This document shows positions 1-64,000 of a DNA stretch of 64,000 nucleotides, in pieces (the stretch's first letter is position 1; each line of letters begins with the position of its first letter). Origin of the DNA: a virus (Duplodnaviria > Heunggongvirae > Uroviricota > Caudoviricetes); the IMG/VR virus record IMGVR_UViG_3300029705_000029. One strand, 5' to 3'. Both the position numbers and the translations under genes were made by a program. The notes beneath the pieces are model-generated. The model had not been told where the DNA came from. It made no database searches and saw only the letters and a program-made list of their open reading frames with translations.

Positions 1-104
1 AATATGGTCGCCAGTCTGAAACTTGAATACAGTTCCTTTTTCGAGGCTGTGAAAAAATTTTGCATTCTCCGGTTTCTTAGTGATATTCATGTTGCATTTC
101 CTTT

Positions 105-320
105 CTATAGTACAATCAGTTCACAGTTGAAAGGGATGACTGATTCGTCTGCGTTGAAGCAATGCGTTGTTCCTTCTTCAAGGTTTACTGCATTGTGATA
201 ACTCGTTTGGCATGAGATTAGTGGTATTTTTATAAAATACTCTTCTCCATACTTGAATGTTGCGCCGACCCCAAGGTCTCCAAATTCAATACCACCCAAT
301 GCATTATCAATTATTTTCAT
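105..320 (-). CDS. hypothetical early protein
   Basis: ORF with GGAGGT RBS before ATG at 320; part of a closely packed minus-strand operon. Confidence 0.6.
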   Translation of the reverse strand: MKIIDNALGGIEFGDLGVGATFKYGEEYFIKIPLISCQTSYHNAVNLEEGTTHCFNADESVIPFNCELIVL

Positions 321-334
321 TTCTTTACCTCCAT

Positions 335-535
335 TCACCACGGAAAAATCCATGAATCATATTGTTTGATACTAATTTCACCGTTACGACAAAGCGAGTC
401 AACGAAGATTTCCCATTCGTACTGCACTGCAAGTCTATCTTTCTTGATAGCTTGATGCAAGTTTTCTTTATCTCCGTAGTAAGATTCTACGAAGAGCTGA
501 GTTGCTTCTGCCTTCTTCATTGGACCATAGTCCAT
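335..535 (-). CDS. hypothetical early protein
   Basis: AAGGAG RBS, start MDYGPMKK; abuts neighbours. Confidence 0.6.
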   Translation of the reverse strand: MDYGPMKKAEATQLFVESYYGDKENLHQAIKKDRLAVQYEWEIFVDSLCRNGEISIKQYDSWIFPW

Positions 536-536
536 G

Positions 537-923
537 TTATTCATCTCCTTCGCAAAGCATTCTTGCGGCCTCCTTGAGGACGCATACACATTCGGATGGA
601 CTGTATGTTCTGATGTCCTTGCGCACAAACAAGTTTGCAATACCTACGCGCATTCGCTTGTATTCAAGCACTTTTGTCTTGTTGTCTGCCTTTGGGTGAA
701 ATCCAGATGCTGCATCCCACACTCGAAGTGGAGTGTTATTGAAGTTGATATCTGTTTTGTATTTCTCTTTGAGGTAGTCAAGCTCAAACGGAATGTAATA
801 CTTAACATTATCAAATCCAAGCTTGTCTATTACACGGCGCATGTAATCACGCCATGATATTTCCTGACCTGTGTCAAGATCTCTGTAGTAGGAATCCACA
901 TTTGCAAACTCTTTAAGAGTCAT
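537..923 (-). CDS. hypothetical early protein
   Basis: 128-aa ORF with AAGGAG RBS, in operon. Confidence 0.7.
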   Translation of the reverse strand: MTLKEFANVDSYYRDLDTGQEISWRDYMRRVIDKLGFDNVKYYIPFELDYLKEKYKTDINFNNTPLRVWDAASGFHPKADNKTKVLEYKRMRVGIANLFVRKDIRTYSPSECVCVLKEAARMLCEGDE

Positions 924-925
924 GT

Positions 926-2047
926 TTATTTCTCCTTTCTCTTACTGAATTTCTTGTTGAATGCTTCAATTGCTTCGCGCTGCTCTTCATTGCAAGGAGT
1001 ATTGTATGCCTGGAAAGCCTGCACAATTTCTCCGTTGCGCACTTCAATGGTTACTACACTCTTAGTGGGATTGTCTTTCTTACGCAAGAACAGAATATCA
1101 CAACCACCATTGATTACGCGCTCAATGTAGCTTGCGACGCAATTCTGTTGCTGAACTGCTTCATCCTTGATATCCTGAGTGCAACGAGGATAGAAGAACT
1201 TGTAATCTCCGTGAGTGATTTCATATTCAGGCTTGATTTGCTTTGCAAAGTTCCGTTCGTCGAACTGGTGCTTCAAGCGCTCAAAGTTTCTAGCTGCAAT
1301 CTTGTGAGTGCTCAGGAAGTAACGAGGATATTTTTCAAACTTGTTGCTGATAAGTGACATCATGTTTGCGTAGTCACCAATTTCTCTTACAAGACCGTAT
1401 GTGTTCAGTCCTTCAAGGGTGAGCAAGTAGTCAATGTAGCGCAAAAGTGCCTTGAGGTCGTAGTTGAGGTGGTGAAGCAAACGGCAAGATGCATCATATC
1501 CGTAGTAATCACGAGGAGTGAGCGCATTCAAGATGCCCCAAAGCTCATTGTCAGTTAGAGTTTCAAATTCCATTGAGAAAGCGACAGTGTAGGCGTCCGG
1601 CATTTTCTTGTAGCTGTTAATCAGCTCTCTATTGAGCGATTTATTGTACGTTCTGCACAGCTTCAGAAGTCCCTTGGGCACTTCCTTTAACGGAATGCTA
1701 ATATCCCAATCTGCCTTGAGCCCCGCAATGTAATACTGTTCGTAAGTCTTGTATTCATTTGCGTATTTGAGCAGAGTGCCCAAATTTGTTACACGACTCT
1801 TGCTATTGTAATATCTGTATGTGTGCGGCGTTTTGTGCTGCCATACTTCAATCAAAAATCCACGATATTTTTCATCCGTAAACGAATTGAGAATGTCCAT
1901 GATTTCCATTCCAGCAAGTGCGCTGGTAAGAGTTTTAACAGGATAACCTCCCTTGCCAATGGTTTCACCAGTATTCATGTTGTAGGTTGCACGCTTTCCG
2001 TTCTCGAAATCAAATATGATGAGTTCTTTTTCTTTATAGCACTTCAT
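926..2047 (-). CDS. PcfJ domain protein
   Basis: C-terminal DIKDEAVQQQNCVASY...ILFLRKK...VVTIEVRNGEIVQ matches the PcfJ-like motif; start moved to ATG 2047 behind AAGGAG. Confidence 0.8.
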   Translation of the reverse strand: MKCYKEKELIIFDFENGKRATYNMNTGETIGKGGYPVKTLTSALAGMEIMDILNSFTDEKYRGFLIEVWQHKTPHTYRYYNSKSRVTNLGTLLKYANEYKTYEQYYIAGLKADWDISIPLKEVPKGLLKLCRTYNKSLNRELINSYKKMPDAYTVAFSMEFETLTDNELWGILNALTPRDYYGYDASCRLLHHLNYDLKALLRYIDYLLTLEGLNTYGLVREIGDYANMMSLISNKFEKYPRYFLSTHKIAARNFERLKHQFDERNFAKQIKPEYEITHGDYKFFYPRCTQDIKDEAVQQQNCVASYIERVINGGCDILFLRKKDNPTKSVVTIEVRNGEIVQAFQAYNTPCNEEQREAIEAFNKKFSKRKEK

Positions 2048-2108
2048 GCTGTCATTCTCCTTTGCTAGGGGTGAGGTTTTGCGCCCCACCCCATAGTCGT
2101 TGTTTGCC

Positions 2109-2672
2109 TTATGCGATGTAATTTGCGCCGCAAATAGGACAAATGCTATCTTCATGCGTTACAGGATTTTCAACGAGTTCATCATTGTCAATCCAGTTTC
2201 CGCAATGTTCGCACTTGGTGACAGTTCCCTTTTCCCACAGGTCATCAAGGCACTCTTCGCATACCACATACTCTGCGCCAATTCCCTTGTTGACCACAGT
2301 TGCATATTCCTTGACGATAATCTGACCGCATTCATCGCAGGTAACAACTGCAGGCTTAGGTTCATGTTTCTCTTCAGGCTTCGTTTCATATACAAAGACC
2401 ATGCTGCTCAGGATTTCAGACTTGTTGCTCCAATTGCGCTGCATTTCCTTGATGGTTTCCGTTACGTCAAAATTTCCATCAATCTGCACATTGGCATCTA
2501 CTTCATAAAGGTCATATTCCTTGTAGGTCGTGTTTCCATCACAGGATGCCATGAAACTGCCGCTTCGCAGTCCAAGAGTTTTCGCAAACTCCATGAGTTC
2601 TCGCTTGCAAATCATTTCCGCAGTGTTGGTGCTGATTGCCTTGACCGTGAGGATGATGTTCAGAGTCTTCAT
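2109..2672 (-). CDS. Zn-finger protein (four CxxC pairs)
   Basis: CDEC, CEEC, CEHC, CPIC in the C-terminal half; RBS present. Confidence 0.7.
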   Translation of the reverse strand: MKTLNIILTVKAISTNTAEMICKRELMEFAKTLGLRSGSFMASCDGNTTYKEYDLYEVDANVQIDGNFDVTETIKEMQRNWSNKSEILSSMVFVYETKPEEKHEPKPAVVTCDECGQIIVKEYATVVNKGIGAEYVVCEECLDDLWEKGTVTKCEHCGNWIDNDELVENPVTHEDSICPICGANYIA

Positions 2673-2720
2673 GATGTCATTTCTCCTTTTGATGTTGTGT
2701 ATTATTAACAGACTGTGCTG

Positions 2721-2924
2721 TTAATCTCCCTTGCAATTAGAACAGTATACATTTCCCTCGTCGTCAATGAATGCACTGGGCAGCGCCATAGTCATAGTGC
2801 AACAGCTGCATTCCACAACCAGAGGCAAACCACGCTTATGAAACCAAGTTCCGTCAGTCATTCCCTTGGGCATTTCTTCGTTGTAGTTGTCTTTGAGCCA
2901 CTTAGCAAAGGATTTCATTTGCAT
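2721..2924 (-). CDS. small Cys-rich hypothetical protein
   Basis: CSCC...CSNC; start overlaps upstream stop. Confidence 0.6.
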   Translation of the reverse strand: MQMKSFAKWLKDNYNEEMPKGMTDGTWFHKRGLPLVVECSCCTMTMALPSAFIDDEGNVYCSNCKGD

Positions 2925-3259
2925 TATCTCCCTTCTACATGCTGCATGAGCTTTTCCATATTGAACTGGAATTCGGGATATACACAGAAACCACTTGCCT
3001 TGAGGTTTCCAGTGGGATGGCCAATTTCGTTTTCACAAAGCCATTCAATGATTTCGTTTCCATTGTTGTTGGTATCAATGAATGCACAGTTCGGTTCACA
3101 TTTAACACCGAGATTCACAGTGAGATTCTGCCAAGGCTCAGGATATCCTTCTTCGTGAGTGATGAGACCCACATAAAGATTTCCGTTTTCGAGGTAAGTG
3201 TCAATGTCAAAGGTCATAGGATGTTTCTTTCCGTATTTGTTAAGGATGATTGCTTTCAT
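2924..3259 (-). CDS. DUF4313 family protein
   Basis: Y.ENGNLYVGL...EPWQNLTVNL...AFIDTNN...SGFCVYP pattern. Confidence 0.75.
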   Translation of the reverse strand: MKAIILNKYGKKHPMTFDIDTYLENGNLYVGLITHEEGYPEPWQNLTVNLGVKCEPNCAFIDTNNNGNEIIEWLCENEIGHPTGNLKASGFCVYPEFQFNMEKLMQHVEGR

Positions 3260-3262
3260 TTT

Positions 3263-3529
3263 TTATTCCTCCCTTTTAGTTTCTGGTTTATCATAGGCAA
3301 GCTCGAAGCTAAATCGACCAACATGCCATTCCCTTAAACTTTCAATTGTGTTGCGTATAATTTCAAGCTCTCCAAAGAAATGTACTGCTTCATCGACAGG
3401 AATGTGGACATGAAAAATTTCGCTTTTCCTTCCTCTGCTGCCTATTTTTACTACTGTAACATTAATGTACGTTGCACCATCAAGAAATCCCATTTCTTCA
3501 AGAGAGTTGATAGTATCTTTCAGTTTCAT
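3263..3529 (-). CDS. hypothetical early protein
   Basis: GAGGT RBS, start MKLKDT. Confidence 0.6.
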   Translation of the reverse strand: MKLKDTINSLEEMGFLDGATYINVTVVKIGSRGRKSEIFHVHIPVDEAVHFFGELEIIRNTIESLREWHVGRFSFELAYDKPETKREE

Positions 3530-3533
3530 ATCG

Positions 3534-3857
3534 TTACCTCTTATTCTTGATTTCCCTTTCGTATTCGTCATCATCAATACGCTTTACCAGAGCAAGGATT
3601 TCCCTCCAGCACATACAGCATGCGACAAAGAATATCAGCTTGTCTTTGAATGTTTCCTTTGCGTTGCCGTTTGCCTTCAGTTCGTCCAGACGCTTCTTGT
3701 GCGCTCTGTACCTCAGCAACTTTTCTCCATCTCGCTTGTCGTGCTGACGCTTAATCTCCGTGCTCACAATGCTTTTCATCAGTTCCAAATCTCCCTTTCC
3801 ACGAATTTCTACATTTCCGTTGCTACGGATAATAGCTACAGTTGCGAGGTTAGTCAT
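3534..3857 (-). CDS. hypothetical early protein
   Basis: ORF in operon, overlaps upstream stop. Confidence 0.6.
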   Translation of the reverse strand: MTNLATVAIIRSNGNVEIRGKGDLELMKSIVSTEIKRQHDKRDGEKLLRYRAHKKRLDELKANGNAKETFKDKLIFFVACCMCWREILALVKRIDDDEYEREIKNKR

Positions 3858-4089
3858 TTTCTTCTCCCTTCAGCCATTTGGCATACAATTCATTCACGTT
3901 GTCGTTGGGAATTACTTCTTTCGCTTCCAGAGTCAGCATGTAACCACCAAAGTAACTGCCGCAAGGACTGTCACACAGGTTTACCTTGCCGTCGTAGTTG
4001 CCGCACAGATAGACCAAGTAAATGAATTCCCTCATTTCGCTTTCGGTCATGCGCTTGATGCGTTCGTACATGGTTTCCATTGCTGTCAT
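3850..4089 (-). CDS. hypothetical early protein
   Basis: AGGGAG RBS. Confidence 0.6.
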   Translation of the reverse strand: MTAMETMYERIKRMTESEMREFIYLVYLCGNYDGKVNLCDSPCGSYFGGYMLTLEAKEVIPNDNVNELYAKWLKGEEND

Positions 4090-4181
4090 CTCCCTTTGTT
4101 GTATTTGAGTTTAGCTGTTAAGCCAAGCCCATAATGAAACCCACAAGTTTGTGCAACCTGTGGGTTTGATATAGGTTTCGC

Positions 4182-4562
4182 TTATTCAATCAAGATATAG
4201 TCGAACCTGTAAAGAATGTCATCATAGTAATCAGTGTAAGGGTTGTATACGCAGTATGTGAGGATTACGTTTCCCTTCTGCGCACCCTCTACGTACTTGT
4301 AGCTGATGTAATTGAATTGCTCTGGCGCATTGAGAATCTTGCCATTTCCGTTGTTATCGGTTACAATGCCAATGATTTTCTCAATGATTAGCTTTCCGTT
4401 GCGGTTTTCAAGCATTTCTGTTGTGAGGTCTGCGCTGTCGATTACTTGTATGATGTTGAGATTATCTGTTATTTCCCTATAGTAATCAACATCTTCCGCA
4501 TGTGCAGTGTAGGTGATTACCATGATGGCGAGTAAGAGTATTGCGGTGAGTTTGCGCTTCAT
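4182..4562 (-). CDS. secreted/exported hypothetical protein
   Basis: Signal peptide MKRKLTAILLLAIMVITYTAHA with an AxA site; GGAGGT RBS. Confidence 0.7.
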   Translation of the reverse strand: MKRKLTAILLLAIMVITYTAHAEDVDYYREITDNLNIIQVIDSADLTTEMLENRNGKLIIEKIIGIVTDNNGNGKILNAPEQFNYISYKYVEGAQKGNVILTYCVYNPYTDYYDDILYRFDYILIE

Positions 4563-4578
4563 TTCCGTTGCACCTCCC

Positions 4579-4764
4579 TTAGTACCATTTGCGTTGCGCT
4601 GCCTTTTTGCGACGCAAGCATTCGTTGAGGTACATGTTGAGTCCGTCAGTTGCCTTGGTGCACACTTTGTTTGCCTTTACTTTTGCCTTGCCATATGCCT
4701 TGTATGCGTCATGTGCAACGGCTCCTGTCATTGCGGCTGCGCCGATCAGTATTATAATGCTCAT
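4579..4764 (-). CDS. small membrane-anchored hypothetical protein
   Basis: Hydrophobic N-terminus, basic C-terminus. Confidence 0.55.
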   Translation of the reverse strand: MSIIILIGAAAMTGAVAHDAYKAYGKAKVKANKVCTKATDGLNMYLNECLRRKKAAQRKWY

Positions 4765-5378
4765 GCTTTTACCTTCCCTTCCAGTTTCATAAGATTCATT
4801 TCTGCTTCATGCAGTTCATTTTCTGTTTCCATCAGACGAGATACACGACGCTGGAGCTCATCGTTTGCCTGCTCAACCAAGCGCTGACGTCTGCACAGTC
4901 TTGCATTGAGCGTTTCAATCAGTTCCCTTGCGTCATTGAGCGACTTGTTGTATGCTTCTTCTGCCTTGCGCTTTGCTTCCCTTTCTGCCTTCCATGCAAG
5001 GTATTCTTCAAGTTCATCGTTGGGAATGGCGTTCTTTGCCTTTTCCTTTTCGAGTTCGTCCATGAGATAGCTTGCGTGCTCCATGAGCAGGTCAGCACAC
5101 TCTTCGGGATGGTGCGCATAAGCCAACTTACACGTTCCGATGAAGCGGATTCTATTTCCGTTCTCGTCACGTTCGTACATTCTGAGAGCAGTCGTTCTTC
5201 TCTTGAGGACGTCAAGTACTGTGTTAATTGATACACCAAAGTACTCTGCTGCATCCGTGCAACTGTTGAAAGTCTTGTGAATGTCGATTGCAATGACGGG
5301 CTTACAACAGGCGCTGTTTCGCTTTCCTGCGCTGGTAAGGGTTGCCTTGTTCTGAACGGTAATGATGGTCTTCTGCAT
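4761..5378 (-). CDS. NUMOD1-like HTH DNA-binding protein with C-terminal coiled coil
   Basis: KPVIAIDIHKTFNSCTDAAEYFGVS resembles NUMOD1/IENR1; heptad-rich C-terminus. Confidence 0.6.
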   Translation of the reverse strand: MQKTIITVQNKATLTSAGKRNSACCKPVIAIDIHKTFNSCTDAAEYFGVSINTVLDVLKRRTTALRMYERDENGNRIRFIGTCKLAYAHHPEECADLLMEHASYLMDELEKEKAKNAIPNDELEEYLAWKAEREAKRKAEEAYNKSLNDARELIETLNARLCRRQRLVEQANDELQRRVSRLMETENELHEAEMNLMKLEGKVKA

Positions 5379-5474
5379 GATGTCTACCTTCCTTTCGCTT
5401 TACAAGCGTTATGTCGTGGATATGCTTAGCACTCCATGGGACTCGGTGGCGTGTGTCACTGAGTCCTAGCAATG

Positions 5475-5654
5475 TTATGCAAGTACGAACGTGAGTACGT
5501 CTTTGTGTGCGCTTGCTATGGCACAGTTTTTACAGTTGTTGTGCCTACCTGTCGTGCTGCACCTGTTACAGCTATAGTGTAGTGCTTTCTTTGCTGCATT
5601 TACTGTCCTTGCTTCGTACTGTCGTTCAACACCTCTTTCTTCAAATATTGACAT
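5475..5654 (-). CDS. small Cys-rich hypothetical protein
   Basis: AAGGAGG RBS, start MSIFEERG; CNRC/CKNC. Confidence 0.6.
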   Translation of the reverse strand: MSIFEERGVERQYEARTVNAAKKALHYSCNRCSTTGRHNNCKNCAIASAHKDVLTFVLA

Positions 5655-5677
5655 GGTTGATTCCTCCTTAACTGGGG

Positions 5678-5854
5678 TTATCCCCAATACTGATTTTCCA
5701 AAGCTTCCAGAGCCTTCTTCAGTACCTTCTGCTCCTTGCGAAGACAGTGGTATTCAGGGCTGGTCTTGTTCTTACAAACCAAGAGCTTCTTGCGGTTGTG
5801 CTCAATGGCGCTGTAGAGTTCGTCACGCTTGTCAGTGTATTCGGTCATGAACAT
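5678..5854 (-). CDS. small hypothetical protein (58 aa, below the ORF-track cutoff)
   Basis: AAGGAGG RBS then MFMTEYTDKRDELY...QYWG*. Confidence 0.6.
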   Translation of the reverse strand: MFMTEYTDKRDELYSAIEHNRKKLLVCKNKTSPEYHCLRKEQKVLKKALEALENQYWG

Positions 5855-5930
5855 AATTTATTCCTCCTTCTCTGGACTTATAAGCCCATAATTGGATAGT
5901 CCGACATTAGCCGAACTAGCCTATATAGGT

Positions 5931-6110
5931 TTACAGAACCCATGCCGTATTGCCATCATTAAGCATAGCCATAATGCCTGGTACATAGTAGTCGTCGCAG
6001 TCCATATACGCAACACGGGCATCCAGGGCGTCATGGATTGAGTCATACTCTTCGAAAGTTCCATGGCGATAGTAGACACGATACTTGACAATCATTCGTG
6101 TAGCACCCAT
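5931..6110 (-). CDS. small hypothetical protein (59 aa, below the ORF-track cutoff)
   Basis: AGGAGGT RBS then MGATRMIVKYRVYY...AWVL*. Confidence 0.55.
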   Translation of the reverse strand: MGATRMIVKYRVYYRHGTFEEYDSIHDALDARVAYMDCDDYYVPGIMAMLNDGNTAWVL

Positions 6111-6127
6111 ATAAACACCTCCTGAGT

Positions 6128-6271
6128 TTATTCATACCTATCGGTCTGCCCCATGAATTCGATGTACGTATAGCCATCGGCATAATAGGGCTTCAGATTG
6201 CACATGATGAAACGGTACTCTGCGAACATCAGAGCGAGAACGAGCAGAGTGATTGCGATAAACTTCTTCAT
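6128..6271 (-). CDS. small membrane/secreted protein (47 aa)
   Basis: MKKFIAITLLVLALMFA..., GAGGT RBS. Confidence 0.5.
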   Translation of the reverse strand: MKKFIAITLLVLALMFAEYRFIMCNLKPYYADGYTYIEFMGQTDRYE

Positions 6272-6558
6272 GATACTACCTCATCAAATTTCATACCAAG
6301 ATAGGCTTCTACCAGCGCAGGGTCTACCATAGCAAGCTTACAGAATGTGCGCATGGCTTGAGGTTTTGGTTCGTGCCAACCAAAGAAGTCATAGTCTATG
6401 AGCATGTTGGACAGATATTCTACGAACTTATCAAAGTCGGGTTCGTCGTTGTGGACTTCTTGCGCTGCCCAGTACGCTCCACCCATTACGGCTACTGCAT
6501 TGTCGTGCTTGTCCTCTAATGCAAGAATATTGCGCTGGATGATGCTAGGGTTGAACAT
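6268..6558 (-). CDS. hypothetical early protein
   Basis: AGGAGGT RBS, start MFNPSII. Confidence 0.65.
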   Translation of the reverse strand: MFNPSIIQRNILALEDKHDNAVAVMGGAYWAAQEVHNDEPDFDKFVEYLSNMLIDYDFFGWHEPKPQAMRTFCKLAMVDPALVEAYLGMKFDEVVS

Positions 6559-6560
6559 GA

Positions 6561-6809
6561 TTATCTCACCTCCTGTTCTATACATGACACATAGATATCT
6601 AGATTGCCGGACTGGTAGTTAAACTCCAGGTCATCCATCTCACGGATATCAGCTTGGCTAATATTGTGGTAATGTCCTCGTGCCATGCTAATTATTGCGG
6701 ATATGGCTACGCTTTTAGCCTTGTCCCTAGTTGCATAAACTCCATGCAAACTATTGGACTGGTGTCCTTGAATAATAGAATCACTGATAACAACATAAAC
6801 TTTTGACAT
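6561..6809 (-). CDS. hypothetical early protein
   Basis: AGGAG RBS; KVYVV...LHGVYATRDKA pattern common in small phage proteins. Confidence 0.65.
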   Translation of the reverse strand: MSKVYVVISDSIIQGHQSNSLHGVYATRDKAKSVAISAIISMARGHYHNISQADIREMDDLEFNYQSGNLDIYVSCIEQEVR

Positions 6810-7018
6810 AATACATCACTCCTATGGTTAGATTATTTATGTCGTTACCTATGATGTCTGTGGTGTGGGTCTCAGACCATGCCATAACACCACATATGGC
6901 AGGAATGTCTGGAGCTAATCCCAGACTAAGCAACTCTAGGTGATGCCCGAAGGCATTGGAAAAGAGCCTGTTTAGGGCACAGACTCTTTAGGAAGCCCAC
7001 TAATTTTGTATTGTTGGA

Positions 7019-7852
7019 TTACTTTGCTTCAGCTTCAACCTTCTTAGCTTCTTTAATCTTCTTGTCCTGCTTTCTGCCGCCCTGAATCTGTGCATCCTCC
7101 TTCTCCAGCTGTTCATCGGTCATGGAGTTACGTGCGCCCAGCAGGTCTGCCATTGCATCTTCAATGTCCTTACGGGTAGAGTCGGGTGCATGCTTCAAGT
7201 CCTTACCTCTGGTGTTGGTCATAGGATTCTTGTAGTCCTTGTAGCACTGCCATGCTTCCTTGCCAATGGCTTTCTTCACTTCCTTGAGTCTTTCCAGTTC
7301 GGCATTGAGAACATTCAGCTGAAGGTTGGTGTGGTTCTGGTCAACGGATGCCACAAAGAACTTGATAATGGCATTGTAGTAGTCCTGCGTATCTGCGCTG
7401 AAGTATTCAGTCTGCATGGTTGCAGAGTCTACAGCCTTGGGGAACAGCACGGACTCGGGATTGTTAATGTCTGCACCAGACACATAGCATGCCCATTCAA
7501 TAGCCTTCTTGAAAGTGCGTTCCTCCTTCTCTGCGTCACGGTACTTCTTGGACTTGATAACCTTGTAGGGAATTACCCTAAAGAACTGGGCACAGTATGC
7601 GTCAAGGGACAGAATGCGAGTGTCACATCCTACAAAGGTGAACAGTCTGTGCAGTGCAGAACGGAACTCTGCAAAGGTGCCGGACTCAGTGGGGGACAAG
7701 TACTTATAGGTAGTGCTTGCAATGTCGTCACAGATAGACAGATAGGTTGCCCATTCTGCCTTAGTAAATTCTTCCTTGTCAAGCTGTTCCATGATGGAAC
7801 GGTTGTCAATCATCATTTCGCCGTATTCATTGTAATTGGTATGAGTTGCCAT
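7019..7852 (-). CDS. first gene of the early operon, unknown function (277 aa)
   Basis: AGGAGGT RBS and strongly biased codons. Confidence 0.8.
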   Translation of the reverse strand: MATHTNYNEYGEMMIDNRSIMEQLDKEEFTKAEWATYLSICDDIASTTYKYLSPTESGTFAEFRSALHRLFTFVGCDTRILSLDAYCAQFFRVIPYKVIKSKKYRDAEKEERTFKKAIEWACYVSGADINNPESVLFPKAVDSATMQTEYFSADTQDYYNAIIKFFVASVDQNHTNLQLNVLNAELERLKEVKKAIGKEAWQCYKDYKNPMTNTRGKDLKHAPDSTRKDIEDAMADLLGARNSMTDEQLEKEDAQIQGGRKQDKKIKEAKKVEAEAK

Positions 7853-7864
7853 AGTATTACCTCC

Positions 7865-8451
7865 TGTGCGGGTTTACCGCTTATTATTGTTAGCCCATGT
7901 GGACTACTTACGACACACAATGATATACTATGTGTCCTAAGTAACCCACACGACATACTATCATAGTCCTTTGGAAGGGACTCTATTAAATCTTGATTGA
8001 TAGTATTGTGGGATTACTTGTCTATCAAAATATATACGGATACCGCTTTATATTCATAGACTCTACCGCCAGTTTATTCACACTCATGCCCCAATATTAT
8101 CCTATGGGGACTACTTCCTTTCACCTAAGTAGTATCTAAACATTCGGTTGGTCTGTGCTATGGATTAGAACCATACGATACACAGGCATTTAGGGTATTT
8201 TGTACTTGCGCCGTGTCATAGTTGCGAATGGGCAGACCTATGACATATGCGAATGAGCCAGCGTTTTCCTACTTTATGTGCCGTCACTCCTGTAAAGACT
8301 TGCAAAGGGTACTTGTTTTCGATTCATGCACATTGCTGTGGTAGATATATAGTTTTCAAAGAGCGAAAGTTGTATTGCGTCTAGGCTGTGGGCTATGGCT
8401 TGCGCCTACTGTAGGGCTTGCGCCCTGTGTCGTTGCCCTGTCGCTTTCGAC
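7865..8451 (-). ncRNA. long structured 5' leader of the early operon (or a separate ncRNA)
   Basis: No credible ORF; a continuous chain of hairpins on the minus strand between the promoter and the RBS. Confidence 0.5.
8351..8364 (-). promoter_or_regulatory. boxA antitermination element (Firmicutes rrn type)
   Basis: Minus strand GCTCTTTGAAAACT about 90 nt after the predicted TSS, preceded by GCAA-tetraloop hairpins. Confidence 0.6.
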
Positions 8452-8457
8452 ATGCTT

Positions 8458-8466
8458 ATTATAGCA
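8458..8466 (-). promoter_or_regulatory. sigma-A extended -10 promoter of the early operon
   Basis: TGcTATAAT on the minus strand; no good -35. Confidence 0.6.
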
Positions 8467-9104
8467 CAATTTTCACGACAAATATGTATTTGTTTTGATG
8501 TGTGTATTTATACAAAAATCCTGCATAAATTGCATAGGGGAGCATAAAACTACAGCTTTTTTGCATAAAAAGTGTATAAAGGAAAGGTGGTTTATTTACA
8601 CACTGACTGCAAAATACGCCATATATGTACACATATTCAGATATTGGCATGTCATCAGCGCATCCCTAAAACCACCCCATTATAATTAGCCAACCGCATG
8701 CGCACTTATTGATATTGCAACACCTCCAAATCATCAATGATCGCATCTTTATTTAAATTTTTTATTGTTTAATCCAACAACGAATCATTATCGTTTTTAC
8801 ACCTATTTTTTAAAAACACCTCGTTTATCGATAAACCGCAAATAAATCATTATTGCTTTCCATCAGTTTTCGCCCCGTAAAACAACCGCTTAACAAAGCA
8901 TAAATAAAACTACCATTAAACAGCAGCACTAAAAACCAACTAACAATTCATTGCGTTTTTTAAAAATTTCAAATCACCACTCATAAAAAACAAACCCCAA
9001 AAATCACTTAAAACATTTTCAAAATTTAAACCGACCCGCAAAACCCTCAATAAATCATTACCACTTTCACAGCAACACCACCCGGGGCACCTTCAAACTA
9101 CCTC

Positions 9105-9134
9105 TTGACAAACCATTCTTACGCATGCTATACT
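9105..9134 (+). promoter_or_regulatory. sigma-A promoter
   Basis: TTGACA-18 bp-TATACT with TG extension. Confidence 0.7.
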
Positions 9135-9170
9135 CTATCACACAATACAAAATTAATGGAGGTTATATGC

Positions 9171-9530
9171 ATGCAGCAATATAAGCACACTCCTTTTGAT
9201 GAAGAGACCCTCGAAGCAATGATCCAATACAATACAAATAATCCATCCAAAAATCACTTCAGTTTAATTGATGCACGAATTATAAGTCTTATTCACTCAT
9301 ATTCCTATTCCGAAATGCTATTTTTTGCATCAAACAAGTACCTTGCAGAAAGATGTCTCACCTCATCCCCAACAGTACAAAAGTCAATTAATAAACTGCT
9401 AGATCACAATTTTATTACAAAAAAAGTAGCATGTATTAATGGACGCAAACAGCGCATACTATCTTATAACGAACATGCCGTAGACCAATTCAAAAAGGAA
9501 ATGTTGTTGGCTGCGCCGCAGGCACCATAA
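9171..9530 (+). CDS. winged-HTH protein, probable minimal replication initiator/origin-binding protein
   Basis: FFASNKYLAERCLTSSPTVQKSINKLLDHNFI resembles phage Rep N-terminal HTH_36; GGAGGT RBS; iterons follow. Confidence 0.65.
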   Translation: MQQYKHTPFDEETLEAMIQYNTNNPSKNHFSLIDARIISLIHSYSYSEMLFFASNKYLAERCLTSSPTVQKSINKLLDHNFITKKVACINGRKQRILSYNEHAVDQFKKEMLLAAPQAP

Positions 9531-9782
9531 TAAAGATTTTTTATTTTACTACCCCGACCATAATAAAGAATCTTTACTGACCATAATAAAGCAGCTTTAC
9601 TATATTACATTAGTATTATTACATTAGAATATTATTACATTAGATTAGCGTAAAAATACTCGTGCCTCGTATTTTTCCTTTACTCGTTAAATGCTTACGC
9701 ATTTAACTCGTAAATATTTATTATTTATTTTATTTATTATTATATATAATAATATAATATATAATATATATAATATAATAAA
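9524..9782. repeat. putative replication origin: iterons, inverted repeats and AT-rich tract
   Basis: ACCATAATAAAG x3 (9524, 9557, 9580), TATTACATTAG x3 (9603, 9617, 9633), IR GTTAAATGC/GCATTTAAC, then about 70 bp of pure A/T. Confidence 0.65.
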
Positions 9783-9819
9783 CAAACCATAATATACTCA
9801 TTATACTATGCTTTTCCTA

Positions 9820-9848
9820 TTGACATTTCCAGCATTTGGTGCTATACT
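9820..9848 (+). promoter_or_regulatory. sigma-A promoter
   Basis: TTGACA-17 bp-TATACT with TG extension. Confidence 0.8.
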
Positions 9849-9883
9849 ATTAACAGTACAAAATTAATGGAGCGTGAAACCGC

Positions 9884-10069
9884 ATGAAGATCCTAAAACA
9901 CGGCAATGTTCCAGAGCGCACTTTCACATGTGACATATGTGGATGTGAGTTCATTGCAAGTTTTAGTGAATACACTCACACTCGACTATATGACTATAAA
10001 ACGAATCGCACATTCATGGAGATATTTGAATCACAATGTCCATGCTGCGGAACTACGGTGCAAGGTTAG
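9884..10069 (+). CDS. small Zn-ribbon protein
   Basis: MKILKHG...FTCDICGCEF...CPCCG. Confidence 0.7.
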   Translation: MKILKHGNVPERTFTCDICGCEFIASFSEYTHTRLYDYKTNRTFMEIFESQCPCCGTTVQG

Positions 10070-10090
10070 TGGGGGGGGGTACTTTCAACT

Positions 10091-10375
10091 ATGAATCTAA
10101 AACCAATTAACTGTCCTGCATGTGGCGAGCATGCAGAAATTATTGGCGAAGGTGTTGCTAAAGCAATATATGATGAGCATGGCAACAAAACAGAAATGCA
10201 CTTTACTGAGTTTGATGGATATACCGTTCAGTGTTCAAATTGTTTTGAACAAACAGTGCTTTTCAACACCATAGAAGAGGCCGTTCAAAATTGGAACGAC
10301 TTATCTTCACACGACGATACAATTGACCAATTGCTTAAGGAGTGTATTTATGAGAGATATCCTATTTCGAGGTAA
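10091..10375 (+). CDS. Lar-like restriction alleviation Zn-finger protein
   Basis: LKPINCPACG...VQCSNC...EEAVQNWN matches the Lar family pattern. Confidence 0.6.
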   Translation: MNLKPINCPACGEHAEIIGEGVAKAIYDEHGNKTEMHFTEFDGYTVQCSNCFEQTVLFNTIEEAVQNWNDLSSHDDTIDQLLKECIYERYPISR

Positions 10376-10949
10376 GCGCCTAGATAATGGCGAATGGGTA
10401 TATGGGGGCTACTTCAAACACGATAAAGTAAAAGTATGCTTTACGAGTGATGACCCGCATACAAAGCACTGCATTATTAGTGACGGTTCTTGTGATTGGG
10501 GATTTGAACCGCCGCTGGAATATTGCGAAGTAGATCCTAAAACTGTAGGTCAATTTACTGGAATGAATGATTTTGTAATGGCACATGAATTGAGACACCC
10601 TATTTTTGAAGGTGACATTATGGAACTATGGAGTCGTCGCAGAATAGGGGCAGACGGGTATTGGACAGTGAAAAGCCAATATGATGGTGATTGCATAGTA
10701 CGTGCGGTTGTAGTGTTTAAGAATGGTGAGTGGAGATTGGATTACGACAATGCGTATAATAATAAAATTGCCGCAGCCAGGGGAAACGAAGTGTACGACA
10801 GAGATGTGTATGCGCACTGGTCACTTTATCATTTGATACCACATTCAAAAAACATAGACATGTTTAGAAAGCTTAACAGCCATCATAAAACAGATGATAT
10901 TAAAATCATCGGAAATATTCACGACAACCCAGAACTCTTGGAGGAATAA
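10350..10949 (+). CDS. YopX family protein
   Basis: MRDILFRGKRLDNGEWVYG...TVGQFTG...IFEGDI...IIGNIHDNPELLE. Confidence 0.9.
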   Translation: MRDILFRGKRLDNGEWVYGGYFKHDKVKVCFTSDDPHTKHCIISDGSCDWGFEPPLEYCEVDPKTVGQFTGMNDFVMAHELRHPIFEGDIMELWSRRRIGADGYWTVKSQYDGDCIVRAVVVFKNGEWRLDYDNAYNNKIAAARGNEVYDRDVYAHWSLYHLIPHSKNIDMFRKLNSHHKTDDIKIIGNIHDNPELLEE

Positions 10950-10952
10950 CAT

Positions 10953-11237
10953 ATGTTTGGCACAGTGCATTTCACAGACGGCCACACAGAGCCAGTAATA
11001 AGTTACAACTTTAACCCAACGGGAACAGAGCTATATTTTACAACAGAGTCTGGCACTTATGGGTTTAAGGAAAATGTTCCATTATCAGAATTTGAACGCG
11101 AATATGAGTACGGATATTCTATCGTGCCATTTTTGACTAAGCTGCACAAGTTTTATAGATATGATTGTTCTATGTGCAGATGGCTTGTAATCAACGACAT
11201 TGAATGCATTGAACTTTTTACGGAGGTGTTACACTAA
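10953..11237 (+). CDS. hypothetical protein
   Basis: GGAGGA RBS, in operon. Confidence 0.6.
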   Translation: MFGTVHFTDGHTEPVISYNFNPTGTELYFTTESGTYGFKENVPLSEFEREYEYGYSIVPFLTKLHKFYRYDCSMCRWLVINDIECIELFTEVLH

Positions 11238-11518
11238 TGGCTGACTTTAAGGAAACTTGCGTCGAATATCTAGACGTAGACTCACACGCAACTTTTTGCT
11301 CGGCGGAGCGCAAATGGATTAATAAGATTATGAAGCTAAAAGAAGCTTATCCTGACGAAGTGGAAATTCAGGAATATCCAGAAAACAATTGCGGTAACAT
11401 TCTAGTACACATTCCAAAGAGCTGGCTCAAGATTGCACCACCACGTCAGGTGAATTTTACAGAAGAACAGCGTGCGGCGGCTGCAGAGAGAATGGCTGCA
11501 GCAAGAGCGTCAAAATGA
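11237..11518 (+). CDS. conserved-looking phage hypothetical protein
   Basis: GGAGGT RBS; C-terminal TEEQRAAAAERM motif. Confidence 0.65.
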   Translation: MADFKETCVEYLDVDSHATFCSAERKWINKIMKLKEAYPDEVEIQEYPENNCGNILVHIPKSWLKIAPPRQVNFTEEQRAAAAERMAAARASK

Positions 11519-11907
11519 TAGACTTGACTATTAGAAAATCGCACTAATTTTGCGTTTTCTTATTGAGTTTGATAAGTTGTAGGGGTATGATATTAAAATC
11601 AATTTTTACGGCGAAAACCTTATAGATAAGAGGTACAAAATGAAAACCGATGTAAACACGCTTCTCAAAGCAATCCATAAAAAGTGCCTTGACTGTTGCG
11701 CAGGTATGTGGAGTGAGCTTGACAAGTGTAAAATCACAAATTGTCCGCTATATAACTACAGAAAATTAAAAGGAGAAACAAAATGACGAAGTATGAAATT
11801 GCACAGCTAATTCGTGCGCTACTTGATGTTGAAGATGTTAGTGAGCTTCCTGATGCGGTTCTAAGCTTGGCTGATATGGTTGAGGATGATGAAGAGGATG
11901 ATTGCGA

Positions 11908-12354
11908 ATGACAATCACTCAGATATTTGGAATAATAATTCTTGTTGTGATATTTTTAATTGTTTTTATGGGAATTCCAATAGTGAACTGGTGGGTAGAT
12001 GGCCATGGATATCCAAAAATTAAATTCTCCGCATTTAAAAAGTTCTATGCCATAAACCAAAACAGATGGGAATTGTATGATGGCCATGTTATGTGTAAAA
12101 GTGATAGCAAATACGGAGGCACATTAGTAATGGACCACTTCAGTTTCGGTGTTATTGATTTTTACAGATATAAACTTTGGCGCAAGAGACGTGATAAGAT
12201 GCTAGAAAATCAAGTGCAGGCCAAATCAATAGAGCGCATGGTCGAATCTGTTAAAAGGGACATCAAAAACATGGAGCTTCTTTCTCAACAAGAAATTAAC
12301 AAGGCCAAAACAAACATGAAATATATTTTTGATAATATAAACGGAGGACATTAA
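11908..12354 (+). CDS. membrane-anchored hypothetical protein
   Basis: N-terminal transmembrane helix IFGIIILVVIFLIVFMGIPIV. Confidence 0.65.
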   Translation: MTITQIFGIIILVVIFLIVFMGIPIVNWWVDGHGYPKIKFSAFKKFYAINQNRWELYDGHVMCKSDSKYGGTLVMDHFSFGVIDFYRYKLWRKRRDKMLENQVQAKSIERMVESVKRDIKNMELLSQQEINKAKTNMKYIFDNINGGH

Positions 12355-12356
12355 TA

Positions 12357-12734
12357 GTGTTTGGTAATGAATACTTATGTCGCGCCATAAGATCAGATAA
12401 CGGCGAGCTAATTTGCGGTTATTTTGTGGGCGCAGGATTTGGCTCAGCTTATTTGTCTGTACAAAACGAAAACAAAACAATGTGGCGCACTTACTCGGTG
12501 TACGAAGATACAGTATGTCGTTGCACTGGACTTGCGGACAAAAATGGCACATTAATCTTTGAGCACGACTATGTGCGCACGGAGTACGGTAGAATTTGCG
12601 AAGTGGTTTGGAAGTCACTTCCAGGTCATTGCGGTTGGGATCTTGATCCAGCTGCTAGGCTTGATTGTGAGCCGCCATATAAATTTGATTTGTGGAAATC
12701 TTGCAACCTTGAAGTAGTTGAAGCACAAAATTAA
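12357..12734 (+). CDS. YopX family protein (second, shorter paralog)
   Basis: RAIRSDNGELICG...TVCRCTGLADKNGTLIFEHD. Confidence 0.75.
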   Translation: MFGNEYLCRAIRSDNGELICGYFVGAGFGSAYLSVQNENKTMWRTYSVYEDTVCRCTGLADKNGTLIFEHDYVRTEYGRICEVVWKSLPGHCGWDLDPAARLDCEPPYKFDLWKSCNLEVVEAQN

Positions 12735-12749
12735 CGGAGGAATAAACAA

Positions 12750-15700
12750 ATGACATATTGTGAAAGATTAATGAGAGGTACCAAAGAAGATCTAATTAAC
12801 GAGCTCGTTCTAGCCATTAAGTGGGCGCGAAATCTATCCGAAGCAGATTGGAACGCAATTACTACTGGGTCTGGTGGACTTGAAAAGTTCGTATGTGACA
12901 CACTTGATAATAAGTCAAAAGAATCCGCACTCAATGAGTGTACATGCGAGCACGCACATGGAATGTTTCAGGATCATTATGGGACAAGATATTGGTGTGC
13001 AGTTTATGGTAAAGAATGTGACAATTGTAGAATGGTGAAGTAATATGTGGTTCATTACAGTATTTGAAAAATTCGAAGTCAACGAACATGGCTTCCCAGA
13101 CTATGGCAGCATGAGAACGTGGGGCTATTACTCAAATCGCGAAACTGCACTCCAGGCACTTCATGAAAATTGGACTGATATGTGGGAATGTTTTTACGAT
13201 TATGCTGTTCTTGAAAAAATTGGCGAGGGCATTTCGCCATCTGTAGAGCGCACACAATACTTTAAGTACGACCGTGAGCGTGATGGCTATTTTGAAATGA
13301 GAACTCCTGCATATTATGATCATTTTGGTAACTTTGCGCTAGGCTAAAAGGAGAGATTAATAATGCGTTTTTATTTTGATATTGACGAAACTGATTTTCA
13401 GGATGACTATGGGCTTAATTTCCAAGAAACCGTCATGAACCGTGTGTCAAACGAAATCGCTTATAGTGTTTGGGATAGCGTTTCTGATCCAGACCGTTGG
13501 CATTCAGAAACAAAAAAGCACATTGATGCAATTCTGAAATCCAAGCAAAACGAAATCGTTGAAGCCGTAATTGAGCGTGTAGCTGAAAAGATTGCCAAGA
13601 AGAAGGCGCTTATGGAATTTACTCCAAAGGTTAGCGAGTTGGCCGCGCTAGACAAAGACAACGTTGCTTACTTTGAAGAAATGATCGACAAGGCAATTGC
13701 GAAGAGATTTAACGGGAAGTGAGTGGTTGTGTGGCAACAAATCATAAATCTGGTATCAGTACATACGTTGTTGGAGACATAATTTATTTCAGAGGTGAAC
13801 GGCTTCCACCAGCACCTCGTCGTTCTAACAAGCAAACTGTATTTGTAGGAGATACAATATGTATTAATGGCCATGAATGGAAAAATGGAAAGTGGAAGAA
13901 AACGCTACGTGCGCTATGGCACATGATGTTTTAGGAGGTCGAGCGTTATGAAAATTTTTAAATATATTCGTTCGCTATTTTGCAATCATGAATGGGAGAT
14001 GCTATCTACGCACTGTGAATCATATGCGGACGATCCAAAGCACATTTATATCGTTCAAACATTCCATTGCGCAAAATGCGGTGCGGTATGTACAGATATG
14101 AGCGGCAACATTAGTAAATTTAAAGTGAGGTAATATACATGGACAATATTTTAACTCCAGAACAGGCCGCACGGCCAGTAACTCAGGCTGATCTTTTATC
14201 GGCGCTTAATGAGCTTGCAAAAATGGTGTCTCAGAACAGCGCATATTACCAGGATCATATGTTTAATGCAGTAAACGAAGCTTTGGGCACTGTCGCAAGG
14301 GCAATCGATGAACTTGACTACAAGAGGATGAGAGATGCGTATCATGTAATTAGCTTGATTAGTGAACTTCACAACTTGCCGCGAGACACTATGATTGAAA
14401 ATTATATCAAGTGGTGCGAAGATTTTGATAAGATGAATGCGCCAGTGGCTAATGATGCTGAAAACAATAAGGAGACAGAAGCATGAAAGCAAAACTAATT
14501 GTTGAAGGTAGAGAGTTTACCATTGAAATTAATGATCCAGAACTGGAGAAACTACTTAAGCCGCAGAAGAAGACTGGATATGAGCGCGTGTCGCCTCTTG
14601 ATCCTTATTGGGCAGTAGATGAATTTGGTGTTTGTCAACATCTTGGAGAAGAAAAAGAAGTTGTAGATGAGATATATGATAATGCCAACTACTATTCAGA
14701 TGAGACCGTAGCCGAAAATAATGCTCGCGCCGACAAGCTTATGCGCCAGCTTAGACGGTATGCGGTGGAGCAGAGAAAATATAAATTGCTTTGGAACAAA
14801 GACTACTGCAATGAAAAATGGAGCATTGTGTACGATTGTAAAAATTGTAGACTTGTAACTAGAAAACATTGGGACGAACGCGAAGCTTTTGTTATTTATT
14901 TTGATACCGAAGAAATTGCTAATCTTGCTGTAGAAACTTTCCACGACGAACTAATCTGGTACTTTACTGAATATAAGGACAGTCTATGAGGTGAACACAT
15001 GAGTAAAAGTAATCTCCCAAAGTTTATTGAATGCCCTTGGTGTCATTCACCAATGGAGTTGCACGAAATAGAATGTGATGATGGAATGATTAGACGCGGA
15101 GACAAACGGCTGAGAGACTATTACTATGATTGTGATGTATGTTGGGCACACTCACCGAATGTTTATGAAGTGTGCACTCATGAGCAAGCAGAAAAACGTT
15201 TGAGAGAGCTGTGTAGATTGAGGTGATAGTATTAATGGGATATTGGTATGAGTTCTACGACCCAGAGCATGATTTTAAGCTCATTGACGAAGGCAAATTT
15301 GCTGGCATGCCATTTTATGATAGCACTTGCCCAGTAAACATCCCAATGTCATTTGGTGATGTTGGGTACTACTCACATCCAGATTACTCAGATCCGTACA
15401 ACTGCACTGGGTTGATTAGTAGGAAGTTGGCCATTGAGCTGCAAAAGTATATGAAGAGCAACAACACTCTTTTTACTGATATGATGGATGCGAATTACAC
15501 AAATACTTTAGTTTTTAGAATAACTTGAGGTGATATCGTAATGGTAGGAAAATATCTTACAATCAATCTTTCAGAGCATGCCGTTAAGAAAATCATCGCA
15601 GAGTATCTTATAAGAGAAGGATACGAAGTAACTGCTAATGATGTGAGACTTTCAGTTGGTTCAAAAATTGAAGGATATGGTATGGGTGAATGTGAAGTAG

Positions 15701-17408
15701 TTTATTTTAATGGTGCTCATGTAAGTATAAGGAGTGACTGAACAGTGAAGATTACAGACATTGTACACGCCGACACTGGAAAAACAAGAACTGATGGAAG
15801 ATATTCACAGCGCATTGGTAGTACAGTAGAATTTTTTGTTGCTCCAAGAGTTGGAGTGTCAATGATGCTATTGTACGTAGAAGATAATCAGGGAAACAAA
15901 AAAGACGGTGTTCTACAAACTAGCACAGTTGAACATATTATTGACAACGGTGCGGTGATTGCAGTATACACGCGCAACAGCGTATATTATCTTGAGAGGT
16001 GACAAAACGTGAAGCACAAATATCTGCTTGAGCTTTTCCCAGACAAGCTCCCATTCCCCTACAATGAAGAAGATTACCATGATTTTGATTATCGTGATAC
16101 TTTTAGTATGGATGAAACTATTGTTCTATGGATGTATCAATGCTTAAGATTTTTCCAAGACGAAGCATCAAAGATTGTTAATTTTGATTTTCATAAGGTT
16201 GAAATTGACGGCGTAGAACTTACTCAAAGACAGTGTATTGACAGAATGGTTGAAGATTGTAAAAAGATTCTTTATGACGAAAGTGCTTTTGAAGATTACA
16301 AAGATGAAAATGAATATATTATAAATGTGGTAGATCCAGCTGTGGATGATCTTTTTATGGTTTTTAGTAAAGTACATATGCACATGTGGTGGTGATTTGT
16401 ATGAGTGATTATGAAGAAAAGTGTAAGCTGTGCACACATAATTACAAACCAGTTGACTGCGAGCCAAAGTGCAATATGATGTGCGCCAATCATGAATATT
16501 TTAAACCAATAACCAATTATGACATGATCATGAAAATGAACGAAGAGGATTTGGCGGATGAATTCTTCAATTGGTTTTGCAATGGATATTGTGAAAATTA
16601 TGTTGATGACTTCGGTGAAGTTTATGATAATATACTTGAGTGGCTTAGAAGCATGCGCTTGGGGTGATTAATATGAATGATGTAAATGAGCTAATTAAAA
16701 ATATATATGAATATATTGGAGAGCCAGTTGATTACGCTGAGTTAATTGGTTCGCCAGTGCCATCTACATACGGCATCTGTTATACATACGAAGATCCTGG
16801 TGATATATTGCTTGCACAGGCCGCAAAAACGTTAGATGAACTATCTAACAATTTGAATGTGTGTGCAAAATGGGAACCTGGTAATGGTTATATGGATTAC
16901 AGTTTGGATTGTGATATACCAACATATAGATGCTCAAATTGCAAATGCGAAGAAGAGCTTACGACAGACTATTGTCCGAATTGTGGCGCAAAAATGGATT
17001 TGGGGGATGAATTGCTATGAAAGATCATGACGCAATTGAACAAGCTTATAAAAATGGGTTTGAAGATGGCAAAGCAAATGCCATAAGATATGGCGTTTGG
17101 GAAGTAATACGGGATCCAGTGGGCATGCCGCTTAGATGGATGCATAGAGAGTGCGGCAGAATTACTATTGAAGCCAGTAAGTATTGTCCTGACTGTGGAG
17201 CACAAATGCAATGGGAGGGATGATTGTGGAGAATGTAAATACAGTAACAATTACACTTGATGAATATTTTGAGCTGCGAAATAAAGCAGATGCGAATGCA
17301 TTTTTAACTATGCATTTTGGACAAATTGATGCGCAAATGCAGGAGCTTCGCACAAAATACGAAGAGCTTAGATGGCGTTTTGAAGAGCTAGAAAGAAAAA
17401 ACAAGTAG
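12750..17408 (+). other. cluster of about 16 small, closely packed hypothetical CDSs, many with CxxC Zn fingers (12750-13043, 13045-13347, 13363-13722, 13719-13934, 13948-14133, 14139-14486, 14483-14989, 14999-15226, 15223-15528, 15541-15741, 15745-16002, 16009-16395, 16386-16667, 16664-17020, 17017-17223, 17211-17408)
   Basis: Same-strand ORFs, mostly with GGAGG/GAGGTG RBS and overlapping stop/start; YCPNCGAKMD and YCPDCGAQM Zn ribbons. Confidence 0.7.
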
Positions 17409-17446
17409 AAACAATACAAAATTAATAGTTAAGGCGGTGATGTTAT

Positions 17447-20245
17447 TTGGCAAAGCAAAAAAAATTACAACAATATGTCTTTAAGATAAACTCTACTCTA
17501 TTGAGAAAAAATGATTGGAACTTAACTTTGCCGCTAAATAGGGCTAGAAATACGACAGGTCTAGTTGTCGCGCTTGCTGATTCTCAGATTTTGTCTTGGA
17601 TCAACGAGCTTAATGGAACTACGGATTATGATATTCAAGCTAAAGAAATAAAGCGCCAAATTAAAGAAATTAAAAAGCAGCCAGTAAGTCGTAACAACAA
17701 AACTAAAATCTCAAATTTGTACAAGCAGTTATATAGACTGCAGTTCAAAGAAGATTACTTGTGTGTCATAATGGACAAGAAATCAGATTATGATCGCGCA
17801 AATCAAGGATTTTATGTTAATGGTATTAAGTATTTGCGACTTTTGTGCACAACAGGCGGTGTAAAAACCTCAACAGTTGTGTATGTGAGCGAAAAGCTAC
17901 ATCCAGAACTCAAAAAGCGTATTGAAAACGGCAAGAACAATGAAGTGCAACTTGTCCCTGCCAAATTGGGCGCATATGAGGCTTTGGCCGCTAGTGGATC
18001 TCTTGAGGTGAGTTGGCCAAAGGACAAATATGCTCCAATCCCTGGTGGTGTAATAGTAATCAAGGACGCGTTTACTGAGTTTTATGCTGATTTGATTAAT
18101 ATTGATGATAGCGACCGCTCACAGGAGCCAATTGTGCAGTTTGAGCCAAATCAATTAGTTAAAAATGACTGCTCTGACGGATGCTCTATGATGCTTCCAT
18201 CTTTGTCTAGGCGCTGGAATGGCGAGCTTAATGATGATTATGAGCACACAATGAGCGGATGCAATCTTCGTTGCGCGTGGACCAAAGGCATGACTTTTAC
18301 TTTTGATTATATAAAGTTTGCAGAAGAGGTTGTCGGTGCATCAGATGATTACCCAGAAAAGTATTTGATAACAGATATTTGGGGACAGCAAAGAGATATT
18401 AGAGACTCTGAGCTGATAATCACTGAAAGCCAGCTTAAACTTTGGAACTGCTATGATTCGTGGGAAGATTTTTACTACAAGTGCCTTGAAAATAAATATA
18501 CTCTTAGAATTGCGAAGACTGCGCCGCATGAAGTGGACAATGTAAGACAGTTAAACTATCAGTTTATACAGTCTTTGAGCCTATCAGATGATGATATTCG
18601 GGAGCTTATAGCACCTACTGTTGATGAAATTAAGGATACGCTTGGCATGGATCCAAGAAAAAGCCTTGTGTATTTGTGCGGCAAAAATCTTAAAGCTGAA
18701 AACATAAAGTACTCTGATGTTGCAGCAAGGGCAATAATGGCAAATACGGATGTTATTAATGACCCATATATTCGTAACAGAATCAAAAAAATGATCAATA
18801 AGCGCATTAGAGAGGCAAAAATTGGAGTGCTTGACGTGCGCGGCAACTTCCAGATTATATCTGGTGACATATATGCGCTATGTGAGAGTATGTTTGGCCT
18901 TGAGGTGCATGGGCTACTTAAGGCAGGTGAAATTTACAGTAAATATTGGAAGGATAATGGCGTTAAGCGTGTAATGTGCGCTAGAGCGCCAATGTCAAAC
19001 GAGCATTCGCTGGTCTCTCAGGATATTTGTTACGACGATAAGGTTGAATATTGGTTCAAATACATGGATACTGTGGCAGTTGTAAACGCTTGGGATACGA
19101 TGCCAATGGCACTTAATGGCTTTGATTTTGATGGAGATTTGCTATTTACTACTGATAGCACTCCATTGCTTAACAATCAGAAGAACTTGCCTGCGCTAAA
19201 TTGCATTCAGTACAAGGCTTCAAAGAAGGTTGTTACCGAAGAAGATGTTATCAAAGCAAATAAAAATGGTTTTGGTAGTAAGATTGGCAGTATTACAAAT
19301 AGAATCACTGCAATAACTTCTTTGATGGCAAATTATGAGCCAGGAAGCGTTGAATATGAAACTTTAAGGTATAGAACTCAGTGCGGACAGGCGCTTCAGC
19401 AAGAAGAAATTGATAAAGCAAAAGGCATTTTGCCAAATCCAATGCCTAAAAGTTGGTATATTTTTAGTGAAAATGTCATAAAAGATGATGATTCTGACGA
19501 GATTAAAGCTCAAAAAACACTCAATCAGAGGCTTTGCGCAGCCAAAAAACCTTACTTTTTCGGCTATAATTACACCACTTTGAAGCAAGAATATGACTCA
19601 TATGTGCGTGATACAGACGATCATGTTCAGAGTATAACGGGCAAAAACATCCGTGATTTGCTTAAAAATGATGGAAAATTGCCCGAAAATGAGCAAAAAA
19701 TACTTGATTTTTATAAAAAGAGGCTCCCTCTTGACATTTCTCCATCAACAATGAATCGAATTTGTTGGGCTATTGAGGATGAGTTCGATGGTGTTGATAT
19801 GTTTTCTAATGTTGATTTTGATTATTCTATTTACAAAAGTGGAATAGAATATTCTGTTGAAGATTATGAGCTTATAAAATCAAAATGCGAGTCATTCAAG
19901 CAGAAAAAACGAGAAATCAATAAGAAAAAATTTGTTGACTGTGAAGTTGAAGACGAAAGTTTCGCTGATCAAATGCAAAAATTGAACTCCGATTTAGAAG
20001 AAGATTGCTTTTCTATCTGTTCCAATGAGCAGGTTTTATGTGAAATTTTGCTTGATATTTGTTACAAAGACGGATTTGATACATGTATCGTGTGGAGTTT
20101 GTGCGGAGATATAATTGTGGAAAAACTTGTGAGTAAATCTGGTGTCTACAGTTATCCAGAGCAGTGCGCTGATGGCGAGTTTAACTTCGGAGGTCTGCAG
20201 TTTGTCATGAAAAATATTGCGGTTGGAGGTGAAGTGGATGGTTAA
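17447..20245 (+). CDS. YonO-like single-subunit DNA-dependent RNA polymerase (double-psi-barrel, RdRP-like fold)
   Basis: Catalytic NGFDFDGD plus RAP, SDG, KGM and QxxIDxAK motifs; lies upstream of a yonK-like late cluster as in SPbeta. Confidence 0.85.
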   Translation: MAKQKKLQQYVFKINSTLLRKNDWNLTLPLNRARNTTGLVVALADSQILSWINELNGTTDYDIQAKEIKRQIKEIKKQPVSRNNKTKISNLYKQLYRLQFKEDYLCVIMDKKSDYDRANQGFYVNGIKYLRLLCTTGGVKTSTVVYVSEKLHPELKKRIENGKNNEVQLVPAKLGAYEALAASGSLEVSWPKDKYAPIPGGVIVIKDAFTEFYADLINIDDSDRSQEPIVQFEPNQLVKNDCSDGCSMMLPSLSRRWNGELNDDYEHTMSGCNLRCAWTKGMTFTFDYIKFAEEVVGASDDYPEKYLITDIWGQQRDIRDSELIITESQLKLWNCYDSWEDFYYKCLENKYTLRIAKTAPHEVDNVRQLNYQFIQSLSLSDDDIRELIAPTVDEIKDTLGMDPRKSLVYLCGKNLKAENIKYSDVAARAIMANTDVINDPYIRNRIKKMINKRIREAKIGVLDVRGNFQIISGDIYALCESMFGLEVHGLLKAGEIYSKYWKDNGVKRVMCARAPMSNEHSLVSQDICYDDKVEYWFKYMDTVAVVNAWDTMPMALNGFDFDGDLLFTTDSTPLLNNQKNLPALNCIQYKASKKVVTEEDVIKANKNGFGSKIGSITNRITAITSLMANYEPGSVEYETLRYRTQCGQALQQEEIDKAKGILPNPMPKSWYIFSENVIKDDDSDEIKAQKTLNQRLCAAKKPYFFGYNYTTLKQEYDSYVRDTDDHVQSITGKNIRDLLKNDGKLPENEQKILDFYKKRLPLDISPSTMNRICWAIEDEFDGVDMFSNVDFDYSIYKSGIEYSVEDYELIKSKCESFKQKKREINKKKFVDCEVEDESFADQMQKLNSDLEEDCFSICSNEQVLCEILLDICYKDGFDTCIVWSLCGDIIVEKLVSKSGVYSYPEQCADGEFNFGGLQFVMKNIAVGGEVDG

Positions 20246-21128
20246 TTTTAAGTTTAATGATAAGACAGATATTGAGCGCAAGCTTTTAGATAGTTATGCT
20301 AATCACGAGAATCCCGAAGAGACAATCAGAGAATTGGCAAGATATAACCATCATATACTTGGCATGAAAAAAGAAGATAATTATGATGCCATACTAGCTT
20401 ATATGAATAAGAATTGCGAGGACTTCTATGAAGAGAAGTATTTTAAAACAATATATAGAAATATCTCCAGCGCAAAGAAGTATAAGTTTAGAAATGTTGA
20501 TCCAGTTATAATTACCAAGTCTGAAATTGATAAAATCATAAGTTTAAATGATATCAGGAAAGAAAAGCTTGCGTTTGTTTTACTTGCTGCGGCAAAATAT
20601 TATAATAACGTTTCACCCGACAACAATAACCGCATGTATATATCCATGAGTGACCTGTTTAAACTTGCGAGAGTTGCAATTCCTAGTAAGGAAAGGGCAA
20701 GTTATTTGCACTTTGCATATGAAGATGGTGTGCTGATTGAACATAGTTTTGTTGGTACAAATTTAAAAATTGTTGGGTTTGTGGACGATGATAGTGAAAT
20801 TGCAATGACTCTTCAGGAAGATGATTACAAAGAGCTTGCGTATACATATTTAAACTATAAAAATGGCGGATACAAGCGTTGTAAGAAATGCGGAAAGCTA
20901 TTTAAAATGCATAAGAGTGCGCCTGGTAGACTGTATTGCAAAGAGTGTGGACAAAAGGAAGAAACAAGTGAGTTTAAGTTGATTAAATGTATAGATTGTG
21001 GCGTTGATGTTGCGCTTAGCACCAGAGATACAGAAACCTGTAGATGCGAAGAGTGCAGAGAGGTGCATATTAAGCAGCTTCGCAGTGAGCAAAACAGAAG
21101 ATATTATCAAAGCAAAAAGATTCAGTAG
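20238..21128 (+). CDS. RNAP-coupled protein with C-terminal Zn ribbons (possible transcription factor)
   Basis: Overlaps the RNAP stop; CKKC, CKEC, CIDC, CEEC. Confidence 0.6.
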   Translation: MVNFKFNDKTDIERKLLDSYANHENPEETIRELARYNHHILGMKKEDNYDAILAYMNKNCEDFYEEKYFKTIYRNISSAKKYKFRNVDPVIITKSEIDKIISLNDIRKEKLAFVLLAAAKYYNNVSPDNNNRMYISMSDLFKLARVAIPSKERASYLHFAYEDGVLIEHSFVGTNLKIVGFVDDDSEIAMTLQEDDYKELAYTYLNYKNGGYKRCKKCGKLFKMHKSAPGRLYCKECGQKEETSEFKLIKCIDCGVDVALSTRDTETCRCEECREVHIKQLRSEQNRRYYQSKKIQ

Positions 21129-21156
21129 GTCGCTTCAAAACTTACAATACAAAATT

Positions 21157-21197
21157 AATGCCCAAAACACCAATAAATCATTGGTGTTTTTGGCATT
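21157..21197 (+). terminator. long hairpin after the RNAP operon
   Basis: AATGCCCAAAACACCAAT / ATTGGTGTTTTTGGCATT. Confidence 0.45.
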
Positions 21198-21275
21198 TCT
21201 AAAAAATGACTTTCAATTTTTATAAAATGAATAGTAAATAGTTTGACAAATTAGCAATACAGGAGGTACAAAATT

Positions 21276-21461
21276 ATGGCAAAGGCAGCAATTACTAAGA
21301 AATTTTCACTGAGTGCCCAGGGCATTCTTTCTATTGAGGAAGATGGTGCATTTATTGAAAACGCAGATACTGGTGAGCTTATTGACCTAAAGGATCTTCT
21401 TGCGGACTTCGCAGACAAGGCTGTAAAGCTTAGTGTAAATTACGACGAAGATTACGAATAA
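21276..21461 (+). CDS. YonK family protein
   Basis: 61-aa acidic protein, GIL...DLKDLLADF pattern; first gene of the late cluster. Confidence 0.6.
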   Translation: MAKAAITKKFSLSAQGILSIEEDGAFIENADTGELIDLKDLLADFADKAVKLSVNYDEDYE

Positions 21462-21491
21462 TTTATTGTCTTGGAAGGAGCAAAAAAAGAT

Positions 21492-21797
21492 ATGGAAAGG
21501 GTAATGAAAAAACCAGAGCTTGCGCGTGAATTGGCGCAACGCACAGGGTTTTATATAAAAAATATGGAAGCCGTCTTAGACGCGCTTGATGATATTATCG
21601 TTGACAACATGAGTATGGCCACAAAAGACGAGCCGTCAGAAATCCGTCTTTCTCTTGGGTTTATACTTGGCGGAAGATATTCTCCTAAGCATGAGGTTAG
21701 GGATCCACGCACAGGTGAAAGTGTAATGACTCCTGCAAAATATATTCCTTATGCTAAGTTTAGTCCAGCATTTAGAAAGAAAATTAACAAGAAGTGA
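21492..21797 (+). CDS. HU/IHF-like histone-like DNA-binding protein
   Basis: MKKPELARELAQRTG...VRDPRTGE...PYAKFSPAFR. Confidence 0.85.
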   Translation: MERVMKKPELARELAQRTGFYIKNMEAVLDALDDIIVDNMSMATKDEPSEIRLSLGFILGGRYSPKHEVRDPRTGESVMTPAKYIPYAKFSPAFRKKINKK

Positions 21798-23005
21798 TGG
21801 TGACGGCAATGAATGATAATTTGAAAAGACTGCCTCAGGAGACAGATGATCAGTATTTTTATCGTGTGTGTCAAATGAAGGACAGTCTTGGTTTTACATG
21901 GCCACAAATGGCAGAGATTTTTAATAATGAATTTGGTCGTAACATTGGTGATTCGGCGTATCGCAAAAAGTGGGCCGCATTTAGAGGTGTATTTAATGCT
22001 AATACTGACAAGCTTGTCGGCGAGAATACATATTTAAATGAGCTGAAAGAGCAGACCGACGAGCTGTACAAAGCAAAAAGGCAGCTCTACGATCAGAGAC
22101 GTGAGTATAATAAGATGCTTGTTAGTGACGCGAGAGCCGATCATTTGGTTGAAATGCTAATTGAAGCGGCAAACATCGCGCCGCTAGAAAATTACTCAAA
22201 CATTTTTGTGTGTGACTCAAATTCATCCACAAAAGAAGCGGTTTTGCTACTTTCAGACTGGCATTACGGACAGATTTCAGATAATATTTGGAATAAGTAT
22301 AATACTGAAATTTGTGAAGATCGCGCTGGCAGATTATTTAAAAAAGTTTATAGCGCATTAAAAGATCATTGTGTTAGAAAAGTGCATATTGTACTGTTGG
22401 GAGATTTGATTAATGGCGCAATTCATAATACTTGCCGTGTTGCCTCTGAGGAAAATACTTGTGAGCAACTAATGCATGTTTCAGAGCTGATTGCGAATTT
22501 TATTAATGCTGTATCTAGATGCACATCAGAAGTATATGTGTATTCTACTTATGGCAATCACGCACGTACTATTCAAAATAAAGAAGATAGTATTCATGCG
22601 GACAACATGGAACGAGTTATTCCATGGTGGCTGAAGCAGAGACTTAAGGACAATAATAAGGTTACTGTAGTTGACAGTGAATATCATGAATTTATTTATG
22701 TTGATGTGTGTGGGCATCATGTTGTTTGTACACATGGTGACTTAGATAAGTTTAAAGACATTGGTATTACCATTAACAGCCTGTTTTCCAAGAAGTATGG
22801 AAAGACTATTGAGTACACATTCTCTGGAGACAAGCATCATTTAGAGTCTTTTGAGCAGTTTGGTATTGAATCTGCGCTTGTCGGTTCTTTGTGTGGCACT
22901 GATGAATATGCCAATAATAAGCGATTGTATTCTAATCCTATGCAGACACTGTGCATTTTTACTCCAGAAGATGGTAAATTATGCTCTTATAATATAAAAT
23001 TATAA
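21794..23005 (+). CDS. calcineurin-like metallophosphoesterase (YonJ-like)
   Basis: SDWHYG, GDLING, GNH, HGD and GDKHH motifs. Confidence 0.85.
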   Translation: MMVTAMNDNLKRLPQETDDQYFYRVCQMKDSLGFTWPQMAEIFNNEFGRNIGDSAYRKKWAAFRGVFNANTDKLVGENTYLNELKEQTDELYKAKRQLYDQRREYNKMLVSDARADHLVEMLIEAANIAPLENYSNIFVCDSNSSTKEAVLLLSDWHYGQISDNIWNKYNTEICEDRAGRLFKKVYSALKDHCVRKVHIVLLGDLINGAIHNTCRVASEENTCEQLMHVSELIANFINAVSRCTSEVYVYSTYGNHARTIQNKEDSIHADNMERVIPWWLKQRLKDNNKVTVVDSEYHEFIYVDVCGHHVVCTHGDLDKFKDIGITINSLFSKKYGKTIEYTFSGDKHHLESFEQFGIESALVGSLCGTDEYANNKRLYSNPMQTLCIFTPEDGKLCSYNIKL

Positions 23006-23058
23006 CAACACAAAATTAATATTTGGGCTGGTGTATTGTACACCCTGGTCCACCTAGC

Positions 23059-23083
23059 GACGGGGAATTTCCCCGTCATTTTT
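23059..23083 (+). terminator. intrinsic terminator
   Basis: GACGGGGA-loop-TCCCCGTC then ATTTTT. Confidence 0.7.
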
Positions 23084-23115
23084 AATATACAAAGAATAAA
23101 GGAGAACAAATAATT

Positions 23116-23334
23116 ATGGAAAAGATGACTAAGAAAGAAGCGAGACTAGTATTCAATATGGGTGTTGGCAGAGCCCTACTTAAGGCAGGCTGCACTGTTA
23201 TCGACGTAAAGCCCGATAGAACTAACCCCGATAAGACTGTTCTAGTTTTCAAGAATGATGAAGTTTTTGAGCGCGAGTTTGCGAGAATTAATAAGGAAAT
23301 CGCAGAGGTCAAGGCTAAGGAAGAGCAGGAATAA
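23116..23334 (+). CDS. DUF5659-like small protein
   Basis: ALLKAGCTVIDVKPDRTNPDKTVLVF. Confidence 0.55.
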   Translation: MEKMTKKEARLVFNMGVGRALLKAGCTVIDVKPDRTNPDKTVLVFKNDEVFEREFARINKEIAEVKAKEEQE

Positions 23335-23375
23335 CCACCTCTTTTTAAATAATTCAAAAGAAGGGAGGTAGAGTT

Positions 23376-24629
23376 ATGGCTGCTAGAAACGCGGGAAGAA
23401 GACCAGCTGCCAAGAAAACAGTGGCAGATGATAAAAAATATTTGTGCCCATATTGCATGAAGGAAAAGAAAAAGAGCGAATTCTATGTTTCAACAGACCC
23501 AAGGGTGCTAACTGGCATTACATCAATGTGCAAAGATTGTGTTAAAAAAATTGCGCTTGACTGGGACGATAATAGGCAGGAGTTTGGATTGTGCACTAAA
23601 AAATCTGTAATGGACGCACTCGAATATATTGATCGCCCTTTTTTAAGTAACTTATGGGATTCTAGTTACGCAGAGTGGGCAAACACTGAAGCGAAAGTGC
23701 GCAGAACAACCATTTGGGATGCGTATATAAAAAATGTAAGTATGATTAATTATCGCGGTATGCGTTGGCGTGACGGCGATATTTTTAATACATATGTTGA
23801 AGATGCCAAGCAAGTCGCAGCATTGGAAATGGGCAATACTGAAGCAGCGCAGACGTTAATTAGTAGTCAAGAAGTTGATGGCGAATTTGACAAAAATAGA
23901 AAAGACGTTATTAGGTTACTTGGCTATGACCCATTTGAAGGAGAAAAGCTTGAAGATCAGCCATTGCTCTACTCTCAGCTAATTGGATATCTTGACGCAG
24001 GCGGAGATGGTAATGATGATATAATGCGTACATCGTCCGCTATTACTATTGTTCGTGGATTTTTGCAGCAAGCAAAACTAGATGACAAGCTTGCAAAAGT
24101 TATGGCAAATTCAAACTCAAATGCTTCTGAAATGAAAACTTTGCTAGATGCCAAGAAGAATATTAGTGCTACTATTTCTCAGTTGGCAGAACAAAGTTGT
24201 TTAAGTTTGAAGCATAACAAAAACGCAAGCAAAGGCGAAAATACATGGACTGGTAAAATTAAAAAGCTCAAGGATCTTAACTTGCGTGAAGCCGAAGTAA
24301 ATGGCTTTGATATAGGTACATGTCGTGGCATGCAACAAGTTCTTGAAATGAGTGATGCATCTATCATGAGACAATTAGCACTAGATGAGTCTGAATGGTC
24401 TGACATGGTTGCAGAGCAACGCAAGAAGCTTGTTGATGTACAGAACGAAAGAGACGTGTATAAAGAAATTAATAGAATTCTTCTTAGAGAAAATCTTGAT
24501 TTAAGAGACACACTTGAAGATCAGGGCTTGCTTGATGTTAAAAACTTACAAGACCTAAAAGAACTCTTCTCTGCATTTGGAGAAATAGAAGAACCTCAGG
24601 CAGAAGAGGAGGATGACGATAATGAGTGA
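23376..24629 (+). CDS. putative terminase small subunit (Zn-finger N-terminus)
   Basis: Directly upstream of and overlapping terL; CPYC...CKDC. Confidence 0.55.
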   Translation: MAARNAGRRPAAKKTVADDKKYLCPYCMKEKKKSEFYVSTDPRVLTGITSMCKDCVKKIALDWDDNRQEFGLCTKKSVMDALEYIDRPFLSNLWDSSYAEWANTEAKVRRTTIWDAYIKNVSMINYRGMRWRDGDIFNTYVEDAKQVAALEMGNTEAAQTLISSQEVDGEFDKNRKDVIRLLGYDPFEGEKLEDQPLLYSQLIGYLDAGGDGNDDIMRTSSAITIVRGFLQQAKLDDKLAKVMANSNSNASEMKTLLDAKKNISATISQLAEQSCLSLKHNKNASKGENTWTGKIKKLKDLNLREAEVNGFDIGTCRGMQQVLEMSDASIMRQLALDESEWSDMVAEQRKKLVDVQNERDVYKEINRILLRENLDLRDTLEDQGLLDVKNLQDLKELFSAFGEIEEPQAEEEDDDNE

Positions 24630-26688
24630 TTTGTCAAGTATCAGGTTTAAAATAGTTAATGAAATACAAGATGAATGGCTTGAAACTTTGTTCGATGATG
24701 ATTCTGTAATTTATGTTAAGCCTGGTGTTTACGCAATGTCAACACGAAAACTTGAGGCGTTGTTCCACATTGCTAAATTACAGAAGTATTATCAGTGCAA
24801 TCCAGTTAGATTTATTAATGATTTTTTCAATATAGAATTGCTAGATGCACAGGCGTATATTGTGCAACGAACTTGGAATTGTCCAAATGTGCTTGTGCTT
24901 GCAAGTCGTGGTTTTGGTAAATCTACAATTATTGATTTGATTTTAATGTCAAAAGATATGTTGTTTTGCAATGTGTGGAGCTATATTGCATCTGGTTCAG
25001 GATCTCAGGCAGAAGAAACATTTACAAAGCTTGAGCAAATTGCAAATGATAATATTGATGAGATGAAGGGTTCTACTGGATACATATTTAAGCACGAAGT
25101 TGAAATTAATAATGCTGCCGGAGATGGCTTTAGTCATGGCAGCAATGGATTTAAGTATAGCCTTTATAATGGATCTTTCACTCAGACGCTAAACTCAAAT
25201 ATAGATAAAAAGCGCGGTAAGAGAGGCTCGGTTATTTTTGATGAGTGCGGTTTCTTATCTGATGAAATGCTAAAGGTATATGGCGCTTTTGCTGCGGTCA
25301 ATAAAAACTTTGCGTCGGGCAAAGATAGAGACGGACATTCTCTTGACCCAATTCGTTTGCGTACTTTTGCAATAAATCTTCCAAACCAAAAGTTTTATAT
25401 TAGTTCTGCATCTAGCACAGATACAGAATTCTATAGACTTTATAGAGAGTTTTCTAAAAAACAGATTATGGGAGATAGAGATTATTGTGTTATTCAGGTT
25501 GATTGTGAGGTTGTTTTGAAACCAACAATACGTGGAGAAGTGGTTAATGCGCTGCTTACGCGCAGCACTATTGAAACCGAAATGCGTACAAATCCTGAAA
25601 AGGCACGTAGAGAATATTATTGTGAGTTTACTTCTGATGCTGGTATGAATGCAATTATTAGGCGTGGTGTTATTACTAGAAATAGTGAGACTCGCGCACC
25701 ACTTTTGTATAATGATACTGGCAAAAAGAAGTTTGTTATAGCGTATGACCCAGCAAGAAGCCGAGACAACTCTGTTATTCTTGTTATGGAGATTTACCAA
25801 ACAGATGATGGAGAGTATAAGGGTCGTATTGTAAATTGTGTTAATTTGCTAGATGTTGGTAAAAAGATAAAGAGCCCAATGAGAACTCCAGATCAGATTG
25901 AATATTTAAAACAGCTTATATTAGATTATAATGGTGACGCACCAGATTATGAAAATATTGAGTGTGTTTTAATTGATGCTGGTTCTGGTGGTGGCGGCGT
26001 TAATATTGCTGACTTCCTAATGGAAGATTGGTATGACAAAAGAGGTAAAATGCATCGCGGCTTAATTGATAGAGAATATAGCGAAGAATATTCAAATAGA
26101 TATCCCAATGCGGTTAATAAATTGAGATTGGTGTCACCAACTCAATACAAGTCTATAATTTATGAAGCATTGATTGAAATGCTTGATATAGACACTATTA
26201 GTTTCACGGCAGATTATGATAACAAGGGATATCTCACTGTGTTTGAAGCTGATGAAAAAAAGCTTGAAAAAGAAAAGAAACGTATTGGAGAAGAATGGAA
26301 GGCAAAGGGCTTAACTGGTGAAGATTTAACAAAGAAGATCGAAGATGAACTATCTCGTGCTTCTTGTGTTAGCACAAAGGTTGTTAAGCTTGACCAGTTC
26401 CAAGAAATTGCGCTTGCAAATATTGATGCCATGAAGGAAGAAATGGTCAATATGGTTCGTAAAAAGAGAGATTCTGGTAAAGACTCTTTTGAGCTGATTC
26501 CTGAAAAGGCAAACAAGTTGCATGACGATAGAAGCTATTGTATGGCTTTGTGCGCGTGGTTCTTGTCTGAAAAACGTTTGGAAGGCATTCGCGTTCGTAG
26601 AAAGCCAGATGCAAAAGATATATTAACAAAATTACAAGTTAATCGTGGAAAACCACTTAATAAGCTATTTGGAGTAGAAAGGCGGTGA
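24622..26688 (+). CDS. terL: terminase large subunit
   Basis: Walker A ASRGFGKST, Walker B VIFDECG, nuclease IAYDPARSRDNS and HDDRSY. Confidence 0.9.
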   Translation: MSDLSSIRFKIVNEIQDEWLETLFDDDSVIYVKPGVYAMSTRKLEALFHIAKLQKYYQCNPVRFINDFFNIELLDAQAYIVQRTWNCPNVLVLASRGFGKSTIIDLILMSKDMLFCNVWSYIASGSGSQAEETFTKLEQIANDNIDEMKGSTGYIFKHEVEINNAAGDGFSHGSNGFKYSLYNGSFTQTLNSNIDKKRGKRGSVIFDECGFLSDEMLKVYGAFAAVNKNFASGKDRDGHSLDPIRLRTFAINLPNQKFYISSASSTDTEFYRLYREFSKKQIMGDRDYCVIQVDCEVVLKPTIRGEVVNALLTRSTIETEMRTNPEKARREYYCEFTSDAGMNAIIRRGVITRNSETRAPLLYNDTGKKKFVIAYDPARSRDNSVILVMEIYQTDDGEYKGRIVNCVNLLDVGKKIKSPMRTPDQIEYLKQLILDYNGDAPDYENIECVLIDAGSGGGGVNIADFLMEDWYDKRGKMHRGLIDREYSEEYSNRYPNAVNKLRLVSPTQYKSIIYEALIEMLDIDTISFTADYDNKGYLTVFEADEKKLEKEKKRIGEEWKAKGLTGEDLTKKIEDELSRASCVSTKVVKLDQFQEIALANIDAMKEEMVNMVRKKRDSGKDSFELIPEKANKLHDDRSYCMALCAWFLSEKRLEGIRVRRKPDAKDILTKLQVNRGKPLNKLFGVERR

Positions 26689-28226
26689 GTTTTGTGGCAA
26701 CAGAATTAACTAACAGGGAAAGAATTGAAATGTTAAGTCGTGAGGAACGTAATCGTGCCGCATTTGCCGCCGTTAAAGATACTATAGCACTTATTGACTT
26801 AACTCAAAATAAGAGTATTTCTTATACTACTTATTCCAGAGAGAGTTTGCGAAATTATTTGAGGAACCCCGCATCAGAAACCAACCAGAAAAACCTCAGA
26901 AAGTTAAGTAATTATTTATATACGGTCTCTCATGTGTACAGGAGATTGGTTAATTTTAAAGCATATCAGATGCAACTTAAATCTTGGACGGTATATCCAG
27001 ATATTCCTTTAACAGAAGAACCTGATACGGATAGTATACTGCAAAACTACGACAATGTAACGAAGTATGTTCGTAATATGGACATGAAGAGTCAAATTCT
27101 AAAATGTATGTTGCAGGCGTGGAAAAATGATGTTGTATTTGGTTTTTGCTATGGTGATCCAGAGAATGATGGATCATTTTTTATACACCTTTTAGATCCA
27201 GATTATTGTAAGATTTCTAGCCAACAACATTATAGAGGCGTGTTAAATTTTGCATTTGATTTTACATTCTTTGATTCAAGCACAAATTCATATTATTTGG
27301 ATGTGTATGATCCCATTTTTAAAAAAATGTATAACAAGTACTCATCTGATAGCACATTAAGGTGGCAGGAACTTCCTATTGAAAATACATTTTGTTTAAA
27401 GATTAATACTGATAATATGGATTATCCTATCCCTCCACTTTCTGGTTTGTTTGATAGTGTTATCAATCTTGCAGACTTGCAAGCCGTTCAGGATTTAAAG
27501 GACGAGCTTGAGGCATACAAATTGATTTGGGCAAAAATTGGCACAATATCTGGAACCAAGGACGTTGATGATTTTGAAATTGATCTTGATTTGGCCAGTG
27601 CTTTTTATCAGAAATTGCAAAATGTATTGCCAGAAAATGTTGCGCTTGCAATGTCTCCTATGGATTTAGATACTATTGACTTTCAGAGTAATAATGCAAA
27701 TGATGTTAATATTATTTCAGAAGCCTATGAAAACATTATTAATGCTAATGGTGGTATTGTATTAAATCAGAATAAGATCACTAATAGTGCGAGCTTTAAG
27801 CTGGCATTACAGTTTGACTCAATGGACGCAATGGCACCGGTAGAACAAATTAATGCATGGGTCAATCTATGGATTATTAATCATCTTGGTGAGACTGGAA
27901 TGGTTGTTGAATATAGTGATGTGAGTCCATATTTTGTTGATGATAAAATTGACAAACTGTTAAAACTTGCACAATATGGCGTTCCAGTAAAACTTGAATT
28001 AGCATCTTTGACTAATGCAAATCCTGTTAAGGAGCGTGGCATGTCGTTTATGGAAACTGCGCTTGGTTTGGGAACAACATCATGGATGAATCCTTTGGTG
28101 TCTAGTAATGTGCAAAGTGGAACTCTGTCAGAAAATGGAGATGGCTCTGAAGGTAGAGCAAAATCAGAGGAGCCACTTACAGATGAGGGTGAAGCCACAA
28201 GAGATGGCAATAAAAATGACAAATAA
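26685..28226 (+). CDS. portal protein
   Basis: 513 aa directly after terL; acidic tail with GRAKSEE. Confidence 0.75.
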   Translation: MSFVATELTNRERIEMLSREERNRAAFAAVKDTIALIDLTQNKSISYTTYSRESLRNYLRNPASETNQKNLRKLSNYLYTVSHVYRRLVNFKAYQMQLKSWTVYPDIPLTEEPDTDSILQNYDNVTKYVRNMDMKSQILKCMLQAWKNDVVFGFCYGDPENDGSFFIHLLDPDYCKISSQQHYRGVLNFAFDFTFFDSSTNSYYLDVYDPIFKKMYNKYSSDSTLRWQELPIENTFCLKINTDNMDYPIPPLSGLFDSVINLADLQAVQDLKDELEAYKLIWAKIGTISGTKDVDDFEIDLDLASAFYQKLQNVLPENVALAMSPMDLDTIDFQSNNANDVNIISEAYENIINANGGIVLNQNKITNSASFKLALQFDSMDAMAPVEQINAWVNLWIINHLGETGMVVEYSDVSPYFVDDKIDKLLKLAQYGVPVKLELASLTNANPVKERGMSFMETALGLGTTSWMNPLVSSNVQSGTLSENGDGSEGRAKSEEPLTDEGEATRDGNKNDK

Positions 28227-28232
28227 GGAGGA

Positions 28233-28424
28233 ATGTATATGAAGGATACAAAATTTATCGTTGTTCAGGATGAGAGCATTGCAAATAAGCTTATATCAAG
28301 CGGATTTACAGTGGTTTCTAAAACTAATGATATGTATACATTTATGAATGCAATTCCTCAGCATTTTAATTTTGAAGAAATTGATATTAAAAAGCTAGTC
28401 TATACAAATAGGCTTGTTTTCTAA
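28233..28424 (+). CDS. small hypothetical protein
   Basis: KFIVVQDESIANKLISSGF, between portal and scaffold. Confidence 0.6.
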   Translation: MYMKDTKFIVVQDESIANKLISSGFTVVSKTNDMYTFMNAIPQHFNFEEIDIKKLVYTNRLVF

Positions 28425-28468
28425 TATATAGACTTATGTCTGAAATCCTATGAGAAAGGAGGACAAAC

Positions 28469-30070
28469 ATGGCTAAGAAAATTATGACACTTGATGATTT
28501 ATATATGTTTTTTGTGCAACAAAATAAATCTTTTAGTTTTAGCGCAAAAGAGTCTGGCGAGCCAATTATTGTTACTACAAATGGTCTTTTTGCCGCTGAA
28601 GAAGATAATGATATGCCAGGAATGTTAAAGTTAAAACTTAAAGTTTGTCATACTGAAACCAATAGAAATGGTAGTCACATTTCAAAAGAAAATATGGAAA
28701 AGGCAATGCCTACCCTAAAATATAGACCTATTTTAGCGTATATCCATGAGTTGCCAGATGGCACCAAGGACTTTTATGCTCACAATGTTGAGTTTGTTGA
28801 AGATGAAGACGGAGATGCACAAGTTGTTTATTTAGAAAAACAAGTTGGATGTTTTACTGTTGACAATCCGTGGCTTGAATATGATGAAGATATGGATAAG
28901 ACATATGTTATGGCATATGCGGTTATTCCTGAAGAATATACAGAAACTGCAGACATTATTCGTAGAAAGAATGGAAGCAAGGTGTCGTGCGAGTTAGTTA
29001 TTAACGAGCTTTCATACAACGCAAAGGAAAAATATCTAGATCTTACTGACTTCTATTTTGGAGCAACAACATTATTGGGATGTGACGAAAATGGTAATGA
29101 AATTGGAGAAGGCATGCTTGGAGCAAGGGCTGACATTACTGATTTCTGCCACAAAGAGCCAGTGTTTACACATCAAGAAAAGTTGATTGAAACTCTTGAG
29201 AAGTTAAATGCAACTTTATCAAGTTTCAATAAATCAAATTCAGAGGAAGGAGGAGACGAAGAGATGGATGGTATTGAAAATATCGTTGTAGAGGAAACGT
29301 TTGAAGATACAACTGAAGAAGTTGTTGTAGAAGAAGTTGAAACTACAGAAGAAACTCATTCTGAAGAAGAAACCACTGTTGAAGAAACTTCTGATTCTGA
29401 AGATGGTGATGAAGTACAGGATGAATTTGAAGAGACTGTCGTTGAAGAAAAGTTTACTAAGAATTTTGCTATTGAGCTATCTCATGATGATATTCGTTAC
29501 GCACTGTATAATTTAATTGGTCAGTATGATGAAGAAGATAATGACTGGTATTATATTAGAGATGTATATGATAATTACTTCTATATGCAAAGCTGGTGCA
29601 CTAATAAGCTTTACAAACTTGGTTATTCTATTGATGGTGAAAATGTTTCACTTGAAGGCGACAGGCAAGAAATGTTTGAGCTAATTGTTTCTGAATCTGA
29701 AAAGATGGCCATTGAAAAGATGCGCGAAGACTATGCTGCGCTCGAATCTCAATATAATGAGCTTAAGGCATTTAAGGATAATTATGACGCATCTGTGCTC
29801 AAAGCAGAGAAAACAGCTGTTCTTAATAGCGCAGAGTATGCAGAAATTGCAGATTCTGATGAATTTAAGGCGCTTGTTTCTGAAATGGACAATTATTCCG
29901 TTGAAGAAATTAAGGTGAAAGCGGATCTGCTATTTGCTGCTTCTATGAAGAAGAAGTTTAGTTTTGACTTTGAGGTTAATAAACCAGAAAAGAAGAGCTC
30001 TGTTGGTATTAATTTTAGCGCTAAGCCTGATCCAAAGAAAGAGGCATATGCGGGACTTTTTAATGAATAA
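28469..30070 (+). CDS. prohead protease/scaffold protein (YonD-like)
   Basis: CHTETNRNGS...VSCEL protease-like N-terminus, Glu-rich linker, coiled-coil C-terminus; between portal and capsid. Confidence 0.7.
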   Translation: MAKKIMTLDDLYMFFVQQNKSFSFSAKESGEPIIVTTNGLFAAEEDNDMPGMLKLKLKVCHTETNRNGSHISKENMEKAMPTLKYRPILAYIHELPDGTKDFYAHNVEFVEDEDGDAQVVYLEKQVGCFTVDNPWLEYDEDMDKTYVMAYAVIPEEYTETADIIRRKNGSKVSCELVINELSYNAKEKYLDLTDFYFGATTLLGCDENGNEIGEGMLGARADITDFCHKEPVFTHQEKLIETLEKLNATLSSFNKSNSEEGGDEEMDGIENIVVEETFEDTTEEVVVEEVETTEETHSEEETTVEETSDSEDGDEVQDEFEETVVEEKFTKNFAIELSHDDIRYALYNLIGQYDEEDNDWYYIRDVYDNYFYMQSWCTNKLYKLGYSIDGENVSLEGDRQEMFELIVSESEKMAIEKMREDYAALESQYNELKAFKDNYDASVLKAEKTAVLNSAEYAEIADSDEFKALVSEMDNYSVEEIKVKADLLFAASMKKKFSFDFEVNKPEKKSSVGINFSAKPDPKKEAYAGLFNE

Positions 30071-30104
30071 TTTTTAACAATACAAAAATAATATTTTATT
30101 ACTT

Positions 30105-30130
30105 AAGTGCCTATAAATGGCACTTTTGTT
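30105..30130 (+). terminator. intrinsic terminator
   Basis: AAGTGCC-loop-GGCACTT TTGTT. Confidence 0.55.
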
Positions 30131-30170
30131 ATATTAAAACAAATTTACAATGATGAAAGGATGAAAAATT

Positions 30171-30686
30171 ATGGCACAGGATATTATTAATGCTAATCAC
30201 ATTGTTTGTGAGTCTACTAATATTTTGTCTACCAACTTTGGTGGCGGTCACATTTATTCTATCGCTATTTCCGAAGATATGGACAATGGTCTTCTAGTTG
30301 CTAGAGCTGACTATGTTGCTGAAGAGTATGAAGACGAGGTTTGGAACATGAAGGAGTACGCCGCTGGCGACGAGCCCCTACTTCTACTAAATCCCCCACT
30401 ACTACCCATGACCGAGCTAAGAGGCTATTCTGATGAGGAAAGATTCTATAACGCTGAGGGCGATAGAGTTCGTGCTTATACTCTAAGACTGGGTGATCGT
30501 ATCACCATGTCTGAAAATGCTTTTGATAGGGCTCCTGCCGCAAAGCAGTATGTTACTTTTGATGCCGCTGCTAAGCAGTATGTTGTTGGCGATTCCAAGA
30601 CCGAAGGTGAGTTCTGCGCTCAGATTCTAACTGTTATTCCTCGTACTAACAGAATGATGTATAAGATGCAGGTCGTAAGCCTATAA
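30171..30686 (+). CDS. capsid decoration/stabilising protein
   Basis: Directly before MCP; strongly biased codons. Confidence 0.6.
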   Translation: MAQDIINANHIVCESTNILSTNFGGGHIYSIAISEDMDNGLLVARADYVAEEYEDEVWNMKEYAAGDEPLLLLNPPLLPMTELRGYSDEERFYNAEGDRVRAYTLRLGDRITMSENAFDRAPAAKQYVTFDAAAKQYVVGDSKTEGEFCAQILTVIPRTNRMMYKMQVVSL

Positions 30687-30711
30687 GTTTGAGAAAGGAG
30701 GATGAACAGTT

Positions 30712-31824
30712 ATGAATAAGTTAATGAGATTTGATGCTCACGTTCGTGAGATTTTTGAAAACGAAGAAGCTAAGCTAGTTGCTTTTAATAAGCTAATGAC
30801 TGATGTTGCTAACGGTAATGAACTAGAGGGTGGTCTAACTGCCAGAGAAGCTAATGACAAGATTGTTTCTATGTTTAACAAGGTTCTTGGTATTAACGAG
30901 AATTCTAGTAAGGCAGATATCCGCAAGGCTATCCGTAGAAATCAGCAGGTTCTATTTGATCTAATTGAGGAAGTTGTTCCAAATCTACTTCGCACTGGTT
31001 GGCAGGATAATCCCTTCTTCAACGAGTATGTTGAGACTAGAAATCTAGACATTGGTGACAAGGCAATGTTCTATACCGAGGACGAAACTCTACTAACTGT
31101 TTCCAAGGTTTCTGGTAACCATTGGGACATTGACAGACAGAGACTCGGCAGAGGCTCTAGCTTCACTGTTGAGACTTCCTGGTATGGCATTGGCGTTTAC
31201 AGTGAGTATGAGAGACTACTAACTGGCGCTGAGGACTTCGCCACTTTCGTGACCAAGCTATATGAAGCTATTGACAGATTTGTTAATGAGTCTATTTATC
31301 AGGCAATGATTACTGCAGCAGAGCAGCTACCTGGCGGCGCTACTGGTTCTGGCCAGTGGGTCAAGACTGGTGATCTAAATGAGACCACCAAGGAAGTGTT
31401 TATGCAGCTAGTTGAAGATATCCAAATGGCTACTGGTATGGATGTTGTCATTATGGGCACCAAGACCGCTCTAAGCAAGCTAGAGGGCATGCAGGATATC
31501 GATTGGGTTTCTGAGGACATGAGAGTTCAGAGAAACACAACTGGTAGAATTGGCTACTTCGAGGGCATTAGACTAGTTGAGCTCAAGCAGGGCTTCCGTC
31601 TAAATGATACCACTAATAGACTAGTTGACGACAAGCAGCTTCTAATTATGCCTGTTGGCGACAACAAGTTCATTAAGGTTATCAACGAAGGCAATCCTGA
31701 AATGAGACAGGTCAATGATAACACCGCAAATCAGGACATGACCTACGATTATCGTTACATGTTCAAGATGGGCGTTGGTGTCCAGATTGGTCTACTATTC
31801 GGTGTTTGGAACATTGCGGTTTAA
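30712..31824 (+). CDS. major capsid protein
   Basis: 370 aa, position, strong codon bias, GRIGYFEGIRLVEL motif. Confidence 0.8.
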   Translation: MNKLMRFDAHVREIFENEEAKLVAFNKLMTDVANGNELEGGLTAREANDKIVSMFNKVLGINENSSKADIRKAIRRNQQVLFDLIEEVVPNLLRTGWQDNPFFNEYVETRNLDIGDKAMFYTEDETLLTVSKVSGNHWDIDRQRLGRGSSFTVETSWYGIGVYSEYERLLTGAEDFATFVTKLYEAIDRFVNESIYQAMITAAEQLPGGATGSGQWVKTGDLNETTKEVFMQLVEDIQMATGMDVVIMGTKTALSKLEGMQDIDWVSEDMRVQRNTTGRIGYFEGIRLVELKQGFRLNDTTNRLVDDKQLLIMPVGDNKFIKVINEGNPEMRQVNDNTANQDMTYDYRYMFKMGVGVQIGLLFGVWNIAV

Positions 31825-31869
31825 TCTTACAACACAAGATTAATATAGGAATAAAAGGAGAAATTTAAT

Positions 31870-32430
31870 ATGGCGAACAAGAAAGAAACTATTTCCGAGG
31901 AAATTGAAACTATGGCTGATGTTGAAATGGATGATGAAGTGAAGCCAGCAACAAAGAAGCCCATTGCTAAAAGCTCTCGTAAGTATGCTCCAGATGATAT
32001 GATCACTTGCCGAAGCATTACTTACGGAGAGCTTTTGCTCGCAGGTAAGAAATCTAAATTGCTATACAGTTGGGCGAACTACGGCGATACAACTGATGTT
32101 GAATTCCAGGATCTTCAGGCGCTAAAGTCTACAAGATCCACTTATCTATTTAAGCCTAGGATTGTTATTGAAGATGAAGAGCTTGTTGAGCAGTGGGATA
32201 AGGATTTTGGCGAGATGTATAAGAGTATTGTAGATGTTGATGTTGAAGATATGTTTAAGCTCCCACTGAATCAGTTTAAGTCTAGGCTAAAGAAGGCACC
32301 AAAGGGTGTGCAGCAGGCAGTTAAGAATATTGCTGGAGAGAAGATTCTTAATGGATCTTTAGATAGTTTGGCCAAGGTCAAAGCAATTGATGATATCCTC
32401 GGAACTGATCTTAAACTTTACATCAAGTAA
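31870..32430 (+). CDS. virion morphogenesis protein (YonA-like)
   Basis: Position after MCP; LDSLAKVKAIDDILG C-terminus. Confidence 0.55.
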   Translation: MANKKETISEEIETMADVEMDDEVKPATKKPIAKSSRKYAPDDMITCRSITYGELLLAGKKSKLLYSWANYGDTTDVEFQDLQALKSTRSTYLFKPRIVIEDEELVEQWDKDFGEMYKSIVDVDVEDMFKLPLNQFKSRLKKAPKGVQQAVKNIAGEKILNGSLDSLAKVKAIDDILGTDLKLYIK

Positions 32431-32447
32431 TTTGGAGGTGACCTTAG

Positions 32448-32870
32448 GTGGCTACTCCATATGAAAAGGTGTATGGTCGTTTTTTAAATCGTACTACAGA
32501 TTTTAATTTGGTAGATTTAGATGATTATACATTAAATGAAATGCTTAAAGGTTGGCTAAGTAGTGCAATTGTAAATGTACGAACTTCTAGTGATCTTTCT
32601 GCGCGTGATGACGAAAATGAAGCATTTGATAATGATTTGACTGACAGAGATATTGAGTTACTTGCCATGGGTATGACTATGGCATGGATTGATCAATATT
32701 TAAACTCTACCGAGAATGTACTTCAGTTTATTGGAGGAAAGGAAGAGAAGTACTATAGTCAAGCAAACCATATTGCTGAACTTCGTGCGTTACGTGAAGA
32801 TACGAGATTAGAAATGAAACGTCTTCACAGTTATGGTACTTATACCAATAATGCTTATTTTGATGATTAA
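32448..32870 (+). CDS. head-tail adaptor
   Basis: MATPYEKVYGRFL...FDNDLTDRDIELLA...YSQANHI; position. Confidence 0.6.
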   Translation: MATPYEKVYGRFLNRTTDFNLVDLDDYTLNEMLKGWLSSAIVNVRTSSDLSARDDENEAFDNDLTDRDIELLAMGMTMAWIDQYLNSTENVLQFIGGKEEKYYSQANHIAELRALREDTRLEMKRLHSYGTYTNNAYFDD

Positions 32871-32883
32871 GGAGGTGCTTTGA

Positions 32884-33189
32884 ATGAACATTTACACAGA
32901 AGCGCCTCCAAATCAGATAGCGGCAGAGAAAGCCTACTTTGTCTCTGCCATATTTAAGCTGCTGCCATACAAGCAAGATAACTACGAATATCTTGATAAT
33001 TATTTTGAATCAGTGCTACAACGGCTAATCGGATTCAATAAAATTTCTGGTTTTCAGCCAGAAGTAATTACTATTATGAGCCTTCTTGAATATGCACGAG
33101 AAGAAGATAATTATCAAAAATATCGTAAAGCAATTCTTGACGCTTGTGGATTGGTAGAGTTTATTAAGGAGAGTGACGCTCATGCTTGA
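32884..33189 (+). CDS. hypothetical structural-module protein
   Basis: IFKLLPYK motif; RBS. Confidence 0.55.
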   Translation: MNIYTEAPPNQIAAEKAYFVSAIFKLLPYKQDNYEYLDNYFESVLQRLIGFNKISGFQPEVITIMSLLEYAREEDNYQKYRKAILDACGLVEFIKESDAHA

Positions 33190-34264
33190 AAGTTATAAAC
33201 TTCGTATGGCCGCATTTGGGTCACATGATGGTGAAGCTAGGCGTAAAAACTCTCAAAAAATTATGGATGCATCATGGATGCGTGATCCAGCCACTAAGCT
33301 TGTTTATGTTAAATGGGTTAATAGTGGCTTACCTGTTGTTGATGATGACGATATTCCAGTTTACGCTAAATTTAACGTAAAGTCGTATCACAACATAACA
33401 GGCGATGAAATTGCTTATTTATTGCAGTTTAGGCTGGAAGATATGAGGCAAAGACCTGATATTAAAGTTGGCTCTTATGTGCAGATTAGAAATGAGATGG
33501 ACGAACCTGAGTGGTGGCTGATTGTTCATTATGATGACAGAACACAGTTTAGGCAATATTCAATATTAAAGTGTTTATGGACCTATAAGTGGGTAAGTCA
33601 TAAAGATGGCAAAAGAGTTATTCATCAGTGTCTTGGTGCGCCAAGAAAACAAAATTCATATAATAGTGGCGAATGGTTGGATTATACTTTTCAGATTGTA
33701 GAAAACCAACATGTTGCTATGATGCCGTCTAATGATGACGCAAATACTATTGGATATGAAACTAAATTTTTAATCTCAAATGAGGGTAGATATCCTCCGC
33801 TCGCATGGAATGTATCTAAAGTTCAGCCGTCATTAAATGGTGCTGTTACAAACTTCACTATGACGCAAGAACAATTTAATCCAGCTAAAGATAATGCTGA
33901 ATTAATGATTGCTGGCTATTGGGACAATGCAGTGGAGCCAGAAGTTCTAGAATCTGAAGAAATTCCAACATTTAGCGATCTTGAAATTGTGTATTCTAGT
34001 AAACCCGCAGTCCGCGCTGGTGGAGGCTATAAGAAGTTTACACTTAAGGCGCGTGTTGATGGTAAACTTGTTGATTGCACAGACGAGGTTAAATGGGGTT
34101 TTGATTTTGGTAAATATCAAGATAAACTTGAGTGCGTGCCAAAAAATGATACATTTAAAGTTAAATGTGAAAATGATTATTCGTTAATTGGCAAAACGTT
34201 TACAATTACTGCAACAAGCAAGCATAGTTCAACATCTATCATAGTGGAGGTGATTTCATTATGA
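33182..34264 (+). CDS. head closure/neck protein with Ig-like C-terminus
   Basis: Position; beta-rich C-terminal domain. Confidence 0.5.
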   Translation: MLESYKLRMAAFGSHDGEARRKNSQKIMDASWMRDPATKLVYVKWVNSGLPVVDDDDIPVYAKFNVKSYHNITGDEIAYLLQFRLEDMRQRPDIKVGSYVQIRNEMDEPEWWLIVHYDDRTQFRQYSILKCLWTYKWVSHKDGKRVIHQCLGAPRKQNSYNSGEWLDYTFQIVENQHVAMMPSNDDANTIGYETKFLISNEGRYPPLAWNVSKVQPSLNGAVTNFTMTQEQFNPAKDNAELMIAGYWDNAVEPEVLESEEIPTFSDLEIVYSSKPAVRAGGGYKKFTLKARVDGKLVDCTDEVKWGFDFGKYQDKLECVPKNDTFKVKCENDYSLIGKTFTITATSKHSSTSIIVEVISL

Positions 34265-34782
34265 TAAGAAATATTCAGACCGTTAATGACGATATTATTG
34301 AAATGAAACGATTGATAAAACAAAAGTTAATAGCCGACACGGACATTCTTGAAGCGTTACATGATCCTAAGATTGACATGGATAGTCCAGATGAATTTTT
34401 GGACACTCATATTTACGGGTTTATTAGAATACCGCAAACACAAGATACTGTTCGAAATTTTATTTGTTTTACAGTTGATGACATTGAGGAACATCGTTTT
34501 AATGATGCTATGAAGATCCAATACATTCAGTTTAATTGCATATGTCACTTAGAAGATATGAAGACAGAGTATGGAATCGACAGACATGACTTATTAGGTT
34601 TCTTGGTTAGAGATATATTCAACTGGACCAATATATTTGGGTTACAGTTTAAATTAATTTATAACAAAGAGAGCACTATAGACTCAGACTATTATTGCAG
34701 AACATTGAAGTTTGAAGCCGTAAAACCAAACATGTTAAATAAAGCAAGGATGGACAACTTATATGATAAGTATGGACGTTGA
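34261..34782 (+). CDS. tail terminator-like protein
   Basis: Position before the tail tube gene; RHDLLG motif. Confidence 0.5.
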   Translation: MIRNIQTVNDDIIEMKRLIKQKLIADTDILEALHDPKIDMDSPDEFLDTHIYGFIRIPQTQDTVRNFICFTVDDIEEHRFNDAMKIQYIQFNCICHLEDMKTEYGIDRHDLLGFLVRDIFNWTNIFGLQFKLIYNKESTIDSDYYCRTLKFEAVKPNMLNKARMDNLYDKYGR

Positions 34783-35491
34783 TGATTTGAAACTTTATAT
34801 TGGCGATGATTTTATTATTAATGATAATATTAAAGTTTTACAGCCGACAATAAAGAAAATTGCTGAATTTGGTGAGCGCGACTTCTTTTCTGTGGTTCAT
34901 ACAATAACAGCCATACCTAGCGACATGAAGTCTCAGCTTTGGGATATGGGGCTGGATTGGGTTGAAGTTGATGATTTTGAACTTTTTATGATGCTTGCGC
35001 AGACATTGACACCTGAGAGAACTGCACTTTTATTTGGAGATTTGGATTTTTCTAAGTTAAGACCATTTAGAAATAATCAAAATGGAGATATTGTTTTAGC
35101 TGATAGAGAAACTGGAACTATTATCGATAAAATGATATATCTCAGAATTGTAGGCTATCTTCGTAAGGCATTTAATATTACGCCGAAAATTGAAAAGGCA
35201 GCTAATAAAATGACCAGAAAAATATTAATTGAAGAAGATAGAAAAAAAATTGAATTTAACAAAGACAAGCCTTTTAAGTCTTTTTTGTTGCCGTTGATTT
35301 CATCTGTAAAAGTTAGGCAAGGTTATACTAAAGATTATGTGCTCAATATGGGGTATGTGGAATTTATGAATGACGTTGCTAGGTTGCAGGTGATTCATAA
35401 CGCAGATCATTTGTTGAGTGCGTGTTATGCTGGCACTATAGATATGAAGAAGATTAACAAGGCTGAACTAAACTGGATGAAGGAGCTGTAA
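34763..35491 (+). CDS. tail-module protein (YomV-like)
   Basis: IKVLQPTIKKIAEFGERDFF; position. Confidence 0.5.
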   Translation: MISMDVDDLKLYIGDDFIINDNIKVLQPTIKKIAEFGERDFFSVVHTITAIPSDMKSQLWDMGLDWVEVDDFELFMMLAQTLTPERTALLFGDLDFSKLRPFRNNQNGDIVLADRETGTIIDKMIYLRIVGYLRKAFNITPKIEKAANKMTRKILIEEDRKKIEFNKDKPFKSFLLPLISSVKVRQGYTKDYVLNMGYVEFMNDVARLQVIHNADHLLSACYAGTIDMKKINKAELNWMKEL

Positions 35492-35538
35492 TGGCTCTTT
35501 TATTATATTTAAAATTTATTTTATGGAGGTAATTGATT

Positions 35539-36705
35539 ATGGCTTTCGATATTAATAATTTCGTTATTGATAGAATCGTCCGTGGTGTTGCTCTTTCTCA
35601 GAAGGATGATTCCGTACTATTCTCTATTAACCAGATCCAGAACGCTTCCCTAAACTGCGCTTCTGAGTCTACTGACGCTGTTGACGCTCTAGGTACTCCT
35701 ATTGCTACCTTCTATCGCGCCAAGACTGCCGAATTCTCTGCTGAGAACGCCCTGTTCGACATGAACCTAATGGCCACCCAGCTTGGTACCGAGAAGACTG
35801 TTGCTTCCGCATCTTCCAAGGTGACTGTTCCTGCTATGGAGAGCTTCACTGTTGTTGATGGTGGCAAGTATACTCTAAAGCATGCTCCTAAGGCTGCTCC
35901 TACTGAGATTTATGCTATCAATGGCGACAGCACCTTTGGCGTGAAGTACACCAAGGCAACTGCGGCTTCCGATGTTGCTTTTGCTTATACTGATGCTGAT
36001 TATACTCTAACTCTACCCACTGGCGTTGCAGTTGGTACTGAGATGTTTGTTATGTATGAGTATGAGACTGAGAATGCTGTTGAAGTTGTTAACTCTGCTA
36101 AGAACTTCCCTGTTGGCTGCAAGTTCATCATGGAAGTGCTAGGTTGTGACGTATGCGACCAAACTAACCTTTAAGACTACGAATTAAATTTTCGTCTTAC
36201 TTAGAGCGCAATAATTGGAAACATTATTGTGTATGTTCTTGAATTGCTGGAAACTCCTTAGAGTCTTATTGCTACAACATAAGGATGAAATACGCCTAAG
36301 TGTGAACGCTTGAAAAATATAAGAATTGGAAAATCAGCAGCCAAGCTCCGAACAGGAGAAGGTTCGACGGTCATTCGCTGAAATGCGATTAGGAGCAAGC
36401 GCTCCGAAGTGGGAACCACCTAAGTTTATATATAAATATGGTGAATGATATGACCTTGACTTGTATGAGAATACAAGAAATACTATTTATATTGAATGAA
36501 TAGTTCTTTGTTATTGTAGCGAAATAATGAAGTAAAATAATCGATCTATGCATACGTAATTTTCAACAACTTCAAACTAAGCCCAGACTTCGACTGGAGC
36601 ATCGCCACTGACGGTGCACATCCCTTCTCTGGTCGTGCACAGCAGGATTATTGCGATAAAGAGAAGAGACTATTCTCCATCGTTATCCCTGGCGATGAGG
36701 AATAA
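35539..36705 (+). CDS. major tail tube protein, two exons (35539-36171 and 36544-36705; 264 aa spliced)
   Basis: Exon 1 ends ...DQTNL at CTT; exon 2 resumes in frame IYAYVIFNNFKLSPDFDWSIA...GDEE*; strong codon bias. Confidence 0.75.
36172..36543 (+). ncRNA. group I self-splicing intron, ORF-less, IA2-like, 372 nt
   Basis: U36171.G36204 wobble in P1; P AATTGCTGGAAA 36242; Q AATCAGCAGCC 36332; P7 GGTCA 36369/TGACC 36451; P7.1/P7.2 hairpins; P9 CTTGTAT-GAGA-ATACAAG; terminal G 36543. Confidence 0.9.
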
Positions 36706-36720
36706 TTTGAATTATAACAC

Positions 36721-36749
36721 TTGACAATACAAAATTAATGTGTTATAAT
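36721..36749 (+). promoter_or_regulatory. consensus sigma-A promoter for the HNH gene
   Basis: TTGACA-17 bp-TATAAT with TG extension. Confidence 0.85.
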
Positions 36750-36863
36750 GTATACAAGATAGAGGAAAACTGATCATTTTTCTTGATAAGAGGTGGGGCC
36801 TCTCACCCACCTCTTCTTGTATTATTTAATAATGAGAGAGTGTTAACTAGAGAGGTAGTAATT

Positions 36864-37931
36864 ATGAGGTTTACAAAATCATTTTATGATTGGTGCGTTG
36901 AAAACAGTCGAATAGATTTAAATGATAGATTTGACGAAGAAAAGAATGGTTGTGCGTCAAAAGACATTTCTTGTAAGAGCAATAAAAAGATGTGGTTCAA
37001 ATGTCCTCGCGATTTACATGAAAGTGAGCAGCATTATATGTATGCTGTTACTTTGGATAAAAAAGCAAAAATAATTTGCAGTAAGTGTAATAGTATTGCT
37101 CAAGTGGTAATTGATAAATTTGGGGAACAATACTTGCGAAATCATTGGCATAAGTCTAATATAATGAACCCATGGGATATTGCTAATGGTCATTCAAGAT
37201 TAAAGATTCTTATTCAATGCACAAACAAAGACTATCATGTTTATGAGCAAACGCCTCAATCGTTTGGCAGGGGAATTGGATGTCCATATTGTAATGGAAA
37301 AAAAGTACATCCAAATGATAGTTTGGCAGTGTTATATCCAGATATTGTAAATAGATGGTCAGATAAAAATGACAAAAGTCCATACGAGTATACTGTACAG
37401 TCAAACAAAAAAGTTTGGTTAAAGTGTCCAGAAGGAAAGCATGATGATTACTTGCAAGCACTCAATGCAGCGTATAAATATCAATATGGATGTTATGAGT
37501 GTTACAAAGATGCGCTTAGTGAAAACAAAAAAGGTGAAAATAATTATTTTTGGAAAGGCGGCATCAATGGCGAGAATGATACTCTAAGACACCGTCGAGA
37601 ATATAAAGAATGGCGCACATCTGTTTATGAACGTGATGATTACACATGTCAATGTTGCGGTATTCGTGGTGGCAAATTAAACGCACACCATATTAATCAA
37701 TTTTCTGACCATCCAGAGTTAAGATATAATGCTAATAATGGAATCACTTTATGTGTCAAATGCCACGATTCTTCTGAGAGTGGTTCGTTCCATAACATTT
37801 ATGGAACGCACAACACAACTTCTTCTCAGCTTAGAGAATATATTATTAACAAATCTGGAAAAGATATTTTTCAAACTAACCCCAATTTACTATATGATTT
37901 CAACAACACAAAATTAACGTGCGCTTCATAG
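36864..37931 (+). CDS. free-standing HNH homing endonuclease with treble-clef Zn-ribbon repeats
   Basis: SNKKMWFKCP, GIGCPYC, SNKKVWLKCPEG repeats; ERDDYTCQCCG...NAHHI...NNGITLCVKCH HNH domain. Confidence 0.85.
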   Translation: MRFTKSFYDWCVENSRIDLNDRFDEEKNGCASKDISCKSNKKMWFKCPRDLHESEQHYMYAVTLDKKAKIICSKCNSIAQVVIDKFGEQYLRNHWHKSNIMNPWDIANGHSRLKILIQCTNKDYHVYEQTPQSFGRGIGCPYCNGKKVHPNDSLAVLYPDIVNRWSDKNDKSPYEYTVQSNKKVWLKCPEGKHDDYLQALNAAYKYQYGCYECYKDALSENKKGENNYFWKGGINGENDTLRHRREYKEWRTSVYERDDYTCQCCGIRGGKLNAHHINQFSDHPELRYNANNGITLCVKCHDSSESGSFHNIYGTHNTTSSQLREYIINKSGKDIFQTNPNLLYDFNNTKLTCAS

Positions 37932-37946
37932 CGCACTTTTATTTTA
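37919..37946 (+). terminator. intrinsic terminator
   Basis: GTGCGCT-TCAT-AGCGCAC TTTT. Confidence 0.6.
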
Positions 37947-37967
37947 CTGAAAGGAGCGTGAGCCAAA

Positions 37968-38306
37968 ATGGCAAGGCGTGATAGAAAATGCTATCTATGT
38001 AGCACTTCATATAAATATTGTCCCACATGCAGTGATGATAAAAATAAACCCTCCTGGATGGCCGAATTCCACAGCGAAAACTGCAAAAACATTTTTCAAA
38101 TTTGCACAAACTTTAACCTAAATCTTCAGTCCAAATCTGAGGCCAAAGCTGCGCTAGAGCAGTGTGACCTCTCCAATAAAGCAAATTTCAAGTCTTTTGT
38201 ACAGACTGACCTAGAAAATATTTTTAAAGAAGAACCCAAGGCCAAGCGTTTTAAGCGCGAGGAGCCAGAAGTAATACATGAAGTAGTTGATCAAGAAAAT
38301 GAATAA
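37968..38306 (+). CDS. Zn-finger hypothetical protein
   Basis: CYLC...YCPTC...HSENC. Confidence 0.65.
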   Translation: MARRDRKCYLCSTSYKYCPTCSDDKNKPSWMAEFHSENCKNIFQICTNFNLNLQSKSEAKAALEQCDLSNKANFKSFVQTDLENIFKEEPKAKRFKREEPEVIHEVVDQENE

Positions 38307-38354
38307 GGCACTATAACTTCATGTTCAACGCGAGGTTTTGGTGCCTTATTTTTT
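38302..38354 (+). terminator. intrinsic terminator
   Basis: AATAAGGCAC...GTGCCTTATT TTTT. Confidence 0.55.
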
Positions 38355-38377
38355 ATGCAAAAAAGGAGAAACGAAAC

Positions 38378-38605
38378 ATGATGACTTTTTCTAAGCTATT
38401 TAACCGTTATTATGACGCAGAAAACGTAGTTTTTATAACAAACATGTTGCAGTGCCAGAAATATCTCAACAACGGCGCAACAGCAGATCTTGTAGATATT
38501 TTATACAGCGGCACAAAGCACAAAGACACATTAGTCTTCGTATTCCAAAAAACCCCTCTTGTCAAAGAGCTCTATCGCAAATGGCAAGCGCATGAGCTAA
38601 ATTAA
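38378..38605 (+). CDS. DUF5659-like small protein
   Basis: QCQKYLNNGA...LVFVFQK...ELYRKW. Confidence 0.55.
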   Translation: MMTFSKLFNRYYDAENVVFITNMLQCQKYLNNGATADLVDILYSGTKHKDTLVFVFQKTPLVKELYRKWQAHELN

Positions 38606-38612
38606 AAGTGAG

Positions 38613-38858
38613 GTGTTTCTTGTGGAACGCACAGTTAACGACATTCTAAATGATATTATAGAACCAATTGTAGGAGACACGCCAGTGTCAGTTCAACTAG
38701 CAACTGCGCTCAACGGTATGGCCAGCAAAGAAGATGTGGACGCTTTAAGGTCAGACCTTAAAGCGCTCTGTAAAGAAGTTGAAAAATTAACTGAGCTAGT
38801 TGGTGACATTTCTGTGTCAGAACAAATAAATATGGCAATTAACAAGTCTGAAAATTGA
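38613..38858 (+). CDS. short coiled-coil fibre-like protein
   Basis: Two VGDxxVSxQ motifs shared with fibre proteins. Confidence 0.5.
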   Translation: MFLVERTVNDILNDIIEPIVGDTPVSVQLATALNGMASKEDVDALRSDLKALCKEVEKLTELVGDISVSEQINMAINKSEN

Positions 38859-38908
38859 TGGCTTGTTTTTTTGAATTTGAAAATTGATAATTCAAAGGAG
38901 GACTTAAC

Positions 38909-39607
38909 ATGTCCGAAAAAATTTTTAATTCGAGAATTATTCATAAACATGATATTGAGGCGCATTGGCTGCTTGCGGTAAATTTCGTTCCCAAGCAGGG
39001 CGAAATCATTGTTTATGATATAGATTCTGCACATAATTATGAAAGAGTAAAAATTGGTGACGGCAAAACCAATGTAAACGCGTTGCCATTTTATGCTGGT
39101 AGCTGGAATGATCTATCTGATAGACCGTTTGGAGATTATGCAGATGGAGTTCATCAGCTCGACGCAAAATACATCCCATCAACAATCGCACGCTTAACCG
39201 ATATACCAAGCACCGACACAACCTTATCAGTTGCAGGCGCTCCCGCAGATGCCAAAACTATTGGTGACACAATTAGTTCGCTAGGAACTATCGTCGGTGC
39301 CGTTAATGGCAGAGTAGACGAAGTAAACACGCTTATTGGTGATACTTCGGTTAGCGACCAAATTAGCTCTGCGCTTGATAAAGCCACCGCAGATGACTTT
39401 GGTGTATACGTTCAAGACACTGAGCCAACTGATGCGGTTGCAGGTGACATTTGGGTTGATACCGCAAACGACCCTGCTTTTATTGAACCAAATCTACCAG
39501 AAGTCACCGCATCCGATAATGGCAAGGTGCTCATGGTAGTGAATGGAAAATGGCAGGCTGTAAATCTCAATCTATCCATCGACGCTAATGGCGTTGTGTA
39601 TATGTAA
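38909..39607 (+). CDS. fibre protein with Mtd/hyaluronidase-type N-terminal domain
   Basis: RIIHKHD...W...PKQGEI...KIGDGKT..NALPF. Confidence 0.7.
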   Translation: MSEKIFNSRIIHKHDIEAHWLLAVNFVPKQGEIIVYDIDSAHNYERVKIGDGKTNVNALPFYAGSWNDLSDRPFGDYADGVHQLDAKYIPSTIARLTDIPSTDTTLSVAGAPADAKTIGDTISSLGTIVGAVNGRVDEVNTLIGDTSVSDQISSALDKATADDFGVYVQDTEPTDAVAGDIWVDTANDPAFIEPNLPEVTASDNGKVLMVVNGKWQAVNLNLSIDANGVVYM

Positions 39608-39621
39608 GGAGGTGGGTTGAT

Positions 39622-39972
39622 ATGCCAGTATTAAAGATTAAAAAAACTGATGGAACTTGGCAAGAAGTTTGGGGCGCAATTGCTAACACTTCTGCGGCCA
39701 GCGCACCAAAGCTCACTAGTGTAAAGATGTTGGCTAGTGCATGGGCTGGAACGAGCCAGCCTTATTCTCAAGTTGTTGCATGCAGCGGCGTAAACGCAAA
39801 CAGTAAGCTTGACTTGCAGCCCACACCTGCGCAGATTGTTGCGCTACAGGATGCGGAAATTTCATTGATGTTAACCAACAACAATGGGGTTGTGACTGCA
39901 TGGTCTATTGGCAATAAACCTACTTCTGATTATACAATGGATGTGTTAATCACGGAGGTGGTTAATGTATGA
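39622..39972 (+). CDS. fibre-associated adaptor (paralog of 41274-41585)
   Basis: LASAW...PYSQVV...DLQP...KPTSDYT...ITEV. Confidence 0.55.
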   Translation: MPVLKIKKTDGTWQEVWGAIANTSAASAPKLTSVKMLASAWAGTSQPYSQVVACSGVNANSKLDLQPTPAQIVALQDAEISLMLTNNNGVVTAWSIGNKPTSDYTMDVLITEVVNV

Positions 39973-40439
39973 GCATTTATGGCAATGCAGTAGGCGGCAC
40001 CGCACCTATTAAGACGCTTATCATGACCGATGAAGACGGGAATGAAATCACTGGTGTAGTTACTGGATCTGAAGTAATATTTGACGCCACGCCAGCCGAC
40101 GTTAGAATTGGAAAAAAGTTTGCCAGTAACGAAGGTATTCAGGTTGGTGAACTGGTTGTTTCATCAAGCTACGGATCTATAGTATTGTCTGCTAATAGTG
40201 AAGCAGCCATTCCGGCTCCAGAGTACGAATACAGCCATTTAATGGTTACAATATGCCGTTATGATACAAATGAGGAGCAAAGTGTAGTTCCCATGTATGT
40301 ATCAGTTGGTGACGCAATGTATGATGCAATCAGTGGCACAAAGTTGTCTGACATTGCTGTTGACACAGAAAATGGGCAGATTAACTTGGGCATCACAGTA
40401 AACGAAGAATATGTGCTGAGATATTGCGTTATAGGTTAA
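39969..40439 (+). CDS. fibre-associated protein
   Basis: DATPADVRIGKKF...G fibre motif; coupled to the upstream gene. Confidence 0.5.
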   Translation: MSIYGNAVGGTAPIKTLIMTDEDGNEITGVVTGSEVIFDATPADVRIGKKFASNEGIQVGELVVSSSYGSIVLSANSEAAIPAPEYEYSHLMVTICRYDTNEEQSVVPMYVSVGDAMYDAISGTKLSDIAVDTENGQINLGITVNEEYVLRYCVIG

Positions 40440-40493
40440 TAATATTAATAACATAAAACTAATGATAAAACCTCGTAAAAGGAGGGAAAGAAA

Positions 40494-41216
40494 ATGGCAC
40501 AATATGTAACGAAGATTAAAACAGATGCAGGTGACTTGCAAATTGACTATAATGCGCTGGCCAACCTACCCGATGTTGTTACTAAAGAGTACGGCAATGA
40601 TACCTATGTAACAAAAGAACTTGGTGCGGCCACATATGCTCCACGTGGTATGGTTTCTCAAACAGTAAGCTATGGCGCAGACGATGATGAAGATGCTATT
40701 CTTATGGAGCTGTTTGCGGCAACACCCAACAATACACAGAGAGTAGTTTATGCAGTAAATAATGGCTCTCCATGGTTTTGGACCATCGCAAAGACATCAG
40801 AAGACTATGGTTGTGTAATTGCATATAAGTATGGATATTGGGGTACGCCATTCATAAAGTATAAAAATATTTGGGGCGGAACTGTTGGTAGCGAATGGAG
40901 TGTTACAAATCCTGAAATGGAGCCAGGTGTTGAATATAGAACTACAGAATATTGGCGCGGTTATCCAGTATACACTAAATTAGTTGACTTTGGGGCGCTG
41001 CCAAAGAGCGCCAAAAAGTCTGTTTCTTATACAGATGTTAGCGTTCGTTCTGCTATTAGATGTTCTGCCACTACTTCTGCAGGAGATACCATTCCATTAA
41101 AGAACGGGAGTCAAGAATTAGCGATTTACGCATCTAATAAAAATATTCATATCACATCCAACTATGACGCAAGTAGTATGACTAGCTATGCGCAAGTGTG
41201 GTATGTTAAAAATTAA
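40494..41216 (+). CDS. tail fibre/receptor-binding protein
   Basis: QIDYNALANLP N-terminus; NPEMEPGVEYRTTEYWRGYPVYTKLVDFGALP tip domain. Confidence 0.6.
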   Translation: MAQYVTKIKTDAGDLQIDYNALANLPDVVTKEYGNDTYVTKELGAATYAPRGMVSQTVSYGADDDEDAILMELFAATPNNTQRVVYAVNNGSPWFWTIAKTSEDYGCVIAYKYGYWGTPFIKYKNIWGGTVGSEWSVTNPEMEPGVEYRTTEYWRGYPVYTKLVDFGALPKSAKKSVSYTDVSVRSAIRCSATTSAGDTIPLKNGSQELAIYASNKNIHITSNYDASSMTSYAQVWYVKN

Positions 41217-41224
41217 TAATACGT

Positions 41225-41257
41225 AGGAGTCAACTATCCCTTGGCTCCTTTTAATTT
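41225..41257 (+). terminator. intrinsic terminator
   Basis: AGGAGTCAA...TTGGCTCCT TTTAATTT. Confidence 0.5.
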
Positions 41258-41273
41258 AAAAGGAGGGATATAA

Positions 41274-41585
41274 ATGGCAACAAAACGAGTTCAAATTATT
41301 GGTTCTCTGCTTAAGCCTAGTGCAAAAATATCTAATGTAGAGCTGTTGTCGGCAAACTGGATGGGTGATGCAAGCCCATATTATCAGGTAGTTGATGTCG
41401 AAGGTGCGACACCATGTAGCCAGGTTGACTTGACTCCTAGCATTGAGCAGTTGAATATTTTCTACGAAAAAGATTTGAGTTTTGTAACCGAAAATGAAGA
41501 TGGTATTGTAACTGTATATGCAATTGGTCAAAAGCCAGAGAATGATTACACTATTCAAGTCACCATTACGGAGGTGAGCTCATGA
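41274..41585 (+). CDS. fibre-associated adaptor (paralog of 39622-39972)
   Basis: LSANW...PYYQVV...DLTP...KPENDYT...ITEV. Confidence 0.55.
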   Translation: MATKRVQIIGSLLKPSAKISNVELLSANWMGDASPYYQVVDVEGATPCSQVDLTPSIEQLNIFYEKDLSFVTENEDGIVTVYAIGQKPENDYTIQVTITEVSS

Positions 41586-42229
41586 GCAAGATTATTGGCG
41601 TGACTGTTGGAACACCATTGCCTAAGCCAAATTTTAAACAAACTGACCCCACCAAGGGTGATTATATTAAAAATAAACCCATATTATCTACAGTTGCTAC
41701 TTCTGGTTCTTGGGGCGATCTCAAGGATAAGCCGTTCGGTGAAGAGGGTTGGACTATTGAGTGGGACGGCGATATAACCGACAAGGAAACTGTGACTTTG
41801 GACGGGCTGGAGCTTGTGCGCGTTTCTGACAACACGATTGCGCTTTCCGATGTACTGGGTAGCGTGGTGAGTTATGAGATTTCATACGATGGTGTTGAAA
41901 CAAGAACATTCTGTGTCACCGAGGATTGTGTTGCTGACGGCGAAGGATTGATGTTTGCAATTACACACACAGGCTCTGATACTGGTGTTCCGATTGTTAT
42001 AATTTGCAATCAAGACTTGGGAGAGTATGGCATATCAATGCGTGAGGGCGTATATTTCGCAAACAAATTTGTGCATGCGCGTTCTATTTCCAGTACAACC
42101 ATCAAGACCATCGACGAAACCTACATCCCAGACACAATTGCTCGCGCATCAGATGTTGAAGCGAACACTTCTGAGATAAATGCATTCACTCCTATCACTT
42201 ATGCTGAAATTGAAGCGCTTTTCGATTAA
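41582..42229 (+). CDS. fibre protein with anchor-flanked variable domain
   Basis: DYIKNKP, VATSGSWGDLKDKPFGEE...TIDETYIPDTIAR. Confidence 0.6.
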   Translation: MSKIIGVTVGTPLPKPNFKQTDPTKGDYIKNKPILSTVATSGSWGDLKDKPFGEEGWTIEWDGDITDKETVTLDGLELVRVSDNTIALSDVLGSVVSYEISYDGVETRTFCVTEDCVADGEGLMFAITHTGSDTGVPIVIICNQDLGEYGISMREGVYFANKFVHARSISSTTIKTIDETYIPDTIARASDVEANTSEINAFTPITYAEIEALFD

Positions 42230-42341
42230 TTAAATAATCAACAAATGCATGTAGGCCATTAATTTAGCCTATTTTTTATAGACATATATTATATTTATTT
42301 TTATATTATTTAAAATTTAAATAGCAAAGGAGAAATTTATT

Positions 42342-44273
42342 ATGGCTGAAATTAAAAAGTATTTATCTCTTGATAGACTGGCACAGTACGATGCTCTAAT
42401 CAAAGCAAAGATTGATAATGATATTTCTGGCGTAAATGCTTCTATTTCTGATATTACATCTGGTTCTACAGTAGTAAAGAAGGCTGAAGAAGCTACTTCT
42501 GCAACAAAGGCAACTCAGGATGCTTCTGGCAATGTAATTACTGATACATATGAAACCAAAACTGATGCTCAAGCAAAATTAGATGAAGCAAAAGGCTATA
42601 CTGATACTGCCGAAGCTAATGCCAAGGCGTATGCAGACGGCAAGGACGCTGCTATTCAGGCCGCTCAAAAGGCTGGCGATGATGCTGCTGCTGCCGCTGG
42701 TGTTGCCGATGGTAAAGCTGTTAAGGCTCAGGGTGATGTTGACACTTTGAAGGGCTACGTCGGCACTATTCCTGCTGATGCAACTGCAACAAACGTTGTC
42801 GCTTATGTTCAGGAGAAGACTGCTGGCATCGCATCTGAAAGTGCAATGATTGAGTTGGGCAATCGTGTTGGTGTTGTTGAGGGCAAAGTTGCTACTATTG
42901 AAGGCGATTATTTAAAGGCTGCTGACAAAACCGAACTTCAGAATGCTATCGACGCTAAGGTTGCTCAGACCGATTATGACACTAAGATGGGTCAAATTGA
43001 CGAGAAAACTGAGAGCTTGCAGACTCAGATTAATACTATTATGAACAACCCTGATGCTGAGGGTGCTATTAACTCTATTAATGAGTTTACTAAGTATGTT
43101 GAAGATCATGGCACTATCGCTGACGGTTTCCGCGCTGATATTGACAAGAACAAGGATGATATTGCTGCTGAAGTGAAGAGAGCTGGCGAAGCTGAGACTG
43201 CTTTGTCTGGTCGTTTAGACACCTTGGAAGCTATCAATCATGATGCATATATTGCCGCCGACGAAGCTATGAAGAATGAGCTTGATGGCGATATTGCCGA
43301 TCTTGCTGCTGCTATTGAAGCTGCTAAGACAGATGCTGCCAATAAGGATGCCGTTGTTCTTGCTGAAGCCCAGAAAGCCACTCAAAAGGCTGCTGTTGCT
43401 GCTCAAATTAAATTTAACGAATTGAATGAAAAAATTGTGCAGAGCGACTGGTCTGTAAATGACGAGAGTGATTCTGCTTATATTAAAGGCAGAACCCATT
43501 GGGTTGAAGAAGGGTCTTATGAAGTCAGTGGAACTTTTGATGGTGATATTAGTTCTAAGACGTACATGAAGGAGCTTGGTGGTGCAAATAAGGGCTATGT
43601 TCGATTAACAAGTGATACTATAACAAATTTTGATAATTTTATAGATGGTGAAATTATTCTTTATGATGAAAAAAATGATACCGATTATCGTTATAGTGTA
43701 GATATTGTTAAAATAAATAATGATATAAGTGCCACGGATAGAGTCGTTGCTGGCACTGTTTATGGTTTCGCTTCTAGTGATGGAGATATAATTATCGCAA
43801 CAGAAGGCAGCGCTGGACTTGTAACAGTTTATGCTGGTGGTAGACAAGGGATGCGTGTCCCGCTAACAGGCCCTGGCATTTGGGTATGGTACGACAATAG
43901 CGGCACCAATTTAGTTAAGATGGAATATATTTCTAGTTATAGTTTCAGATTTGCAGATGAAGTGGCTCATCCATTAGATGAAAAATTTATCCCAGATTCT
44001 ATTGCGCGTGAGTCTGATATTGAAGCTCTTGAGAGTGCCGACAATGCTCTATCTGGACGTTTGGATGCTCTGGAAGCTATTGATCATAGCCATAGTAATA
44101 AGACTATTCTGGATAGTATTACTGCCGAAAATATTACCACTTGGAACACTGTTACTTCTAAGGCTGCACAAGCAGATTTAACTGCTGTTGGCGACAGAGT
44201 TACTGCAATTGAGACTTGGCGTGATAATTTCGTTGAAATTTCTGAGGAAGAAATTAACGGCATGTTCGCCTAA
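42342..44273 (+). CDS. long coiled-coil fibre with inserted globular domain
   Basis: Ala-rich heptads (AKAYAD, AKGYTD); QSDW...YIKGR to LDEKFIPDSIAR insert. Confidence 0.7.
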   Translation: MAEIKKYLSLDRLAQYDALIKAKIDNDISGVNASISDITSGSTVVKKAEEATSATKATQDASGNVITDTYETKTDAQAKLDEAKGYTDTAEANAKAYADGKDAAIQAAQKAGDDAAAAAGVADGKAVKAQGDVDTLKGYVGTIPADATATNVVAYVQEKTAGIASESAMIELGNRVGVVEGKVATIEGDYLKAADKTELQNAIDAKVAQTDYDTKMGQIDEKTESLQTQINTIMNNPDAEGAINSINEFTKYVEDHGTIADGFRADIDKNKDDIAAEVKRAGEAETALSGRLDTLEAINHDAYIAADEAMKNELDGDIADLAAAIEAAKTDAANKDAVVLAEAQKATQKAAVAAQIKFNELNEKIVQSDWSVNDESDSAYIKGRTHWVEEGSYEVSGTFDGDISSKTYMKELGGANKGYVRLTSDTITNFDNFIDGEIILYDEKNDTDYRYSVDIVKINNDISATDRVVAGTVYGFASSDGDIIIATEGSAGLVTVYAGGRQGMRVPLTGPGIWVWYDNSGTNLVKMEYISSYSFRFADEVAHPLDEKFIPDSIARESDIEALESADNALSGRLDALEAIDHSHSNKTILDSITAENITTWNTVTSKAAQADLTAVGDRVTAIETWRDNFVEISEEEINGMFA

Positions 44274-44301
44274 TTTAAAGTCGTTTGATTAATAATATGT
44301 A

Positions 44302-44332
44302 GAAAGACCCTTTAATTAGGGTCTTTCGTTTT
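44302..44332 (+). terminator. intrinsic terminator
   Basis: GAAAGACCCT/AGGGTCTTTC then GTTTT. Confidence 0.7.
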
Positions 44333-44352
44333 AAATTAGAAGGAGAAATTTT

Positions 44353-45723
44353 ATGGCAAAGATTGATATTACCTTTAATAATAAAAATTACTCTATTCAC
44401 GAATCCTCTCTTTCTGACGTTTCTGACGCTTTAAAGTCTCACTTATCCACTACCATGAGTGGTTCTGGTGCAATGATTAATCTTGGTGGAGATTCTTATA
44501 GTGTTGATTCTGAAAAGTTATCTGCTGCTACTAATGCTTTTGTTTCACATTTAGGCACTATTACTGGTAGTAGTTCTAAGGTTGTCGTTGGTGAAAATGA
44601 GTATGGCATTGATTATAATAAGGTCAATGAGGCGATTTTGGAATTGGAAACTGTTTTAAGCAATTTACATAATTCTGACAGTCCTGATATTCCGATTGCT
44701 AAAAATGTTGTGTTAGAAGTTAATAAAATAACAGATACTACCTATGTAGATGATACTGCTTATAACGACGAAGAATTTATTTTGCTTAATATCTATCCAA
44801 AAACGAATGGTATGATTTTTATCACCTATGGTGATTTGACCAAAGTCATTATAGATACAAGTGGGGCAGCAGAGCCAGCTAAACAGCAAGTTTTCTTTGG
44901 TACTTTTAATGGCGTATCTGACTCTGTAACAACACCTTCTAGTGGCATATTGACGATTGAGGGCGATTATAGAGATTTTGGTGTAGGATCATATGATACT
45001 AAGCATAATTTTAATTTTTATAATGGCATAACTGCTGTTCATGATTTTGGAAATGTTACTAGTCTTGATCGTACATTCTGGGGCTGTACAAATCTTACAA
45101 GCATAACTATTCCTAATAGCATTACCAGTATTGGTTATAGCGCATTCCAAAATACAGGTCTTACAAGTGTTATTATCCCCGATAGCGTTATTAGTCTTGG
45201 TGATAATGCGTTTAGAGATTGTGTAAATCTTACAAGCGTTACTATTCCCAATAGTGTTACTGATTTAGGTAATAATACGTTCTGGGGCTGCACAAGCCTT
45301 ACGAATATCACTATTCCCAATAGCGTTACTAGTATTAAACATTATGTATTCCATGAATGTACGGGTCTTACAAATGTAATTATTCCTGATAGTGTCGTTC
45401 ACATTGGTCAGGAAGCGTTCTATGGCTGTACAAGCCTTATGAATATTACTATTCCCAATAGTGTTACTGACATTTCTGGTAGCGCATTCCAAAATACAGG
45501 TCTTACAAGTATTACCATTCCTGATAGTGTCGTTCACATTGGCATGGAAACATTCTCTAATTGTACAAATCTTACAAGTGTTAGTTTTGACAATACAGAT
45601 GGTTGGTTCGTTTCAAAACATAGTACTGCCACGAGTGGCACACCTATAGATGTAACAGATCCTGTTGCGAATGTGACACTGTTAACTGACACTTATAGCA
45701 ATTATTATTGGAAACGAGCTTAG
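44353..45723 (+). CDS. BspA/TpLRR leucine-rich repeat protein
   Basis: About 7-8 repeats of CTxLTSITIPNSVTxIGxxAFxx. Confidence 0.85.
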   Translation: MAKIDITFNNKNYSIHESSLSDVSDALKSHLSTTMSGSGAMINLGGDSYSVDSEKLSAATNAFVSHLGTITGSSSKVVVGENEYGIDYNKVNEAILELETVLSNLHNSDSPDIPIAKNVVLEVNKITDTTYVDDTAYNDEEFILLNIYPKTNGMIFITYGDLTKVIIDTSGAAEPAKQQVFFGTFNGVSDSVTTPSSGILTIEGDYRDFGVGSYDTKHNFNFYNGITAVHDFGNVTSLDRTFWGCTNLTSITIPNSITSIGYSAFQNTGLTSVIIPDSVISLGDNAFRDCVNLTSVTIPNSVTDLGNNTFWGCTSLTNITIPNSVTSIKHYVFHECTGLTNVIIPDSVVHIGQEAFYGCTSLMNITIPNSVTDISGSAFQNTGLTSITIPDSVVHIGMETFSNCTNLTSVSFDNTDGWFVSKHSTATSGTPIDVTDPVANVTLLTDTYSNYYWKRA

Positions 45724-45748
45724 AACTAAATAAAAATTACTAAATACA

Positions 45749-45772
45749 AGAGGGGATTTTGCTATCCCCTCT
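45749..45772 (+). terminator. hairpin after the BspA gene
   Basis: AGAGGGGAT/ATCCCCTCT; no U-tract. Confidence 0.4.
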
Positions 45773-45909
45773 AAATGAGCATTCTATTAGAAATATTTCT
45801 AAAGAAAATCTTAATCACATATTTAATTAGTACTCATGTATAATGCGCAAATACATGGCTATTAGTTAACTAAGCTGACAAATTATAAATTTTGAAAGGA
45901 GATTTCAAA

Positions 45910-46611
45910 ATGCCTGATTCAATTAAAAAATATTTGTCTCTTGATAGATTGAAAAAATATGACGAGTTGATCAAGACAAAGATTGACAGTGATATTGCCA
46001 ATCATAAGCATAGCTGGAATGAGTTGAACGATAAGCCGTTCGGCGAGGAAAGTATTGAGCGCATCGAAATTGATATGATGGGACAGACTATAGGATTCTT
46101 GAAAGTTTCGGACAATACTGAGCTCGCTGTATCTCCTGCGGCTGATGGTATGGCAAAAGTTTGGCGTACTATATCAGAAGTTTCTGACTTTAATAACGCA
46201 CCGTGGGTGTTGGTAGATGATAAAGTCGCTGCAATTTCTGAACTGATGGTACTTGTATTTTTTGAAGATGTTGAGAATTACGAAGTGGAAGAAATCGTCT
46301 TTAATGCAACAAAAGGCGTATACTTCATGGACACTAGGGCACTGGGCTATGAAGCCTTTTTATCTGGATTTGCAAGCGATTCTAAAGCTACTGAACCTGA
46401 AATCACTTGGGATGGTAATGATTCATATATTAAGCAGCTTGATGAAAAGTATATTCCAGATACCATCGCTCGCGTAGAAGACATTCCAGAGATCGAAGTC
46501 GCTACAGACGAAGAAGTAATTACAATGCTAATGGAACTAGATATGCTCCCAACATTCGTTGATAGCGAAGGAGCTCTATTAATTGATAACAATGGTTCAA
46601 TTCCAATTTAA
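45910..46611 (+). CDS. fibre protein with anchor-flanked variable domain
   Basis: IKKYLSLDRL N-terminus shared with 42342; SWNELNDKPFGEE...QLDEKYIPDTIAR. Confidence 0.6.
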   Translation: MPDSIKKYLSLDRLKKYDELIKTKIDSDIANHKHSWNELNDKPFGEESIERIEIDMMGQTIGFLKVSDNTELAVSPAADGMAKVWRTISEVSDFNNAPWVLVDDKVAAISELMVLVFFEDVENYEVEEIVFNATKGVYFMDTRALGYEAFLSGFASDSKATEPEITWDGNDSYIKQLDEKYIPDTIARVEDIPEIEVATDEEVITMLMELDMLPTFVDSEGALLIDNNGSIPI

Positions 46612-46623
46612 GGAGGAACTTAT

Positions 46624-47808
46624 ATGACAAACATTAATTTAAAAAATATTGCAAATATTCCTGTTGTAGAAAGCATGAGTGATAATACTCATTTACTTGC
46701 GGAGCAGGAAGGAAATTATGTAAGAGTACCAAAAAATAGTGTTAATGGTGGTGGCTCTGACATCCCAATGTCGCGTGGACTTAAAAAAGTTGTCTATAAC
46801 GGCAATAAGGACGATTATGAAATAGTTGATATGGATGAAATGTGCTTTGTACGTGTCATGGAAGACGTTATTTCTGAAGACGATCTAATTGGTGGAAAAT
46901 GTACATATTTTTGGATAATAGAAAGTAATACAAAAAAAATTACTGATGAAATGATTTTTGTAGCATCAGAAAATATTGTAGGCGTCGATGTTGCAGGCAC
47001 GCTTATAATTCTCTTATGCTCACAAGATGGTAGTACCTATAACGACTTAACATTCAATAAAGGTGTATATGTTACAGACAATGGCAGTGATAAAGTTATT
47101 CAATCATTTGAATATTATGGAGAAGTAATTAGCCAAGATATCCTTCCGCGAGATATTGTTTGTGACTGGTCAAATATAACTAATAAACCATTTGGTGAAA
47201 CACCAATCGAAATTGTATCTGAATTTGAATGTGAATTTTCAGATAGTTATCCATATAGCAACATTACATCAATTCCTCCATTTACTATTGAAGATAAAAA
47301 GAAATATACCGTTATATGGGATGGAGAAACTTATACCTGTACAGCAGACATTAATTGTTTTGGAGATGCTAGTTGTCAAATTGCACAAGTACAACCATCA
47401 GAAGAGCCATTTTATATGCTAATGAACGAATATGGTGAAATAGAAATATATGCAGAATCTCCAGGAATGCATACTATAACCATTTATGGCGAAGAAACAT
47501 ATACTATTGATCCCAGGTATCTTCCACCTGAGGCGGGTTGCAGTGCGTTAAATGTTGTGGTTGAAATGTATAATTCTGATTATATATGTGACACCACTCG
47601 CGAGGCTATTGCAAACGCACTCAACTCCAGAAAGCCAGTATATATTACGCTTGTAGATTTTAATATTGGATCTGGTATTGTAATGCAAATGTACCCATTA
47701 AAAAGGTTGGTATTTGAAGAAAACGGCAATATTAATATGGAGTTTGAGGGCGACCATCGTATTACATATAACACGGACGAAATGATTTTTGAAACCATAC
47801 CTTCTTAA
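46624..47808 (+). CDS. multi-domain fibre/adhesin
   Basis: Two variable domains; DWSNITNKPFGE...TIDPRYLP. Confidence 0.55.
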   Translation: MTNINLKNIANIPVVESMSDNTHLLAEQEGNYVRVPKNSVNGGGSDIPMSRGLKKVVYNGNKDDYEIVDMDEMCFVRVMEDVISEDDLIGGKCTYFWIIESNTKKITDEMIFVASENIVGVDVAGTLIILLCSQDGSTYNDLTFNKGVYVTDNGSDKVIQSFEYYGEVISQDILPRDIVCDWSNITNKPFGETPIEIVSEFECEFSDSYPYSNITSIPPFTIEDKKKYTVIWDGETYTCTADINCFGDASCQIAQVQPSEEPFYMLMNEYGEIEIYAESPGMHTITIYGEETYTIDPRYLPPEAGCSALNVVVEMYNSDYICDTTREAIANALNSRKPVYITLVDFNIGSGIVMQMYPLKRLVFEENGNINMEFEGDHRITYNTDEMIFETIPS

Positions 47809-47815
47809 TACATAT

Positions 47816-47846
47816 AAAGGCGGTAGTTTAATTCTACCGCCTTTTT
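47816..47846 (+). terminator. intrinsic terminator
   Basis: AAAGGCGGTAG/CTACCGCCTTT TT. Confidence 0.75.
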
Positions 47847-47870
47847 AACTAAATAACATGAGGTGATTAA

Positions 47871-49697
47871 ATGGAAAAACTAACACCTTTAAATGGTTTA
47901 CGCAATAGTATTGCGTCAATAAAAAGTATTTTAGACACAAAAGCAAATAAAGAAGATATCCGAGCAAACGTACAACCAGACTGGAACCAGAATGATGAAA
48001 CGGCAGATGATTATGTTAAGAATAGGCCGTTTTATACTGGTGAGCCTAAGTCAATCACCGTTGAGATTTTGCCAGAAATAAATAGTGCATCCATTGAGGG
48101 TGATATTATACTTTCAGAACCTTTGGTAGAAGGTAGAACTTATACCGTTACATGTGATGGTATTGAGTATGAATGCGTTGCACGCAATTATGATGGTTAT
48201 TTGATGTTGGGTAATAATGCAATTTATGAATATGATGGGGATATTACAACTGATACTGGTGAACCTTTTGCAATGGAAACAGAAGAAACAAGCACAACAT
48301 TGTGGGTGTATATGGCAGAAGAAAAAGATTTTACTTTGTCAATTTCTTACTCTGTAATTCAAGAAAATATCGTAAAGCTTCCTATGAAGTATCTACCCGA
48401 CGGATATCCATATAAAGAAAGCTATTCTGGAGAAATTGTACCAGAGACTACAATAAATATTGAAAGTACAGGCGATCCTGTTTTTGATCCGTTTGTAATT
48501 GAGTTTGTGGCTGGTGGCATTTATAATGTAACTTGGGATGGCATTGAATACGAATGCGTGTCATACATTGTCCAAGGCCCAAATTCTCCAAGTATCGGTA
48601 ATGGAGAAATTGCGGGTGTAAACGGAGGTAATGGAGAGCCATTTTTCTGTACGGTTTACGAAGGTCAAGTAATGTTGTTTGCAGCCGAAGTTGGTACGCA
48701 TACAATTTCAATAAGTGGTACAATAGAAAAAGTTGTTCAAATGTCAAGCGAATATATTCCGAAGTTTACAATCAATGTTGATGTAACATACGACCCGCAT
48801 CCCAACGCGAGTGCTGCATATTTTTGTACAATGGACAAGAGTGTGGCAGAAATTGCAAAAGCATACCTTGGTGGACTTGAAATGCGAGCCATAAACAAAG
48901 AAACGGGAGAATATTATATTCTGGAAACTGCAAAACAAGGTACGTTTGGCGATTGGGAATTTGATTTTGTAAACTGGAAGATTGATGGCGACATTCATTT
49001 TAAACACTTGCACATGTGGACTCCGAGCAGCGGCGATGCGGTCGCATTGTATACAACAGAACAAGCCAATGCCATATATGAAGGAACCAATAATACTAAT
49101 TATTTGGCGTCAGTACCGGCGGTATGCGATTTTGTAAACTCTAAATGTTATATCAGCTATAACGAACAAGAATTAACAGAAGAGCAACAAGCTCAGGCAA
49201 GAAAAAATATTGGTGCAGCAAATTCAAAATCTGTTGATTGTATCAATTTGGTTGACCAAGAAAATGGTTACACATATGCCGTTTGTATGCGCAATGGTAC
49301 TCTTGTAACATATTGTCAGATTGAGAAAATAGAAGTAACAACTATGCCCAACAAAACTGAGTATATGGTTGGTGAAATATTCGACCCAACAGGAATTGTA
49401 ATAACAGCAACTACCTATGATGGAGTATCAAAGGAAGTAACGAATTTTGAATATGACACTACGCCTATCACAGATAGTACATCATATGTAAAGGTTACTT
49501 ATACTGAGGGAGGCATGAGTCATGCTGTCGAAGTTCCTGTAGCAGTAATACCATTTGATCCTGAGATTGTTCTTGTTGACTTTGATTATACAGATAATGG
49601 CAATGGAACTTATACGATTACTGGTTGGAAAGAAACTTATAGTGGTCAACCAAGTACAGAACTGATAATTCCAAACAATAGTTTAGTTATATTGTAA
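47871..49697 (+). CDS. multi-domain adhesin/fibre with bacterial Ig-like domain
   Basis: QPDWNQND...YVKNRPF; QELTEEQQAQARKNIGA; Ig-like PNKTEYMVGEIFDPTGIVITATTYDG. Confidence 0.65.
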   Translation: MEKLTPLNGLRNSIASIKSILDTKANKEDIRANVQPDWNQNDETADDYVKNRPFYTGEPKSITVEILPEINSASIEGDIILSEPLVEGRTYTVTCDGIEYECVARNYDGYLMLGNNAIYEYDGDITTDTGEPFAMETEETSTTLWVYMAEEKDFTLSISYSVIQENIVKLPMKYLPDGYPYKESYSGEIVPETTINIESTGDPVFDPFVIEFVAGGIYNVTWDGIEYECVSYIVQGPNSPSIGNGEIAGVNGGNGEPFFCTVYEGQVMLFAAEVGTHTISISGTIEKVVQMSSEYIPKFTINVDVTYDPHPNASAAYFCTMDKSVAEIAKAYLGGLEMRAINKETGEYYILETAKQGTFGDWEFDFVNWKIDGDIHFKHLHMWTPSSGDAVALYTTEQANAIYEGTNNTNYLASVPAVCDFVNSKCYISYNEQELTEEQQAQARKNIGAANSKSVDCINLVDQENGYTYAVCMRNGTLVTYCQIEKIEVTTMPNKTEYMVGEIFDPTGIVITATTYDGVSKEVTNFEYDTTPITDSTSYVKVTYTEGGMSHAVEVPVAVIPFDPEIVLVDFDYTDNGNGTYTITGWKETYSGQPSTELIIPNNSLVIL

Positions 49698-49711
49698 GGT
49701 GGTGAAAAGAT

Positions 49712-50851
49712 ATGATAAATTTTAGACAGTACAGCAATGTAACTAAAATTGTAATTCCAGATGGAGTTACTTTAACAAACAATAATTTTGCTTCAAAATT
49801 TATGTATTTAAGCAATCTTAAAGAAGTTAAATTGTCCAATAAGATTACTCGTATTAGTGCGGCATTTACTTCATGTGGAAGTTTAGTCAGCCCTATTTGT
49901 GGTGACAATATAACTGAAATGCAATATGCGTACAATTCATGTTATAATTTGATTGGTCCGCCTGTATGTGGAAAGAATGTTATCAATATGGCTTCTGCGT
50001 ATAATAATTGTTGGAATTTAACTGGTTCGCCCGTATGTGGTGATAATGTTACAAATATGTCCTCAACATATACTAATTGCAGAAATCTGACAGGCTCGCC
50101 TGTGTGTGGTAAGAATGTAACTAGCATGATAGCAACATACAATTATTGTCAAAAATTAACTGGTTCCCCTGTTTGCGGTGAAAAAATTACAAATATGTGG
50201 CGTACATATTATGGCTGTAGCAATCTAACAGGCTCTCCTGTTTGTGGAGATAATGTTGTAGATATGTATGAGACATATTGCAGTTGTGTTAATTTAACTG
50301 GCTCTCCAGTGTGCGGTAATAAAGTGACTAATATGGCAAATACATATAGATCCTGTAGAAATTTAACTGGTTTTCCCGTATGCGGGCATAATGTTACTAC
50401 ATTGGATTACGCATATTCTAACTGTTCAAATCTAACTGGTTCGCCTGTTTGTGGGCCTAAGGTAACAGATATGATGTTTGCATATCAATCCTGTTATAAC
50501 TTAACAGGTTCTCCTGTGTGTGGAGATAGTGTTGTAGATATGTATGGTACATATCAAAATTGTACAAATCTATATGGCAATTCTTATTTTTATTCTGTAA
50601 GTGTAAATCGCGCTACAGGTTGCTTTAAAGGTCGCAATACTGCAAACATTCTACGCATTTACACAGTAAAGAATTCTACCACAATGACAACACTACTAAC
50701 CAACAACACTTCTTCCCTCGTCGGCGCAGCCATCACATGGACTGATGACATCACAACAAACGGCTGCTATTACAACACCCAATACAACATTTACATCTAC
50801 CCCGTAGATGATGTAGCCGCCGCACGTACAGCAAACGGCGATGACGAATAA
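49712..50851 (+). CDS. Cys-rich LRR-like solenoid (10 x 23-aa NLTGSPVCG repeats)
   Basis: Repeats counted in the translation. Confidence 0.75.
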   Translation: MINFRQYSNVTKIVIPDGVTLTNNNFASKFMYLSNLKEVKLSNKITRISAAFTSCGSLVSPICGDNITEMQYAYNSCYNLIGPPVCGKNVINMASAYNNCWNLTGSPVCGDNVTNMSSTYTNCRNLTGSPVCGKNVTSMIATYNYCQKLTGSPVCGEKITNMWRTYYGCSNLTGSPVCGDNVVDMYETYCSCVNLTGSPVCGNKVTNMANTYRSCRNLTGFPVCGHNVTTLDYAYSNCSNLTGSPVCGPKVTDMMFAYQSCYNLTGSPVCGDSVVDMYGTYQNCTNLYGNSYFYSVSVNRATGCFKGRNTANILRIYTVKNSTTMTTLLTNNTSSLVGAAITWTDDITTNGCYYNTQYNIYIYPVDDVAAARTANGDDE

Positions 50852-50887
50852 ATAATCAAAAAAAATATAAAAAGGAAGGTATTATAT

Positions 50888-51934
50888 ATGAAGAAATATA
50901 ACCGTAAAATTGATGTAATTATACCCGCCTACAATGTGCCAGATCATGTCCTATTTCGTTGTCTTTCTAGCATTTCTTGCCAAGACATCGTATCTGACCT
51001 TGAGGTAACCATTGTAGATGACGCTTCAACTAAACAGAACTACGCTGAAGTAATTAAAGCTTTTACTCCGGTAATGAAAATCAATCTGCTACGATACGAA
51101 ATTAATGGTGGTCCAGGCGTGGCACGTCAATATGGTATTGATCACACCAAGAACGGTTATATGACCTTCATTGATGCCGACGATACTCTAAATGGAGCCT
51201 TCGCACTCAAAGCACTGCGCAACGGCATTGAAATGGGAGACGGCATCTTCCATATGTGCGTTGGTGTTTTTGATGAAGTGCATGAGGAAGGGTTTAAGCC
51301 TGGTGAAGGCCCAATTCTAATGACACATGAGCAGGATATGGTTTGGATGTTTGGTAAGCTTTATCGTAGAAGTTTTATCGACAGATATAAGATTCACTTC
51401 CATGAAAGCTCTAGAGCAAATGAAGATAATGGCTTCAATACCATGATTCGTCTGTGTTCTAGCGATCAAGAACAGATCAACTTCATTCCTGCTCATGTGT
51501 ATTATTGGCATGAGAATCCCAACAGCATTACTCGCGCAAATGACTGCCAGTATAGCTACGGCAGCTCTGAGCGTGATAGCTTCTATGGTTATGTTGAAAA
51601 TATGATTTTTGCAATCAAGGAAGCTAAGACCAGAAAGCCATATAATGGTTTTATTACAATGTGGTCTGTAATGTGCATGTTAAATATTTATGAGTATTAC
51701 ATTGAATGTTATGCTCGCGCAAGAGAGCATGCGGATACTAATTTCAAGTGGTGTAAGCGTTATTATGACGAAGTTTATAGTTTAATTGAACATGATATTT
51801 CCGATGAAATTCTTGCAGAGCATTATAACGATGTAATGAAGAATGCTTATATGGGGGACAAGCTGAATGGCATTATTCCTTGTATGGGCATTTATGAATT
51901 TTTAGATAAACTAAAGGACGCAAGTGTTGATTGA
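50888..51934 (+). CDS. glycosyltransferase family 2
   Basis: IDVIIPAYN, IVDDAST, NGGPGVARQYG, FIDADD (DxD), NED. Confidence 0.9.
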   Translation: MKKYNRKIDVIIPAYNVPDHVLFRCLSSISCQDIVSDLEVTIVDDASTKQNYAEVIKAFTPVMKINLLRYEINGGPGVARQYGIDHTKNGYMTFIDADDTLNGAFALKALRNGIEMGDGIFHMCVGVFDEVHEEGFKPGEGPILMTHEQDMVWMFGKLYRRSFIDRYKIHFHESSRANEDNGFNTMIRLCSSDQEQINFIPAHVYYWHENPNSITRANDCQYSYGSSERDSFYGYVENMIFAIKEAKTRKPYNGFITMWSVMCMLNIYEYYIECYARAREHADTNFKWCKRYYDEVYSLIEHDISDEILAEHYNDVMKNAYMGDKLNGIIPCMGIYEFLDKLKDASVD

Positions 51935-51961
51935 TTATTACAGAAAGGAGGCAAGGTATGA

Positions 51962-54100
51962 GTGAGTGGTTCATATAAAATATACGCCTCTGAAAATTAC
52001 GTCTCAGAACAAATAAATGTAGCTATCGAATCTTTAAAGGACGATGGTTACATTGTTGAACCAAAGTCAAATGATATACCAAAAGTTTTTATAGATGGTA
52101 TAATCCCGACTACAAAGGACGATGCGCTTGCAGAGTTGACTTATATTTCCGCGACGCACCAATTCCATGCTTATTTATTAATTAAGTGTCAAGGAACTTC
52201 GTCTATGAAATATCCAAAGAAAAACTTTACCATAAAGCTATATAAAGATGAGGCTCGTTCCGAAAAATTTAAAATAAATTTTAAGGGCTGGGGACGGCAG
52301 TATAAATTCTGTTTGAAAGCAAATTGGATAGATATATCTCACACAAGGAATATTGTGTCAGCTCAAATTGCCGGAGACATTGTTAAGACGCGTCCAAATT
52401 ATTTAGAGCTTCCTGAGCTTTTGCGCACCAGTCCAAACCAGGGCATGATAGATGGCTTTCCAATTAAAGTATACGCAAATGGTATATATCAAGGCCGGTA
52501 TACTTGGAATATTCCAAAGGATGCTTGGATGACTAACATGGATGGTTCGCTTGATAACCATTGCATTCTTTGCGGTGAAAATTATGTAGGCGGATGTTTT
52601 CGCGCCCTACCTTTAATAGATGGAACTGACTGGTCTGACGAAGTTCATGATAGTGCTCCAGCTTCCATAGTGTCTCGCTGGTCTGAAGTTGTAAATTTTG
52701 TAATGACAAGCAGCGATGAAGATTTTAAAGCAAATATAAGCAATTATATTGATTTGCAAAGTCTAATTGATTATCATATATTCGGCATATATGCTTGTGG
52801 TTCAGACTCGTATGGTAAAAATCAAATCTATTTAACTTACGATGGAATTAAATGGTATGCCTCACTTTACGATCTTGATACTACTTGGGGTTTGTATTGG
52901 AATGGTGAAGCTGTAATGGGTTATGACTATGGACGAGAAAAATATGAAGATAGGATTCAAAATAGAGAAGGTAACCTTCTATTTGAGAGAATAGAGCAAA
53001 ATTTTTATTTAGAGCTTCAAGCTAGATGGGCAGAATTAAAACAATCTGCTTTGTCTATGTCCAACGTCATTAATCGTTTTGAAAGATTTTCTGACTTATT
53101 CACTTCTGATTTGATTAAAGAAGATTATGCTTCTACTACTGCTGGCGGTGCTTATAGTGGAATTCCTTCCGTGGCCAAAAATAATATTCAACAGATTAGA
53201 AATTTTGCAGCCGCACGCAGAAGTTGGACTGATGAGTATTTTAATAGCTTAACTCCAGTAGTAAGAATTCCTTGTACTGGTATTACATTATCTGCGACTG
53301 AATTAATTTTCTTAGAAGCAAGCTCTCAAACCATTACTGCTTCTGTAACTCCAGTAGATACCACAGATAAAATTATTTGGTCTTCTGATAATACTGAAGT
53401 AGTAATAGTAGAGAATGGAGTTGTAACCGCTATTGACAATGGTACAGCTACTATAACCGCTACTTGCGGCGACTATTCTGCTACTTGTTCAATTTCTGTT
53501 TCTGGTATTGAAGAACCAGTAATTCCAGATGAACCAGAAGTTGATGAAAGAATTCTCTATCAACTACCTGAACCTACTACCTTTACTGGCTCTAATTATA
53601 TTGACACTGGTGTAGCACCTCTTGCCGAAGATAAACCATTTACTCTTATACTTGACTGGACGCACACTGGTGAAAGTGAATTCGTTGGAAGCAGATATGT
53701 TATTGCTCATGCTATGACAGAAACTTCTCCATATCCAGGTATTATTCTACAATACAATAGTAATGGTATTGTTTCTGAATATAGACAGGGCACAAATACT
53801 ATTTCTTCTAACTCTACCAGCGGTCTCATTGACAATGCTGACCTACATCGCGTAAAGGTTGTATATCGCAAGGACGAAAGTGGTAAAGTTACTGTCGCGA
53901 GATGTTACAATGAAAATGGACAAATCCATAAGAATGAAAAAACTATGGATTATTACGCAGTACATGAAGAGCTACGACTTGGATGTTATCGCTCCAACGT
54001 TGGAGGAACAGGACGTTTTGCTAAGGGTCTCTTAAATGATTGTAAGATTTATAACTACGCATTAAGCGATGAACAGATGGAAGAATTACTTACAATGTGA
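51962..54100 (+). CDS. CotH-type kinase fused to Ig-like (Big_2) and LamG/ConA-like domains
   Basis: QGTSSMKYPKKNFTIKL, LKANWID, GFPI...YQGRY, DSYGKN, YDLDTTWG; IIWSSDN..VVIVENGVVTAIDNGTATITATCG; DCKIYNYALSDEQ. Confidence 0.8.
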   Translation: MSGSYKIYASENYVSEQINVAIESLKDDGYIVEPKSNDIPKVFIDGIIPTTKDDALAELTYISATHQFHAYLLIKCQGTSSMKYPKKNFTIKLYKDEARSEKFKINFKGWGRQYKFCLKANWIDISHTRNIVSAQIAGDIVKTRPNYLELPELLRTSPNQGMIDGFPIKVYANGIYQGRYTWNIPKDAWMTNMDGSLDNHCILCGENYVGGCFRALPLIDGTDWSDEVHDSAPASIVSRWSEVVNFVMTSSDEDFKANISNYIDLQSLIDYHIFGIYACGSDSYGKNQIYLTYDGIKWYASLYDLDTTWGLYWNGEAVMGYDYGREKYEDRIQNREGNLLFERIEQNFYLELQARWAELKQSALSMSNVINRFERFSDLFTSDLIKEDYASTTAGGAYSGIPSVAKNNIQQIRNFAAARRSWTDEYFNSLTPVVRIPCTGITLSATELIFLEASSQTITASVTPVDTTDKIIWSSDNTEVVIVENGVVTAIDNGTATITATCGDYSATCSISVSGIEEPVIPDEPEVDERILYQLPEPTTFTGSNYIDTGVAPLAEDKPFTLILDWTHTGESEFVGSRYVIAHAMTETSPYPGIILQYNSNGIVSEYRQGTNTISSNSTSGLIDNADLHRVKVVYRKDESGKVTVARCYNENGQIHKNEKTMDYYAVHEELRLGCYRSNVGGTGRFAKGLLNDCKIYNYALSDEQMEELLTM

Positions 54101-54111
54101 GGTGAATAATT

Positions 54112-55296
54112 ATGAATGATTCATATAAAGTATATGCTTCTCAAGAATATGTAGATAATAAAGTACCAGAGGCGCAAGGTGCGCATAAGCAGCTTGTAAC
54201 CGATGCAGATGGCAATGTGAAGTGGGAAGATAGAGCTGGTGGGTATAGCGTCGGTCCAATCGAAAGTGTTTTAATGGAGGAACAAACGATATCGTTTACG
54301 TATGACACAGATGCGACAATGTCCGCCCCATCGAACTGGCCAGAGACTCGATTGGAAATAGTAGCTGGAAACACATATCATGTTTATATCGACGGCGCAA
54401 CATATACATGTAATGCTACAGCATTTTATTCATATGTATTAATCGGTAATGCGGCTGTGTTAGGAATGGACGACACGGGCGAGCCTTTTTTATGGATGGA
54501 TAATGGGGCGCAGCAGATGTTGTATATGTTCTCTGACACTTCCGATGCTGAACATATAATAAGAATTTCAGAGATTAAAATCGTTGATATTACAATTCCG
54601 GGCAAGTATCTTCCGATCGCTTCTGATGATTCATACGGCTCTGTGAAGCTCACAGACATTGTTACCACGTATGTGTTTTCCTCTGATTACCCTAACGCTT
54701 CCCAGATGCAAGAAGCTGTATCTAAACTCAATGAGGGCAGAGCGACAATCGTGTGGCAAGGTGAACGATACGTAGATGGGTTCTTGGATGATGATCTAAA
54801 CATCTATTTAAAGCGGCTCGACGAAGTGACGTGTTATCGCAAATACCCCCTTCGATTAGAAGAAGGAACCCAAGAATATTATAGCCTTAACATGTTCGAG
54901 CGCGCCGAGGAAACGAGCGACATCTTTCTGAAGACAAAAGGAACACCCGGAATTTCGGCACGTTTTTGCATAGGCAGTGATAACATCCCTATTATCGTTA
55001 GGTCCGACGACAACCAAACTATATGGACCCCATCGACCAAGGTTTCAGAACTGGAAAACGATGCTGGATATATTACAAGTTATACTGAAACCGATCCTAC
55101 CGTGCCAGCTTGGGCGAAGGAGCCAAATAAACCTACATATGCTGCCAGCGAAATTGGTGCAGGCACTTTGGCTGGCGAAGTAGTTGCAAGCACATCTTCT
55201 CAAGCGCCAGATACCGCTTTGCTTAGAAACAGTAAATTAGTTTCAACAGACACTAATCCAACCGTTAATGGCGAAATTTATTGGACCTACGGTTAA
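54112..55296 (+). CDS. fibre protein with variable domain
   Basis: LVTDADGNVKWEDR, TKVSELENDAGYITSYTETDPTVPAWAK. Confidence 0.6.
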   Translation: MNDSYKVYASQEYVDNKVPEAQGAHKQLVTDADGNVKWEDRAGGYSVGPIESVLMEEQTISFTYDTDATMSAPSNWPETRLEIVAGNTYHVYIDGATYTCNATAFYSYVLIGNAAVLGMDDTGEPFLWMDNGAQQMLYMFSDTSDAEHIIRISEIKIVDITIPGKYLPIASDDSYGSVKLTDIVTTYVFSSDYPNASQMQEAVSKLNEGRATIVWQGERYVDGFLDDDLNIYLKRLDEVTCYRKYPLRLEEGTQEYYSLNMFERAEETSDIFLKTKGTPGISARFCIGSDNIPIIVRSDDNQTIWTPSTKVSELENDAGYITSYTETDPTVPAWAKEPNKPTYAASEIGAGTLAGEVVASTSSQAPDTALLRNSKLVSTDTNPTVNGEIYWTYG

Positions 55297-55308
55297 GGAG
55301 GTTGTTTT

Positions 55309-57726
55309 ATGGCTCATAAAGTTTTAGTGGGCGGAACAGCCTATAATGTAACTGGCGGTAAAAGCATGGTTAGCGGCACAGTGTATGGTATTAAAAAAGG
55401 TAGAACTTTAGTTGGTGGAACTGGATATGATATTAAGTTTCTAGAAGATGCTTATGCTATGTTGTATAGTAGTGGTAACTTTGTATTCCAAAGAGGCGAC
55501 GATGTTGCTGAGGGAGAGACGTTAGTTAAGAGTTATACTGGGTTTGAGGACAAAAAACCAGATACTGTGGTTGAAACACTATGGTATGGATATAGAAATA
55601 ATATTATAAATGTTTCTTTTAAAGATGAAATAACTCCAATTTCACTATTTGCTTGGTTTTACACTTCACGAAATATTAAAATTATGGACCCTACTAATTT
55701 AAATTTAAGTCGCGCAACAAGTATGAGCAGAGCTTTTGAAGATTGTTATAATTTAATTAGATATCCTATATGTGGCGAAAATATTACTACTATGTATAGA
55801 GCATATAGCGATTGTTATAATTTAACAGGTTCTCCAGTATGCGGCAATAATGTCATTAATATGGCTAATACATATTATTACTGCAATAATTTAACTGGCT
55901 CTCCTATATGCGGTGAAAGAGTAATTGATATGAATTATTCATATTATAATTGCTCAAACTTAACTGGCTCACCTGTTTGTGGCGATAATGTTGTTAGTAT
56001 GGCACGTACATATACCAATTGTATAAACTTAACTGGCTCGCCTGTTTGTGGCAAAGAAGTTGTTGATATGACTGCCACTTATAGCAATTGCTATAACTTA
56101 ACAGGTCAACCAGTTTGTGGCGAAAAAGTTACCACTATGAGTTATGCTTACCATAGTTGCACTAATCTTACAGGACATGTTGTTGTAGGTGAAAATGTTA
56201 CAAATATTTCCCACACATATTATTCATGTAGAAATCTTACAGGGTCTCCAGTATGTGGAGATAAGATTACAAATATGTATATGGCATATATGCAATGTTA
56301 TAATTTAACTGGCTCTCCTGTGTGTGGAAATAATGTTATTGATATGTTTCGTGCTTATGAATCCTGTTCAAATCTAACGGGTTCGCCAGTTTGCGGGCCA
56401 AATGTGACTAATATGTGTAGCGCGTATTCGAGCTGCAAAGGTTTAACAGGGGTTCCAGCATGTGGCGATAAAGTTATAAATATGGCAAGTGCATTTTCAG
56501 GATGTACTGGTTTAACTGGAAACCCAATATGTGGAAGTAATGTAACGGACATGGGTAGTGCTTACGCGGGCTGTACGGGTTTAACTGGCGTTCCAGTTTG
56601 CGGCGATAATGTAACAAGCATGGAGAGTACTTATAGAGGATGTATTAATTTAACTGGTTCACCTGTTTGCGGAGAAAATGTTATTCATATGCCTAGTACC
56701 TATGAAAACTGCTTTAATATAACTGGTTCTCCTGTATGTGGTAGTAATGTAACTTCTATGCAACGCACTTATGCAAATTGTTATAACTTAACAGGTTCTC
56801 CAGTCTGTGGGGAGAATGTTACAAGTATGGCGGGCGCATATTATAGATCTGGCGTAACTGGTTCCCCTGTATGTGGAGACAAGGTTACAACAATGCGTGA
56901 AACTTATGCTTCTAGTAAAATAACAGGCTCTCCAGTCTGTGGACCAAATGTAATAGATATGTATTATACTTATGTAGATTGCAGCATAACTGGTTCTCCA
57001 GTTTGTGGAAATAATGTTACGAACATGAGCTGGGCATATTATGGCTGTAAAAAGCTTAATGGTCTTCCTGTTTGTGGAAAGAATGTTATTAATATGATTA
57101 GAACATATTATGGTTGTACCAATTTAATTGGTTCACCAGCATGTGGAAATAGTGTTGTAGATATGTTTGCCGCTTATGAAGCATGCAAAAATTTAACTGG
57201 TTCACCTATTTGTGGGGAAAATGTTGTTAGAATATCCAGTACATATCAAAATTGCACCAATCTTGCCACAAATGGATATTTCTATTCAGCAATTATTTCT
57301 GATGCCTCAAATTGCTTTAATGGCAGAAATAGACAAACATATTTAAACCTTTATGTTCCAGTTAATTCTGTTACTTTAAATACTGTTTTGATTAATAACT
57401 CCAATTCTCTCATAGGCAGAACAATAACTTGGACAAATGATATTGCCACAAATGGCTGTTATTACAACACTGCATATAATATTTATATTTATCCAGTGGA
57501 AAGCGTAGAAGCCACACGGTTTGAAAACGAATTTGATGAAACATTAAATTTATCAGATGAAAATGATGATAGATATTTTGATGTTATTGAAGAATCCATC
57601 AAAGCTAAAACAGAATGGGTATGCGCGGCGACTTCATTGAGTATTGATAACGGATATGCATTCGCTATAAGTGTAAATCTACATGATCTAGAAAATGTAA
57701 CAATTGAAAATATGGAGGTGAAATAA
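55309..57726 (+). CDS. Cys-rich LRR-like solenoid (about 22 GSPVCG repeats)
   Basis: Repeats counted in the translation; C-terminal cap shared with 49712-50851. Confidence 0.75.
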   Translation: MAHKVLVGGTAYNVTGGKSMVSGTVYGIKKGRTLVGGTGYDIKFLEDAYAMLYSSGNFVFQRGDDVAEGETLVKSYTGFEDKKPDTVVETLWYGYRNNIINVSFKDEITPISLFAWFYTSRNIKIMDPTNLNLSRATSMSRAFEDCYNLIRYPICGENITTMYRAYSDCYNLTGSPVCGNNVINMANTYYYCNNLTGSPICGERVIDMNYSYYNCSNLTGSPVCGDNVVSMARTYTNCINLTGSPVCGKEVVDMTATYSNCYNLTGQPVCGEKVTTMSYAYHSCTNLTGHVVVGENVTNISHTYYSCRNLTGSPVCGDKITNMYMAYMQCYNLTGSPVCGNNVIDMFRAYESCSNLTGSPVCGPNVTNMCSAYSSCKGLTGVPACGDKVINMASAFSGCTGLTGNPICGSNVTDMGSAYAGCTGLTGVPVCGDNVTSMESTYRGCINLTGSPVCGENVIHMPSTYENCFNITGSPVCGSNVTSMQRTYANCYNLTGSPVCGENVTSMAGAYYRSGVTGSPVCGDKVTTMRETYASSKITGSPVCGPNVIDMYYTYVDCSITGSPVCGNNVTNMSWAYYGCKKLNGLPVCGKNVINMIRTYYGCTNLIGSPACGNSVVDMFAAYEACKNLTGSPICGENVVRISSTYQNCTNLATNGYFYSAIISDASNCFNGRNRQTYLNLYVPVNSVTLNTVLINNSNSLIGRTITWTNDIATNGCYYNTAYNIYIYPVESVEATRFENEFDETLNLSDENDDRYFDVIEESIKAKTEWVCAATSLSIDNGYAFAISVNLHDLENVTIENMEVK

Positions 57727-57728
57727 GA

Positions 57729-58811
57729 ATGAATTATAATTCTATAGATGAAATTTTATCTGCTGGTATTACAAACATGGAAGTAATTAGGGACAATACC
57801 AAACAAGATGATGGCACAGATACCATTACTGGCGTATCATGGTTTACTTTTAATGGAACTGTTGCGTCCACTATTTACGTAAGTGGCAACTCTTGGATTG
57901 GGTTTGGCTCAAGTTCAGAACATTTAAAAGTAAATAGAAGAAATGGAGCAATGTGGTCATTTTATAGAGAAGAAGGAACATTATATGATTATTATAAATT
58001 TCTAAAGATAAGATGGAAAGGATACAGCCGAAATAGTCAAACTTCATTTTCGTATGCTATAGAATATGACGTAATTCTTTGGGATACTGGCGATATATCT
58101 CTCCATATGATTTCCATTCCTACTTCATATAATACTGGAACATATTCGTTAGTTGCCTCTTCTACTTATACTTATAATGTTTCTACTACATCTCCATATG
58201 TTACATTTACAAAAACGGACGCGGGATTTGATGTAAAAAATGAAATTATTAACTTAGAGTTTCCATACGAAAAAATATATTTAATTCGTTCTGGTTCTAC
58301 TTACTATACTGTTGTGAATGACGTTCTTAGTGAAGTTATTGGTGCAGATATTTCTTCTACAACATTTTTAAATTATGGTATTAAAATGATTCCAGAATTA
58401 TCTTTGTTAGCTGGTTTGTCCAATCCTGAAATACTTTATTGGACTGACAGTGAAAAGTGTCTTATAAACAATTTAAGAATTCAAGGTTCACCTTCTCCTC
58501 AATTAATACACTACAATCCACAAACTATACCAGAAGGTTCAGGAATCAAAGGAATTGAAGCAAAACGTGCACATGATGATGTTTTATTCACCATCACTTT
58601 CAATGGTGGCACAACATGGCATTATTATGATACTGTAACCATGACATGGATTACGGCAGAGTCAAATTTAGTTGGTATGAGTCCATCTGTTCTAAAAGCT
58701 TTGATACCAAGTATATGGGCAGAAATTACAACGTCTTCTACGTTTCAAATTCGTTGCTTGTTGCCATCAACAGAAAGTTATGTTGATAAAATATATGTTG
58801 GATATGTTTAA
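57729..58811 (+). CDS. beta-rich virion-associated protein
   Basis: WFTFNG...IYVSGNSWIGFG (NIDO-like) and TFNGGTTW Asp-box. Confidence 0.45.
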   Translation: MNYNSIDEILSAGITNMEVIRDNTKQDDGTDTITGVSWFTFNGTVASTIYVSGNSWIGFGSSSEHLKVNRRNGAMWSFYREEGTLYDYYKFLKIRWKGYSRNSQTSFSYAIEYDVILWDTGDISLHMISIPTSYNTGTYSLVASSTYTYNVSTTSPYVTFTKTDAGFDVKNEIINLEFPYEKIYLIRSGSTYYTVVNDVLSEVIGADISSTTFLNYGIKMIPELSLLAGLSNPEILYWTDSEKCLINNLRIQGSPSPQLIHYNPQTIPEGSGIKGIEAKRAHDDVLFTITFNGGTTWHYYDTVTMTWITAESNLVGMSPSVLKALIPSIWAEITTSSTFQIRCLLPSTESYVDKIYVGYV

Positions 58812-58831
58812 ATAAAAAGAATACAAAATAA

Positions 58832-58871
58832 AAAATGCTTGCGTGAGGATATACACTTGCGTAAGCATTTT
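58832..58871 (+). terminator. hairpin/terminator
   Basis: AAAATGCTTGCGTGAG...CTTGCGTAAGCATTTT. Confidence 0.5.
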
Positions 58872-58909
58872 GGATAAACCAAAACTTCTTAATAGGAGGT
58901 TGATTAATA

Positions 58910-59278
58910 ATGGCGACTTATATTGAGATTAACGAAGTAAGATATCCTGCCAGTATTACTGGCAGACTAGTTGATAGAGACTGGGATGACAGAGAATCCA
59001 AGGCTATCAAGTTAGAGATGTCTTACGCTGATGCTATTGCGCTTTTCGTTGATGATATTTCTTGGAGTATTGTTCAGGACATTGAAGAAGTTACTGTAGA
59101 ATATGACGAAGAGGCAGGCGAAATGGTGTCTAAAACTACAACTAAGTATGAATATTTTGATAACAGCGAATATAGCATTGCTGGCGATGTTGTAGATCAC
59201 AGAGATGGTACTGTTACTGTAAAAATGGGCAAGTCTACTGCGGCAGAATTGCTTGCTATGCTTGAGGAGGTGCTGTAA
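58910..59278 (+). CDS. hypothetical tail-fibre-associated protein
   Basis: AGDVVDHRDGTVTVKMGK; AGGAGG RBS. Confidence 0.55.
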   Translation: MATYIEINEVRYPASITGRLVDRDWDDRESKAIKLEMSYADAIALFVDDISWSIVQDIEEVTVEYDEEAGEMVSKTTTKYEYFDNSEYSIAGDVVDHRDGTVTVKMGKSTAAELLAMLEEVL

Positions 59279-59280
59279 TT

Positions 59281-59682
59281 ATGCTGACAAAATCTAAAGC
59301 AAAAGCAATTGTAGATGCTCTTGTTAAACTTCGTAATTTGGCTACAGATGAACAAGCGATAGAAGTTCCTGCGCTGTATCCAGTTTGGTCAGAAGAAATT
59401 ATGTATGAAGTTGGCGAGAGAGTTGTATATAATGATGTTTTATACAAGGTGCTGCAATCACACACTTCTCAAGCAGATTGGACTCCAGATGTAGCAGTTA
59501 GCCTATTTGCTAAAGTTCTTATTGTGGATGAAAATGTTGTTTCTGAATGGGAGCAGCCTGAAAGTACTAATCCTTATATGACTGGCGATAAAGTTTCTTA
59601 TAATGGTAAGACTTATGTTTCTACTGTTGATAATAACGTATGGTCGCCCGACACATATGGTTGGCAGGAAGTAACTGAATAA
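59281..59682 (+). CDS. CBM5/12 (chitin-binding-like) carbohydrate-binding protein
   Basis: YPVW...YEVGERVVYNDVLYKVLQSHTSQADWTP and a second YMTGDKVSYNGKTY repeat. Confidence 0.8.
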   Translation: MLTKSKAKAIVDALVKLRNLATDEQAIEVPALYPVWSEEIMYEVGERVVYNDVLYKVLQSHTSQADWTPDVAVSLFAKVLIVDENVVSEWEQPESTNPYMTGDKVSYNGKTYVSTVDNNVWSPDTYGWQEVTE

Positions 59683-59707
59683 AACTTAATACTCACATCG
59701 ATAGGAG

Positions 59708-60415
59708 GTGAGAAAAGTGTCGCAAAATATATTCAAAATTTATGACGGACGCACAAATTTCTGGCAATGGGATACTAAACAAAAGTTAATTGTTTTAGAT
59801 GAACGTGTTACAGAAGTGCGTTTTTCAAATAGAAACATGGAGCACTCTAAGCGCAGACCTGTTTATACTGACAAAGATGGTGTGCGCATTTGTAATGTAC
59901 CTGATATTCTACTACAGCTTCCCAAGAATTTGATCGCATATGCGATTGTTAAAGGCGAAGATGGATGCTGCAGTACACTCAAGGCGGTCAAGTTTGCCGT
60001 TTATCAGCAGCCAATTCCTACCGATTATATTTGTGAACAAGATGCGGTTGTTGATGATATTCTTATGAGGCTTGAAATTCTTGAAAGTCTGCTTAAGGAT
60101 GTTTCAACTGGCGCACAGCAGCTTACTAAGTTTACTAGCATGGTTGATGCGGCCAAGTGGGCTATTGAAGATGGACAGCCTGGAGATATTGTTGTTATAA
60201 AGCTGGATATCGGCTGGGTGCCACATGTTGTTGAAGAGGACAAGAGTCTCACTCCAATTTGCAATTGTGATGGTGAGATGGTTACTATTAAGCTTGATGG
60301 TGATGATGCCGATGGAATCCCAAGCGGAGAAATTGAAGTATTCTACGATGGAAACTACGTAGAAGACGAAAATTTAATTCAATATTTTGATGGTGGAAGC
60401 GCTGCTGGCATTTAA
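59708..60415 (+). CDS. baseplate/fibre attachment protein
   Basis: FWQWD...EVRF...VPDILLQ...P.PTDY; ends FDGGSA. Confidence 0.5.
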   Translation: MRKVSQNIFKIYDGRTNFWQWDTKQKLIVLDERVTEVRFSNRNMEHSKRRPVYTDKDGVRICNVPDILLQLPKNLIAYAIVKGEDGCCSTLKAVKFAVYQQPIPTDYICEQDAVVDDILMRLEILESLLKDVSTGAQQLTKFTSMVDAAKWAIEDGQPGDIVVIKLDIGWVPHVVEEDKSLTPICNCDGEMVTIKLDGDDADGIPSGEIEVFYDGNYVEDENLIQYFDGGSAAGI

Positions 60416-60465
60416 TATGTCAGTAGCTTTTTCATATATAAAATCTTAAGAAAGGATGATGTTAA

Positions 60466-61866
60466 ATGGCAACGAAAGTTATTAAGACGGTCTTTCAATT
60501 TAGAAGAGCAACGACCGCCGAATGGCTTGCCAACAAGGACGTTATTCCTGCCCCAGGTGAACCTTGTTACGATTTAACTGCGCATACACTAAGAATTGGT
60601 GATGGCGTTCTCACATATGAGAATCTACCAGTTATTGGTGGCGTAGACGTAAAGGTAGAAGCCGACGGCAAATCTATTGTCCTAGAAGACGATGTTTTTA
60701 AACTTGCGGGTTTTGATGCTGCCGCAACTGGCGCTCAGCCCCGCAAAAATGACAAAGGCGAATTAGAATGGGTTGTTCCTTCTACTGAAGCGTTTGACGA
60801 TCTAAAGTCTGAAGTGGAAACTCTACAGGAGACAGTTACCACTATTAAGGAGATTGTCACACCTTCTGCTGATGGTGCTGCTCCACTGCTTTCTAGACTT
60901 GAAACTCTAGAGCACAAAATGGACAAAACTGGCGATGGTACAGTTGACGCCAAGATTGATGCAAAGATTAAGGAATTTGCCTCTGACCTAACTGAGAATG
61001 ATAAGGTTGACACTTTACTTGAGCTTATCAATTATGTTGACACTCACGGCAAAGACGTTGCTGGTATGGTTGCTGACATTGCAGCCCTTCAGGATCTAGT
61101 TGGCGATACATCTGTTGAAGAGCAGATTGAAGCGGCTGGTCATGTATCTAAGGATGAAGCTGCTGTAACTCTACAGCGCATAAAGTACGAGATTTCTCAT
61201 AAACCAGTTGGCACTCTAGTTGATTACAACGACAAGGAAATCAGAGTTATGGTTCCTGCTAATACCCAGTGGGTAAAGCAGTCTGTTGGTAGCACTGGCA
61301 ATGCTAACATGTATTATATGGGCTTTAAAGCCTATGCTCCCGAAGGCGCTGTAAGCTTCAAAGAAGGCGATAAGGGTGTTGTCGAAGACAAGATGTTCAC
61401 ATTTGACGATGACTTTGCTGGCATTGACGAATATGGCAGAAAGTATAGTATTGTTTGGCTTGCGCTTGCGTCCTATGATGAGGCGAAAGATGAGTGGACT
61501 TACTTCGGCAAGAACTCTTCTGCGAAGAAGTATGTTGGTTGGACTTACGTTGTTGAATGGTATGATGCTGATGGTGCGATCATTGAATCTGACTGTATCC
61601 GCATTAACCTGAGCAATGAATCTTGTCATAACATTGTTGAACCCTATTATGCTACAAACCTGATTAAGGGCGTTAGCGTTGGTGGATCCCTACTAGATAT
61701 TGTTGATGGTGTTGTTAGTATTCCCGCTTTTGCTGGTCTCAAGAGCTCTGATGAAATTGTTGTCAATGAAGATGGTACGCTAAGTGTTGGTGTTATCAGC
61801 TTTGACAAGATTGCTCAGGGTGAAGGTGAAGTCATCATTATGGATGGCGGCAATGCAGTGGGTTAA
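60466..61866 (+). CDS. fibre protein with Mtd-type N-terminal domain
   Basis: FQFRRATTAEW...PAPGEPCYD...RIGDGV..YENLP. Confidence 0.7.
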   Translation: MATKVIKTVFQFRRATTAEWLANKDVIPAPGEPCYDLTAHTLRIGDGVLTYENLPVIGGVDVKVEADGKSIVLEDDVFKLAGFDAAATGAQPRKNDKGELEWVVPSTEAFDDLKSEVETLQETVTTIKEIVTPSADGAAPLLSRLETLEHKMDKTGDGTVDAKIDAKIKEFASDLTENDKVDTLLELINYVDTHGKDVAGMVADIAALQDLVGDTSVEEQIEAAGHVSKDEAAVTLQRIKYEISHKPVGTLVDYNDKEIRVMVPANTQWVKQSVGSTGNANMYYMGFKAYAPEGAVSFKEGDKGVVEDKMFTFDDDFAGIDEYGRKYSIVWLALASYDEAKDEWTYFGKNSSAKKYVGWTYVVEWYDADGAIIESDCIRINLSNESCHNIVEPYYATNLIKGVSVGGSLLDIVDGVVSIPAFAGLKSSDEIVVNEDGTLSVGVISFDKIAQGEGEVIIMDGGNAVG

Positions 61867-61903
61867 TATTAAAAAATTATTTATTTAAAGGAGAGAATTG
61901 ATT

Positions 61904-63754
61904 ATGGCTATTGAAAATGCAAAGACTCTAAATGTAAGAATTAAGAATAAGTATGACTCCTATGAAAACTGGGCTGAATCTGGTCTCATTCTAGAAGCTG
62001 GCGAAATTGCTATTGCGTATACTACTGTTAATGTTGAAGTTGGTAACGGTAAGATTGAACAGCATCCCGAACTACTAATGAAGGTCGGTGATGGCTCCAA
62101 AACTTTTGCGAACCTTCCTTGGCTAAGCGCGAAGGCTGCTGACGTAGCTGCTTGGGCCAAGGCCGCAACCAAGCCCACTTATGCTGCCAGCGAAATCACT
62201 GGTATTGATGCCAAGATCGCTGACTATGTTACCAATGAGATGGGCATTCAGGTTGACACTGATACCCAGTACAAGATGGTTAAGGTAAATGATTATCAGT
62301 ACAAGCTAATGGCTAAGTCCAAGGCTGATGCTGACTACACTGTTGAAGTTGGCACCATCGAGATCCCCAATGACACCGCAGCTATTTCTGCTCTTGAAGC
62401 TCTAGTTGGTACCGATTCTGTTGCAACTCAGATTGCAGACGCTCTAAAGGTGTATTCTACCACCGAGCAGATGAACGCTGCAATCGCTACCGCTAAGGGC
62501 GAAGCAGTGTCTCATGCTGATGGTCTAAACACCGCCATGAATACCCGTGTTGCTGCTCTAGAGGCCATTGATCACACTCACACCTTCGTTGAGTCTGAGC
62601 TAAACCTCATCAAGGAAGGCGACGTTGAAAAGTGGAACGCTGCTGAGCAGAATGCCAAGACCTATGCCAAGGACTATGCTGACGGTCTAAATACTGCTAT
62701 GGACGAGCGTGTTGCTGAACTAGAGGGTATGTTCGGTGATGGCGAAGGCACTGTTGAAGCTCAGATCGAAGCTGCTGTTGCTGCCGAGGCTGCACTACGT
62801 GAGGCTGCTGACAATGGTCTTTCCGGCAGAATCAAGGCTATCGAGGATGACCATCTAGTTGGCGCTGACAAGACTGCCCTACAGGAGCAGATCACCGCTA
62901 ACGCTGATGCTATTGAAGATCTAGAAGAGCTAGTTGGCACTACCGCTGTTGCTACCCAGATCGAAGAGGCCGTTGCCGCTGAAGCTGAAATCGCTCGTGC
63001 TGCCGAGAAGGCCAATGCTGATGCTATTGGTGTTCTAAATGGTGATGCCGAAACCGCAGGCTCTGTTGACTACAAGATCGCTCAGAAGTTCGCTACTCTA
63101 ATGGAGAATCCTGACGAAGCAATGAACTCCATTCAGGAGCTAGTTGACTGGACCACTGAGCATGCTGGTTCCGCTCTAGAGATGAGCAATCAGGTTACTG
63201 CCAATAAGAACGCTATTGCTACCCTAAACGGTGGTGCTGATGTTGCTGGCTCTGTGGACAAGAAGATTGCTGATGCCATTGCCGCTGAAAATCTATCTCA
63301 GTATGCTACTGACACTGAGCTTTCTGGTGTCGATTCCAGACTACAGGCCGTTGAGACCGCTATTGGCGAGACTGGCTCTGTTGCTACCGCTATTGAAGGC
63401 GCTGTGACCGAAGCTAAGGGTTACACTGATGCTGAAGTTAAGAAGCTTGCTGAGGGCGCTGTTGCTGACAATGCTGCTGCCATTGGCGAGCTAGAGGAGC
63501 TAGTTGGTACCACTGCAGTTTCCACTCAGATCGAAAATGCTATTGCCGCTCTAAAGATCGGCGATTATGCTAAGGCCGCTGACCTAACTGCTGCTATCGA
63601 ACAGCACGCTAAGGATAAGAAGACTCTTGAGGATGCTATCGCTCTAAAGGCAAATGACGCTGATCTAGCTGCTATCGCTAAGACTGGCTCTACTGACGAT
63701 CTAGTTCAGGGTACTCAAGTCCTCGTGTTCGACTGCGGTACCTCTGCTGTCTAA
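61904..63754 (+). CDS. long coiled-coil fibre with Mtd-type N-terminal domain
   Basis: RIKNKYD...W...LEAGEIAI...KVGDGSKTFANLPW; Ala-rich heptads. Confidence 0.7.
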   Translation: MAIENAKTLNVRIKNKYDSYENWAESGLILEAGEIAIAYTTVNVEVGNGKIEQHPELLMKVGDGSKTFANLPWLSAKAADVAAWAKAATKPTYAASEITGIDAKIADYVTNEMGIQVDTDTQYKMVKVNDYQYKLMAKSKADADYTVEVGTIEIPNDTAAISALEALVGTDSVATQIADALKVYSTTEQMNAAIATAKGEAVSHADGLNTAMNTRVAALEAIDHTHTFVESELNLIKEGDVEKWNAAEQNAKTYAKDYADGLNTAMDERVAELEGMFGDGEGTVEAQIEAAVAAEAALREAADNGLSGRIKAIEDDHLVGADKTALQEQITANADAIEDLEELVGTTAVATQIEEAVAAEAEIARAAEKANADAIGVLNGDAETAGSVDYKIAQKFATLMENPDEAMNSIQELVDWTTEHAGSALEMSNQVTANKNAIATLNGGADVAGSVDKKIADAIAAENLSQYATDTELSGVDSRLQAVETAIGETGSVATAIEGAVTEAKGYTDAEVKKLAEGAVADNAAAIGELEELVGTTAVSTQIENAIAALKIGDYAKAADLTAAIEQHAKDKKTLEDAIALKANDADLAAIAKTGSTDDLVQGTQVLVFDCGTSAV

Positions 63755-63778
63755 TTTAATATAACTTAATTATTTGGG

Positions 63779-63813
63779 GCCGCCCTGTTGATTACAACGG
63801 GGCGGTTCTATTT
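63779..63813 (+). terminator. intrinsic terminator
   Basis: GCCGCCCTGTTG-ATTA-CAACGGGGCGGT TCTATTT. Confidence 0.65.
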
Positions 63814-63832
63814 ATGTATGGGGGTGTTGCCC

Positions 63833-64000
63833 ATGTTTCATAAATTATTTGAAATGAAGCTTAAAAGAATTGAAAAACGCGGAGAGCGTCAAAAGCGTAA
63901 GCATGAGCTTCAAGCTAAGTATGCGGAATATTATCCCAGCAAGCATAGGAAGGTTTCTAATGTAATGCTTGTTGTGATTGTAATTGCAATTGTTGGATTT
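63833..64000 (+). CDS. membrane protein, possibly a holin (truncated by the window end)
   Basis: MFHKLFEMKLKR...VMLVVIVIAIVG; position after fibres. Confidence 0.4.
   Translation, partial: MFHKLFEMKLKRIEKRGERQKRKHELQAKYAEYYPSKHRKVSNVMLVVIVIAIVGF

Follow-up and report, generated by a model that had tools for sequence, protein, structure and literature searches.

An rRNA-type boxA in the early leader of a phage that likely infects Clostridia

Promoter, hairpins and boxA of the phage leader

The window analysed here, a stretch of 64,000 nucleotides (64 kb) of phage DNA, has in an early leader of the phage a boxA of the rRNA type that is, on the evidence of its sequence, real and under selection: the element GCTCTTTGAAAACT (8364-8351, minus strand), which lies at about +95 from the predicted transcription start. 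The element itself is of a known kind, the boxA of rRNA (rrn) operons; what is apparently new is its placement ahead of phage early protein genes in Bacillota. This boxA probably loads Nus factors, and long-range protection of the early transcript may be its main job, a proposal on which we are evenly divided.

The virus record that holds the window (G000; 104,273 bases, 63% complete) encodes a terminase and a portal, and is likely that of a large gut-type phage of Clostridia. A minus-strand early block spans the genome from 42.0 kb to the start of the record, with the boxA leader at its head; the strand switch opposite this leader is marked by a divergent HTH_36 gene (9171..9530, plus strand) with its own promoter (9105-9134). 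No rRNA or tRNA was found in the 64-kb window, and hence this is not an rRNA operon leader proper. Searches with single proteins or DNA recovered no relatives from IMG/VR or the GenBank phage set, and an alignment scan of metagenome contigs recovered none either. The window also encodes a YonO-like phage RNA polymerase (17447..20245, plus strand; 932 aa, with a DFDGD motif), a context of SPbeta-like phages; the tblastn matches of this protein are annotated as yonO or RNA-dependent RNA polymerase in Enterocloster and Bacillus (SPbeta-type) phages. A DUF3800-XI RNA scores at the gathering threshold at 23024-23074 (plus strand).

The promoter, three hairpins and boxA named in the original prediction were all located at their minus-strand positions. 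Transcription is predicted to initiate from a host-type extended -10 promoter, TGTGCTATAAT (TGTG-C-TATAAT; 8468-8458, minus strand), with a likely start at ~8453-8451. The TRTG motif is a feature of Gram-positive promoters. This promoter has no -35 match and is absent from the promoter-scan list; the relatives have a -10 plus a -35-like hexamer at the equivalent place. At the -35 position in the window is an imperfect palindrome, CAAATACATATTTG (8479..8492, no strand assigned), which may serve as an operator or activator site. L158 and L164 also carry this word, CAAATACATATTTG, ahead of the homologous promoter, and its spacing differs among the three phages.

The start-proximal hairpin TGTCG-AAAG-CGACA (8452-8439, minus strand) resembles the 5' hairpin of Clostridia rRNA leaders (host examples are L219, L225, and L200), and a TGTC...GACA start hairpin is also present in L123, L124, L125, L158, and L164. 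Downstream are two GCAA-tetraloop hairpins located by sequence and fold, AGGGC-GCAA-GCCCT (8426-8413, minus strand) and the 3-bp GGC-GCAA-GCC (8406-8397, minus strand), which had been proposed as boxB-like elements. Because their copy number varies from 0 to 3 among leaders (two in the window and L123, three in L124, and none in L125, L155, or L165), they are not a required boxB, and this part of the original prediction is not supported.

The exact word GYTCTTTGAAAAC occurs once in the 64-kb window (with two mismatches allowed, 7 occurrences vs. 5.1 expected), and nothing else in the 104-kb genome comes within one mismatch of it. Two matrices were used for scoring, the first built from 9 hand-chosen host sites, and the second from 20 distinct Clostridia 16S-leader sites. 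The window boxA ranks 1 of 208,508 genome positions with the 9-site matrix and 2 of 208,512 with the 20-site matrix, consistent with the claim that a near copy of the Clostridia rRNA boxA heads a phage early leader; with the latter matrix, 1 in 3000 shuffles of the first 220 nt of the leader reaches its score. Each matrix also gave a second high-scoring site (that of the 20-site matrix being above boxA), which lies inside an ORF and was rejected. In predicted folds, the mean unpaired probability of boxA is 0.60 in the nascent window RNA, and 0.34-0.78 over six leaders.

The host class was sampled via L125, a leader in G001, which is a bin titled uncultured Eubacteriales bacterium and the only bacterial bin with the first gene of the early block (1/399 scored in a class-wide search). 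The phage contig in G001 has no host flank at the end examined, and its far end is phage-like. The reference set comprised 36 16S leaders of Clostridia (30 found via a 16S start word, three via Rfam, and three via a boxA pattern), 34 of which carry, behind a promoter and short hairpin, a site that agrees with CYTTGAAAAYTRAAYA at 13 or more of 16 positions; the host leaders below 13 of 16 (L223 and L235) were excluded from the matrix. The succession of promoter, 5' hairpin, and boxA in the phage is that of these 34 leaders, as had been predicted. The window site matches the rrn boxA of the Clostridia class (sampled via the G001 bin), but its score of 15.5 bits only equals the lowest of the leave-one-out host scores (15.5-26.5). 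The low score is due to the 3' tail, which is TATATA and not TRAAYA.

In G036, the host boxA strand pairs with the post-16S trailer, and NusB-family matches were found in all four genomes tested. Rho above the cut-off was identified in 173/200 Clostridia genomes, and in 0/4 of the G001 lineage (bin G001 and three relatives). G001, G033, G036, and G041 encode NusB-family genes and have no Rho over the cut-off; an rRNA boxA is present in three of the four, and G036 is a single-contig genome. Separately, host boxA-like words occur directly before a strong ribosome-binding site in L181 and L183, and without rRNA in L176; these may be Nus-regulated Clostridia mRNAs.

Twelve phage leaders, recovered by homology to the first gene or to one of its neighbours, were scored for boxA. 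The neighbouring-gene search yielded 22 loci, with the strand-switch region read in L155, L157, L158, L161, L164, L165, L167, L170, and L171; L154 and L159 duplicate L123 and L124, L156 duplicates L155, L160, L162, and L163 end before the leader, and L166, L168, L169, and L172-L175 were left out of the leader comparison. Eight leaders (window, L123, L124, L125, L155, L158, L164, and L165) precede members of the first-gene family. In five of these eight, boxA is significant, its score being reached by 1/3000 shuffles for the window, 1/3000 for L125, 2/3000 for L155, 6/3000 for L123, and 11/3000 for L124; in L165 it is marginal (54/3000), and it is absent from L158 and L164 despite the same first-gene family. 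L123 and L124 are close relatives, and therefore the positives amount to four independent ones. The L123 and L124 sites score below the 15.5 bits of the window; L125 has boxA in two copies, and most relatives have a single copy. A score close to that of the window boxA (14.7 vs. 15.5 bits) is also reached by AT-rich sequence ahead of the L164 promoter. BoxA is missing from all four leaders in which a different gene comes first (L157, L167, L170, and L171); the L170 word ACCTGGACAAC, initially taken as boxA, is matched by 389/3000 shuffles and was rejected as not significant.

By blastn, there is no similarity between the leader of G000 and those of G002 or G458, and boxA is kept in all of them. 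Conservation across related phages, which had been proposed as a check, is thus borne out: the boxA word outlasts its flanks, since it is retained where blastn aligns nothing of the remaining leader. Pattern scans for the leader motifs gave chance matches or already known loci only.

The early block and the proposed use of host Nus factors

A next promoter was accepted at a match of at least 11/12, or 10/12 with TG. By this measure, the distance from the leader to the next promoter is ~24.9 kb in G000, 22.3 kb in G002, 16.3 kb in G003, 22.1 kb in G458, and 9.7 kb in G462. Promoters reaching 11/12 are absent from the first 24.9 kb of the G000 block, all ten of them being confined to its distal 18 kb; in the gap, one 10/12 site and two exact TGnTATAAT words represent possible weaker internal promoters. 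The boxA-less G459 and G463 have a second promoter ~5 kb in, followed by 17 and 10 kb, respectively, without a near-consensus promoter, and the next promoter of G460 and G461 is at roughly 10 kb. The G459 promoter lies in a stretch that has no counterpart in G002, so the promoter comparison is suggestive and not a clean swap.

RNA polymerase had been proposed to be driven through more than 8 kb of hairpin-rich early genes. The block is longer than that, with ~25 kb lacking a near-consensus promoter, but hairpin terminators as the obstacle are not supported: the first 27 kb contain one terminator-like match, itself a member of a repeated stem, and positions 1-12000 contain 8 terminator-like sites vs. 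9.7 expected. After the first gene there is a hairpin with an 11-bp stem and a short U-tract (6960..6989, minus strand), a weak terminator candidate that is nearly identical in L123 and was not seen in L125.

A repeat search identified an intergenic stem with the outer arms AACCYATA and TATGGGCT around a hairpin, in two copies (5883..5931 and 4126..4177, both minus strand), the second of which is the sole terminator-like match mentioned above. Copies number two in G000, G002, and G003, three in G458, G459, and G463, and one in G001:C3; G460-G462 have none. Every copy precedes a ribosome-binding site and is in the sense orientation; the outer arms are fixed, and the inner hairpin varies freely. 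We regard the stems as candidate RNase III or protein-binding sites, the RNase III role being our interpretation from the precedent of SP82. The stem was also seen in L259, L262, and L272.

Inside the G000 block there are untranslated gaps of 425 and 401 nt, adjoining a reverse transcriptase gene. This gene (G000:C1 25713-26972) is outside the window, in the promoter-poor block, and has homologues in G002, G458, G461, and G463. A self-blast of the early block did not recover a repeat array. Given that intrinsic terminators are scarce and that untranslated gaps are present, the obstacle to be overcome is likely Rho or pausing on untranslated RNA rather than intrinsic termination.

We propose that boxA, transcribed ~95 bases after a host-type promoter, would load host NusB-S10, with NusA and NusG, onto the host RNA polymerase; such Nus loading is likely, and the loaded polymerase would then cross 500 untranslated bases and the ~25-kb promoter-poor block without Rho-dependent termination. 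The 5' hairpin would likely take the role of the rRNA-leader hairpin, the GCAA hairpins would be optional, and a phage N-like protein would be unnecessary. Of the original proposal that the phage borrows the host rRNA antitermination complex, the layout, the retention of boxA, and the long block are upheld, and the required boxB and the terminators as obstacle are not. Against the necessity of boxA, its boxA-less relatives still have promoter-poor stretches of 10-17 kb; against a role of Rho, the only host lead (G001 and three relatives) shows no Rho over the cut-off in any of the four.

Other features were noted in these early regions. In the boxA-less L157 (5610-7496, minus strand) and L161, a 628-aa Ala/Arg-rich gene heads the same early block. 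The 628-aa gene is followed by a 470-nt non-coding gap with terminator-like hairpins (2798-3271 in the G459 block), and the two may constitute an alternative module. The early region of the related phage L167 (minus strand) contains a HEARO RNA (1269-1480) and a type-P5 twister ribozyme (4625-4678).

The structured leader, the first gene and other readings

The leader had been taken to comprise 116 nt; because the first ORF starts at 7852, it is ~600 nt long. Its untranslated, structured body (7853..8350, minus strand) includes a long-range stem (8345-8336 with 8072-8062) that opens directly after boxA. The first 126 nt fold like shuffled sequences (z -1.08), the full 603-nt leader folds better than shuffles (z -3.2), and all eight long leaders fold beyond shuffles, with z from -3.1 to -11.9 (12 shuffles each). 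A common multi-stem fold is predicted for the window and L125, with 18/93 predicted pairs changed on both sides in this comparison of two sequences. Further downstream is a predicted two-state helix (7898..8019, minus strand), in which segment B (7950-7939) pairs with either the upstream A (8019-8007) or the downstream C (7909-7898): folding of an RNA that stops after B predicts A:B, and folding of the complete leader predicts B:C, for 5/5 leaders (window, L123, L124, L125, and L155). This helix has no U-tract and leaves the ribosome-binding site uncovered. The leader ends with a short hairpin, behind which the first gene has its ribosome-binding site, AGGAGG (7860..7880, minus strand). Rfam covariance models gave no match to the leader at the gathering score, and sub-threshold matches to hairpins only. 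In L158 (~5040-4980) and L164 (~7560-7520), both minus strand, a terminator-like hairpin with a U-tract lies just before the first gene, and there is no boxA there.

This organization raises the possibility that the Nus factors recruited by boxA serve the leader alone, by chaperoning the RNA as it folds during transcription and by helping polymerase over the 500 untranslated bases, in which case the leader would be a functional RNA and the 25-kb gap incidental. The position of the long-range stem, the folding of all eight leaders, the confinement of boxA to long structured leaders (five or six of the eight first-gene-family leaders vs. none of the other four), and the lack of Rho in the G001 lineage are all consistent with this. 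We nevertheless consider it unlikely, as the L158 and L164 leaders are equally structured yet have no boxA, and the promoter gap is longest in the boxA phages.

The first gene (7019..7852, minus strand) encodes a 277-aa protein that belongs to a phage-only family of unknown function and ends in a basic helix; it has 11 homologues (46-75% identity). Within the family, homology is clear for the window, L123, L124, and L125, and remote for L158 (E 1.8e-26) and L164 (1e-22); the first genes of L155 and L165 are related weakly or through L164. The basic character of the C-terminal helix is most pronounced in L155, L158, L164, and L165. The protein gave no significant match in Pfam, PHROG, or PDB, and its predicted structure (pLDDT 85, pTM 0.60) gave none in Atlas, PDB, viral, or wide fold searches, the best being on a helical hairpin (Z 5.7). 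A scan for arginine-rich segments (5 Arg in 14 residues) found no convincing ORF in the 63%-complete genome; the tail of the window's first gene product is Lys-rich and did not pass.

BoxA might instead be accessory to a bipartite phage antiterminator that consists of the leader RNA and the first protein and resembles conAn or lambda N-nut. The first-gene family co-occurs with a leader of at least 600 nt in 8/8 cases and ends in an Arg/Lys-rich helix, the U-tract hairpin of L158 and L164 sits just before the gene, and the genes for N-like proteins and ConAn1 are likewise described as first in their operons in the available text of the sources (PMC11893012; PMC13401043). We regard such an arrangement as improbable, however: the first protein cannot be linked significantly to any antiterminator by sequence or by fold, its tail in the window failed the arginine-rich scan, the GCAA hairpins fail to track the first gene, and the order of elements is unlike both nut (boxA then boxB) and conAn (gene then RNA).

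A further reading, to which we give very little credence, is that the word acts as DNA (as the -35 TTGAAA of a second promoter, or as an operator) or that it is left over from a captured host rRNA promoter. TTGAAA is one mismatch from TTGACA, one extra copy in L155 is followed at 17 nt by a plausible -10, and the 5' end of the leader resembles a host rrn promoter; but there is no -10 at 16-18 nt after the sites of the window, L123, or L124, or after the first site of L125 or L155, and a relic would be expected to decay, whereas the boxA word persists despite turnover of the sequence around it. The least probable reading is a negative boxA, either a decoy drawing NusB-S10 from host rRNA operons or a repression signal of the suhB type, for although suhB and other Escherichia coli genes are repressed via boxA (PMC5725501, in the portion available) and a strong early RNA could conceivably titrate factors, the phage boxA is separated by ~490 nt, rather than 6-50 nt, from the first ribosome-binding site and is single-copy in most relatives.

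To return to the preferred reading, in which boxA loads host Nus factors onto the early polymerase, a more elaborate version can be envisaged, which we consider doubtful: an exchangeable processivity module, of a type new among Gram-positive phages, in which boxA, a switching RNA of 600-900 nt, and the first protein with its basic tail act together on host Nus, with the 25-kb transcript being cut at RNase III-type stems like pre-rRNA.

Known systems and wider occurrence

In Bacillus subtilis, NusB is reported to bind boxA-like RNA (by NMR) and S10, and the rrn consensus AUGAUCUUUGAAA follows a small hairpin; in the accessible part of the same source, the rrn antitermination complex is described as not demonstrated in Gram-positives and untested in B. 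subtilis (PMC13753749). The Bacillota rrn leader, as far as it is described there, resembles the phage leader in its host-type promoter, start hairpin, UCUUUGAAA core, order of elements, and long untranslated RNA that follows (PMC13753749). Unlike in rrn operons, the phage boxA precedes protein genes, lies ~95 nt from the start (vs. 27-69 nt from the -10 in the scored host leaders), has the tail TATATA instead of TRAAYA, and has no stalk-forming complement (best 14/17 pairs in the first 3 kb, within background).

The nut sites of lambda and mEp021 likewise combine, in the text available, a phage early promoter, boxA, GNRA-type hairpins, and a first gene that is a candidate factor (PMC11893012). 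They differ in that the hairpins of our phage are upstream of boxA and dispensable, no conserved boxB follows boxA, the 63%-complete genome has no arginine-rich N-like ORF, and the host is Gram-positive. With conAn/cATT of pLS20-type operons, the shared features, on the parts of these papers available, are a Gram-positive mobile element, a long operon, an alternative-helix leader, and a small first gene (PMC8191782; PMC13401043); conAn RNA comes after its gene, and a terminator closes the leader there, whereas the phage RNA comes before the gene and its helix has no U-tract. Neither boxA nor NusB occurs in the accessible text of the conAn paper (PMC8191782). The gammaproteobacterial boxA before suhB and CRISPR arrays offers, in the excerpts available, a parallel for use outside rRNA without a phage protein (PMC5725501; PMC13753749), but that of suhB concerns a host gene of Proteobacteria, adjoins the ribosome-binding site, and represses (PMC5725501, same portion). 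By analogy only, the RNase III sites of SP82 early mRNA, known here through a citation in the available part of PMC4838370, are also long, imperfect, repeated stems between early genes of a Bacillota phage.

Our literature search, which mostly covered papers outside subscription and no supplements, found no description of an rRNA-type boxA leader in a Bacillota phage. If the proposed role is correct, it would represent an N-independent use of Nus factors by a Bacillota phage, for which the same search found no precedent. According to the accessible text of a 2026 paper, it is open whether Gram-positives have a working rRNA antitermination complex, and what purpose it would have where Rho is dispensable (PMC13753749). 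Relatives with and without boxA that share the downstream block could provide a natural, non-essential test bed for Gram-positive rRNA antitermination.

A wider scan of viral contigs for TATAAT followed after 70-100 nt by GYTCTTTGAAAAC gave 122 loci, 69 of them distinct. In unrelated viral contigs, the full boxA tail is present in 7/15 loci with an upstream promoter vs. 3/54 without (Fisher p 0.0005); among 20 of the wider-scan loci, Rfam identified no rRNA and one tRNA. Promoter and full boxA, with no rRNA nearby, occur in L001, L020, L022, L027, L028, L061, and L087; in L027, a tRNA directly follows boxA. SPbeta and phi3T have no exact TCYTTGAAAAYT, and their one-mismatch counts are 8 and 8 vs. 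6 and 3 in reversed controls. In the cultured Enterocloster phage PMBT24 (L277 48164-48005, minus strand), a promoter, start hairpin, and boxA-like word head a minus-strand block; the word lies at ~+107, scores 14.8 bits (1/1500 shuffles), and contains TTGACA.
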